This document shows, in pieces, positions 1-64,000 of a stretch of DNA of 64,000 nucleotides; the first letter of the stretch is position 1; each line of letters opens with the position of its first letter. Source of the DNA: Octopus sinensis (lineage: Eukaryota); assembly GCF_006345805.1 (NCBI RefSeq), contig NC_043001.1, positions 107,198,001-107,262,000 of the forward strand. The letters are read 5' to 3'. The notes below the pieces were generated by a model. It was not told where the DNA came from. It did no database searches and worked only from the letters and a program-made list of their open reading frames with translations. Both the position numbers and the translations under genes were made by a program.

Positions 1-1712
1 TCCTTATATCAGGTCTATTGTGCTTACATTTTATTGAAGCTTTCACTAGGACATTCCACAGTAATCCATACTGCGAGTTCTTATTTCTTTGTCCTCGAGA
101 TTATCCATACGACGTATTTCATTATATAGTGTCCTAGCTACAACATCATGACTCATCGGTAGATAATACCGAGATGACATTTTCGGACGACTGCTTATGA
201 TGTGGGTGATATCTTCGGTCTTAACTCTAGAAAGTCTGCATCGGTTGTCACATTTTACTGCTTTTCCTGCGTCTCTATCCCTTTTGTGCATCAGGTATTT
301 GGTTGATATTTTCTGTTCCTGGATTGCAAACACATACCCTTCAAAGTGGGAGGTAGTAATTCGGCTATTAGTCCATGATAGACTGCTTTGATGATCAATG
401 TTACTATCATCTCGGAGCTTTCTACTAATATATATATGCACGGTCTTCTGCTGATATACGCTCACCCTTTCATCTGATGATATATTTCGGTAGAGTCGTG
501 TGACGTCTTTGGGCATGTATTTAAGTCTATCAGATAAGGAATGTTTCTCAAAGAGCTGCTTTCTAAGTCTCATGGTTTTATCAGCCTCATATATGTAAAC
601 TTCGTCAAGGGACACACTTCGACACTTGATGGTTAAAAGATGTTGCCGAAGGGATATGATACGACATTCAAAGGCCGTCTGGACTGATGTTAAACCTCTG
701 CCACTTTGTTTTCATTTCAGGTAAAGACGCTACTGTTGATGTGGAAGTTACGTGTGCTGGTTAGAAAATTCCGGGTTTTCACACCAGTGACTCGGATCTC
801 ATCAAGCGTCCAATCAAGCAGCCCAACTGTTGGTATGAGTACTGGCACTGCAAAGAAATTTTGTTGAATGCAGAGAGTTTCGAGGTCTAAATTTTCTTTA
901 TTCTACTGTAATATTCTTTAGTGTTACGTTGCAGGTTCCATTGTAAGACATGTTTTCATCCACCCCTAGACGCCTGTAACATTCATCATCAAATATAGGG
1001 GATGTTGCTAGGGTGGTTTACAGTTTTTCCCTTTTCATAATCATATAGCAACAATTTTCCTGACCAAATTCCAACCCTACATTCTTTGAGAATGTTTTAA
1101 CCAGGTCAGAGCTCTTTTTCATCTCGTGCATATTCTTTGCATAAAGATTCAAGCCAACCACACAAAACAAGTATGCTATTTTGGTATTTCTGTTTCCTTG
1201 GGAACCAGTGAGATATCCTTCAGACTTCCATAACATGAACGACAATGGATTTACAGAAAGTATAAACAACATCACAGAGCGGTTGTCTCCTTGGAATAAA
1301 CCTCTGCGAAACTCTACTCTGCCAGTGATAATACAATCACATTTTGCATTTAACTTCAAGATGGTGGCCCACGATGAAGTCAGGTCACCTATGACATTGA
1401 CCATGTTCACTGGAACTTTAGAAAATTGAAAGGCTTCTAGCATCCGTGAGTGAGGAACAGAATCAAAGGCTTTCTTGTAGTCTAGCCACATTGAAACTAG
1501 ATTCCTCCTATGCTCTCGCACGTCCGGCATTACAGTTTTGCTTAACAGTTGCTCGGCACATTCCTAGAATCCGTTCATCCCAGCCGCTTGTTCTCCTGTG
1601 ATGATGTTATTACTTTCACAACGGTGTTGGAGGAAGAGGTTTAAGCATGCTGTTTATATTGTATACGTTAAGCTCTGGCATGCTATCGGCCGGTAGTGTA
1701 TTTGCCTTCAAC
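1..1712 (-). mobile_element. Decayed R4/Dong/NeSL-type (RLE) non-LTR retrotransposon: RT to CCHC region
   Basis: ORF 1018-1530 has WLDYKKAFDSVPH and GLFQGD with the YMDD box decayed. Upstream reads YRPIAC..EQAAG. ORF 46-615 has FEGYVFAIQEQ and a CRL..EDITHIISS knuckle followed by HDVVA. Confidence 0.85.
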
Positions 1713-2171
1713 ATAAAGAGACGAATTCAAAACAAATAGACCAGTATACAGGAACTGGTTGTTAAGATATGTGTGAATGTATGTATGTACATATATATAT
1801 ATATATATATATGGAGAGAGAGAGAGAGAGAGGGAGAGAGAGAGGGAGAGAGAGAGAGGTGTGGAAGGAGAGAATAATGGAAGTAAATAAATGAAACCAC
1901 TTGGGCTAGATATACAAGCAAATATACACGCAAATAGAGAGAAACAAAGACTGAAAATATCCAGATGAGCATTTCATGAATATTCATGAATATTCATGAA
2001 TAAATTTATAGATGTTTATATATTAACAGAGTACAAAACGCAGAAAATTAAGGGATGAAGGTGGGGTGTTACTGCTCCGACAGCTGTTTCTGGGGATTCG
2101 GAATTACTTAATTATGTTGGCAGACGTAGTTCTTAAAAAGTCAAGGATATGCAACCAGTAGTGGAAGCAAA

Positions 2172-3055
2172 CGTGGTCTGATCATTAAGTATCTGGTCTG
2201 TTGCCATAGTAACGAAGCTAAAGTACAGAAAGTGAAGCCGCTTCGCACGGTTTGACCTTGAACTATATTGTGAATGCGCTTTAGGTTTTAACGATCTAGC
2301 TCACTTCCGCTGTGTACAGCAGTGCTTGGAAGGAAGGTGTGTAGCGTATGATTGCCGCATTGACCATGAGAGAGAAAGTTGAGTAGAGAATCTGCATGAA
2401 ATTTTGCTAAAAGCATGGTGATACCCGCTCAGAGGCCTACGCAAAGTTTTCAAAACGTTTTCATCGATTTTAGACACAATGAAGGAGATCTTGTACAACT
2501 GAAACCCGAGTGTCTTTTTGGTCAGCTGAAAGCAGTTTTGGCACAAACTTAGCAGACACGTGTCTCGTACCAAAATCTTCAGCGATAATGGACTAAACTG
2601 AACTGTAACTAATCTGCCCATCCTCTGATAACTCATGGATGGTGATTCTACGATTTCCTCTCACAGCTGCACGCACATCTGCGATGCTTTTCTCAGTTCT
2701 GCTTGTTGCAGGTCTCCCAGAAAGTTCGTCAATATCGACATTTTTTCGGCCATCTTGGAAACATTTAAGACACTCGTACATTTGTGCACGGCTCATATAC
2801 CTCTCTCCATACACTTTCTGCAACTTTGCGTAGGCCTCTGGGCAGGTATCGCCACGACAAACTCAATGCGAATGATCACACGTTACACACGTTACTTCGA
2901 AGAACTGCTGTAAACAGCGCAAGTGAGCTAAAACGTTAAAACTTAGTGCGCATGTACAGCAGAGTTCATGGTCAAACTGTGCGAAACAGCTTCACTCTGC
3001 GTGCTTTAGTTTCGTTATTACGGCAATAGTATGGCAACTTATTGATCAGACCGCG
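2172..3055. mobile_element. Non-autonomous mariner derivative made of two inverted 5' ends
   Basis: CGTGGTCTGATCA at 2172 mirrors TGATCAGACCGCG+TA at 3043-3057. The minus-strand HTH reads YGERYMSRAQMYE..F.DGR..SGRP, then VSAKFVPKLL. The arms align by eye for ~270 bp. Confidence 0.8.
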
Positions 3056-3225
3056 TATAAACATTAAGTAGACCTGGCCCACGTCTTCAGGTTGAGATAG
3101 CAGCCCTTTAGTACGGATGAGTGTGTTTGCTAGGGTATGTGTACGTTTGACTGTGGCTGCGAATCTACCATGTGTGAGCGTGCACAAGATATGTACATCA
3201 ACAGCGTATGTATCAGTTGCATGAC

Positions 3226-3260
<35 letters not shown>

Positions 3261-3624
3261 ACTGTGCGTGCACGTGCAAATACGTATGCATTAGTTTATT
3301 TACATTGAGTTACCATAAAACATTTTTCTTAGAATATTGTATTGTTAACAATCTGTTATTGTACACGTTTGAAAAGAAAATACTGTAATTGCATTGAAGC
3401 TGTTGGTTTCTTAAATATTTATAGTAGAACACTAAAAGAAGGTGCGCATACGCATTCACACATACACACACGTATCCTTACAGCTAATACACTTACCTAG
3501 GAATGAAGGTGGAAAAGATAGTGTTGTGAAGGAGATCAAAGCAACTGAGCCTGAATCCAGATATTAATATTTGTGAAATTTTGAAACTGATGTAACTAAG
3601 AACAATGATATGACAGAACCCCCC

Positions 3625-4090
3625 CCCCCCAAAAAAAAAACGAGGAAAGAGTACCTGCGGCGAGTGAGAAAAATATTGGTTTCAAAGTTGATTGCCAGAT
3701 ACTTCGGCAATAAACTTGCGCGCAGTCGCGGTTGTTCGGTGTGGGGCTGGAATCCTGAAGTAGAGAGAGGAGGAACTAAAGAAATGAACAGGAAGACAAG
3801 AAAGCTTCTAACGATGCCTGGAGCCCATCATCCACGTGCAGACACTGATCACCTATACACGAAGGGAGCAAATGAAGGAAGGGGGCTGATAGGTATGGAA
3901 GACTTGGGAACTTGCAGAAATATTTATTCGAAAGTGAGGCAACCCTGATAGTGTCAGTTATGGATGAAAGCAAGAGAACAGAAAGGAGCAAGACAAGAAA
4001 TGCGAGAGGGATGTAAAGAGGCAGTATGCGATATGGGATTACGCAATGAATTCCACGTAGCAACAACTGAAATTGCTGGAAAACGTAGGT
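3625..4090 (+). mobile_element. R4/Dong-type LINE fragment (post-RT thumb region)
   Basis: KEYLRRVRKIL..RKTRKLLTM.GAHHPRADTDHLY..GRGLIGME, the same motif as in the Dong copies at 46-51 kb. Confidence 0.75.
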
Positions 4091-4093
4091 GGT

Positions 4094-4337
4094 GGCGGCG
4101 CGATGGCAGAAACGTTAGCACGCCGGCGAAATGCGTAGCCGTATTTCGTCTGCCGTTACGTTCTGAGTTCAAATTCCGCCGAGGTCGACTTTGCCTTTCA
4201 TCCTTTCGGGGTCGATAAATTAGGTACCAATTACGCACTGGGGTCGATATAATCGACTTAATCCGTTTGTCTGTCCTTGTTTGTCCTGTCTGTGTTTATC
4301 CCCTTGTGGGTAGTAAAGAAATAGGTATTTTGTCTGC
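4094..4337 (+). mobile_element. tRNA-derived SINE family S1, with a partial second unit
   Basis: A-box-like TGGCAGAAACGTTAG, B-box GAGTTCAAATTCC, and a body shared with more than 15 copies in the window. Confidence 0.85.
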
Positions 4338-4679
4338 CGTTACGTTCTGAGTTCAAAGGAATAAGATCGAAGCTATCAGCACCTGGGCAATTTCACTCCT
4401 TAGATATGGAGCAGGGGTAATCACATGGTCAGTAGACGAATTAAACAGCTTGGATAGAAAGACAAGGAAATTGCTAACTAGATATAGGTCACTCCACCCA
4501 AAATGTGACACAGACAGACTGTATGTACCAAGAAAAAGAGGGTAAAGAGGACTTATTGGATGCGAACACAGCATTAGAGCAGAAGAAAACAACATAGCAT
4601 GGTATGTAAAAACTGCCACCGAACCACTATTTTTAGAAGTAGGACGGTCAGGCTTGTGTAGGATGAAAGATTGCAAAGT

Positions 4680-4680
<1 letters not shown>
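4337..4680 (+). mobile_element. R4/Dong-type LINE fragment
   Basis: Manual translation: RNKIEAISTWAISLLRYGAGVITW..LDRKTRKLLT..LHPKCDTDRLYVPRK.G*RGLI. Confidence 0.8.
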
Positions 4681-4736
<56 letters not shown>

Positions 4737-4741
4737 ATATA

Positions 4742-5218
4742 CCGTAAATACTCGAGTATAGGCCGCCCTTGAGTATAATACGCAGGGGACTTTTAGGAGG
4801 CTGTACCTCTGAAAAACCTAAACTTTGTGTATAATACGCACCCCTTCTCTAACTTGAGTGAAGGAGGTCTATATAAGTCCTTGGTTTGTAAAAATGTATA
4901 CGGTAACGTCCTTTATTATTATTGTATATATAACATAATGCAAACGTGTAGCTTTTTGAGCATTTTCTTTGCATAAAATAAAGAAATAACAGTAATAACA
5001 TTTAATAAATGTTGCTTATTGCAAGTTATGGATGACTTAAGGTATTTTCGCGCCCGACATCACAAAATACGTCTGAATAAACATTCCCGGACAGCAAATA
5101 GAGACTGGAACATTGCTTAGAAAATATTTTTCATTTTTAACCTCATATATAGTAAACACTAGGGATTTTGCGCTTTAAATTCTAAGAAAAAATACGGATT
5201 ATACTCGAGGATTTACGG
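4742..5218. mobile_element. MITE with Tc1/mariner-superfamily (Tc2-like) TIRs in a (TA)n tract
   Basis: TIR CCGTAAATACTCGAGTATA / TATACTCGAGGATTTACGG (18/19 match), TA on both sides, non-coding interior. Confidence 0.8.
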
Positions 5219-6106
5219 TATATATATATATATAAAATAATATGTTACAATTACTCAATAGTCAAGATAAAACTCTGAGTTTCAGATGCCGAAGTGGAAA
5301 TCCACAAAACCATCTCTTCGGTTATCTGGCCATCTGAAAAAACGCTATGAAAAATACCGTTATATAAAGGGAAATTACTGTGTTATAATTCTGATACTTA
5401 TATAAAATAAGATTAAAATTTCATAGTAAACATGTCTAGTCATACGCTCACATGTGCGCTCGCGGACCCACGTGCGTACTTATGCGTCACTATGAAAACG
5501 TACACATCTTCACTCGCATTTTTCGCCAAATATATACGTATATATATACAAACTCATACACGCAACATGCATACCGTAAAAGTTCATACATACGTCTATA
5601 TACGCACAAGCACAAGAAAAACCATGGTTAAAGGTAACAGAAAAAAACATAAGGAAGTATACAAAGCATAAAAACCACGTTCATATACGGACATGCCCTT
5701 ATGCACTCATACACACACGTCCATATATGTACATACCCGCACATGTTTATATACGCATACACACACACACATATACGAAAAATGAATATACATATGCCCC
5801 CCCACCCACCAAAAAAACCTTAAAAAATGGAAAAGTACTAAGTAAAAACGTCTATATATATATGCATTCTTATGCTCGCACACACGCACACATCTAAAAC
5901 TGCCCAATCAGACATATTCATAGACGTGTACAAATGAATCTATATACACGTCTATATAGGCACAGGAAAAAATGCAGGATAGAAAAGTACAGAAAAAATT
6001 ATTGTGTGAAAATATAAAAATATATGAAATAATAAAAGGTATAATGAGATAAAAACTTTTGGGGACATAATATAGAAAGCAAGTTCTATCTGTTTTCTTT
6101 AGGGGA

Positions 6107-7300
6107 CTAAAAACGTAATAAAAATTTTGTCACATGTGGGCATGATCCGAAAAGTTCTGTCCTTGAGTTTAGACATATAGTAGGGTCTAAACTGCTTTTC
6201 CTGATAAGCCATCTCTCCATGTCGCACAGACCGCACTTTCCGCTGCCGTTGGTGTAGGGCTTACATTTTGCCAAAATCTTCCAATGGATGTTATAATCGA
6301 CACCTTTATCTTTTAAAGACCAAATATGATTAGATAATTTTGTCGCTTTTCTTTTGTTCCAGTGCCTAAACTCAAGGTGTGGTTATTGAACCTGGCCTTG
6401 AAATTACCCTCTGTCAGGCCCACGTATTTCTTCGTCGAAACGGTGTCTTTAGTGGTTATAGAGTCCACGGTAGCTTCATAGATGATGGTCTCGGACATGC
6501 AAGCTCTATTTAGCGGGCACAATTTTTTATTCCTGCATGAACAGCTGTTTTCTTGTTGTGGTTTTTGTGTGTTATGTGTGATCATATTTTTAAAATTGGT
6601 AGTTGAACTAAAACTAATTTTTAAATTGTGTTTATTGAAGAGTTTCCTATAAGTATGGTTAACTGGAAAATGTCTATCTATCAGTGTTAAGAAATATTTA
6701 CCTATATTGAAGGTCACCTCAGGTGAGTAAGGGGGTGTAAACCAGATGATCTTCCTATTTCTATTTTTCCTCTTCTTTACTGTTAGGCTAGTAACAGGTG
6801 TATATTTTATTTTTTCGCTAAAACCACTATCTTTTAAAGCCTTATTATAAACTGGGGCAACGCTATTAAAAATGTCCTTATCGGAGGAGAGGCTAGAAAT
6901 TCTCTTATTAATATTTTGAACTAAATTTTTGAATACTATAGGGGGATGGCATGAACCTACATTAATATAACTAAGTCTATCATTGGGCTTCCTATAATGC
7001 TTATAAATATTCTTATTTAGATCTAAGGAAACGTCTAGGAAATTGACAACCGTCAGGTTAGTATCTATAGTTATACTAAGTCCGAAGTATTTCATTAATT
7101 GGATAATATCCTTCCTAAAACGATCCTGTGCTGGTCCATTTGTATTAGCGGTTAAAGCGAGGGCATCATCTTTGTAGATGGCGAAATATACGTCAGGAAA
7201 TGTCTTACCTAAAGTATCTAAGAGAAAAAATCCAATAATATCGCAAATGCCTGCTGCATCATATGACCCCATGCTCACATCGAAAGCACCCTCTGTTTAC
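6107..7300 (-). mobile_element. Penelope-like element (RT, Cys-rich linker, C-terminal GIY-YIG), 5'-truncated with one frameshift
   Basis: MGSYD, YKDD and FLDV RT motifs; HPP..KRIS thumb; CSCRNKKLCPLNRAC linker; IIYEATV..YVGLTEGNFKARFNNH. After a frameshift near 6360 it continues LKDKGVDYNIHWKIL..KCGLC..LNSRTELFGSCPH to a stop at 6107. Confidence 0.9.
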
Positions 7301-7345
7301 ATAATATTGAGGTCTCTTTCTTTCTTTTGTTATCTTACCGTTTTA

Positions 7346-7423
<78 letters not shown>

Positions 7424-7430
<7 letters not shown>

Positions 7431-8052
7431 TAATCCAAACAAGAAAGCACAAAAAAAAACAACAACGCAAGGACGTGGAACATATATAGTATTATTAGAC
7501 ACTCAGGAAAGAAGGAGGGTTTAACGTTTCGAGCGGAGCTCTTCGTCGGAAACATAGGAGAAGGAAAGATCCAGAGACGGGAAGACAGAGGAAAAAGATC
7601 GCCAACGGTACACACGAGGTCAGTGAATGTCTGTGTAGGTATAAGTGGTGGCGACACAAGTGGGAAAATGGAAGTAGAAGAAGAAAGGTAAAAAAGGACG
7701 AGGAAAAAGTGAAAGAGTCACGGACAAATTTTTTTGATTTCCAATCACGATTTCAGTGGCGTACTACGGAAGAATGGTAACAGTAATCCGTAGGCGTAAA
7801 AATCAAGGAATTGGTATCCAAGGCACTCAGAGAGCCGGGGTCCGTGTGAGCGTGCGGTATGTAAAGTTAATCCAAACAAGAAGGCACAAAAAAATACAAC
7901 AATGCGAGGACGTGGAACAAATATAGTATTATTGGACGCTCAGGAAAGAAGGAAAGAAGGAGAGTTTAACGTTTCGAGGGGAGCTTTTCGTCGGAAACAT
8001 AGGAGAAGGAAAGGTCCAGAGAAGGGAAGGCAGAGGAAAAAAATCGCCAACG
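7424..8052 (-). mobile_element. Two tandem ~200 bp Penelope pseudo-LTR-like units (7424-7621, 7862-8052) separated by a decayed endonuclease-like remnant
   Basis: The units match each other and 11471-11676, and each contains a hammerhead-like motif. The spacer translates weakly like a PLE endonuclease C-terminus. Confidence 0.6.
7519..7553 (-). ncRNA. Minimal type I hammerhead ribozyme-like motif
   Basis: Minus strand GUUU-CCGACGA-A-GAGC-UCC-GCUC-GAA-ACGU-U-AAAC gives helix I GUUU/AAAC, helix II GAGC/GCUC and a palindromic helix III ACGU. The core has U4 changed to C. Confidence 0.55.
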
Positions 8053-8197
8053 ATATATATACAATTTAAAAATAGGATAAAATCTTCATAAGAATTTATC
8101 AAGTAGTTAGCAGGAAAACCTCATAAGACAAAAAATCCACATAAGAAAAAAATTATATATATATACATACATAATACACACACACACACACACGCAG

Positions 8198-8235
<38 letters not shown>

Positions 8236-9199
8236 ACACACACAAACATATATATACGGAGCAAATAACTCAGGAGTAAAAATAATTTTTTAAAATAATT
8301 TGCGAAGATAGCAAAAAAGCATTAAATAGCTTTACGTTTTATTTACACTTTTTTCAACGCTTTCTTCCGTTATCGGATTTATCAAAAAGTGATTTAAAGT
8401 TAGATTTCTTTGGTCTTTTTATATGTAAAAAATTTGTGGTGTTTGCCAAGCATGGGAGAAGAAAGAAAAGAAAGTTGTTTTGAGAAAGGAGTGGGGAAGA
8501 GGCATACAAAATTGGTATGGTCAGACTTCTCTGTTTTGTATTTAGTGACTTTTTTATGGTGGGGAAGGAAAAACAATTTTTGTATTTGAATTGATTTTAA
8601 CTGAAAAACCAGATGTTACTTTTGACTTTCTTTAATAAAAATTCTAATTGCATTTCCATGTCTTGTTTCTTTATGCTTTTCTATTCATTAATGTGGTGGA
8701 GGTATAGAAGTCTGTTTTTGTAATAGTGTGATAAAAGTTTTGTAGCAGTCAGGATTATTAACTGAAAACCCCAGATGTTCTTGACTTTCTTCAGTAGAAA
8801 TCATAATTGCATTTCTAGGTCTTGTTCTTTTGTATTCAATAAAGAATAGTTGTATGGATGTGATCTACTTCTTTTGATTGAATTTCTAGATGTTTTTGAA
8901 ATAGTAATTTCAAAAACCAAACCACACACCACCAAACCATGCCACGCCACACCACATCACACCACCCTGCACACACAAGCATTGACCACTTCCCAGAACC
9001 CACACCACCATCCACATGCCTACACATGCACCCCACCCACACGTCAAGGTCACCAGCCACAATCCACACGCACACGCTCTCACATACACACGAACGCGCA
9101 CCTTCGTTTTGAGATCAACACTACTTTATTATCTCCCCTTCTTCCTAGCCCACCTGTCGACTTCTAGCCACTAAAACTTCTTATATTTTCTCGTATTCC

Positions 9200-9234
9200 T
9201 TTCTGTTGAAGAGAGTAAGCTCGGAACGTAAAAT
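9200..9234 (+). ncRNA. Degenerate hammerhead-like motif of a related PLE repeat
   Basis: TTT-CTGTTGA-A-GAGA-GTAA-GCTC-GGA-ACGT-A-AAA has the same layout, but several core positions are altered. Confidence 0.3.
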
Positions 9235-9395
9235 ACTTTCTCCTCTTCTCGAGCTTTAAACAAATACACCTGTTTGTTATTTACACATCTAACTTCATCG
9301 TTTGTTTTTTGTTTGTAAATTTCAACTATATATATGCATATATACATATGCAAGCAGACATACACACACACACATACACATATAAACACACAGAC

Positions 9396-9458
<63 letters not shown>

Positions 9459-10378
9459 ATATATAGCACCAAATTAAGGAACGGCCATAATAGGCCGTTC
9501 AACCCACTAGAAATAGCAGCCAAGGCTTCAACCGCAAAACAATATTAATTCCGTAAACCAGGAGAAAATTTAAAAAAACATTTACCCTGTAATACTTTAT
9601 ACAATGCATCGTTTCGTCTATTTTTTAATGGTAAATCAACCTGATTAAATTAAATCAAGCTAATCTTCCATAGGCCAATAGATTCATCAGTAAAGTAAGC
9701 CAGACGGGACAGATATTTTCACAAGGCAGCACCATTACTGTCTCGGCTATATCTGACCTAAAATTTTCAAATCATCGTACTCGCGCCAAATTTATCGGCA
9801 GCAAGTATAAGCTGCCGATCCCATTTCGGAATTAAACAGAAAATTCATAATTAATCAATATAGGGTGGCAAAAAATTCAGCAGAAATTATTTGCTAAAGC
9901 ATTACATTAAATGCTTTAGCTCGCTCTGACACTGAGTTGAGATGATGCCTTCTAGTATCTCAAAATTTAATATACAATTATTCATAATTGTAGTATCCTA
10001 CGCTGATGAGAAAAGAAGTTGGGTAAGGTAGAATTATCTAATTCTTATGCTTTCCTAAAACTTGATTTCGAAACGTACGTCCGTAGGTGACATAAAATTG
10101 TATGATAGATTGCCGTCATTTCATTCTCTCTTACCTGTCTGTGTTTGCCTTTCAAGTGCTGTGTTTTTACTGAGATCTCCCTTTTAGTAGAAAGAATAGC
10201 TATAACCATTTGACTGCTATTTCTAAATTCGGTGTGTGGTGAGGCAATTCGTTGCTAAACCCTTAATTGCTTAGTATTACTTAAATTTTCCTCGAATGAG
10301 GCTTTTACATGCCGAAATCTACTTGGTGTAATTAATAATTATTCCAAATTAATTAATTTCAACCTTTATTGTTACTGA

Positions 10379-10420
<42 letters not shown>

Positions 10421-10519
10421 CAATTATAGCGTTGAAGGTGTTTAAAAGCCATTTAAGAAACACACAAAAACCGTTAGATTCATTTCAACATTTTAATTTA
10501 ATTTGCCAAAATATTTTTA

Positions 10520-10685
10520 TGAATATATATATATGAATATTTATATATATATATATGAATATTTATATATTATATATATGAATATACATATATGAATATT
10601 TATATATATATTATATGAATATTTATATATATATATATGAATACATATATACATATATATAATATATATATATCTATATATATAT

Positions 10686-10719
<34 letters not shown>

Positions 10720-10882
10720 ATAAATATATATACATATACATACACCCACAGACGCATATATATATATGTATATATAAATATACATATATGTATATAGTAT
10801 ATATGTATATATATATATTATACATATATATATCCATATATACATATATATGTATATCTATCTATCTATCTATCTATCTATA

Positions 10883-10941
<59 letters not shown>

Positions 10942-10947
10942 ATATAT

Positions 10948-11004
<57 letters not shown>

Positions 11005-11005
11005 C
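10520..11005. repeat. Compound (TA)n/(TATC)n microsatellite field
   Basis: Direct reading. A similar (TCTA)n field lies at 16620-16860. Confidence 0.95.
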
Positions 11006-11674
11006 CTAATCATTTTATTACTTTATAATAGCATATATGAAATTAACCTAATTTTTGTACGCCTCTAAATTCATATTAAGCTTATATAAAACAATACCGA
11101 CATCTTCACAACTTAAGTATAAACTGCTTAGATTATAATTTAATTAATATATATTGATAGTTAGCATGTCCTTTCGCCTCAGTATTTCTTTATTGAATAC
11201 CAGTAAATGCCAATGACCTATCTTCATAGATGCCATCTAACAAGTTAATATTTAAGTGTGTGATATGTATAAATATTAAACTATTTGTATGCAATTTCTT
11301 TTCCTCCCTCTATTGTGGTAAAATTTGGTATATACTCAAAAGTATTAAAAAAATTTAATCCGTTTGTTAATGCGTATCAGGGGAGGCAACTCGCCCCCGA
11401 GTTAGTGTTCATATCTTTGTTTTATTTTAGATGTATATATGAATATATGTATATGTATATATATATTCATATAAAGTTAATCCAAACAAGAAAACAAAAA
11501 AAAAACACAACAACGCGAGGACGTGGAACAAATAAAGTATTATTGGACGCCCAGGAAAGAAGGAAAGAAGGAGGATTTAACGTCTCGAGCGGAGCTCTTC
11601 GTCGGAAACATAGGAGAAGGAAAGATCCCGAGAAGGGTAGACAGAAGAAAAAAACGCCAACGGTACTCACGAGG

Positions 11675-11742
<68 letters not shown>

Positions 11743-12110
11743 TATTATATAGTGTTAGGTGTGGTGTACAGAAAATTATTATTGAGAAAAAATATCGTCG
11801 GAATTTGGGAAGAAGAAATCTTTTTATTTCTTTAATATTATTAGCGCTTTCGTTCGCTTCTCGATCTTGTCAAATTAAATTTTGTGAATGTACAAACAGC
11901 TTGTTCATTTATATAAAGGAGATGTTTTTTTTGGGGTGTTTTTTTAGAAGGGAACATTGTGTTTGTTTTGGGGTGATGTTCCATGATAATGGAGATGGAT
12001 AGGTAGAAATATAGGTAGGTAGATAGGCTGATAGATAGATAGGTAGATAGATAGATACACAGTCAGACAGATAATGAAGAAATAAAAAGACTTTTTCTAA
12101 AATTTTCAAT
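11005..12110. repeat. Locally duplicated block A+B, copy 1 (other copies: A+B 16865-17690, A 17790-18130)
   Basis: CCTAATCATTTTATT..CCGACATCTTCAC..CAGGGGAGGCAAC (A) and AGTGTTAGGTGTGGTGTACAG..GGAGATGGATAGG (B) recur with only scattered substitutions. Confidence 0.9.
11471..11676 (-). mobile_element. Third hammerhead-bearing PLE-type unit, inserted between A and B
   Basis: Matches 7424-7621 and is absent at the equivalent point of copy 2 (~17280-17320). Its GAAAC core is changed to GAGAC. Confidence 0.75.
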
Positions 12111-12293
12111 AACATACATACATACATACAGTCAAAGAATATTAGAATATCTACATATCTGTATCTTTGTTTACATATCTGTACGAGTAAAGCCTATCAG
12201 GGGAGGCAACTCGTTCCTGCGTTGTGTTCATATCTTTGTATATATTTTTGATGTATATATGAATATATTCATATATATTTATACATATATATG

Positions 12294-12389
<96 letters not shown>

Positions 12390-12508
12390 AGATGGATAGG
12401 TAGAAATATAGGTAGGTAGATAGGCTGATAGATAGATAGGTAGATAGATAGATAGATACATAGTCAGACAGATATATATATATATATATAACTATATATA
12501 TATATATA

Positions 12509-12617
<109 letters not shown>

Positions 12618-12619
12618 AT

Positions 12620-15600
12620 TACACCACACAAACAGCAGAGAACCCCATGGAGGATCCAATGCCACCCAGTACACTTCAGGAAAGAAGAAATCAGGAAGGC
12701 ACCGAAGAACCTGTAAGTTCTACCTGCGGGGCAAATGTTGGCATGGTGAGGACGGCAAAAACTGCCGGTTCGCCCACCCGACACCCCGCCAGAACTTCAG
12801 GGGACTCAAAGAGTAAAGCTTTACCGAGGGAACACAAGAAATGTATCCCAGGAAAACTTTCAAAAACGAAGTGCGCTCCTCAGATGTTCTGCGCAACGCA
12901 GTAGCTGAGCAAGTGTCTTTTTTATGCATGGCAGAAAGAATTGTCCGGCAGCTAACCTGGCTACACCAAGCACAGAGAAGGAACCCTGCCCACCACTATG
13001 CAAGACCACCACAGTCAACAGACACGGGATGGCCTCCCCTAACGCCTGCACAGCCGTCACCCCAATACTTTTACTAAATATTGGGGGCCTGTTGCATCAA
13101 AATAGAAACAAAATTTCTTTCCTGAGAGATCTTACTGCATGCAATCAAGCCCTATGCATAGCACTAGTGGAAACTCACCTCAACCCTGATATAGAGGAGC
13201 GCAGAAGTACACATACAAACTATGCCATACTGCGAACAGACAGAAGAGGAAAGGAGCCATGGGGGTGTAGTGCTGTATACATCCGAGATGACCTCACACC
13301 ACAGGTCTTGATGACATACTCAAATTCGGTATGTGACACCTTAATTGTATACATAAGTCAACATAATATAGTCATATGCAATACATATTGCCCACCGGAT
13401 GCCCCAAATCACATAGGCAAGTTTGAAGATTGCCTCACAAGAATTAAAGAAATCTCATGAATCTGGAACACCACGTGACCATATTCTTATGGGTGATTTC
13501 AACTTCCCAACGTCAAATGACCCGAAGGTCACATACTATCAGGAATGAATCATTGCAAGCAAGTACAGGTGGAGTCCCTGCTCAACCTCACCAATGCCTT
13601 ATTCATGGAGCAAGTTGTACTCAAGCAAACTAGGGCGAATAACATTCTGGATCTCTGCTTCACGAACAATATGGACATCATTCATGATGTGAAAGTGACA
13701 CCGACATCAGTTTCGGATCACAACATAATAGAGCTGTCTATGTTTGGGCCGAAAGTAACCAGAGACATACAGCCGAAAGGAAGCACCCGAAATCTCTCCA
13801 ATCTGAACTTCCATAAAGCAGATTGGAAATCGATCCAAAAAGAGATCCTCAGAGAGGACTGGCCGGAATGTCTCTCCACACCAGACATTGACATGGAACT
13901 AGAATGTTTCATGTCTTCTGTGCAAGCCGCATGCCAGAAATATGTCCCAGAGCACAAGGCCGAAACAAATAGGAGCAAAATTCCAAGAGACAGGAAAATC
14001 CTCATGAGACGACGGACGAAGGTTGCAAATCGTCTCAACCAACATCCCAAAAGTAGCGAAACGTCCCGCCTAAAAACAACACTGATGGAGATCGAAAAAA
14101 GGCTGCAATAATCCTATGTGAAGGAGAAAGCAGACAAAGAAGCTTGGGTTATAAAAAAACATTAAATCAAACCCAGAGGCCTTCTTTCATTACGCGAAAG
14201 AAACAGTCTCAGTGCACTACAAGATAGGACCCCTCTTCCAAAAGGATGGCTCCCTCACAGACGGTCCAACTATGATCAGTGAGATGCTGAATGACCAGTT
14301 CAAAAGTGTCTTTACCACCCCGTTGGAACACAGACAAGTGAACGAACCAGTGGACTTCTTTGCCGCCTCACCTATAACCAGCGAGGCGGTTACAATAGAA
14401 TGTATTGACTTAGCGAAAAAGAGATGTCCTAGTAGCCATAGATGAAGTGGACACAAACTCAGCTGCTGGTCCAGACGGTTTCCCCCAGCCATCCTCCTCA
14501 AAGCGTGTAAGCATGCCCTGGCAAAACCCCTGAAGATTCTCTTCAGAGCTTTCTTGCGAATGGCAAACTGCCAGCAAGCTGAAGGCGGGATAATATGCCC
14601 AATACATAAAGGGGGAAGTAGAGCAGATGCCAAAAACTATAGGCCTATCTATCTGACTTCACACATCAGCAAAGTCATGGAACGGATAGTCAGAAAGAAA
14701 CTAATCGCATTCCTTGAGGAAAATAACTTGCTGAGTAATACCCAGCATGGTTTTCGACCAGGTAGGAGCTGCCTGACCCAGCTCTTACAGCATATGACTG
14801 CGTGTTGAGGCAGTTACTCAACAAATCAAATGTGGACGTAATCTACCTTGATTTTGCAAAAGCTTTTGACAAGGTGGATCATGGTATGATATGCCACAAA
14901 TTACGTGACCTCGGCATAGCTGGAAAACTTGGAGTGTTGTTGCATGACTTCCTGAAAGATAGGAGTCAGGCAGTAGTGGTTAATGGAGCCACCTCTATGA
15001 ACACACAAATAGTGAGCGGTGTTCCACAGGGCACTGTCATGGGACCACTGCTTTTTATAGTGGCCCTCTCAGATATCCCTCAAATGCCCGATAGCTACTC
15101 TGGCTAGCTATGCAGACGATACGGACTCTCTCGCAAAATACAGAACCCCAGCGCGATGTTGCACACCTGCAGCAGGAGTTGGACTCAATCTACAGATGGG
15201 CTGAGGATAATAATATGCATTTTAATGCTGAAAAATTCCAGGCCCTGCGCTACCAGCATCCAAAACTGAATATTAAACTTACAAGATACACCGGTCCACA
15301 GGGAATTTCAATCCCAGAGCCTAAGTCTGTGAGGGACCTGGGTATCGACATGAGTGATGATACCTCTTTCCAAGTGCACATTACCAGGATGGCGACAAAG
15401 TGCAGACGACTGGCTGGGTGGATCCTAACATTCAGAACCAGAGATAAGGAAACGATGATGGTCCTCTAGCGGACATTCGTCCTCAGTCGCCTGGTTTACT
15501 GCTCACAGCTATGGTCACCCACCAGTGTAAAAATAACAGCGGACCTTGAAGCAATCCAGAGAAGATTGACAAAGAAGATCGTCTCATTGCAACAGCTAAG

Positions 15601-15935
15601 CTACTGGGAAAGGTTGAAACAGCTAAGACTCTACTCCCTGGAGAGATGACGGGAAAGGTATGCAGTAATATATGTCTGGAAGATCCTGGAAGAAATTGTG
15701 CCAAATTTTGGCATTGTAAGCAAGGGCCTACAGCTTTTTGATATTCTCACAAAGAGTCCGAGGAAGTTGCACAAAGTAGATGTAGCGGTTTTTAAATCAA
15801 AGCTGGACATCTTTCTGTCAAGAGTCCCAGATGAACCTATCTCACGGCAAGAGGTGCAAATGAGAGTAGCTGTATCAAACTCCATTCTTCACCAAGTGCC
15901 ACATATTAGACGAGGCTCGTCGTAATAACAGTGTA
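12620..15935 (+). mobile_element. CR1/L2-group LINE (CCCH fingers, APE, RT), multiply disrupted and missing its 3' tail
   Basis: [19 protein letters not shown] finger. APE motifs LLLNIGG, LVETHL, GDF, NILDLCF, SDHN. RT motifs NYRPI, QHGFRPGRSCLTQLL, YLDFAKAFDKVDH, SGVPQG and YADD at the 15107 break. C-terminus VPDEP..SNSILHQ. Confidence 0.92.
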
Positions 15936-16617
15936 GCACAGAAACATACACACACAGACGCATATATATATGTATATATAAATATATATATATGTATATA
16001 TGTATGTGTACTTCCGTCGTAACTGCTATCCTGTCTTTTCTCGCCCGCCTTCTAAGGCCACTGGTCGACATTCTTTCTCTCTCGTCGTCCACTATAATCC
16101 AGCGTTTGCATTACTTTTTTCGTCTGGCGTAAACAGCCCTTCTTATCTTGTTCTCCTTGTCCTGTCTCTCACTGTTATATATTTATTTTTCAACTGTTTA
16201 TATATAATTTTTTTTTTTTTTACTGTTTATATGTTTGTACTGTCGTTACCGTCTTGCTTTTTTTACCATTTTTTTACCCCTCTGCGAAAAGATCTCAGAA
16301 TTTTAATTGATTTGCTTTTCGCAGGAAGGAAGTTTCTTCGAAGTATACGTCTCGCTTTTATCCTTCGAAACGTAGAGTAGATGAAACCTTAGCGACTGAA
16401 GAAGGGGATTTTTCGTTGTGCTTATTGTCCTGTATCTCTTTTTTTCTTTTTTGCTTGTCCTGTTCCTTGGTTTGTGTCTATGTTTTTTCGTATCTCTATG
16501 TGTTCGACGTCTTTTTGGTGTCCTGTACACATATATGCGTGTATATGTACATGTAGAGGTAGGTACGTACATATATGTTTATATATATGCATATGTTCTA
16601 TTTTTTAACATATATAT

Positions 16618-16687
<70 letters not shown>

Positions 16688-16695
16688 ATATATAA

Positions 16696-16760
<65 letters not shown>

Positions 16761-17690
16761 ATATCTATCTATTATATATATATATAATATATATATATTA
16801 TATATTATATATATATATGTTATATAAAAAAAAAGCAATAGGTATATATATATATTTATATATACCTAATCATTTTATTATTTTATAATAGCCTATATGA
16901 ATTAACCTATTTTTGTACGCCTCTAAATTCATATTTAGCTTATATAAAACAATACCGACATCTTCACAACTTAGTATGAACTGCTTAGATTATAATTTAA
17001 TTAATATATATATTGATAGTTAGCATGTCCTTTCGCCTCAGTATTTCTTTATTGAATACCAGTAAATGCCAATGACCTATCTTCATTGATGCCATCTAAA
17101 AAGTTAATATTTATGTATGTGATATGTATAAATATTAAACTATTTCTATGCAATTTCTTTTCCTCCCTCTATTGTGGTAAAATTTGGTATATACTCAAAA
17201 GTATTCAAAAAATTTAATCCGTTTGTTATAACGTATTGCGTATCAGGGGAGGCAACTTGTCCCTGAGTTAGTGTTCATATCTGTATATATGAATATATAT
17301 ATATATATATACATATATATAGTGTTAGGTGTGGTGTACAGAAAATTATTATTGAGAAAAAAATGTCGTCAGAATTTTGGAAGAAAAATCTTTTTATTTC
17401 TTTAATATTATTAGTGCTTTCGTTCGCTTCTCGATCTTGTCAAATTAAATTTTGTGAATGTAAAAACGGCTTGTTCATTTATATAAAGGAGATGTGTTTT
17501 TGTGTGTTTTGTTTAGGAGGGAACATTGTTTTTGTTTTGGGGTGATGTTCCATGATAATGGAGATGGATAGGTAGATAGATAGATAGGTAGATAGATAGA
17601 CAGAAAGATAGATAGATAAATAGATACATAGTGAGACAGATAATGGAGAAATAAAAATACTTTTTCCAAAATTCTCAATAACACACATGT

Positions 17691-17769
<79 letters not shown>

Positions 17770-17789
17770 CATACATATATATATATTTG

Positions 17790-18870
17790 TAATAGTCTGT
17801 ATGAAATTAACCTCATTTTTGTACCCCTAGAAATTCATATTTAGCTTATATAAAACAATACCGACATCTTCACGACTTAGTATAAACTGCTTAGATTATA
17901 ATTTAATTAATATATATATTGATAGTTAGCAAGTTCTTTCGCCTCAGTATTTCTTTATTGAATACCAGTAAATGCCAATGACCTATCTTCATAGATACCA
18001 TCTAACAAGTTAATATTTATGTATGTGATATGTATAAATATTAAACTATTTCTATGCAATTTCCTTTCCTCCCTCTATTGTGGTAAAATTTTGGTATATA
18101 CTCAAAAGTATTCATAAAATTTTATCCTTTTGTTATAATATTCTTCTTAATAATCTTGATAACGATAAATTTTAACTTAATACAATATAGCAATAGTGTT
18201 TAAAATATTCAACTATTGTACCCCATGATAAAATTTCCCCTGTTTAATCATCATTGGTTTACTAGAGTCTTGCCCCTTTAATTGATAACTAACATCTTGA
18301 TTTAAGATTTCCTTTACCAAATCTCATTATATAGCTTCAAATTAATTTTGATAGTTTTATGACTATACCCACTATGATTTCTGTCGAATCCCTCAGCCCC
18401 TTTCCTAACAGACACTGCTCCTTGTTCCTTGATTTTGATAAACAAAGATTTGATAAACAGGACTGTAAATTAAAACTGACCCCCCAAAACGGTGACAAGC
18501 TAGATCTCTAACAAGTCTTTCTTCTTGAAACCTTAGTAGCTTCTAAGCTGAAGTGAAGACAGCATGTTCTTTGTCTATCTCCTTACATTCTTGGAGGTTT
18601 TAGGTAAAATTATACTAATGTGTCCATCTGTTTTAATTTAATTTAATTCTATGTCTTTATGCAGCTGAGGATTGCTCTGCATTTAAATTGATGTAATGTT
18701 TGCATTGTTCAATTAAATGGAGTCACTTGAAATGAACGTTCTACATTACATCTGGATATCCTGTTGCTTATTTTGATTTTGATCACTTTATTTTGAAACT
18801 GTTTGGATAATACCGTATTAAATTCGGGTGCTTCAACTTAAGTACCTAATTCATCTGAATCTAAATTTTT
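17790..18870 (-). mobile_element. Longest version of block A; possibly a very decayed Penelope-type RT
   Basis: Only faint, frame-broken resemblance (KQG..MGYNS; YIDD-like GIYED). The identity is weak. Confidence 0.3.
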
Positions 18871-18999
18871 GCTATACATATACATATATATACATATACA
18901 TACATACATACACATACATACATACATTACTTACACACACACACACACACACACACCACACACACACACACATATAATATATATATATATACTTTATAT

Positions 19000-20965
19000 C
19001 CGATCTAGTGTCAACTCATGAGCTGTGGTCAAGCTGGGACACCACCATTTGGTGTTGCTACATAATTTTAATTCACTAATTCTTTTTAGAAATTGACGTT
19101 TGGTGCATGAGGGAATTTGATGCTGCTGCCCTCATCTGCATATCCTGCTGTGAAGTTGATTCATCTGGGACACTTGACTGTAAGAGGTTTAGTTCCGTTT
19201 TGAAGTCACTTACATCCACCCAATGTAGGTCTCTCAGGTCCATCGGGAGGATAATGAAGAGTTGTAGACCATTAAAGACCAGGCTCTTGCAATCTCTTGT
19301 CCTATATCTTGATGGAATCTTTGGCACTATGCAGTAGCGCCCTGTCCTAACAGTGTAACTCTCGATGCTAAAGAGTGGGACAAGTCCATCTGAGATCTTC
19401 CAGATGTATATTATGGCATATCTTTCCCGCCTACGCTCTACGGAACAGAGTCTCTATCTCTTGAGTCTTTTCCAGTAGCTTACATGCTGCATCGAGGCTA
19501 CCTTCTTCGTTTAGCTTCGTTGGATTGCCTCAAGTTCTGCAATTAATTTTACACTGGTTGGTGACCATAGCTGGGAGCAATAGTCAAGAGGCTTAGGACA
19601 AATGGCTTCCAGAGGACCATCATGGTTTCCTGATCTCTCGTTCTAAAAGTTCTAAGAATCCATCTGATCAGCCGCTTGCATTTCATTGCCAACTTAGCAG
19701 CATGCATCATTACTCGTGTAAATGTCCAGATCTCGCACTGACTGTGTCTCTGAGATTGCAATCCTTCCAGGTCCAGTGTATTTAATTGGTATAGCATTTA
19801 GTTTTTCATGTTGATAGCACAAGGCTTGGAACTTTTCAGCATTAAACTGCATGCTATTCTTCACAGCCCACTTGTATATTTCATCCAACTCGCATTGCAG
19901 GTGCATAGCGTCTTCAGGGTTTTGTATCACCTGTGAGACTTTTGTGTCATCTGCATGACTTGTGATCGTGGCTCTGTGTGTGGCTGAGGGCATACCTAAG
20001 GGGGCCATTATGAACAGTAGTGGTCCCAAAACAGTGCTTTGCGGAACACCGCTCACTATTTGCATGTCACTGGAGGTGGCCCCATTGACTACTAACACCT
20101 GACTTCTATCCTTTAGAAAGTCGTAAAGCCATTCTCCCATTCTCCCTTTGCCGAGATCATGCAGTTTGTGACATATCATTCCATGATCAACTTTATCAAA
20201 GGCCTTTGCAAAGGCGAGATATATCACATCCACATTTGATTGGTAGTGCAGCTGTTTCAACACCCAGTGTTGCAAGAGTTGAGTCAGGCAGCTTCTTCCT
20301 GGTCAGAAAACATATTGGGTGTCAGTCAGCAAGTCATTTTCCTGAAGGAAGGTGATTAGGTTTCTTCTGACTATTCGTTCCATGACTTTGCTGATGTGTG
20401 AGGTCAGAGAGATAGGTCTGTAGCTTTTAGCCTCTGCTCTGCTACCACCATTATGAATGGGGCACATTTTACCCTCCTTCAGCTTGCTTGGAAGTTTACC
20501 AGTTGCGAGGAAGCTCTAGAACACGGACTGCAGTGGTCTTGCTAGGACTCGCTTACATGCCTTTAGAAGGATTGCTGGGAATCCATTAGGGCCAGTTCGG
20601 GTTCATTTCATCTATAGCCCTTATTACACGTCTTTTATATTGATGTAGTCAATCATCACTGCCTCTGTTTTTATATCTGCAGTGGTAAAAAAAATCAGCT
20701 GGCTTGCTGACTTGCAAATATCATAGGGACCGAAAACACTTTTGAATTGCTCATCTAGTATTTCATTTATTCTCATTGAGTTTCCGGTGAGTGAACCATT
20801 GTTTTCGAGGAGTGGCCCCACCCTGTAGTGCACTGAGGTTGTTCCTTTGGCAAACTTGTAGAAGGATCTGGGGTTAGAGTTTATACTGTCTATAACCAAG
20901 TCTTCTTTGTCTGCTCTTTCTTTTTCATGGGAGAGTTGCAGATTTTTTTAATCTCCACCAGTTGT
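19000..20965 (-). mobile_element. Second CR1/L2-group LINE copy, 5'-truncated with the 3' tail retained
   Basis: DVIYLAFAKAFDKVDH, SGVPQ, HADD and VPDESTSQQDMQMRAAASNSLMHQ. The minus-strand tail reads GGTGGTGTCCCAGCTTGACCACAGCTCATGAGTTGACACTAG. Confidence 0.92.
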
Positions 20966-21585
20966 ATTTTCAGGCGGGATTTTTCTCTTCTTTATATATA
21001 TATATGAATCATTTAGCCCATTCGGTCATGTCTGTGGTCATGCACACACACACACACAACATATATATATATATATGTATATACATGCATACATCATATA
21101 TGTATATAATATATATAATATATGAATGTATATATACAAATATACATGTATATACTATATATATATATAATATATATATCTAATATATATATATATATAT
21201 ATCTATATATATCTACATGTAAAGTGTGTGTGTGTGTGGAGAGAGAGAGAGGAGAGAGGGGGAGGGGTAGAGGGAGTAAGGAAGTTAGAGGAGTGAAAAA
21301 CTTGAATTTCTAGAAAATGTTTTAGAAGAAAAACAAGAAAAAAATATTCTTTTACTTTTATTTTCAGTGAGCGGAGTGCTGCTTTGCTGGGGCGTGGCAA
21401 AAGTGTTTCATTGAACAAACCGATCCAAGTATTTATTCTTGTTAAGTCCGGTCCCCTTTGTTTTAATTTTGTCTCTTTTACCGAAATGCAAATTTTCAGG
21501 GAAATAAAGAATCTACCAGGGGTGGTGATGCAGTGCGAAGTCAAATATAAAGACATGCACACACACACACGAGCACGCTCGCACG

Positions 21586-21621
<36 letters not shown>

Positions 21622-21633
21622 CACGCTCGCACG

Positions 21634-21677
<44 letters not shown>

Positions 21678-21920
21678 TACATACATAGGTACATATTTAC
21701 ATACATACAACGGACTACAAATACCCTTTCCTTGTACTACATTCACTCACAAGACATAGGTCAGCCCAGAGCTATAAATGGGTAAACTTGCCCCCAAGGT
21801 GCCATGCAGTGAGATTGAACCTAAAACTACATGCATCTTAAGTAAGCTTCTGAACCAAACAGCAAAATCTACTGCAGCTACTTCATAAATCTCTTAGAGA
21901 GATTTATGCAGTAGCAGCAT

Positions 21921-22146
21921 GATAAAGTGATAGTATGTGGTCAACTTAATGTGACAGTCCCATGAAAGGGAAGAATGCTACTGTTATTTAACCCTAGGAA
22001 ACACCGTTTCCTGTTGGACTTGACATAAGGACACAGGAAATGCGTCAAGTCCAACAGGAAACGGTGTTTCCTAGGGCTAATAGCAGTAGCATTCTTCCCT
22101 TTTATGAGGCTGCCACATTAAGTTGACAACATACTATCAGTTTATT
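21921..22146. repeat. ~225 bp fold-back with a perfect 33 bp inner stem
   Basis: 21992-22024 is the exact reverse complement of 22044-22076 around a 19 nt loop. The outer ~70 bp arms are imperfect. Confidence 0.95.
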
Positions 22147-22649
22147 GGGTTGCAGTTGGTTGCATACGCCAAAATGGCGAAGAAGGCAGCAAAATGTGAT
22201 AGAAGTGAGAAATCAAATTTGTTTCATGCAAAATTGTAATTTCTGGTGCTATAATCCAGCAAAGTTTTTAAAATAAATAATTACTGTAGGGAGAGAAAAA
22301 AGAAGGATTAAAGTTAAGCAAAAACGAATATAACCGAATTTGATGTTCCACAAGTTATGATACGTTGTAACAACGGATTTTAAAATGTCTACTTCCCACT
22401 TATGCTGACTTTCAACTCTGCGTGTCTTTTGTGTCTTTTCTTTTCTCCTCTAAAATTCTTTTAATTCTGTGTTTCTCACAGAACACTTCTTTTTGATCTG
22501 GTTGTGTTGTTTTCATTTCCTTTGTTCTCTCTTCAAGCGTAAGGATTTGGCTGCTATTGCTCAGAATACTAAATTCCCTGGGAAAGTGTGAATAACAACA
22601 ACAACAACAATAACAGCAACAGCAGCAATAACAACAACATCAACAACAA

Positions 22650-24395
22650 TACGAAATAAGTGAGCAACGGCAAGCCGACCAGGCAAGAGCAATAAGAGCA
22701 AAAGGGTGGTTAAGAGACATGGAAACAGAGGAGATAAAAAGGAAAGTATGAGACAGAAATAATACTTCACCAACGGTGAGAATAGAAAAATGAAAGGCAA
22801 CAATGAAGACGTAGAGCAAAGTGTAAATGTAAATGCATTCTCAGCAAATGAAGCCGAAGTAACAGGAAGAGATATATCACAAGAATACGATGATGACCAA
22901 CAAGATATAGTGAGGACGCTGTGCCGATATATTAGCGGAGACCAGAATCAAGAACGCCCTAAACTGAGTTACATCGATCGACGCAAACTCAAAGTTGAAA
23001 CCGAAAAGATAGATTCGGTTCTTGGGCTGCTTCAGTGGGGAAATATAACTGAAACTAACAAGATTATTTGGGCTGCAGCTATGGTTGCTGCAGACAGAGT
23101 TGGATAGAAAAGAAAAGAAGAAACAAGGTAAAGAGCCATAATGGCGAAGACGAATTTGTGAGGAAGAAAGTTTAAAAAGACATTTGGGACACGTTGATAG
23201 ATTGAGAATAGGGGAATTGGAGAACGAAAGCATAAGAATAATGCTGGAGAGAATATATAGAATAAAGGGTATGGTGTGATATTAGAAGAATTGAAAGAAA
23301 GAGTAATAGCAGTCAAAGCAAAACTAAAAAGATATGACAATAGAAAAAGATAGTTCAGGCAAAACGGATTGTTTGAAGCAAATCAGAATAAACTGTTTCA
23401 GGAGCTACATAGGGAATTACACGTAACAATGATACCAGATGCAAAGGAAAGCAGAGCATTCTGGGGAGGGACCTGGGATCAATCTGTAGAATATAATGAT
23501 GAAACGGAGTGGCTGCATGAAATCCAAGATAGGCCAAGAAATATAGAAGGACAAGAAGACATAGAAATAACTACAGAGGTGATAAAAAAAAGCAGTTAAA
23601 TAAATTCTCAAATTGGAAGAGTCAAGGACCGGATGGGGTCGGAGGTTATTGGATGAAGAAGCTGAGAGGGCTTCACGAAAGGATAGAGAAACAGCTAAAT
23701 CAGTGCCTGTAGCAAGGCGCAGTACCCAGCGGGATGACAAAGTACATTGTTATGTGCCAAGGATCCCGAGAAGGGAAATGCTACATCCAGCTTTCGACCA
23801 ATAACATGTCTTCCACTAATGTGGAGACTAATGCTAGGTGCTTTAGTCAGTGAACTGTATAGATACTTAAAAAATAATGGGCTGCTATCTGTTGAACAGA
23901 AAGGGTGCCGGGGAACGAAGGATCAGCTCTTAATCGATAATCTAACAATCAGAAACTGCAAGAGAAGACACACAAACCTGAGCATGGCATGGGTTGACTA
24001 TCGGAAAGTATACGATATGATGCCACACTTCTGGATTACAAGAACAACGGAAATGCATGGAGTAGCAGAAAATATGAGAACACTTATATGGTTCATTATG
24101 AAATGGTACGAAATAGCCCAACTGTGGAAAATGAAGGTGAAGATAGTGCCTATTATTGTTGGGTTCTTGGGGACACTATGGGAAAGCATCAAAAGGAATA
24201 TAAAGGAAATTGGAATAGAGTGTCCAGTAGAACTGTTACAAAAGGTTTGCCTCCTTGGCACGGCCAGAGTAATCAGGAAAGTATTAGATAGCTGAAAAGA
24301 ACGGACAGCATCGTACCAAGTCCGCTACGCTTGCAAAACTCCAGGAGTTCTAACAAAACTTGTGATAAAAAGAAATAATAATCAATAATATTTAA
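22650..24395 (+). mobile_element. R4/Dong-type LINE with N-terminal region and a large internal deletion from RT to the RLE end
   Basis: [48 protein letters not shown] and [10 protein letters not shown] jump to [28 protein letters not shown]. It follows a (CAA)n tract and ends in TAATAAT. Confidence 0.88.
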
Positions 24396-25278
24396 TACAC
24401 TAACTTTTTGTTTTTGTGCGTACCTGTTGTGTGCGTCACACTTCAAAGAAGTGGCAAAGCGAGAGAGAGGACGTAAGAGAGAAAGAGAGTGAGAAAGAGA
24501 GAGAGAGAGAGAGAGAAAAAAAAAAGTGAGCGAGAAAAAGAGAGAGTGAAAAAGACAGTGAGTGGTTATGGCGTTCGTTTTGTGTTTTTAAATGTTTATC
24601 ACATCACAAGAGAAGTAGATACCTAAATACATATACACATTGTTAAATCAAAAGCGGGAGAGAAGAGGGACACAGAGGAAGTGAAAGAGAAAAAGAGAAA
24701 GTGAAAAAGACAGTAGATACATAAATCCAAAGAAAAGTTCATACATAGATACATACACACAGTTTCACTTTTCATTACCACACGAGGGTAAAATTAACTC
24801 ACAAATGGCTGAGTACTCCACAGACATGCATAACGTTAACGTAATTGACAAGGTTGGCCCCTTTGAATTACAGCTACAACTCAAAACTTATATATAGGAA
24901 TTTATTTGTGTGTGTGTGTGTGTGTGCGAGTATAGTTTAGGTTAGTTAAAACGTATTTGCAATAATAAGAGTCGCATGGTGGAAATAAACGCAATTACCA
25001 AACTTTCATTCCTAAATCCATTTATTATTTCGTTCTTTTGCATTTCAATTTATACATTAAAGTTCTTTGAATATGTACGATGTATTTTAAGGTTAAATAG
25101 TAATTCCGTTTACGTTTGTGTAATTGAGATATTTTGGTTGGATTATATAGTCATTGGTGTCACATTACTTTATTCTGTAACTGTCACAATATAGTTTTCT
25201 AGGCCTGAGTTTCTTTGTGGGGAGGGGGGCAGTTGATTAGATCGACCCCAGTACACAACTGATGCTTAATTTATCGAC

Positions 25279-25475
25279 TCGGAATTAGTCTCATAGATTT
25301 TTTCCTCTTCAGTAGAAAATACGATAAGAAATAAATGAAATACTTACATGCGCCCATGAAAAAAAAAAGCCGAAGCAAAAGTCATGAGTACATATAAGTA
25401 CCCCAGTTATATCAAAATATAAAATTCTTCGTATTTTCTACTGAAGAGGAAAAAAATCTATGAGATTCATTCCGA
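25279..25475. repeat. Small element with ~46 bp inverted repeats (MITE-like)
   Basis: TCGGAATTAGTCTCATAGATTTTTTCCTCTTCAGTAGAAAATACGA (25279-25324) is nearly the reverse complement of 25429-25475. Confidence 0.8.
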
Positions 25476-25734
25476 AATTGATTCAATATAGAAATAACGA
25501 ACTTTTTAAAACAATTCTGTTGACTAGCTTCCCGATTTCAGTACAACGTATTTCTATAGTGATTATATGTGGAAATTGAAGATTTAAAAGTCTGTTATCA
25601 GCATATTGGCAGGGAAATAATTTTCTTGTGCCCTTGTTTATAAGTTGTTTATAATTTTAACCTTTAAAGGTATTTTAATAGGCTGCCACTTTTTGATGAA
25701 ATTTTTTCTCTAAAAAACTTCATCCTATATTAGT

Positions 25735-26260
<526 letters not shown>

Positions 26261-26795
26261 TGTGTGTTTGCTTTCATGTATGTAATCACAAACACACAGA
26301 CGCACACACATACACACCACACATTTCCACGTTTCTAATCTGAAACATTTCAATTCCACCATCTTTCGTTGCTGCACACAAGCTGTCACGTTATTGATTT
26401 ATAACAGTTATTATATATTTATATTTATTTACAGTATAATTCTTTGGAATGTACAAGTACTTCGTATAATATATTATCTGATACCGAAGCGGTCAGTTTT
26501 CTGACTTCCAAACTTATAAATCTAATCTCTGCAAATAGTTTTTTAATCCTAGACTTTGCGTAAAGCCTTCTGCCAATATTAGAGTCCTTGTTATTCATAG
26601 ATTGAGTTTTCGTCTGCCGTTCTGAGTTCACATAACTTGTATTTTTGCGCATTGTAATTGTAATTTTTATTGATTAAAACTTGGTGAGGGGTTTAATATA
26701 TGACACTCTTGTTAGTGCGAAAAGAACTTTTTAATCACACAGGTGTGCTCTCACCTGTATATTAGCATCAAATAAATATGCAATATTTTCATCAA

Positions 26796-27017
26796 GGCGG
26801 CGAGCTGGCAGAAACGTTAGCACGCCGGGCGAAATGCGTAGCCGTATTTCGTCTGCTGTTACGTTCTGAGTTCAAATTCCGCCCAGGTCGACTTTGCCTT
26901 TCATCCTTTCGAGGTCGATAATTTAAGTACCAGTTACGCACTGGGGTCGATGTAATCGACTAGACCTCTTCCCACCGAAATTTTCAAGACCTTGTGCCTA
27001 GAGTAGAAATAATTATT
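26796..27017 (+). mobile_element. SINE S1, full-length monomer
   Basis: GGCGGCGAGCTGGCAGAAACGTTAG head, GAGTTCAAATTCC B box, and a tail GTGCCTAGAGTAGAAATAATTATT. Confidence 0.9.
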
Positions 27018-27779
27018 CATAGATTGGGTTAGTGAAGGAAACGGTTGCCGAAGGAAATCTAGGACATCAACGAAAACAAGCTAAGTAATTTGTTCTGGTG
27101 GATTTTCTACCCAGTACGTATATATAGCGTCCGAAAATCCCTGGGGTATCACTGGTATTGGTGAGAAGGGCTCCAGTTGGTGATAAACTTTTATATGTAC
27201 AGGAAGCTTTCGGTTGATTTATAGCAAGGTGTGCTGAAGGCGATGAAACTATTTCCCATGCAATCGGTCTCTGTTTACGTTTTGCTGATAGGTAAGGTTA
27301 ATTCGAACGGCGGTTATTGCGTAAAGAACCCACTATCGGTGGAGTTCCTCTGATCAGCAGATCGATTTTCCAACCTGCTTTGGAAAACAAAAGACAAGCT
27401 GTGTTCCTCAGTTTGGTCGTTATAGCTAAAGTGAGTTGTAGGACGAATGCATTTGGAACGGTTGAGGATGCAATCCCCCAATCTTGCGTCAGTTTTAAGT
27501 ATGTCTTCAATCGGAAAGTGTGACTGAAGACAGAAGTATAATCTCCAAGTAAATTTGGAGAAAGTTGCTTAATAACATCATTGGTAATACCTTACGAACA
27601 GGATAATCAATGGTTCCTTGCTGATGACCAAGTGACAAATGTATGTTTGTATCTTGACTCATGATAAATATCAGAGCAAACTCTGGTCGCAAAAAGTGAT
27701 TTGTTTGTTTAAATCCTTCGTCAATGTACATCATTAATAGATACACATGCTTATATTACAAACATGGTGGTTGTCTATT

Positions 27780-28010
27780 CCTTATGCAGATTCTCACCAC
27801 CTCTTGTAACTACACCTTAGATCTATCAGGGTATCTGATGTGGCTTTTTGATTCAGAAAATGTATTGAAAAGACACCCACATAAATTCCATATCCGATTT
27901 CGACCACCAAGAGCTGCAGTTAAATCCTGATCGTTGTGTATCTTAAAATGTCGTCTGAAGCCTCCGTTAGAACTGCAGATCTTATGGCATACATTGCATT
28001 GAAAGGTGTA
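27780..28010 (-). pseudogene. Two tandem C2H2 zinc fingers, probably the C-terminus of an RTE-like LINE
   Basis: FQCNVCHKICSSNGGFRRHFKIH followed by a decayed WNLCGCLFNTFSESKSHIRY. It is cut off by (TATG)n upstream. Confidence 0.55.
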
Positions 28011-28011
28011 A

Positions 28012-28042
<31 letters not shown>

Positions 28043-28469
28043 CATACATACATACATACATACATACATACATACACGCATGTAAACACATATACTTTTG
28101 TATTCAAAAATAGAAGACTCGTTACATGTAATTGGCAGTTTCAAAATCCTTTCATGTGGTTGAGATTTGTTTTAGCCAGACTTGGATCACTTAACGTGTG
28201 AATTGTTTTGGCTAACTCCGATTTCCGTTTGTGCTGTAAACATTTTGTGAAGGTAAATTATATAGAATCTTTTAATTGTTCTAATTATAATCTAAAAATT
28301 CATGGATCAAGTTTAAGTTCTAGGCCATAAAAAATCAGTTTGGAAGCCAACCCTTATAGGTATATTATTCCATCTTTTAATTTGCCTTACTTTTCCAATT
28401 GTAATACAAATAAAACAAACCAACCATCTTTTTAATTTTTCTTCATTTTCTTTTACTGACTTTTTAATC

Positions 28470-28511
<42 letters not shown>

Positions 28512-28515
<4 letters not shown>

Positions 28516-28756
28516 AAAAGAATATTTGCATTGTATTCAAATACAAGGGGCATTTTCCTTGTTTCTGCCAGTCTCTGTCTCTCTTGTTTACTCTTGTGGG
28601 TTTGAGGTCATTGTATATATATATATATATATATAATATATATATATATATATACAATGACCTCAAACCCACAAGAGTAAACAAGAGAGACAGAGACTGG
28701 CAGAAACAAGGAAAATGCCCCTTGTATTTGAATACAATGCAAATATTCTTTTAAAA
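28512..28756. repeat. Perfect ~105 bp inverted duplication around a (TA)n spacer
   Basis: 28512-28616 is the reverse complement of 28652-28756, with no mismatch seen. Confidence 0.95.
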
Positions 28757-28914
28757 AACTTTTCTTTTAATATTTCCAAATTTAATTGTTTTCCATACAG
28801 TTGAAAAGTCTCAATGGCTGGGAACGGTACTGAAATGTTCTTTATAAAATAATTTTAGCATTTTCTATCTTGATTTTTTCCCATGTATATATATATATAT
28901 ATTTGGGTGTGTTT

Positions 28915-29060
28915 ATCACCCACCACCGCTTGACAATCGATTTTGGTGTGCTTACCGATAGAATAAGTACTAGGCTTACAAAGTATAAGTCCTTGTGTTG
29001 ATTTGTTCGACTAAAGGCGGTGCTCCAGCATGGCCGCAGTCAAATGACTGAAACAAAAGA
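28915..29060 (+). mobile_element. SINE S2 3' fragment
   Basis: Tail GGCGGTGCTCCAGCATGGCCGCAGTCAAATGACTGAAAC. Confidence 0.8.
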
Positions 29061-29144
29061 ATATAGATACCAGAAGGTCCGTTCAAAAGATTTCACAACC
29101 ACACACACCCTTTCTTTTGGGAACATTGATAAAACAAAACAGGC

Positions 29145-29355
29145 AACAGGTGTCCCAGATGAACCAACTTCACGGCAGGAGGTGCAGATGAGGGCAGCTG
29201 CATCAAACTCTCTCATGCACCAAATGACAATTGGTAAAAAGCATTCGTGAAGTAAAATTCTGTAGCAACACAGAATGGCGGTGCCCCAGCATGGCCACAG
29301 CTCGTGAGCTGAAACTAGATATAAAATAAATAAAATAAATAAAATAAAAAAATAA
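29145..29355 (+). mobile_element. Extreme 3' end of the CR1/L2-group LINE
   Basis: VPDEPTSRQEVQMRAAASNSLMHQ, a 3'UTR ending GAGCTGAAACTAG, and an (AATAA)n tail. Confidence 0.88.
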
Positions 29356-29906
29356 AAATATCTAGTCATTGAAACAAAAGATTGCGGTTTCCCTTTCCAA
29401 ATAAATCATTTATCCTCTAAACAGATTTTAGAACGACCACATGTCGTTTGTTGGTTATTGTGTTATTTCTCATAAATTCAATTTTGTACCCCTGGCAGTT
29501 TGGAGCTTACCAATAATAAATCTCATTATAATTTAAATTTTGGAAGTTGATTTCTAAACCCAAATGACACCAGCTAATCCCTATATAATCCTTTTAATGC
29601 TATAAACCTTAATTCTTGATATTAGATTCAATTTCAAAACGTGTTCTTTTATTTTCCTTTTAGAAATATCTGTCCATGCCAATATAGTTGTGTGCTTGAC
29701 AGCAACCTCCTTATCATTTGAACTTAATAACTCATACTCTGGACAGAAAAAATCCTACAACTTGATTTATGGGTTTATCATAAATTGTTTCTAGATTGTC
29801 GAACTCTTTGTTAGATTGTTCGTGCTTGTCGAACTCTTACTAAATTACGTTGCCTTGTCTTTTTCTACTTTCCGTCCTTCACTGTTCTATATATATTGTT
29901 TGTGTG

Positions 29907-30212
29907 AAGGCGCGTGCCTTAGTCGTTAGGCTATTCGGCTCACGATTTTAATGTCGTGAGTTCGATTCCCGGAGGCGCGTTGAATCCTTCAGCAGGATAC
30001 TTTATTTCACGTTGTTGCAGGACACTCACCAGGCAAAAATGAGTAGTACCTGTAATTTAAACATTCTGTGTAACGCTGAATCTCCCCAAGAGCTACGCTA
30101 AGGGTACGCGTGTCTGTGGAGTACTCATCCACTTGCACGTTAATTTCACGAGCAGGCTGTTCCGCGGATCAGATCAACTGAAACATTCATCGTCGTAACC
30201 GACGAAGAGCCA
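29907..30212 (+). mobile_element. tRNA-derived SINE S4
   Basis: GGCGCGTGCCTTAGTCGTTAGG head and GAGTTCGATTCC B box. The tail ending CGTCGTAACCGACG is shared with 61285-61440 and the 24780-24885 fragment. Confidence 0.75.
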
Positions 30213-30539
30213 TGTTATTGGGTTATCACTGGATCATTCCAGTAACATATTTTCGTTCAGGGTTGACTCATGCTCGTACACAACAATATGAACAACAACA
30301 GCAACAAAATTCTTTTCTACTCTAGGCACAAGACCCGAAATTTGGAGGTAGGAGCCAGTCGATTAGATTGACCCCAGTACGCAAATGTTACTTAATTTAT
30401 CGACCCCGAAAAAATGATAGGCAAAGTCGACCTCGATGGAATTTGAACTCAGAATGTAAAGACATTAACAAAATTAAACAACAACAACAACAACAACAAC
30501 AAAAACAGCGACAGCAGTAGCAACACAAAAGCGGAGTCC

Positions 30540-31160
30540 ATGCAATCGATAGGTTCTGGTGTTCTTCATTAAAAGGTTCTGATACACACTATTAGGATGC
30601 AGCTTATATTTTCAACTCGTATTCAAATGTATATATTTGAGGCTGACATCAATCTAGTAATTCGGCAACCCTGTCTGTAACAATTGTACTTGAGGTGATT
30701 TTTCACCCGGGGTTTGTTGAGCCGGATCCAACCAACGATTTCGCCATGTTCGTGACGAATGTTGACCACATCCGACGGTCTGCAGTAGTCGAGGCTGTAA
30801 TGCATATCCATTTCGGATTCCACTGTCGAAGACCATTGACGTAGAGGCCTGATAGTGCTTCCACGTCCGGATAGCATGGACGCCGTAGCTGTAGTCGTCA
30901 TTGGTCGTTGAGATGTAGGGTTCATGCTCCGAGTTTCAGTTCACACGTGGTCCCAAGTCACATGCATATACACTTTGGGATAGATCCTCTTGCCGTCGAT
31001 TGTCGACCGTCGCGGAGGGTTCGCTGACCAAGTCACCACCGACTACTGAAGCACACGTAGCCTGGGTTTCAAGCAAATTCTAGGGATATGCTTTGGTAAA
31101 AGCTGAGGAGTACCTCGTTCATTTTCGATCTATTGCTTAAGGAAGCAATTCCGGTTTGAA
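30540..31160 (-). pseudogene. Unassigned, frameshifted, CpG-rich coding-like relic
   Basis: Runs of C-ending codons give TIDGKRIYPKVYMHVTWDHV / EHEPYISTTNDDYSYGVHAIRTWKHY / HYSLDYCRPSDVVNIRHEHGEIVGWIRLNKP. No family recognised. Confidence 0.35.
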
Positions 31161-31405
31161 CTTGGTGATCAAGTTGGTCCGGTGATTAGGACTTGCTCTT
31201 GGTACCTACCTAGGTGGAATTTGAAAACGCAACGCAGATGGCCGGAACATATACTCCAAGCCATCTAGTTCGTCACTCTAAACATTCCTCCAAGTACTCC
31301 GCCCCAGAGGTCTGGTACTTTATTTAGCAATTCCAAGCAATAAAAAGCTAAAGTGTCAACGTCGAAATTTGAACTCAAGACGAAAGGAGACAAATACCAC
31401 CAAGC

Positions 31406-32670
31406 ATCGGGGAAACCCAAAAGAAACCGGAATTTTGCAGTATTATCTTATCCACTTAGTTTTACACGCTTTCACTTTTATCGCCTTTGAAGTATTCTCC
31501 ATTTGAAGCAATGCATCAATCCAGATGCGTTTTCTAGTGTTCGAAGTAGTCCTAGAACTCTTGCGAAGTGATGCTTTTTAATGCCTCCGTCATTTTTTTC
31601 TTCATCCCTTCTGCATCGGCAAAACGTTTTCCTTTAAGTACTTTTTTCATTCGGGAGAACAGAAAAAAAGTCGCAGAGAGTAAGATTGAGCGAATAGGGA
31701 GAGTGCGTAAGCAGGGCCGTACCATTTTTAGTCAAAATTTGTCTCACACTCAAGGTGGTGTGAGCAGGCGCATTGTCATGATGAAACCACTCCTCTCCAC
31801 TTTGCCATATGTTGGGGCGTTTTCGTCTCACCTCGTCTCGCAAATGCTTCAGAATTGCCAAATAAAATGTCAGGTTAACAGTTTCACCAGATGGAACAAA
31901 TTCTGTGCAGGCAACTCCTTTCGTATCAATGAAACAAATCAGCATTGTGTTGACATTGGACATCATTTGACGCGCTTTTGAGAGGCGTGGTGACATTGAA
32001 TGCTTCCATTGACTTGCTTGCTGATTCTTTCTCGGGTCGTAGCCATAGCATTAGCTTTCGTCACCAGTGATGACCTTTGGATAAAGGTTAGGATCAACTT
32101 CCAGCCATTCTTTCAGTTCTCGACATGCATTCAGCCGTGACTGCTTTCGATCTCTCTTGATCAAGCGAGGCACAAATATTTTGCTGTGACTTCTCATTCG
32201 CAGCTCCTCGCTCAAAATTTGTTGGCAGGAACTCCAAGATACATCAGTCATATCAACAAGTTCGCCAATTGTTTGGTGACGGCCCTCCAAGATCATTTCA
32301 TGAATTTTCATGATATTGCCATTCGTTCGAGAGGTCGACGTTCGTCCTGAATGAGGATGGTCCCCAAGCGACAAGTCACCATTCCTAAAGTGTGAAAACC
32401 ACTCGTAAACTTGTGTTTTGCTCATGGCAGCATCCTTGTGAGTTGTTTGAAGCATGACAACTGTTTCAGCCGCCGTTTTCCCCAAGCAAAAAAAAGCAGA
32501 ATTTCACAGAAGTACGCTGTTCCTTCGTTTTAGCAATCCCCAAAATAGACGAACAGGAGAGAAGCACTTTAAAACAAAGACGCACCACGTAAGAGTACGA
32601 CTACAATCGACGATACTGGTCGGCAGACAGACGCCTGAGTGTTTCCAGTTACTTTTGGGTGACGTCCTGA
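31406..32670 (-). mobile_element. Full-length-sized (~1.26 kb) decayed mariner (DD34D-type transposase)
   Basis: GKTAAET..MSKTQVYEWF..G HTH, FVPRL, ITGDES, HHDNAPAH and HSPYSLNL..CDFF. Diverged TIRs CCCAAAAGAAACCGGAA (31416-32) / TTCCAGTTACTTTTGGG (32643-59). Confidence 0.92.
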
Positions 32671-32914
32671 CGTCTCTGTTAAAGTACCTACTTTCTGACA
32701 AAACACGTCAAAAAAATTTTATCTATACTATGACAATCACGAATTTCCCAACATTAGATCAGACTCAGATAATGCATAAGGAAATTGATATATCAACGAA
32801 GTGAAACCAGATCACAGGTGCACGGCCATGTGCTTTACTTATATTTCTAGAATGACTTCCTTATTTAAAAAAAAAAATTATTTTGTCATTGAAGGAAGGA
32901 CATCTTATTTCTTT

Positions 32915-33297
32915 ATTGCCCACTAGGGGACAAACAAGGACAGACAAAGGGATTAAGTCGATTACATCGACGCCAGTACGTAACTGGTACTTATTTAATC
33001 GACCCCGAAAGGATGAAAGGTAAAGTCGACCTCGGTGGGATTTGAACTCAGAACGTAGCGGCAGACGAAATACCTATTTCTTTACTACCTACAAGGGGCT
33101 AAACACAAAGAGGACAGACAAACGGATTAAGTCGATTATATCTACCCCAGTGCGCAACTGGTACTTATTTAATCGACCCCGAAAGGATGAAGGGCAAAGT
33201 CGACCTCGGCGGAATTTGAACTCAGAACGTAGCGGCAGACGAAATACCACTGAGCATTTCGCTCGGCGTGCTAACGTTTCTGCCAGCTTTCTGCCTT
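32915..33297 (-). mobile_element. SINE S1 dimer
   Basis: The B-box-to-body unit is repeated twice with the spacer CCCCTTGTAGGTAGTAAAGAAATAGG. Confidence 0.88.
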
Positions 33298-34269
33298 ATA
33301 GGCGGTGAGCTGGCAGGACATCTGTGGAAGGACATCTGTGGAAGGACATCTGTGACTGTTCTATATGTATGCAGCATCAGTGTATCCTTGTCAATGTCAC
33401 TGTTTATGTTCATACTCGTCTAAAACCTGGTGTTTATGCTGTCTTTGTAATCTCTTTAAGTTAGCGGTTCGACAAAAGTAATCGATGAAATAAGTATCTG
33501 AGTTAAATAAATACTGTGGTTGATATGTTCTGCTAAACCCTCGAGGAAAAGGAACCGTGTACATCGTTTAATTGTCCTGTGCAAGGTTTGGAGAATAGGT
33601 GATAAAATAGTAAGAAAGACAGAAATGGAGAGTCTGGTGCATCGAGATGGTTTAGGCGGAAGTACGAAGTAATTTTCAAGTACAGAGGAGTAGAGATGTT
33701 AGAGGAAGCAGAGAGAAAAATCAGAGCGTTTATACCGTGTCTGTAATATGTTAGTCGGAGGTCTTGGATGTTTGTTTGTGTAGAGGCAGTACCCTATATT
33801 TGGGAGTAGTATCTGGAACCGATTCTTAGTTGAGGTTTCAGAGTTCAGATCACACCCTCTGACACCGGTAACGATGGTTATAGACTTAGTTAGGCCTTAA
33901 AAAGTGCCCCAAAAGTTTAGCTGATCACTCAAAACCAACACACGAGTTGTCAAGCCGTCCAAGTCTTGTGCACGCAATGGATATGTATCTACAGAGAGTT
34001 CGGGCTAAATTTGAATATTTGCCTAAAAGGAAGTACGAACGGGTCCATTACAAAATATTTACCATTGTATTTATGGAATCACATTCACTTAAAAATATTT
34101 CTAAATGATTAAAATATTGTATTTAACAAAAGCGAGATTAGAAACATTTACAGTAAAAAAAAAAATAAAACTCGTATTTTTTCGTTGGCAAGTTAGTCAC
34201 TGAGACTTTTGCACAGATCGTGAACTTTGTTTTCAAAATACAGAAGACATTGATCATAATGTCTCTAAT

Positions 34270-34735
34270 CGAAGCTTTATCAGGCAAGACTGTTCGAGAT
34301 GCGCGCAGAGCGATGAAACCGTGTTGCTGACTTGTGGAATTATGTCGAACAGCTGTTATCGTGTGTGGATGAATGCGGCTATTGGCCGGATTCATCGTGA
34401 GGATCGCCGCATCACCCACCTTTAACAAAGCAGGGAAGGCGGTGTTCGTCTGTCTGATGGCTATGGCAAAAGAGGTTGTAATGTGGATGATCCTGAAAGG
34501 ATTGAAGAAAGACACCTTCCTCTTCGCTCAAGCTGTTAGGGAAAGGAAAGTGAGGGTGTAGCTACCTTTCAGCGAATTTGTGAAAAGATGGGTGACTGGC
34601 AAAAATGGTTAGAGCGAATGGTCCTGCTCTAAGTATTTTCCTATAAATTGGGGAACAACATTTGGGAGAGGGTTCGTGCTGGTCAGGGTAATCCTGAATC
34701 TGTGGGGTTCCTTGATTGGATCAAGCTGGTGTTTC
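34270..34735 (+). mobile_element. L1/Tx1-like LINE 3' fragment
   Basis: RCAQSDETVL knuckle, LWNYVEQLL, AVFVCLMAMAKEVVMW..KGLK..RKVRV..EF.KRW. Related to 41455-41890. Confidence 0.65.
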
Positions 34736-34859
34736 AACTATATTATTCATGTAATCACATACTTTGAAGTACTGCATGTATTTTGCATTTTTTTCCATGC
34801 TACTATTATTCCATAAGGGCTAAAAGATCCTCTCTATATATTTATATATATCGCACAAA

Positions 34860-35500
34860 GGCTATCTCTTTATTTACGCTGCAGTCACTAAGTTAAAGAG
34901 AAGGGTTTTTTTCTTCTTTTTATTACTTTTTTCTGACAGGCAAAAACTAATCAAATATAAAAAGACTAAAAATGACTTGCAAAACTTGATTTTTTAAATT
35001 CATTTATTGCTAAGTTACGACTTACGGTGTTCGCATCCACCCCTGTCATGTAATTTAATCGGAATTACTGCTCGCCTTGAGGGATTTACAGCACCTTTTC
35101 TCCTCATATGATTTAATTTCAGGACTTACAACTCTCTTGGACGGGTTGCTAGGATCAGGAGGAATAATGAGAAGGAGGGAAGAGTTAGAGCGATGTGGGG
35201 CGTATCTGAAAGGAAGGACTGAATGAACAGGTTATATGGAAGCGAGGGCAGGGACGAGAAAGGTGTGGTGGAGAACCGAGATAGGGAATGTAAGGAGCGA
35301 GGGTTTCTCTATACATTGAGATCGACTACATTAGTAAGCCACTCATATTATATATGAGTTGAGATACATATACAACCAAGGAGGTGAGCAAACGAGAAAA
35401 ATGAACCCCCATGACAATTAGTTGAACCTGTTCCGTATGACTTGAAATTTTATAAGCGTAAATATCCACCTACGTCTATAGTTGTGTGTGTGTGTGTGTG

Positions 35501-35532
<32 letters not shown>

Positions 35533-35836
35533 GTGTGTGTATGTGTGTGTGTGTGTGCGTGTGTGTGTGTGTATGCATGTGTGACACCATGGATGGTATT
35601 ACATTATGCTATAAAATATGCTATGAATAAAGCCGTTTGCGTAACAGAAAATAACTCAATAAAAGAAAAACCGGGTTAACTTAGCAATAAATGAATAAAA
35701 AAAATCAAGTTTTTGCAAGTCATTTTTAGTCTTTTTATGTTTGATTAGTTTTTGCCTGTCAGAAAAAAGTAATAAAAAGAAGAAAAAAACCCTTCTCTTT
35801 AACTTAGTGACTGCAGCGTAAATAAAGAGATAGCCT
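34860..35836. repeat. ~160 bp near-identical inverted repeats (34860-35017 / 35677-35836) flanking ~660 bp
   Basis: GGCTATCTCTTTATTTACGCTGCAGTCACTAAG..ATTCATTTATTGCTAAGTTA is mirrored with only a few differences. Confidence 0.9.
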
Positions 35837-35837
35837 T

Positions 35838-36325
35838 GGCGATTTCAAGGTCAAGCCATTGCTTGTTTACCATTCCGATTATCCGGGAGTTTTCAAAAGA
35901 AACAATGTTATGTAGACTAAATTGCCTGTTATGTGGCGGGCTAATACGAAGACTTGGGTAACCAGACAATTTTTTATTAAGTGGATTCATGAAGTTTTTG
36001 GTCCGAGTGTTAAAAAATACCTGTAAGAAAAAACTTGTCACTAAAATGCCTTCTCCTGTTAAACAATGCCCCCGTTCATCCTCCGGGTATGGAGGATCAC
36101 TTAGTTGAAAAGTTCGATTTTATTCAGATCAAATACTTGCCACCTAACACAACCAATGGACCAATAGGTCATTGCAAACTTTAAGAGACTTTACACAAAA
36201 ACGCTATTTCGAAAGTGTTTTCATGTCACGAATGACACTCAGTTAATTCTCAGAGAATTTTGGAAAAATCATTTCAATATCCTGAATTGTGTTAATCTTA
36301 TTGATAATACATGGAACCAAGTGAG
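35838..36325 (+). mobile_element. Tigger/pogo-type transposase fragment (DDE core)
   Basis: Manual translation: GDFKVKPLLVYHS..VFK..KLPVMWRANTKTWVTRQFF..LLLLNNAPVHPP..YLPPNTT..MDQ*VIANFKRLY..REFWKNHFNI. It is not present in the ORF track because of stops. Confidence 0.88.
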
Positions 36326-36409
36326 TTTCAGAGCCATATGTATATATATATATGAATATATATATACACACACGTACACACACAGACACACATACACTCA
36401 CACATATAT

Positions 36410-37148
36410 CACTTTCAGTTTGATCACTTTGACCGACCAGTCCGTCAGGCGTCCATTTGACACCGCTGGTCACAGCCCGCTGTCCACTCCTCTCTGGATC
36501 GCACCTTTCTCATCCACGTGATCCCAATCGTCCTCCTGAAATCGTAATTCCACCGTCGTGGAGGTCTTCCGGGTGGTCTTTTCCGCTCACGCGGGTACCA
36601 CTCGACAACTGCGTGCGTCCACCGATTATCGGTGAGCCGGGCGACGTGTCCAGCCCATCTATACTCGCTGCGTGTATACTCTGCGATGACATCTCTCACG
36701 CCGGACTTCTTTCTGGTGATCTTGCTACTTATGTGCTCTCTCAACGAGATACCAAGCATTGACCTTTCCATGGCTCTTTGAGCCGTTACCAGTCTTTGCT
36801 CTTCTCTCTTTGTGGTAGCCCATGTTTCACTACCATATAACATTGCAGGCAGAACTGCACTGTTAATGAGGTTGGCGCGGGTGGTCCTGTCCAACCTTCT
36901 CTTGAGCACATCCCTTATGCCATTGAACGCCTTCCATCCGGCCCTTACTCAGTGGAAAGAGTCAAATACCATCCCGCTGTATAAGAAGGGCGACAGAGAA
37001 GATCTAAAGAACTACCGACCCAAATGCCTGCTGTCTCACGTGTACAAGCTGTTCACGAAGATAATTCTGAACAGGTTGTCACGTCGTCTCGACGAACAAC
37101 AACCGAGGGAGCAAGCAGGCTTCCGGAAGAACTACAGCACAATGGACC
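36410..37148. mobile_element. RTE-clade LINE with a 5' inversion (3' part on -, RT part on +)
   Basis: Minus 36950-36410: LPAMLYGSETW..RWAGHVAR..GRPPRRW. Plus 36950-37148: WKESNTIPLYKKGD..NYRP..EQAGFR..STMDH. Confidence 0.88.
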
Positions 37149-37166
37149 ACACACACACACACACAC

Positions 37167-37214
<48 letters not shown>

Positions 37215-37224
37215 CATACATACA

Positions 37225-37283
<59 letters not shown>

Positions 37284-37321
37284 TATATATATTATATATA
37301 TATATACATATATGTATATTA

Positions 37322-37585
37322 TGATGGATTCTTCCACCGTTAGACGACATCTGAGGGATCGACAATTTCTTATAGCGATCACACGTTTGTGTACACATAA
37401 ACTCACTCCCTCCATCAAATCGACTTTACCTTTACAGGTGCAAAGGGTGCCACATGTCAGATGACGAAATGATCGCAGAGAAATGTGAAATGAAGTCTCT
37501 TGCTCAAGAACACAACACCCCGTCTGAGAATCGAACCTACGGTCTCGAAATCGTGTGTCTAACACCTTAACCGCTGAGCTTTCTA
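37322..37585 (-). mobile_element. tRNA-derived SINE (S4-like head, different body)
   Basis: Reverse strand AGCTCAGCGGTTAAGG..GGTTCGATTCTC..GTGTTCTTGAGCAAGAGACTT. Confidence 0.65.
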
Positions 37586-37609
37586 TGAGCCATACGCCTT
37601 TATCCTTAA

Positions 37610-37970
37610 TCATTTACTTGCTTCAGTCATCAAACTGTGGCCATGCTAGGGTACCGCCTTAAAGAATGTTTAGTCGAATGAATCGACCACAGATTTTGTT
37701 TCCTTTTTTTTGACAATGGTACTTATTCGATCGAATTCTTTTGCCGAACCGCTAAGATACGGAGATATAAACACAACAACAGTTGTCAAACGGTGATGGG
37801 GCAAAGACAGACACAAACACACGCTCACACACATACGACGTTCTTCTTTCAATTTCCGTCTATTAAGACCATTCACAAGTCTTTTTGAAGGCTATAGTAG
37901 AAGACATTTACCCAAGAGTAACCATGAGAATGGAAAGAAGACTTCTTATCACACAGTCACGCCTGCGCCT
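37610..37970 (-). mobile_element. SINE S2 (diverged)
   Basis: Head AGGCGCAGGCGTGACTGTG and the S2 tail, both on the minus strand. Confidence 0.75.
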
Positions 37971-38277
37971 GCGTTTGTCTCTTCTGTTTATTACAGGTAT
38001 TTGTTAATCGACGTGTTCCTCGATACATTGCTAACATATTAACTACTAGCAATGACGTAATTCATCATTCTCCTTGATGGTTCAGTGTATTCTCGTTGCT
38101 AATGGTGTCCTTGTGTAGTTTCAAAACGGTTTCATTTTGATTGGCACACAACCTCGCACATGCACCCATAATTCTGCATTACGTGTCTGTCTTTACGTGC
38201 TGTGAATGTGTAAATAAGAGAGGGCATCTGTGTATGCATGTGTGTATGTATGTCATTATTCAGTTTATTTCAAGATA

Positions 38278-38720
38278 GGCGCAGGAGTGACTGTGTGGTA
38301 AGTAGCTTGCTAACCAACCACATGGTTCCGGGTTCAGTCCCACTGCGTGGCATCTTGGGCAAGTGTCTTCTGCTATAGCCCCGGACCGACTAATGCCTTG
38401 TGAGTGGATTTGGTAGACGGAAACTGAAAGAAGCCTGTCGTATATATGTATATATATGTGTGTGTATGTATATATGTATATATATATATGTGTGTGTATG
38501 TGTTTGTGTGTCTGTGTTTGTCCCCCTAGCATTGCCTGACAACCGATGCTGGTGTGTTTACGTCCCCGTCACTTAGCGGTTCGGCAAAAGAGACCGATAG
38601 AATAAGTACTAGGCTTACAAAGAATAAGTTCCGGGGTCGATTTGATCGACTAAAGCCGGTGCTCCAGCATGGCCGCAGTCAAATGACTGAAACAAGTAAA
38701 AGAGTAAAATAAAAGAGTAT
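38278..38720 (+). mobile_element. SINE S2, full length
   Basis: GGCGCAGGAGTGACTGTGTGGTAAG head, GGTTCAGTCCC B-box-like motif, internal microsatellite and hairpin tail. Further copies lie at 56690-57082, 61755-62170 and 62310-62700 (all minus). Confidence 0.88.
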
Positions 38721-38884
38721 TTGTTGCCAATAAAGAAAGAACCGATTTCTAACCTAGATCCAAGGTTCCTTCAACGGTATGTATGTATGTATGTATGTAT
38801 GTATGTATGTATGTATGTATGTATGTATGTATGCATGCATGTATGCATGTATGTATGTATGTATGTATGTATGTATGTATGTAT

Positions 38885-39718
38885 GTATTTGCAGATTTGT
38901 ATGTTTTATGTGTGCATTCTCAAGCATACAGTTGCATGTCTAGATATACACATATATACTTAAATGATAGACTTCTGAAAAGTTTTACAGTTCCTGTTAT
39001 AGCTTGGATCTGTTGTCTTCGAATCAGCCTTCTCTTTTCTGGTTTTGAGAAGCTTAATTTCTCAAGATTGGTTTCCAATAATTACAGGTATAAACCTGAA
39101 CTTGTAATCTGCATAGAGTAACTGCAGATTTCTCAATAGTTCAGCATAGGTATACTCTTTTTCATTGATCTTCAGCTTTTTGTTAACATCCGTTGTGCAC
39201 AGTTTCCCTTCTTATCCCTAATCATAATATCAGGTCTGTTGTGCTTACATTATGTATGTATGTATGTATGTATGTATTGTATGTATGTATGTATGCATGC
39301 ATGTATGCATGTATGTATGTATGTATGTATGATGTATGTATGTATGTATGTATGTATTTGCAGATTTGTATGTTTTATGTGTGCATTCTCAAGCATACAG
39401 TTGCATGTCTAGATATACACATATATACTTAAATGATAGACTTCTGAAAAGTTTTACAGTTCCTGTTATAGCTTGGATCTGTTGTCTTCGAATCAGCCTT
39501 CTCTTTTCTGGTTTTGAGAAGCTTAATTTCTCAAGATTGGTTTCCAATAATTACAGGTATAACCTGAACTTGTAATCTGCATAGAGTAACTGCAGATTTC
39601 TCAATAGTTCAGCATAGGTATACTCTTTTTCATTGATCTTCAGCTTTTTGTTAACATCCGTTGTGCACAGTTTCCCTTCTTATCCCTAATCATAATATCA
39701 GGTCTGTTGTGCTTAGAT
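38885..39718 (-). mobile_element. Two tandem near-identical 3' fragments of an RLE-type LINE within (ATAC)n
   Basis: Minus: KHNRPDIMIRDK..NEKEYTYAELLRNLQLLY.DYKFRFIPVIIG..AITGTVK. Period is 469 bp (38885 and 39354), and each unit is bounded by (TATG)n. Confidence 0.8.
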
Positions 39719-39892
39719 TATGTATGTATGTATGTATGTATGTATGTATGTAGGTATGATGCTCACACATTCCTGAACTTGCAACGCATATTAACACTGG
39801 ACACCTTGTCCTGGCTTGTCACTGAATCGTGTCAATAAGGTGGACAGGGTCTGTGAAGTGCTGTCCAAGCCTTAACGGACCTGAAATTTCAG

Positions 39893-40020
39893 ATTGTGCA
39901 ATCGTCGGCGAGGAGGGGTACGCGACGGGCAAGGAAGCCGCGGACGCGAACCCGGGAGAAGCCGACTGCTGGTGCAATAACCACATGCACGGGAATTGCT
40001 GGCATTTTGCATGGACAATG
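39893..40020 (+). other. Candidate lone exon (GC/CpG-rich), or a LINE 3' remnant
   Basis: TTTCAG|ATTGTG..ACAATG|GTCAGT flanks; 128 nt; two open frames. The segment is followed by a CATCATTATCATCAT tail-like run. Confidence 0.3.
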
Positions 40021-41012
40021 GTCAGTGATGGTTTTCCTCGGTCACGTGTGGACAGCCATCATTATCATCATGTATATGTTTGCTTGTTTGTGTGTATGTG
40101 CGTGTGTGTGTGTTTGTATTTGTGTGTGTGTGTATGCGTGCGTGCGCGTAAGTGTGTGTGTATGTGTGTGTGAGTGTGTTTGCGTATGTGTGTGAGTGGG
40201 TTTGTATGAAGAGCTAGAATCTTAGGTGCAGTTGATTGACTCTTCTAAAATCATGTTCCATTTTAAGTGTGTCTCTGCAATACGTGGCTGTCATGACTCT
40301 TTAAACGGTCTGTCGGTTTATATTATTTTATTGTTAAGGAGCAATGACATATGTATAAAACATGACAATGTCTGAAAGGTGAAAATTATTTCATGTAGGT
40401 GTATTTGTATGTATGACACGCACGCATATAAAGCCTGAGCGTACACAAGCATATATATATCTATTTATGTGTGTATATATGCGCAACAACGACCACACAA
40501 GCACAAAAGTGTAAGCATTCACAATAATATTATTCATGTATTTTTATTATCACCTATAAGGTGTCGACCTGTCAGAAACGTTGACGCTCCTTGCAAAATG
40601 TTTAGTCACTTCTTGTCCGCCTTTGAGTTCAAATTCCCCCACCGTCGATGTTTTGCCATTCGATCTTTCGAGACTAACGAAATTACGTACCCCACCATCC
40701 TCCAACATGTCAGGACTTTTTGCCTATATTAGATTGGATTATTTATCATCAAATAAATCCATTATATTTTTAAGTGTGAAAATTCGACATTCCTATGTAA
40801 CCAATTACACGAATACAAACACATTTGTACATAATTATTATGATTATATAAGCGTAGTTAAGAAAATTCTTACTCGGGCAAGAAATGAGAAAGAGAGAAC
40901 GAAATTAAAAAGGGAGTTTGAGAATCACATACACTTTACCTGCGCCCATGCTGGGGCGCCATCTTGAATGGTTTTAGTTAAATGAATTAGCCTCGGTACA
41001 TATTATTATTAC

Positions 41013-41080
<68 letters not shown>

Positions 41081-41081
<1 letters not shown>

Positions 41082-41250
41082 GCCTTTGCACAGATTCTAA
41101 CGCTGGAGATGTACTACAATGTCAGCTGTTCACTACCATTGAACTAAGATAACATCTCTTAGTTTTGAGCACCTTCCAGAGTATTCGAGCGGTTCCAAGC
41201 AGTGCTGTTTTCTGCAAGTGTTCCACCCTTATTGCAGCCCCTATTTCTTC
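41081..41250 (-). mobile_element. Dong family A 3' end, with its (TAA)n tail on the minus strand (40995-41080)
   Basis: The reverse complement matches 44390-44502 (..CTCCAGCGTTAGAA..TGTGCAAAGGC followed by AAT repeats). Confidence 0.85.
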
Positions 41251-41454
41251 CACTTAAGCACGAGCACAAAGGTACACATACACATAGGCAAATGCACACA
41301 CATTTCTATAGACATACGTATTCATACAGATACAAATACACACACACACACATATTAAGGTGCTCGAAAAATAAGAGATGTTACCTTAGTTCACTGCAAG
41401 TGAATAGCTGCAACAACAACAACAACAATAATAATAATGATTCCATTTATTTGC

Positions 41455-41890
41455 CAGTAGGGCGAAGAATGGGGTGGGGACAATACGAAGACAGACATAA
41501 AGCGTGGGGGTTTACATATAAAGGAATGATAAAAAGATGGAAAGAAAGAAAGAAAGAAATTAAGTATATAGTGAAAAGGGGGGGACATATGCATAGCATA
41601 CAAAGGTTTAAAACATGAGTGGCGGGAAGGATAACAGAGATGTGGTCCTCATGATATAGGAAAACCTCTAGGGATATTCGAAGAACCTCACTGTCCGAGA
41701 CTTCTTTGAATCCCCAAGAGCAAGTGCCCTCTCCATTTCCTTCTCTCCGACTCACAGGTCTACACTTAGAGAGGTACCATCAGCTCTTGCCATTTTCGGA
41801 ATTTTCACCCAACTTTTAATAAACTCACTCGAGGACAGTACTTTCCTCTCCACACTCAATTTCCTTTTCAAGTAAAACTTCAAGAAGTCA
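41455..41890 (-). mobile_element. L1/Tx1-like LINE 3' end, truncated by a SINE
   Basis: NDFLKFYLKRKLSVERKVLSSSEFIKSWVKIPKMARADGTSL* plus a 3'UTR. Confidence 0.65.
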
Positions 41891-41891
41891 T

Positions 41892-42297
41892 TGGCAGAAA
41901 CGTTAGCACGCCGGATGAAATGCCTAGCGGTATTTCGTCTGCCGTTACGTTCTGAGTTCAAATTCCGCCGAGGTCGACTTTGCCTTTCAACCTTTCGGGG
42001 TCGATTAAATAAGTACCAATTACGCACTGGGGTCGATATAATCGACTTAATCAGTTTGTCTGTCCTTGTTTGTCCTCTCTATGTTTAGCCCCTTGTGGGT
42101 AGTAAAGAAATAGAAATAGGTATTTCGTCTGTCTTTACGTTCTGAGTTCAAATTCCGCCGAGGTCGACTTTGCTTTTCCTCCTTTCGGGGTCGATAAATT
42201 AAGTACCAGTTACGTACTGGGGTCGATGTAATCGACTTCCCCTCCAACCAAAAGAAATTTCGGACCTTGCGCCTAAAGTAGAAAATAATAATAATTG
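41892..42297 (+). mobile_element. SINE S1 dimer
   Basis: Same two-unit layout as 32915-33297 and 59973-60365. Confidence 0.88.
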
Positions 42298-43284
42298 TCT
42301 CTAATTTAAACACAAATCCGGCAGTTTTGAAGGAAGTTAAACGATATCATCGATTCCAGTATTTAAAAAATATAAACCTGTTGTAACCCCGTCTCACAAA
42401 AACAAACAATGGGAAAGGCTTGTTGGGAATAAACCAGCACAAAAAACAGTCGGGTAACAAAATAGGACAAAGCAAAGTTACTTGCGGCAAGGAGTCTAGG
42501 GAAAAGGATTGGTTAGTAGAGAAAAGATACTTCCCAGGTGAGTCAAAAGAAATACATAACATCATCGGCAACAAGGCCAGTCCTTCATGATGTTTCGTAA
42601 AGTAGGATTTCATGACCTAATAACTTTACCCAACCTATTGAATTGTCTGTTTTGTTATGAACAAAGAGTTATTTATAGTTAGGTATGAGAGAATTCTTTG
42701 TTAGAAAGTCGAATAAAAAATACATTGTAGTATTTCATCCGGATGTTGATACCCTGAGTTCAAACCCTACCTGGATCATCATTGTCTTCCACCAATCTGG
42801 CACCAATAAAATAATAAAACACCAGTCCAAGCCAGAAGTTCAAAACATTGGACGAATTTCTTTTTCATGTTTTTCCATCAGTTTATATACCCAGTAGGCG
42901 TGGCAAACTTGTCATCTGTATCTTGATGATATGACGGCGACTTGAAACAGAATTAAAAAGAAATTACCTGAACGAAAAGGCTACGAGAAACGCATAAAAA
43001 TTCCATAGCAATTGTGAAAGAGGTCACCAGATTTTGTTCATTGTGAAGATTTTGGGTCCAAGGACAGCTATCTTAAAGGAAGAGTTTAGTCGACAGCATT
43101 GACCAAATCCCAGTATAAGATTGGTGTTTTATTTTATAGATCCCCGAAATCATGACGGTAAACTTGATTTCGGTAGGAACGAAAATAAAAACAAATCGAA
43201 ACAAGCACCGCAAAACAATTTTTCCAGCGTTCAAACTGTTTCACCAGCTTTCTGCCGTTGAAGCAAGAATAAAAATAAATCATT

Positions 43285-43640
43285 TCTACATGAGGCACAA
43301 GATCTGAAATTCTGGAAAAAATATTCAGTCGATTACGTCGATCCAAGTGCTCAACTGGTACTTATTTTATCGACACCGAAAGGAAGAAAGGCAAAGCCGA
43401 CCTCGGCGGAATTTGAACTCAGGACGTAAAGACGGACGAAATGCCGCTAAGCAATTTTCCCGACGTGCTAACGATTCTGCCGGCTCGCCTAATAATCCAC
43501 TCTACTATACCCACAAGGCCTGAAATTTGGGGGAGGGGTAAGTCGATTACATTGACACCCAGTGTTTTACTGGTACTTAATTTATCGACCCCGAAAAGAT
43601 GAAAGGCAAAGTTGACCTCGGCGGCAGCTAACCTATTAAT
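43285..43640 (-). mobile_element. Two SINE S1 copies (one internally deleted)
   Basis: S1 body motifs ATCGACCCCGAAAGGATGAAAGGCAAAG on this strand. Confidence 0.8.
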
Positions 43641-43646
43641 AATAAC

Positions 43647-43679
<33 letters not shown>

Positions 43680-43730
43680 TAATAATAATAATAATAATAA
43701 TGATAATAATAATAATGATAATAATAATAA

Positions 43731-43797
43731 CAAGCTGGCTCTGGGTGAGACTTGGAGTCAGCTTGTGCAAATGTAATGCAAAAGTCAAACATAGAAT
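43731..43797 (+). mobile_element. ~65 bp Dong family B 3' tip within (TAA)n
   Basis: CTCTGGGTGAGACTTGGAG..GCAAAAGTCAAACATAG matches 48490-48546. Confidence 0.85.
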
Positions 43798-43811
43798 AAT
43801 AATAATAATAA

Positions 43812-44501
43812 TGTAAATGATAAGTGCATAAAGCGATAAGTGCAGAATCTGTGGACAAAATAAGAAAGAGATAAGTGCAGAATCTATGGACAAAACGATG
43901 AAACTGTATGGTATATTACCAGCCAATGTACGCCACTAGCGCAGAAGGAATATAAGAGACGACACGACAATATAGCCAGGCTTGTCCATTGGACAGTTTG
44001 CAACAAATATGGACTTGACAGAGCAAAAAATTGGTACGACCACAAACCTGAAGGCATCGTCGAAAATGGAAAGGCAAAGATCCTATGGGATTTTATGATT
44101 CAGTGCAACCGTGAGATAGAAAATAGGAAGCCGGACATAGTCTTAATTGAGAAAGAAAGCAAACTATGCTGTATCATAGATATAGCATGCGCAGCTGGCA
44201 ACAAGGTATGCGATAAGGAAGAAAGAAAAGTCGAGAGATGTGACAAGTTAGCTTGGGAAGTTAAGCAGTTGTAGTCGATGAAAGAGGTAGTAGTAGTAGT
44301 ACCAATAATTGTCGGAGCCCTGGTAAGAGTGAGCAAAAATCTCGAGAAGTACGTGGAACAAATATGGGCAGCAATAAGGGTGGAGTACTTGCAGGAAGCA
44401 GCACTGCTTGGAACCGCTCGAATATTCCGGAAGGTGCTCGAAAAATAAGAGTGAACAGCTGACACTGTAGTACGTCTCCAGCGTTAGAAGCTGTGCAAGG
44501 C

Positions 44502-44502
<1 letters not shown>
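43812..44502 (+). mobile_element. Dong family A, 5'-truncated (CCHC and RLE)
   Basis: DKCRI..ETVWYITSQC..RHDNIARLVHW..KPDIV..IIDIAC..VPIIVGAL..LLGTARIFRKVLE*, followed by a 3'UTR and (AAT)n. Confidence 0.9.
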
Positions 44503-44554
<52 letters not shown>

Positions 44555-44556
<2 letters not shown>

Positions 44557-45053
44557 TGGCTTCTAATCTTAACTGATTGGAAGTATTATCATGTACATTG
44601 TTTTGTCTTGGTATAAAAGATGGGCTACAGCAAATATTCTGCTCAATACCACAGATTTGCTTGTCAGTTGTTTGACCTTAACCAGTTGAGCATATCCCTT
44701 AGTGGCTGACGATATGTGCATCTCTGATCACGAGCAGAAGTAGTGGGGGAGCATCATAGCCATGTGTTGAGAGGTATTCTTTGGGGTTTAAATAATTCCC
44801 CTCTGGAAACATGGGTGGTTCTTTCAACATCCTTAAACAACCCTTATTCAGGGACCTGAAGAAAATTCTAACTGGGCCCCACCTGCAAGGTCATGTGCTG
44901 TTTATCTTGATATGAGATCACCATGTCGCGCACATATGGTTGTGATGCATGTGCCTGGTGTACCCTTATCAGACGGGTAGTCATGATGGGTATATTGGGC
45001 TTCGTATATTTTATCCCAATGTCACTTTGATGGCATGTACTGCTCTCTCACTC
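44555..45053 (+). mobile_element. Non-coding element X, copy 1 (5'-truncated, complete 3' end)
   Basis: Flanked by (TAA)n on both sides and matches 45330-45722 and 56465-56640. Confidence 0.8.
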
Positions 45054-45084
45054 AATAATAATAATAATAATAATGATAATAATG

Positions 45085-45120
<36 letters not shown>

Positions 45121-45268
45121 TAATAATAATAATAATAACAATAATAATAGTAATAATAGTTAATAATAATAATAATAATAATAAATAATAATAATAATAA
45201 TTATTATTATTATTATATTATTATTATTATTATTATTATTATTTATAATATTAATAATAATAATAATA

Positions 45269-45300
<32 letters not shown>

Positions 45301-45329
45301 TAATAATAATAATAATATAATAATAATAA

Positions 45330-45722
45330 ATGCCCTGATGCAGTACCAGGAAGTGGCTCTCATGGCTTCTGATCTTAACTGATTGGAAGTGTTATCATGT
45401 ACATTGTTTTGTCTTGGTATAAAAGATGGGCTACAGCAAGTATTCTGCTCAATACCACAGATTTGCTTGTCAGTTGTATGACCTTAACCAGTCAAGCATG
45501 TCCCTTAGTGGCTGACGATATGTGCATCTCTGATCACGAGCAGAAGTATTTGAGGAGCATCATAACCATGTATTGAGATGGATTCTCTGGGGTTTGAATA
45601 ATTCACCTCTGGAAACATGGGTGTTTCGTTCAACATCCTTAAACAACCTTTATTCAGGGACCTTTTGAGTAGGATGGGTTACTCGACCAGAAGAAAATTC
45701 TAACTGGGCTCCATCTGCAAAT
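45330..45722 (+). mobile_element. Element X, copy 2 (complete 5' end, interrupted by an S1 fragment at 45727-45793)
   Basis: Starts ATGCCCTGATGCAGTACCAGG directly after (TAA)n. Confidence 0.8.
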
Positions 45723-45826
45723 GTTTCACTGGTACTTAATTTATCGACCACGAAAGGATGAAAGGCAAAGTTAACCCTGATGGCAGCTCGCCTAATAATA
45801 ATAATAATAATGATAATAATAATAAT

Positions 45827-45886
<60 letters not shown>

Positions 45887-45887
<1 letters not shown>

Positions 45888-48544
45888 CGTTTACTGCAGG
45901 GTCTGTACCATCAAAAGAAGAAGTGCAGAGATTTTGGAATAAAATCTGGGCAGAAGAAAAAACACACAACGAAAAGGCCCCCTGGATTGACAGAATATCT
46001 ACAGAACTGGACCCCTTAGAAGAGCAAAAGTGGGAGGGTGTCAAGGTAGAAGATATAAGATCTGCTCTCAGGAGGTCAAGCAAATGGAAGTCTCCAGGAA
46101 AGGATAAAATTCCTAACTTCTGGCTGAATGCCTTCCCAGAGAGCCATGAACTGCTAACATAACTGTACAATGATGTTTTGCAACACCCTAGTAGGATGCC
46201 TCCTTGGCTAGTTAATGGGTTAACATTCCTGCTTCCAAAAAGTGAAGAAACAAATGAACCAAAAAACTATAGACCCATAACCTGCTTAACAACTATGTAC
46301 AAAACACTAACATCTGTCCTGACGGAATATACCTATAGGTTTTTAACAGACAGCAGCATATTCCCTAATGAACAGAAAGGATGTAAAGACCAACTACTCA
46401 TCAATAAGATGATCTTAGAAGATTGTCACAAACGACACAAAAACTTATCAATAGCCTGGATAGACTATAAAAAGGCTTTTGATAGCCTACCACATAGCTG
46501 GATTAGGAAATGCCTTGAAATGTATAAGATAGCACCAACTCTGCGAAACTTCTTGACTGTAAGTATGAGATCATGGAGAACCACACTAACTCTGAACAGT
46601 GACAGTGAATCCCTAAATGCTGGTGATGTAAAAATTTCGTGTGGAATTTTCCAGGGTGACTCACTGTCACCACTCCTCTTTTGTTTATCCTTAATACCTC
46701 TCTCAAAGCTGCTCAATGACGCGCAGTACGGGTATAAAATGTTTGATAAAAATATAAATCATCTCGTTTACATGGATGATTTAAAGCTTTTTGCAAAAAA
46801 TGATCAACAACTCAAGGGCTTACTAGCGATAGTCAAACAATTCAGTGACGACATCAGAATGCAATTCGGCCTCGATAAATGTGCAAAGGCTACCTTTATC
46901 AAAGGAAAAATGACAGAAACATCTAACGTTAACCTTGACCAACAGAATGTCATAAAAGAACTAGACCCAGCGGAGAGCTACAAGTACCTAGGGATAATTG
47001 AAGGGAACGGAATAAGGCATTCAGAGATGAAGGAAAGGATCAGGAGAGAATGCTATCGAAGAGTGAGAGCAATACTCAAGACAGAGCTGAATGCAAGAAA
47101 CAGGATCGAAGCAATCAATGCATTAGCTATACCAGTCGTGACTTACAGTTTCAATATTGTTAACTGGTCAATTACTGAAATATGTCAGCTCGACAGAAAA
47201 ATAAGGAAACTGTTGACAATGCATAGAATGCACCACCCTAAGGCAGATACAGAACGACTCTATCTGCCAAGAAAAGAGAGAGGCCGTGGTCTTTTGCAAC
47301 TGGCAATAACAATGAAGATTGCTACAATTGGCCTAGACACCTACCTGAAAAACTCTGAGGACTGGATGCTAAAACTTGTCTCAGAACATGAAAACAAGAA
47401 AGCATCATACTCAGTCACAAAACAGGCAAAGGAATATCTAAGTGAATTCCGAATACAACCGATTTCGGAATTAGAGATAGATATACAAGAAACAAGCACA
47501 GAAAAAGCTAGGCGCATGAAAACCCGTGCCAAAACTGCGGCCTTAGATATTCTGAATAATAAATGGCAAGAAAAACCTCTCTATGGCAAATACCCAAAGA
47601 GAGCGAATAATGCAGATATCGACAAAGCCCTGACCCATCAATGGCTAATGGCCTCTGGCTTAAAATCTGAAACAGAGGGGTTTATCATAGCAGCTCAAGA
47701 TCAATGCCTACCAACAAGAAACTACCAGGCCAACATATTAAAGATCAGAAGCAGTCCAACGTGTCGTGTATGCAAGCAACAAAATGAAACCATTGACCAT
47801 GTGGTCTCCAAGTACAGTCTTCTAGCGCCTACAGAGTATCTCAACAGGCACGATAGAGCTGCACAATATATTCACTGGGTAATCTGTAAAAACCTGGATT
47901 TGCCCCATGAAAAAAACTGGTGGGAACACAAACCACCCCCTGCTTGAAAATGACCACATCTCACTCCTCTGGAACTTCACCATTCAAACTGACAGGAAGA
48001 TAGATGCAAATAGGCCAGACATCATATTGAAAGACTTCAAACAAAGAACATGCCTCCTCATTGATATGACTGTCCCAATCGATATAAACGTATCTGTCAA
48101 GACCTACCAAAAACTGAGCAAATATAAAGATCTTGAAATAGAAATCAGCAAAATGTGGAAGCTGAAGACTAAAACAATACCTGTTGTCATAGGTGCCCTG
48201 GGAATGATAGCAAAAGGGGCTGATAGCTACCTAACTCAGATACCAGGAAACCCCAAAATGGCAGAAGTTCAAAAGATAGTGCTCATGGGAACTGCTCATA
48301 TCCTACGCAAAATACTCTCTATGTAATCTCAAGGTTTAAAACAAACATAATTTTCGGTTTAAAAAAAAAAAAAAAACCCCTTTTTTTTTTCTTTTTAGAC
48401 ATTCATTAGTACAACATCCCCACCCCCCAATATATGGCACACTAGGCATAACAACAACATGAACTTCCAACCCTGTTGTCTCTTGAGGTCTCTGGGTGAG
48501 ACTTGGAGCCAACTTGTACAAATATAAAGCAAAAGTCAAACATA

Positions 48545-48546
<2 letters not shown>
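45887..48546 (+). mobile_element. Dong family B, 2.66 kb 5'-truncated copy
   Basis: NYRPITCL, WIDYKKAFDS, GIFQGDSLSP, YMDD, CRVC..H..S knuckle and RPDII..DMTVP..K RLE. One stop at 46160 and a frameshift at ~47940. (TAA)n on both sides. Confidence 0.95.
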
Positions 48547-48620
<74 letters not shown>

Positions 48621-48623
<3 letters not shown>

Positions 48624-50411
48624 GAACTGATCCCACTCTCAAACGAATTGGATAGTACCAGATATGGGTACAAAGTTTTTAGTAAGTCAATAAACCACCT
48701 TTTCTATATGGACGACCTAAAGCTGTTTGCCAGGAATGACCAAGAGCTAGAAGGGCTGCTAACAACTGTTAAAGAGTTTAGCAATGATATCGGAATGGAT
48801 TTTGGCATTGTTAAGTGTGCTAAAGCAACTTTCGTAAGAGGCAAGCTCAGGCAAACAGCTTCTGTTAAATTAGATATTGACACTACCATCAAGGAACTTG
48901 ACCCACAAGAAAGTAACAAATACCTAGGAATCAACGAAGGAGATGGTATACATCATGCTACTATGAAGGAAAAAATAAAAAAGGAATACTATAGGAGAAT
49001 AAGGCTTGTACTGAAGACTGAACTCAACTCCAAAAATTGCATTGAGGCCATTAACACCCTGGCACTTCCAGTAGTCCAGTACAGTTTTAACATCATTAAC
49101 TGGAACCCTACAGAACTCCAACGCTTGGACAGGAAGACAAGAAAATTACTGACATCCAAGAACATGCACCACCCTAAGGCAGATGTAGACCGCGTGTACC
49201 TACCTAGAAGCAGCGGGGGGAGAGGAATGATGCAATTAGAGCTGTGCTATAAGACCCCCACTGTAGGAATGAACAGGTACCTACCTAGTACAAAGGACTG
49301 GATGCTGCGACTTGTGTGCGAACACGAAAGCAGCAAAAAGCTGCATTCTATTGTCAAAGAAGCTTATAAGTTCGAAAGGGAACTAGACATTGACCTTGAA
49401 TCAGATGAAGAGCCGGAAACCACTGCTACCAAGCAAGCAAAGCGAATCAAGCAGACTGCAAAAAAGAACGGGCAGAATCAAATTGAGAGGCGGTGGAGCC
49501 AGAAGCCCCTGTATGGACAATATATTCTCCGAAGCCAAAATGCTGATGTAGACCAAGCAACAACCCATCAGTGGCTGAAGAGTTCAGGATTGAAAGCAGA
49601 GACTGAAGGCTTCATACTGGCAGCACAAGATCAAAGCTTGTTTACCAGAAATTACCAGGCTAACGTTCTCCGAAACGGTACTGACCCTAAATGCAGATTC
49701 TGCAACACATTTGACGAAACAATAGACCATCTCGTTTCGGGATGTCCTGTGCTGACACCAAACGAATACAAAAATCGCCACGATAGGGTAGGACAGTATA
49801 TACATTGGAAGATATGTAAACACTACAAATTCGGCACTCCTGCTAACTGGTATGAACACCATCCTCAGCCAGTTGTTGAAGGTAAAAATGTCATCATCCT
49901 CTGGGATTTTCCAGTCAACACTGACAGAACGATCAAGGCTAATCGACCAGACATAATTGTTAAAGACAGGGAAGAAAATACCTGCAGACTAATAGAGGTA
50001 AGCGTCCCCACTGATAAAAATATATCTGTAAAGGAATTTGACAAACTTAGTAAATACAAGGACCTGGAAATCGAAATACAAAAGATGTGGAATCTTAAAA
50101 CAAAAACTGTTCCTGTTATTGTAGGTGCCATAGGTATGATAAAAAAGGGATGTCAGAAACACATAGACAATATCCCTGGAGAACCATGTCTCAAGGAAAT
50201 CCAAAAGATTGTGCAAACAAGTACTGCCCACATCCTTAGAAAAATCCTATCAATGTAAATGTTTGTGTTGTATTACATGGAGATATTTCTCTACTTCTCC
50301 TCCCCAAGCTTTCAGCTATATTTCAACAACTCTTAACCTTCACTTGCCCTAGGGCGCTGGGTGTGCCCCGGCAAGTGATTACATCAAACATGCAGATTAA
50401 AAGTAAATGAC
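48621..50411 (+). mobile_element. Dong family C, 5'-truncated, uninterrupted 545 aa ORF
   Basis: FYMDD, HPKADVDR, CRFC..H..SGC, RHD, RPDII..EVSVPTD..KY. 3'UTR then (AAT)n. Confidence 0.95.
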
Positions 50412-50496
<85 letters not shown>

Positions 50497-50527
50497 TAAT
50501 AATAACAATAATAATAATAATAATAAT

Positions 50528-51930
50528 GCACGTAACAAGGTGTTAGCTATAAATTCCTTAGCAGTTCCAGTTGTTACTTATAGCTACAATGTGTTGAACT
50601 GGAATATGAGTGAAGTAAAGAATATAGATAGGAAAATACGCAAGCTGCTGAGTTGTAATAGGATGCACCACCCAAAGGCAGACGTGGATCGCCTTTACCT
50701 TCCCAGAGCCCAAGGAGGTCGAGGCCTGATCCAATTTGAACTAACTTACAAAACAATCACAATTGGACTGGCCAAATATCTCGAAATAACGAATGACTGG
50801 ATGCTAAAGCTCGTGGAAAATCACGAGAGACGAAAGAAGCTTCATTCTATCATAAAGGAAAGCAAAAAATTTGCTATTGATCTCGTGCAGGATACCCAAA
50901 CTGAACAACCCGAGGGAAGTACGGCAACTATTGTTGCAAAGATGGTAAAAATAATGGCAATGAAAAAAGCGCACGAGCAATTGGCTGATAGGTGGGAGGA
51001 GAAACCTCTGCACGGCAAATATGTGGCCCGCAGCAAACAAGCTGATGTTGACCATAAGCAAACCCATCAGTGGCTCGGAGCTCAGGGCTAAAAGCAGAGA
51101 GCGAAGGTTTCATCCTGGCTGCTCAAGATCAAAGCCTATTAACCCGGAACTACCAGGCCAATGTGATGAAAAATGGAGCAGACCCAAAATGCCGATTCTG
51201 CAACGACATGATTGAAACAGTGGACCACCTAATCTCTGGATGTAAAGTCTTAGCACCAGTGGAGTATAAATTAAGACATGACAGAGTTGGCCAATATCTA
51301 CACTGGCTAATAAGTCGGCATTACAATATCAAAACTGGCGACAAGTGGTATAATCACCACCCTGAGGCTGTAACTGAAGGAGAAAATGTAACCATTCTGT
51401 GGGACTTTCCAGTACATACAGACCGAACCATCAAGGCCAATAAACCAGATATTGTTGTGAAAGACCAAAACAATAAATTTTGCTTATTGATCGACATGAG
51501 CATCCCCTGTGATCATAATATCTCAGCGAAAGAGTTTGACAAGCTCAGAAAATATAAAGACCTACTCATTGAAATTGAGAAAATGTGGCATCTCAAGGCG
51601 GTTACAATACCAGTGATCGTAGGAGCACTAGGAATGATCAAGAAGGGAACCGAAAATTATATGAGAATGATCCCTGGCTTACCATCCCTGCAAGAAGTGC
51701 AAAAGATTGTCTTAACTGGTACATCACACGTATTGAGAAGAGCATTGTCGATGTGAGAACTGTTGCTGCTCATGTATTTTAATTTAACTTAAAAAAAAAA
51801 AATTTTTTTTAAATGAACGAACTATTGAGTTTGGTTTAATGGCCTACCAATGTATACTGAGTTTCCTTGCCCTAGGAGTCGGGAAGACACTCGGCAAGAA
51901 ATGGAAGCAAATTTGAAAGAAGAAAAAAAG
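50528..51930 (+). mobile_element. Dong family D, 5'-truncated with one frameshift
   Basis: ORFs 50540-51091 and 51070-51756 carry the thumb, CCHC and KPDIV..DMSIPCD RLE. (TAA)n on both sides. Confidence 0.95.
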
Positions 51931-51948
51931 TAATAATAATAATAATAA

Positions 51949-51999
<51 letters not shown>

Positions 52000-52047
52000 T
52001 ATTATTATTATTATTATTATTATTTATTATTATTATTATTTTTATTA

Positions 52048-52111
<64 letters not shown>

Positions 52112-52115
52112 GATT
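51930..52115. repeat. (TAA)n abutting (TTA)n, forming an AT-rich quasi-palindrome
   Basis: Strand switch at ~52000. The (TTA)n part is the tail of a minus-strand S1 at 52120-52250. Confidence 0.9.
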
Positions 52116-53063
52116 ATGACATTCTTTTCTACTCTAGGCAGAAGGCCCGAAATTTTGGGTGAGGGGGCGGTCGATTAAACCGACTCCAGTATGCAACTAG
52201 TGCTTAATTTATTGACCCCGAAAGGATGAAAATTATTATTAGGCAGCTTGCCTAATAACAATAAGTTGAAATATTTCTTTATCATTCATAGACCTTGTTA
52301 TACAACCACTGAAAATATTGCCCTTCACACGTCCTATTACAGGTAATAGTGCAGCTTTTCATATCACTCGTGATTGTCTGCAATAAAAAGTAGCTATGGA
52401 TTGTATGGTGGTAGTACATAGCATTATGATTAAAAAGAAACCTGGTGAATAGCCTCAAATAATTTCAAGCATGAAGCTACTCGGTTAGGTAGTAACTTGT
52501 TTCTAAACAACAGAAATAATACACAGCTATAGAGCGTTTACGTTGTTCAACCTAGATCCGACAAATATACTTGAGGTCACGCACTACTGACTGAAATGCG
52601 TTGCACACTTTGGATAATGTAGGCCTAGATCTGTGGCTTGTGAGCAGTGTATTAAAGCGACATCTATCTTTTAGTTGTGACAGTCATTAGACAGCGGCCA
52701 TGTTAGGGCACCGCCTTCAAGAGTTTTTCGTCGAATGAATAGATCCTACTTCTTCCTAAGTAATAAAATAACCTGTATCTATTCTCCATAGCTAAATATT
52801 ATGAAGAGTCTATAAATAGTAAAACACTTGCCAAGCCAATGGTGGTAACCTCTACTTGGTCAAGGGATTTGCTAAAAGTAGCCACCAAATTTCCTTCAAA
52901 TCGCAACCTGTCGTCGTAAAAGAGAAGGCTTCATTGGAAAATGTAATCCTAGATAAATATCTGAATAATAAGCAATAAGTAGGGTAATAAAAATGACAAG
53001 CAAGAGATATTTGCAATATTACGAATTAGAGAAAATGTCGGCAACTTCGAATCTAAATACTTA

Positions 53064-53123
<60 letters not shown>

Positions 53124-53501
53124 CAATACCGTATCAATACCGGCAGATGACAACGTGTCTCTAAAAGAAATGGAGAAACTCACAAAATACAAAGACCTGG
53201 AAATAGAGGTAACTAGAATGTGGAACCTGAAAACAGAAACAATTCCTATCATAGTAGGTGCATTAGGCATGATAAAAAAATATTCAGACAAATACATAAC
53301 AAAAACACCAGGACTTACAAACACATATAACATACAGAAAATTGCACTACTAGGCACTGCACACATCCTACGCAGAACACTTTCCATACAATAACCATCA
53401 GAGCATCACAACAAATCACAGCACATACCCAAGGCACACAGAGCTGCGCTCGGTAGTGAAGTGAAAGCACGCTATAAAAATAAAAATAAAACTACTGAAT
53501 A

Positions 53502-53536
<35 letters not shown>

Positions 53537-53758
53537 AATAATAATAATGGTCTCAAATTTTGTCACAAGGGCAGCAATTTTGGGGCAGGGGATGAGTCGA
53601 TTACATCGGCTCCAGTGTTCAACTGGTCCTTATTTTATCGACCCTAAAAGGATGAAAGGCAACGTTGACCTGGGCAGAATTTGAACTCAGAACGTAGCGA
53701 CGGTCGAAATACTGCTAAGCATTTCGTCCAGCACGCTAACGATTCTGCAAGCTCGCGG

Positions 53759-53834
<76 letters not shown>

Positions 53835-54688
53835 TAATAAATACTGGACTAAACTAAACGCAAAAGAAATAGACAAAGAAAAATCCCAGCAATGGTTGAG
53901 AAGCTCAGGACTCAAAGCGGAAACAGAGGGATTTTTAATTGCAGCACAAGACCAAAGCCTCCCCACCAGAAATTACCAAAGACATGTAATGAAAAGAAAT
54001 ATTACAAGTAACTGCAGAATATGTGGAGATGGACAAGAAACAATAAATCATATTATCTCTAGCTGCCCAGTCCTGGCTAAGAAGGAATATATTCACAGAC
54101 ATGACAGAGTTGGAACTTACATACATTGGAAGCTATGCCAACATTATGGAATAACAACAGAAAAAAGATGGTATAGGCACACACCAGAAAAGGTCACAGA
54201 AAACGAGAAAGCAACCATACTCTGGGATATGCCGATACACACAGATAGAGAAATTAAGGCCAACAGACCAGATATAGTTGTCAGAGACCATGAAGAAAAA
54301 AAATGCTTTCTAATTGATGTATCAGTACCGGCAGATGACAACGTGTCTCTAAAAGAAATGGAGAAACTCTCAAAATACAAAGACCTGGAAATAGAGGTAA
54401 CTAGAATGTGGAATCTGAAAACAGAAACAATTCCTATCATAGTAGGTGCATTAGGCATGATAAAAAAATATTCAGACAATACATAACAAAAACACCAGGA
54501 CTTACAAACACATATAACATACAGAAAATTGCACTACTAGGCACTGCACACATCCTACGCAGAACACTTTCCATACAATAACCATCAGAGCATCACAACA
54601 AATCACATCACATACCCAAGGCACACAGAGCTGCGCTCGGTAGTGAAGTGAAAGCACGCTATAAAAATAAAAATAAAACTACTGAATA

Positions 54689-54723
<35 letters not shown>

Positions 54724-54945
54724 AATAATAATAATGGTCTCAAATTTTGTCACAAGGGCAGCAATTTTGGGGCAGGGGATGAGTCGATTACATCGGCTCC
54801 AGTGTTCAACTGGTCCTTATTTTATCGACCCTAAAAGGATGAAAGGCAAAGTTGACCTGGGCAGAATTTGAACTCAGAACGTAGCGACGGTCGAAATACT
54901 GCTAAGCATTTCGTCCAGCACGCTAACGATTCTGCAAGCTCGCGG

Positions 54946-55035
<90 letters not shown>

Positions 55036-55876
55036 CTGGACTAAACTAAACGCAAAAGAAATAGACAAAGAAAAATCCCAGCAATGGTTGAGAAGCTCAG
55101 GACTCAAAGCGGAAACAGAGGGATTTTTAATTGCAGCACAAGACCAAAGCCTCCCCACCAGAAATTACCAAAGACATGTAATGAAAAGAAATATTACAAG
55201 TAACTGCAGAATATGTGGAGATGGACAAGAAACAATAAATCATATTATCTCTAGCTGCCCAGTCCTGGCTAAGAAGGAATATATTCACAGACATGACAGA
55301 GTTGGAACTTACATACATTGGAAGCTATGCCAACATTATGGAATAACAACAGAAAAAAGATGGTATAGGCACACACCAGAAAAGGTCACAGAAAACGAGA
55401 AGCAACCATACTCTGGGATATGCCGATACACACAGATAGAGAAATTAAGGCCAACAGACCAGATATAGTTGTCAGAGACCATGAAGAAAAAAAATGCTTT
55501 CTAATTGATGTATCAGTACCGGCAGATGACAACGTGTCTCTAAAAGAAATGGAGAAACTCTCAAAATACAAGACCTGGAAATAGAGGTAACTAGAATGTG
55601 GAATCTGAAAACAGAAACAATTCCTATCATAGTAGGTGCATTAGCATGATAAAAAAATATTCAGACAAATACATAACAAAAACACCAGGACTTACAAACA
55701 CATATAACATACAGAAAATTGCACTACTAGGCACTGCACACATCCTACGCAGAACACTTTCCATACAATAACCATCAGAGCATCACAACAAATCACATCA
55801 CATACCCAAGGCACACAGAGCTGCGCTCGGTAGTGAAGTGAAAGCACGCTATAAAAATAAAAATAAAACTACTGAA
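53124..55876 (+). mobile_element. Dong family E array: E1 (53124-53500), S1(-), E2 (53841-54686), S1(-), E3 (55033-55876)
   Basis: RLE ORF pieces RPDIV..DVSVPADD..KY with identical 3'UTRs. E2 and E3 share the 5' breakpoint and the upstream SINE. Period is ~1.19 kb. Confidence 0.92.
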
Positions 55877-55904
55877 TAATAATAATAATAATAATGATAA
55901 TAAT

Positions 55905-56398
55905 ACAAAGCCAATAAACCGGATATTGTTGTGAAAGACCAAAACAATAAAGTTTGCTTATTGATCGTCATGAGTATCCCCTGTGATCATAATACCTCGG
56001 CAAAAGAGTTTGACAAGCTCAGAAAATATAAAGACCTGCTCATTGAAATTGAGAAAATGTGGCATATCAAGGCGGTTACAGTACCAGTGATCGTAGGAGC
56101 ACTAGGAATGATCAAGAAGGGAACCGAAAATTACATGAGAATGATCCCTGGCTTACCGTCCCTGCAAGAAGTGCAAAAGATTGTCTTAACTGGTACATCA
56201 CACGTATTGAGAAGATCATTGTCGATGTTAGAACTATTACTACCCATGTATTTTAATTTAACTTAAAAACAAAAATGAACGAACTAGTGAGTTTAGTTTA
56301 ATGGCCTACCAATGTATACTAGGAGTTTCTTTGCCCTAGGAGTCGGGAAGTCACTCGGCAAGAAATGGAAGCAAATTTGATAGAAGAGGAAAAAAAAG

Positions 56399-56400
<2 letters not shown>
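55905..56400 (+). mobile_element. Second Dong family D copy, short
   Basis: KDQNNKVCLLI.MSIPCD..TGTSHVLRR and a 3'UTR matching 51757-51930. Confidence 0.92.
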
Positions 56401-56449
<49 letters not shown>

Positions 56450-56464
56450 TAATAATAATAATAA

Positions 56465-56640
56465 ATGCCCTGATGCAGTACCAGGCAGTGGCTCTCGTGG
56501 CTTCTGATTTCAACTGATTGGAAGTGGTACGCACATGTTTTATCTTGGCATAAATGATGGGCTTCAGTAAAATATCTACTCAATACCACAGATTTGCTTG
56601 TCAGTTGCTTGACCATAACCAGTTGGTCATGTCCCTTATA
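56465..56640 (+). mobile_element. Element X, copy 3 (5' part, diverged)
   Basis: Same start, ATGCCCTGATGCAGTACCAGG, after (TAA)n. Confidence 0.75.
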
Positions 56641-56823
56641 AGCGAAGACGTCAGTGTATTGTAGTGCTGGATTACAGAGCTGATTTTTTATCTTTTAACT
56701 TGTCTTAGTCATTGGACTGAGGCCCGAGAGCATATATTATTCTATCGGTCTCTTTTGCTGAACCGTTAAGTTAGAAGAATGCAAAAGACCACACTTGTTA
56801 TCAAGCAGCGGAGGAGGATAAAC

Positions 56824-56857
<34 letters not shown>

Positions 56858-57509
56858 CACACACACACACACACAGACACACACAGACACACACACACAC
56901 ACGCACGCACGCACACACAGATGTATACTTATACTTTCAGTTTCCGTCTACTAAATCTACTCACAAGGCTTTAGGCGGCCGGAAGCTGTATTAGAAGACA
57001 CTTGCACAAGGTGCCATGCCATGGTCCCGAACTCAGAACCATGGGGTTGTGGAAGCAAGCTTCTTACCACACAACCACGCCAGCTAGATTTACACTGAAG
57101 GACAATGGTTTGTCAAAACGGCTTTACTTTTATTTCCTACCAACGCACAGTGAGGCGGCAGATAAGTCAGCCATGAAATTGATAGGTGCAGGGCAAGGAT
57201 GGATGGCGTGAGAGCATAATGCAGCATAAAATGATGATGATGATGGTGATAATGATACTGTAAGTATCGTTACTATAACTGTTTGTTCCGCCCAACAAAC
57301 TCTGCCGTCGATATTTACATTGAAGCAAGCACATACACGTAGTGCTTCGTATCGATCTCGGCCAATCATTTATTTACAATTGACTCTAGATTATGAGATA
57401 CCTATTGGTAGCAATTAGGATACGCATTGCTAGCAGCACCCATCTCTTTATTTCGATGAATACTGTTATCTTGCTGCTGCTGCTGACATCATTGTCTTCG
57501 TTTTCCTTC

Positions 57510-57630
57510 ATTCTTCTTCTTCTTCTTTTTCTTCTTTTTCTTTTTCTTCTTCTTCTTCTTCTTCTTCTTCTTCTTCTTCTCCTCCTCCTCCTCCTCCTCC
57601 TCCTCCTCCTTCCCCTTCTCCCCTTCTTCC
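57510..57630. repeat. Polypyrimidine (CTT)n/(CTC)n tract
   Basis: Direct reading. Confidence 0.95.
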
Positions 57631-57924
57631 TCCATTTTCATCTTCTTGCTTATCTTACAGTTTTCTTTCCCTCCGTGCATTCTGGTCCATTTTTTTTACC
57701 CGGTTCCCGTAGCATTTAAGCTCTCCTGTCCCGACAGCACGCCAGTCCGTTGCAAGGATAACCCCACTCTTTCCGTCATCCTCGCTGTTGCTCGTGCTTT
57801 ATTTTCTGCTAAACGAACCAAAACGGAATGATATACATTGTCAAGGACACAACTCCTTGCCCTGCTTGAGAGTCGATCCTTTTGCGCAATTTAAGAGGGA
57901 ATAACAACCACGACAACCGATATA

Positions 57925-58410
57925 ATTGTTTCAGATTTTTTTGGCACAAGGGCAGGAACTTAAGGAGAAAGCGTAGGTCGATTGCATTGACTCCATCGTT
58001 CAACTGGTACTTATTTCATCGACCCTAGATGGATGGAAGGCAAGTTTGACCTCGGTAGTATTTGAACTGCGAACAAAGTGTCGGAAGAAGTGCTGCAAAG
58101 AATTTTGTCCGGCGTTCTGATAATTCTGCTAAAATAATGATTTCAAATTCTGGTTACAAAGCCACCCAGGCCCCAACTGGTACTTCTTTTATCTGTTTCT
58201 TTATTACCCACAAGGGGCTAAACATAGAGGGGGCGAACAAGGATAGACAAACGGATTAAGTCGGTTACATCGACCCCAGTGCGTAACTGGTACTTCTTTT
58301 ATCGACCTCGAATGGATGAAAAGCAAAGTTAACTACAGCAGCATTTGAGTTTAAAATATAAATGGCCGAACGAAATGTTGCCAAATGCTTCGTTTGATAT
58401 ACAAACAATT
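57925..58410 (-). mobile_element. Two diverged SINE S1 copies
   Basis: S1 body motifs. Further diverged minus-strand copies lie at 30308-30465, 60915-61030, 63165-63340 and 63380-63575. Confidence 0.75.
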
Positions 58411-58633
58411 TTGCTAAGTCACCGCCTTCCCGAACCCAAAGATAGCAACAACCATGACGACGGTGATGATGTCATCGAAGGACGACCAGAAGAATAAGAA
58501 CAACAATAGTCACGACGACAATGTCAACAAAAAACATTAACAATAAACACAGGAACGACAAAGACGTAGCTAACGACGCACAAGAAGAGAATGAAACGTG
58601 GTGATCATAAAAACTGCAATAACATCAACAACA

Positions 58634-58990
58634 GTGGAGGCGCAATGGCCCAGTGGTTAGGGCAGCGGACTCGCGGTCGGAGGATCGAGGTTTCGATTCC
58701 CAGTCCGGGCGTTGTTTGTGTTTATTGAGCGAAAACACCAAAACATCCACGAGGCTCCGACAGGGGGTGGTGGCGACCCCTGTTGTATTATTTCGCCCCA
58801 ACTTTCTCTCACTCTTTCATCCTGTTTCTTGTCCCCGACTTCCTAAGCAACCGCTGAGCCTGGATGCGCATTCATCCATCCGTCGATGCTCTCGGTGTCA
58901 GGGGTTGACCTGCTTTCTCTTCTGCGGGTCTTACGAATAGCAAAGAACCTCGTTTCGGACTTCTTCCAGGGGACGAAGACCGCTTCGCTC
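58634..58990 (+). mobile_element. tRNA-derived SINE S3, tail type 1
   Basis: GGAGGCGCAATGGCCCAGTGGTTAGGGCAGCGGACTCGC head and GGTTTCGATTCC B box. Confidence 0.82.
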
Positions 58991-59366
58991 AGCAAACAAG
59001 CAAACATCAACAACAATAGCACTAGGATATTGACGAATATAACAACAAAGACCACAACAACAACAACAGCCATAACATCAACAACTTTCTATTAGTATTG
59101 ATGTCTCTAAGCAACATCAATCGCCACAATTATATCTATAAGAAAGTTATATAACTAATAACTAATATGGAATATTAATATTTTGTTTAACTTTTTACTT
59201 AATATTAATCTAATCCACTTGAGTGGTAATCTGTTAAACCACCCCTATTAAGGCATGTTATTATTTTCATTGTAACTAAATTAATCATAATTTCACACTA
59301 CACCCAGCAACGGTACCTGTCATGGGTGGAGCACTTAATAAAAAGTTTCTGCGTCATGCTTTATAC

Positions 59367-59675
59367 ATCATCACCATCACGTGGCCGACCAGACCATCAA
59401 ATGTTGTTATACATCGCTGGTCACAATGCGTTCGCATTGTTTTAGCCTTCGAATGACGCCACCCCGCTGGCTAAGCGAGCAGGCCAACAGAAGAAAGAGG
59501 GGGAGAAAGAGTGGTGAAAGAGTACAGCAGGGATCACCACCACCCCCTGCCGGAGCATCGTGGAGCTTTTAGGTGTTTTCGCTCAATAAACACTCACAAC
59601 GCCCGGTCTGGGAATCGAAACCGTGATCCTGCGACCGCGAGTCCGCTGCCCTAACCACTAGGCCATTGCGCCTCC
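59367..59675 (-). mobile_element. SINE S3, tail type 2
   Basis: Same head. The tail ends GGTCGGCCACGTGATGGTGATGAT. Confidence 0.82.
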
Positions 59676-59972
59676 GCTTTATACATGTATGAGTCAAAAG
59701 CCCGCCCGCCAGTCGTCTGTTTGGTTGTCTGTCTGCTTCTCTGTTTGCAGATTTAACATTGATTAAAAAAAAGACAAGAAAAACTTAACAACCTTCGCTT
59801 TAATCGATTACAACGTGGGTTCTGGCACTGCATTAGAAATAAAGTTTATATTCGCTACACCACATTACCCTAAGTAACTCTGGTACATTTTGTAGGGTAC
59901 ACGATTTGTATACATGAAACCCCTATTTCATTATGCATGTATGTCTATATATATGACATACATGTAAGAAAA

Positions 59973-60365
59973 GGCGGCGAGCTGGCAGAGACGTTAGCAC
60001 GCCGGGCGAAATGCGTAGTCGTATTTCGTCTGCCGTTATGTTCTGGGTTCAAATTCCGCCGAGGTCGACTTTGCCTTTTATCCTTTCGGGGTCGATTAAA
60101 TAAGTACCAGTTACGCACTGGGGTCCATGTAATCGACTTAATCTGTTTGTCTGTCCTTGTTTGTCCTCTCTGTATTTAGCCCCTTGTGGGTAGTAAAGAA
60201 ATAAGTATTTCGTTTGTCTTCACGTTCTGAGGTCAAATTCCGCCGAGGTCGGCTTTGCCTTTTTTCCTCTGGGATCGATAAGTTAAATACCAGTTGCGTC
60301 CTGGGGTAGATCTAATCGAGTAGCCTCCTCTCCCCAAATTTGGGGTCTTGTGCTTTGAAGAGAAA
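59973..60365 (+). mobile_element. SINE S1 dimer
   Basis: Full head plus a repeated B-box unit. Confidence 0.88.
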
Positions 60366-60528
60366 AGGGCATATATATAATAATATTTTATAAGCTTATA
60401 ACTACAGAAATTATTCTAATATTGGGGGACATAAGCTCTCGATGGAAACATGTAGGCTTTCCAATATTAGACTATTTTCTGTAATCATTATACAGTGACC
60501 ACGTATAAGCTCTAGGCTTATGAAATAT

Positions 60529-60565
<37 letters not shown>

Positions 60566-60582
60566 TACACACACACACACAT

Positions 60583-60663
<81 letters not shown>

Positions 60664-61153
60664 TATATATATCACGTGAGTTCACTTCCAGAGAAGTTTG
60701 TTAAAAGATCCCGAACGAAGCTACACAGAATATTATAGCCAATTGCATATGCAACTGCTCATATTCTGTGCAGTGGAAACACGTGTAAAAATAAGGTGTA
60801 TGACATAGTGAAATAAAAAGAAGTGAATTTTGAGGATCTACCTGTATGTTTTATACCGTTATAATTATTACTTGCAGTAATACATTTTTAAAGAGGTTAT
60901 GCGCCTTAAATTTCACTTGTACTTAATTTATCAACCCCGAAAAGGATGAAATTTGAACTCAGAACGTAGCGACGGACGAAATACTTAGCGGTATTTCGCC
61001 CGGTGTGCTAACGATTCTGCCTACTCGTAGACTTATGTTCAGTTATAATAATAAAAGCAATTTAGCACAAATCTGAAGGGTTATTCTATACATTTATCCG
61101 ACGATGACTTCGAAGTCACTATAAATAATATTCTTGTTTAAGAATAATATATG

Positions 61154-61235
<82 letters not shown>

Positions 61236-61284
61236 AGTGTACGTATATATGTGAATATGTATATATATCGATATATATATAAAA

Positions 61285-61620
61285 CGTGGCACTCCATCGG
61301 TTACGACGATGAGAATTCCAATCGATCTTTTCAACGGAACAGCCACCTGTGAAATTAACGTGCAAGTGGCTGAGCACTCCACAGACACGTGTACCCTTAA
61401 CGTAGTTCTCAGGAAGATTTAGCTTGACACAGAGTGTGATAGAAACAGGAAGAAAGAGTGAGAGAAAGTTGTGGTGAAAGAGTACAGAAGAGTTCGCAAC
61501 CACCCCATACCCCGTAGAGCTTTAGGTGTTTCACTCAATAGACACTCACAACGCCCGGTCTGGGAATCGAAACCGCGATCCTATGACAGCGAGCCGCTGC
61601 CCTAACCACTGACCATTGCC
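61285..61620 (-). mobile_element. SINE S3 head joined to the S4-type tail
   Basis: S3 head, then CTACGTTAAGGGTACACGTGTCTGTGGAGTG..CGTCGTAACCGATGGAGTGCC as in 29907-30212. Confidence 0.82.
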
Positions 61621-61639
61621 CCCACACACACACATACAC

Positions 61640-61709
<70 letters not shown>

Positions 61710-62168
61710 AATGTATATATGTATGTATATATATATAATAATTATATATATTCTTTTATTTTTTCTTTTTTCTTTTACTTGTTTCAGTCATTTGACTGCA
61801 GCCATGCTGGAGCGCCGCCTTTAGTCGAGCAAATCGACCCCGGGACTTATTCTTTGTAAGCCCAGTACTTATTCTATCGGTTTCTTTTGCTGAACCGCTA
61901 GGTGACGGGGACGTAAACACGCCAGCATCGGTTGTCAAGCGATGGTGGGGAGGCCAAACACAGACACACAAACATATACACACACACTTATATATATATG
62001 CATATATACGACAGGCTTCTTTCAGTTTCCGTCTACCAAATCCACTCACAAGGCATTGGTCGGCCCGGAGCTATAGCAGAAGACACTTGCCCAAGATGCC
62101 ACGCAGTGGACTGAACCCGAACCATGTGGTTGGTTAGCAAGCTACTTACCACACAGCCACTCCTGCGC

Positions 62169-62210
<42 letters not shown>

Positions 62211-62217
62211 ATATATA

Positions 62218-62288
<71 letters not shown>

Positions 62289-62710
62289 TATATATAATAT
62301 ACATATATTTTTACTTTTACTTTTACTTGTTTCAGTCATGTGACTGTGGCCAAGCTGGAGCACCGACGTATTCTTTGTAAGCCTAGTACTTATTCTATCA
62401 ATTCTGTTTTGCCGAACGGCTAATTTACGGGGACGTAAACACACCAGCATCGGTTGTCAAGCGATGTTGGGGCGGACAATCGCAGACACACAAACATATA
62501 CACACACATACATATATATATATATATGTACACATATACGACGGGCTTCTTTCAGTTTCCGTCTACCAAATCCACTCACAAGGCTTTGGTCGGCCCGAAG
62601 CTATAGTAGAAGACACATGCCAAAGGTGCCACGCAGTAGGACTGAACCCGGAACCATGTGGTTGGTAAACAAGCTACTACCACACAGCCACTCCTACGCC
62701 TATATATATA

Positions 62711-62755
<45 letters not shown>

Positions 62756-63930
62756 ATATTATATATATATATAATATATATATATAATATATATATACTA
62801 TATATATATATAATACAATATATATATATATATATATATATACACAAATATATATTATATATACACACATAAATACATATACATACATCCATGCATACAT
62901 ATATACATGTATATATACATACATACACACCCACACATACACGCATTTATTAGAAATCGAAGCGAAATATTCATAAAATCACGCAATGCTGTATAAATGG
63001 ATTAAATGAGTTCTTTGTCCAACAGAATAATGATAAATAAATAAATAGAAACGAGCTCAACATAAATGAAAGTAATCATAAACTGTCTCAAAGAAATTGG
63101 TAATTAAGGCTGAGACGTAATTAGGGATCACGTTGGAGTAAATGATAATTAATGTTTAGTATGGATTAGTCGATACGATTGACCCCACTACAAGGCGCTA
63201 AGTTATTTTATTGATCCCGAAACAATGAAAGGTAAAAGTAGACTTTGTCTGGATTTGAACTGAGGAGCTTAAAAATCGGGGCTGGAGGGGAGGATACCAC
63301 GAGGTATTTTTCTGCCGCTTTAACGATTCTGCTAATCCACTGTCCTCAATGATAATAAAAATAATATATTCTACTACATGTACAAGGTGTGAAATTTAAT
63401 AAAAGGTGGCCCAGTCGAATACACCGCATAGATTCCAACCGCTACGTACTCCGGCGACCCCGAATGTATGAAAATCAACGTCGGTCTTGGAGGAATTTGA
63501 AATGGTAACGTAAATACGGACGAAATGCCGCTAAGCATTTTGCCCGGCGTGCTAACGATTCTGACAGCTCATCTCCTTGTATATTACTAGCAGTAATACC
63601 CATCGTTGATCGGGTAATTACTTTTACTGTTTCTCGGGATTCCCATTTAACATATTATTATATATATAATTTACTTCTCCTGTACGTGTGTATTTTTATA
63701 AGAGAAAAAATATGTAATAATTGAAGTAGAAAAAAAAGATTACTTTCATGCATGAACATTCTGTATGTGTGTATTTTATAAGAGAAAAACGTAATAGTTG
63801 AAAAAAAAAAAAAAAGGTCGATTTCATTCTTGAATGTAATGATAGTAACGGCAAATTAAGCTAATGAAATATTCATGTTGCATTAAGAGTGAATATTTCT
63901 TTTTAAACAATGTCTTTTGTTTTATTTCAG

Positions 63931-64000
63931 GGTAGATTTGTTTTTGCTCTCCCACATGTGATGCTCCGACATAAAGTTAGCCATGTGAAAAGTATGGTTC
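63931..64000 (+). other. Candidate exon start after a strong 3' splice site
   Basis: GTCTTTTGTTTTATTTCAG|G. One of the three frames stays open to the window end (GRFVFALPHVMLRHKVSHVKSMV). Confidence 0.35.

What the first reader, a model, noticed from the sequence alone, without database searches (positions are those of the whole stretch)
44555..56640. Element X: candidate non-autonomous hitchhiker of the Dong machinery
Seen: ~520 bp, no ORF and no recognisable tRNA head or B box. All three copies are in Dong orientation directly after (TAA)n. Copies 2 and 3 share a precise 5' start, while copy 1 is 5'-truncated but keeps the 3' end plus (AAT)n, as expected for target-primed reverse transcription. 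The 5' hairpin CTTCTGATC-TTAACT-GATTGGAAG (45366-45389) is preserved by a G-U to A-U change in copy 1. The 3' hairpin TACCC-TT-ATCAGAC-GGGTA-GTC-A-TGAT-GGGTA (44961-44992) has a GGG loop like the Dong 3'UTRs. Inference: a site-specific SINE-like element, or the fused UTRs of an extinct Dong family.
Basis: partly seen in the sequence, partly recalled or inferred. Interest (0 to 1): 0.75.

Follow-up and report, generated by a model that had tools for sequence, protein, structure and literature searches.

The report
TAA-tailed non-coding octopus retroposon
Element X is a real non-coding repeat of about 555 bp in octopus genomes that spreads as a (TAA)n-tailed RNA copy, most likely using the enzymes of the neighbouring Dong retrotransposons; it is an ordinary kind of genomic hitchhiker, and its link to Dong is circumstantial.

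Summary
Copies 2 and 3 share one exact 5' start. Copy 1 lacks 31 nt at the 5' end and keeps the 3' end plus (AAT)n.

I fetched about 190 kb of Octopus bimaculoides and O. sinensis DNA and found five more independent copies:
- one full-length 553-bp unit flanked by (TAA)3 and (AAT)9;
- three 5'-truncated copies that keep the 3' end and tail;
- one internal fragment.

So X is a dispersed, discrete, non-coding retroposon with 5'-truncation polarity. It prefers TAA targets (4 of 7 readable junctions against a 0.4% background). It has no TIRs, no pol III boxes and no Rfam match, and a simple descriptor found no HDV-like fold.

Dong is the likeliest driver. It is the only (TAA)n-tailed LINE seen in my sample, and solitary truncated Dong copies show the same junction architecture as X. 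But X shares no sequence with the five Dong 3'UTRs in the window.

The two hairpins are not statistically supported. X is a new member of a known kind, of modest interest.

The parts
44555..45053 (+). X copy 1: lacks the first 31 nt, has a complete 3' end, and belongs to the subfamily without the 26-nt segment
45054..45329 (+). (AAT)n tail of X1, which is also the target array of X2. It is imperfect and holds an inverted (ATT)n stretch at about 45200-45250.
45330..45720 (+). X copy 2: exact 5' end, contains the 26-nt segment (45664-45689), and stops at about X position 391
45721..45792 (+). Last 72 nt of a small SINE-like element, fused to X2 without a TAA spacer. Most simply explained as a deletion within an X-(AAT)n-SINE arrangement like those in L003 and L005.
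   Evidence: (family D13)
45793..45886 (+). (TAA)31 tail after the SINE fragment, which is the target of the next Dong copy
56465..56638 (+). X copy 3: exact 5' end, only the first ~178 nt of X, then unrelated sequence and a reverse (AC)n-containing SINE
44502..44554 (+). (AAT)17 tail of a 5'-truncated Dong copy (family E, 43813-44501), into which X1 inserted
56399..56464 (+). (ATA)22 tail of a 5'-truncated Dong copy (family C-like, 55906-56398), into which X3 inserted
45366..45389 (+). Predicted in X2 and X3 but not in the minimum-energy fold of the full-length L003 copy.
44961..44992 (+).
45887..51930 (+). Three nested 5'-truncated Dong/R4-type LINE copies, each ending in (TAA)n: A 45887-48545, B 48623-50411, C 50528-51930. 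These represent the presumed machinery.

Best explanation
X is a non-autonomous, non-coding retroposon family of about 555 bp in Octopus genomes.

Proposed mechanism:
1. An X transcript ending in (UAA)n is used in trans by the reverse transcriptase and restriction-like endonuclease of a Dong/R4-type LINE.
2. The enzyme nicks the TTA strand of a TAA microsatellite, often the tail of an earlier insertion.
3. The (UAA)n tail pairs with the nicked DNA, and reverse transcription is primed from the target.
4. Complete copies give the fixed 5' start after (TAA)n. Incomplete copies give 5'-truncated elements that keep the 3' end and the (AAT)n tail.
5. Later deletions produced the 3'-truncated copies X2 and X3.

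Shown: the family is real, dispersed, a discrete unit, has truncation polarity and a tail, prefers TAA targets, and lacks coding capacity.

Inferred: Dong is the enzyme donor, the tail pairs with the target, and how X is transcribed (no promoter or ribozyme was found).
For: Family and anatomy:
- There are eight independent copies: three in the window and five in O. bimaculoides loci L003 and L005.
- A full-length 553-bp copy is flanked by (TAA)3 and (AAT)9.
- Three full 5' ends start at the same base.
- Copies retaining about 525, 205, 150 and 46 nt all keep the same 3' end plus (AAT)n.

Amplification over time:
- Copies a, c and d are shared with O. sinensis at 91-93% identity, so they predate that split.
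- X1, X2, b and e are 92-94% identical to one another.
- There are two subfamilies, with and without the 26-nt segment.

Target preference: (TAA)>=3 lies directly upstream in 4 of 7 junctions against a 0.4% background, P = 8e-9.

Link to Dong:
- In about 225 kb of octopus DNA, the identifiable LINE 3' ends that precede (TAA)n arrays are all Dong families A-E.
- Their ORFs match R2-type proteins (E = 8e-23).
- Solitary 5'-truncated Dong-E copies show the same architecture as X copies b, c and e: unique upstream flank, truncated element, (AAT)n.
- All Dong and X copies in the window's landing pad share one orientation.

3'-truncated copies: the O. sinensis orthologue of copy a has lost its 3' 130 nt plus tail by deletion, which shows how such copies arise.

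Background: Dong targets TAA microsatellites, including in a mollusc (PMC3812793), and Dong-R4 is the largest recently active LINE group in O. vulgaris (PMC13282606).
Against: - No sequence similarity links X to the five Dong 3'UTRs in the window. The shared features are only the (TAA)n tail and a hairpin with a G-rich loop, which lies about 75 nt from the tail in X and about 50 nt in Dong A-C.
- Three of seven 5' junctions have no TAA upstream.
- No X copy was found in 97 kb of two further loci, so the abundance estimate is rough and the census is small and biased by how the loci were chosen.
- No promoter, small-RNA head or ribozyme was found, so the transcription step is unexplained.
- A LINE reported from octopus brain and classed as RTE also carries a microsatellite 3'UTR (PMC9115989), so another tailed LINE could be the driver.
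- The short 5'-truncated copies (b, c, e) cannot be told apart from 3' ends of an unseen parent LINE that shares X's tail.
Confidence: 0.6

Rival explanations
1. X is an internally deleted derivative (a SIDE-like element) of a Dong family not represented in the window. It would consist of that family's 5'UTR, possibly with a 5' processing element, joined to its 3'UTR, and would be mobilised by that family or its relatives.
For: - X has a precise 5' end directly after (TAA)n in three copies. This is where B. mori Dong's ribozyme cleaves (PMC3774820).
- X has no pol III head.
- Its size and layout resemble R2 SIDEs (PMC3414825).
- It has a 3' hairpin with a G-rich loop, as in Dong A-C 3'UTRs.
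Against: - X has no similarity to any of the five Dong 3'UTRs present.
- No HDV-like family was hit in Rfam even at E <= 10, and my generic descriptor found no double-pseudoknot fold. That descriptor was run without a positive control.
- No copy in the sample continues from X into ORF sequence.
Confidence: 0.15
2. X is mobilised by a LINE other than Dong that also carries a TAA-type microsatellite tail, for example an RTE-type element. Its presence in TAA arrays would then reflect tail-to-target pairing or an AT-rich cleavage preference rather than Dong's endonuclease.
For: - Three 5'-truncated copies lack upstream TAA.
- An octopus LINE classed as RTE has a microsatellite making up most of its 3'UTR (PMC9115989).
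- There is no sequence link between X and the Dong 3'UTRs.
Against: - Solitary truncated Dong copies also lack upstream TAA, so this feature does not separate the two hypotheses.
- Every identifiable LINE 3' end before a (TAA)n array in the sample is Dong.
- The one RTE-like copy in the window (ORF 36445-36909, minus strand; the clade is my reading of the C-terminal motif and was not tested) is followed by (TG)n/(TA)n, not (TAA)n.
Confidence: 0.2
3. X is not a mobile unit of its own. The three window copies would be local segmental duplicates, or pieces of a larger element such as an ordinary Dong 5'UTR.
For: - The same region holds a near-perfect 1.19-kb tandem duplication (families D4 and D9).
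- X2 and X3 keep only the 5' part.
Against: - Five further copies lie in unrelated flanks on another chromosome-scale record, including a complete copy bounded by (TAA)3 and (AAT)9.
- The copies differ by 6-23%.
- The full-length unit ends in its own tail after 553 bp.
Confidence: 0.03

Closest known systems
Dong, the (TAA)n-specific R4-clade non-LTR retrotransposon (B. mori, A. gambiae, Biomphalaria glabrata; PMC3812793, PMC3774820)
   Same: X has a (TAA)n 3' tail in a fixed orientation, inserts into TAA arrays, shows 5' truncation, and starts exactly at the TAA junction in full-length copies.
   Different: X has no ORF, is about 555 bp rather than several kb, has no sequence similarity to the Dong copies here, and has no detectable HDV-like ribozyme at its 5' end.
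R2 SIDEs, short internally deleted non-autonomous derivatives of a site-specific LINE (PMC3414825)
   Same: Both are short and non-coding, share the target of a restriction-like-endonuclease LINE, have a precise 5' end, and lack a pol III head.
   Different: SIDEs are demonstrably the 5' ribozyme plus 3'UTR of their parent. For X no parent homology was found at the 3' end, and the 5' end could not be tested.
Classical SINEs with a LINE partner, such as the tRNA-derived octopus SINEs of the tRNA-Core and tRNA-Deu classes (PMC8967140)
   Same: Both are non-autonomous, depend on a LINE, show TPRT hallmarks and have a microsatellite-type tail.
   Different: X has no tRNA, 5S, 7SL or snRNA head, no A or B boxes, and no LINE-derived 3' sequence beyond the repeat tail.
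SINEU mobilised by target-specific Tx1 LINEs (PMC4494074)
   Same: This is a precedent for a non-autonomous element that inherits the target preference of a site-specific LINE and may rely on transcription from flanking sequence.
   Different: SINEU has an snRNA-derived head and an APE-type partner. X has neither.

Membership tests
SINE in the strict sense (pol III transcribed, small-RNA-derived head) | Short (under about 700 bp), non-coding, dispersed repeat | tested here: met
   The unit is 553-556 bp, has no ORF over 59 aa, and occurs as 8 independent copies at unrelated sites.
SINE in the strict sense (pol III transcribed, small-RNA-derived head) | 5' head derived from tRNA, 5S, 7SL or snRNA, with an internal pol III promoter (A and B boxes) | tested here: not met
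   ARAGORN finds nothing. Rfam gives no relevant hit even at E <= 10 on short regions. The consensus has no B box and no A box with fewer than 2 mismatches.
SINE in the strict sense (pol III transcribed, small-RNA-derived head) | 3' region derived from the partner LINE | tested here: not met
   BLAST finds no similarity to the five Dong 3'UTRs in the window or to anything else in about 225 kb of octopus DNA except X copies. Only the (TAA)n tail is shared. LINE families absent from the sample were not tested.
Retroposon integrated by target-primed reverse transcription | 5' truncation with a constant 3' end and a repeat tail, and no TIRs | tested here: met
   Copies retaining about 525, 205, 150 and 46 nt all end …CTCTCTC(ACTC) followed by (AAT)n. 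There are no TIRs. The two 3'-truncated copies are explained by deletion, as seen in the O. sinensis orthologue of copy a.
Dong-dependent, (TAA)n-specific element | Insertion into (TAA)n in the Dong orientation | tested here: inconclusive
   Four of 7 readable 5' junctions have (TAA)>=3 directly upstream against a 0.4% background (P = 8e-9). Three do not, but solitary Dong-E copies also lack it.
Dong-dependent, (TAA)n-specific element | Mobilised by the Dong ORF product | not testable with these tools
   This needs a retrotransposition or in vitro TPRT assay.
SIDE (internally deleted LINE) | 5' end homologous to the parent LINE's 5'UTR and ribozyme | not testable with these tools
   All Dong copies in the window and fetched loci are 5'-truncated. 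The long Dong proteins in the database are at most 84% identical to octopus copies and are not octopus. A separate ribozyme search was negative but had no positive control.
SIDE (internally deleted LINE) | 3' end homologous to the parent LINE's 3'UTR | tested here: not met
   X has no similarity to Dong families A-E. An unsampled or extinct family is not excluded.
MITE or DNA transposon | Terminal inverted repeats and a fixed-length target-site duplication | tested here: not met
   Only 5 of 30 terminal positions match in register, and the best offset gives 10. The flanks are TAA repeats of variable length.

The most novel reading that the evidence does not exclude
X would be the first described non-autonomous partner of an R4/Dong-clade LINE. 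Its exact 5' end after (TAA)n would be made by a processing or promoter element unrelated to the HDV-like ribozymes known at the 5' ends of Dong, R4 and R2. For example, this could be a new self-cleaving motif within the first ~100 nt, or transcription that starts in the upstream TAA array.
Probability: 0.12. Interest if true: 0.6.

Novelty: new member of a known kind. Interest (0 to 1): 0.3.

Why it matters
If Dong is the driver, X shows that a microsatellite-specific LINE with a restriction-like endonuclease supports a headless non-autonomous passenger. It would also show that tails left by earlier insertions act as self-renewing landing pads that build the multi-kb nested TAA clusters seen here.

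In practice X explains some (AAT)n microsatellites in octopus introns. It also explains at least one mis-annotated protein start, the N-terminus of O. bimaculoides A0A0L8FVA6.

X is not a new principle. LINE-dependent non-coding retroposons and SIDEs are well known, and a repeat this common is probably already in octopus repeat libraries as an unclassified entry. I could not check this.

Tried and rejected
1. A six-frame translation of X used as a protein query gave one hit only, an O. bimaculoides gene model whose first 36 aa are antisense X. This hit led to the octopus loci.
2. An exact-pattern scan of JGI metagenome contigs for a conserved X 29-mer found nothing.
3. A Dong ORF search returned no octopus protein. 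L001 and L002 are from other organisms and contain neither X nor the octopus SINE. A full-length octopus Dong 5'UTR was therefore not obtainable.
4. I tried to read an empty site for copy b in O. sinensis. The orthologous region is rearranged: it carries a MITE, about 380 bp of other sequence and a different SINE subfamily. It fixed only the 5' junction of copy b.
5. I considered template-switch chimaeras as the explanation for the X2-SINE and SINE-X(e) junctions. I set this aside in favour of plain deletion, because X-(AAT)n-SINE arrangements are common and a deletion of this kind is seen in the O. sinensis orthologue of copy a.
6. The 5' end looked slightly like a U1 snRNA by eye. Rfam does not support this.
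7. Covariation analysis is uninformative by design, because dead copies drift neutrally after insertion.
8. The segment 52256-53063, which ends in (AAT)20, was checked as a possible second passenger. It is essentially unique DNA.
Full report
**Setting**

The window is AT-rich, repeat-dense animal DNA. Coordinates 43637-56464 form two TAA-microsatellite landing pads, separated by about 0.8 kb of unique DNA (52256-53063). The pads are packed with 5'-truncated LINE copies, all on the + strand, each ending in (TAA)n or (AAT)n.

The LINE ORFs carry a reverse transcriptase followed by a CCHC motif and a C-terminal nuclease region. Their nearest solved structures are R2 retrotransposon proteins (E = 8e-23).

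The organism is an octopus. X and the local SINE families recur at 75-95% identity in loci of Octopus bimaculoides and O. sinensis.

**Checking the observation**

BLAST of X against the whole window finds exactly three copies:
- X1 44555-45053
- X2 45330-45720
- X3 56465-56638

All three are on the + strand and each directly follows a TAA-type array.

X2 and X3 begin at the same nucleotide (…TAATAA|ATGCCCTGATGCAG). X1 lacks the first 31 nt and ends …CTCTCTCACTC followed by a long (AAT)n. There is no ORF over 59 aa, no tRNA and no Rfam family.

Three things were not stated or are off:
- The unit is longer than 520 bp. X1 lacks a 26-nt segment that X2 has.
- X2 stops at about position 391 and is fused to the last 72 nt of a small SINE-like element.
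- X3 stops at about position 178 and runs into unrelated DNA.

**Getting more copies**

No eukaryotic DNA collection was searchable directly, so I used a six-frame translation of X as a protein query. The single hit was an O. bimaculoides gene model (UniRef A0A0L8FVA6) whose first 36 residues are an antisense X ORF. A member of its cluster could be located on the genome. This gave:
- L003, 33 kb;
- its neighbour L005;
- the O. sinensis orthologue L004.

A peptide encoded by the abundant octopus SINE was then used to reach two unrelated O. bimaculoides loci, L006 and L007.

In total about 225 kb of non-redundant, non-N sequence was examined (window plus the four O. bimaculoides loci), plus the 29-kb O. 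sinensis orthologue L004.

**The census**

L003 and L005 hold five more independent copies.

| Copy | Location | Content | Flanks |
|---|---|---|---|
| a | L003 17896→17344 | Complete, 553 bp, with the 26-nt segment | …gataataataa upstream; (aat)9 then unique DNA downstream |
| b | L003 ~9953→9748 | Last ~205 nt, without the 26-nt segment | (AAT)10 downstream |
| e | L005 5014-5163 | Last ~150 nt | (AAT)8 downstream |
| c | L003 ~19405→19360 | Last ~46 nt | Long (AAT)n downstream |
| d | L003 28405-28565 | Old internal fragment | None informative |

L006 and L007 (97 kb without Ns) contain none. The copy number is therefore perhaps of the order of 10^4 per genome. This is a rough figure from a small sample that was partly chosen because it contains X.

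Copies a, c and d are present at the orthologous sites in O. sinensis at 91-93% identity, so they predate that species split. X1, X2, b and e are 92-94% identical to each other and look younger. With two subfamilies as well, X has amplified over an extended period.

**What the anatomy says**

X is a discrete unit with a defined 5' end (three copies) and a defined 3' end (six copies). It has no TIRs. Every copy with the 3' end carries (AAT)n. Truncation among tailed copies is always from the 5' side. These are the hallmarks of target-primed reverse transcription.

The 3'-truncated X2 and X3 are best explained by later deletion. In O. sinensis the orthologue of copy a has lost its last ~130 nt plus the tail, and also its 5' part. 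The arrangement X-(AAT)n-SINE occurs at copies b and e, so one deletion inside such an arrangement reproduces X2.

**Target preference**

Of seven readable 5' junctions, four (X1, X2, X3, a) have at least three TAA units immediately upstream. The background for any position in the sampled DNA is 0.4%, giving P = 8e-9. Outside the window cluster the count is 1 of 4, P = 0.016.

Copies b, c and e have no TAA upstream. For b, comparison with O. sinensis places the junction at …gatgaatcacat|CGACC. This does not argue against Dong. Solitary 5'-truncated Dong-E copies (window 41256→41086 and L006 23314-23569) have the same layout of unique upstream flank, truncated element and (AAT)n.

**Who drives it**

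Every identifiable LINE 3' end that precedes a (TAA)n array in the sample is a Dong family, A-E. One RTE-like copy in the window ends in (TG)n/(TA)n instead. Its clade is my reading of the C-terminal motif and was not tested. Dong-R4 is reported as the largest group of recently active LINEs in O. vulgaris (PMC13282606).

Against this, X has no sequence similarity to any of the five Dong 3'UTRs. The only likeness is a hairpin with a G-rich loop:

| Element | Loop | Distance from tail |
|---|---|---|
| Dong A | UGGGU | about 50 nt |
| Dong B | UGGGU | about 50 nt |
| Dong C | GGGAA | about 50 nt |
| X | GGGUA | about 75 nt |

An octopus LINE classed as RTE is also reported to have a microsatellite 3'UTR (PMC9115989). 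Dong is therefore the most likely donor, at about 0.6, but this is not demonstrated.

**Structures, promoter and ribozyme**

The 5' 100 nt fold no better than shuffles in two of three copies (z = -2.1, -0.4, -0.1). The 3' 140 nt give z = -1.9, -1.2, -0.9 and +1.1. Because dead copies drift neutrally, covariation cannot be expected here.

The consensus has no B box and no convincing A box.

B. mori Dong carries an HDV-like ribozyme that cleaves exactly at the TAA/5' junction (PMC3774820). That makes a ribozyme the obvious idea for X's exact 5' end. Rfam finds none even at E <= 10 on short regions. A generic double-pseudoknot descriptor finds none in three copies, while 4-5% of shuffles give a hit. 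That descriptor had no positive control. How X RNA is made remains open.

**The SIDE alternative**

It fails at the 3' end for the five families present. It could not be tested at the 5' end, because no full-length octopus Dong was reachable. I give it about 0.15.

**Verdict**

It is incomplete on the 3' truncations and over-read on the hairpins.
X is a genuine TAA-tailed, TAA-preferring, non-autonomous retroposon without a recognisable head. Dong dependence is plausible but circumstantial.
- X is a new member of a known kind, and may already sit unclassified in octopus repeat libraries. Interest is modest.

Noticed in passing
window 53129-55900: A 1187-1192-bp unit is repeated about 2.3 times in tandem at 98-100% identity. 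The unit consists of a Dong family-D 3' part, (AAT)n, a ~213-bp SINE, (TAA)n and the start of the next Dong-D copy. This looks like a recent unequal exchange between TAA arrays rather than separate insertions.
   Followed up: partly
window 51931-52117 and 45172-45250: The microsatellite switches strand head-to-head: (TAA)23 runs directly into (ATT)40 at 51998, and an inverted (ATT)n block sits inside X1's tail. The cause is unknown. It could be an opposite-strand tail-only insertion or a hairpin-mediated rearrangement.
   Followed up: no
window 53549-53761, 54736-54948, 43500-43636, 52120-52255, 59971-60200; L003 and L005: The abundant octopus SINE sits in TAA arrays with (AAT)n on one side and (TAA)n on the other. 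Its left end often directly follows the tail of X or Dong. A solitary copy at 59971 starts GGCGGCGAGCTGGCAG… (tRNA-like by eye, no Rfam hit) with no TAA at that end. Which strand is the SINE's sense strand, and whether its tail is (ATT)n that then serves as a Dong/X landing pad, is unresolved.
   Followed up: partly
L003 ~17400-17520 (O. bimaculoides CM046623.1): The first 36 residues of UniRef gene model A0A0L8FVA6 (sushi/EGF protein) are an antisense ORF of X copy a. The RefSeq product of this gene, XP_014786617.2, is 642 aa against 655 aa. The N-terminus of the UniRef model looks like an annotation artefact caused by the repeat.
   Followed up: partly
window 48621-50258 (Dong family B ORF): This intact 545-aa ORF is 58-84% identical in protein to ORFs in assemblies labelled shrimp, killifish, coral and hydrozoan, and in several metagenomes. 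One metagenome contig is 83% identical at the DNA level over 1.6 kb. This is unusually high across phyla, and suggests horizontal spread or strong conservation of this Dong lineage.
   Followed up: no
L004 6930-7235 (O. sinensis): A ~300-bp element with long terminal inverted repeats (MITE-like) is inserted in O. sinensis at the site orthologous to the 5' flank of X copy b. It is absent from O. bimaculoides.
   Followed up: no
window 36445-36909 (minus strand): The C-terminal part of an RTE/BovB-like ORF (clade assigned by eye, not tested) has a ~40-nt 3'UTR followed by (TG)n/(TA)n repeats. This is a different tail type from the Dong copies.
   Followed up: partly
window 43730-43794: A 65-nt Dong family-A 3' end plus (AAT)6 lies inside the array. 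This extreme 5' truncation is comparable to X copy c (46 nt).
   Followed up: no
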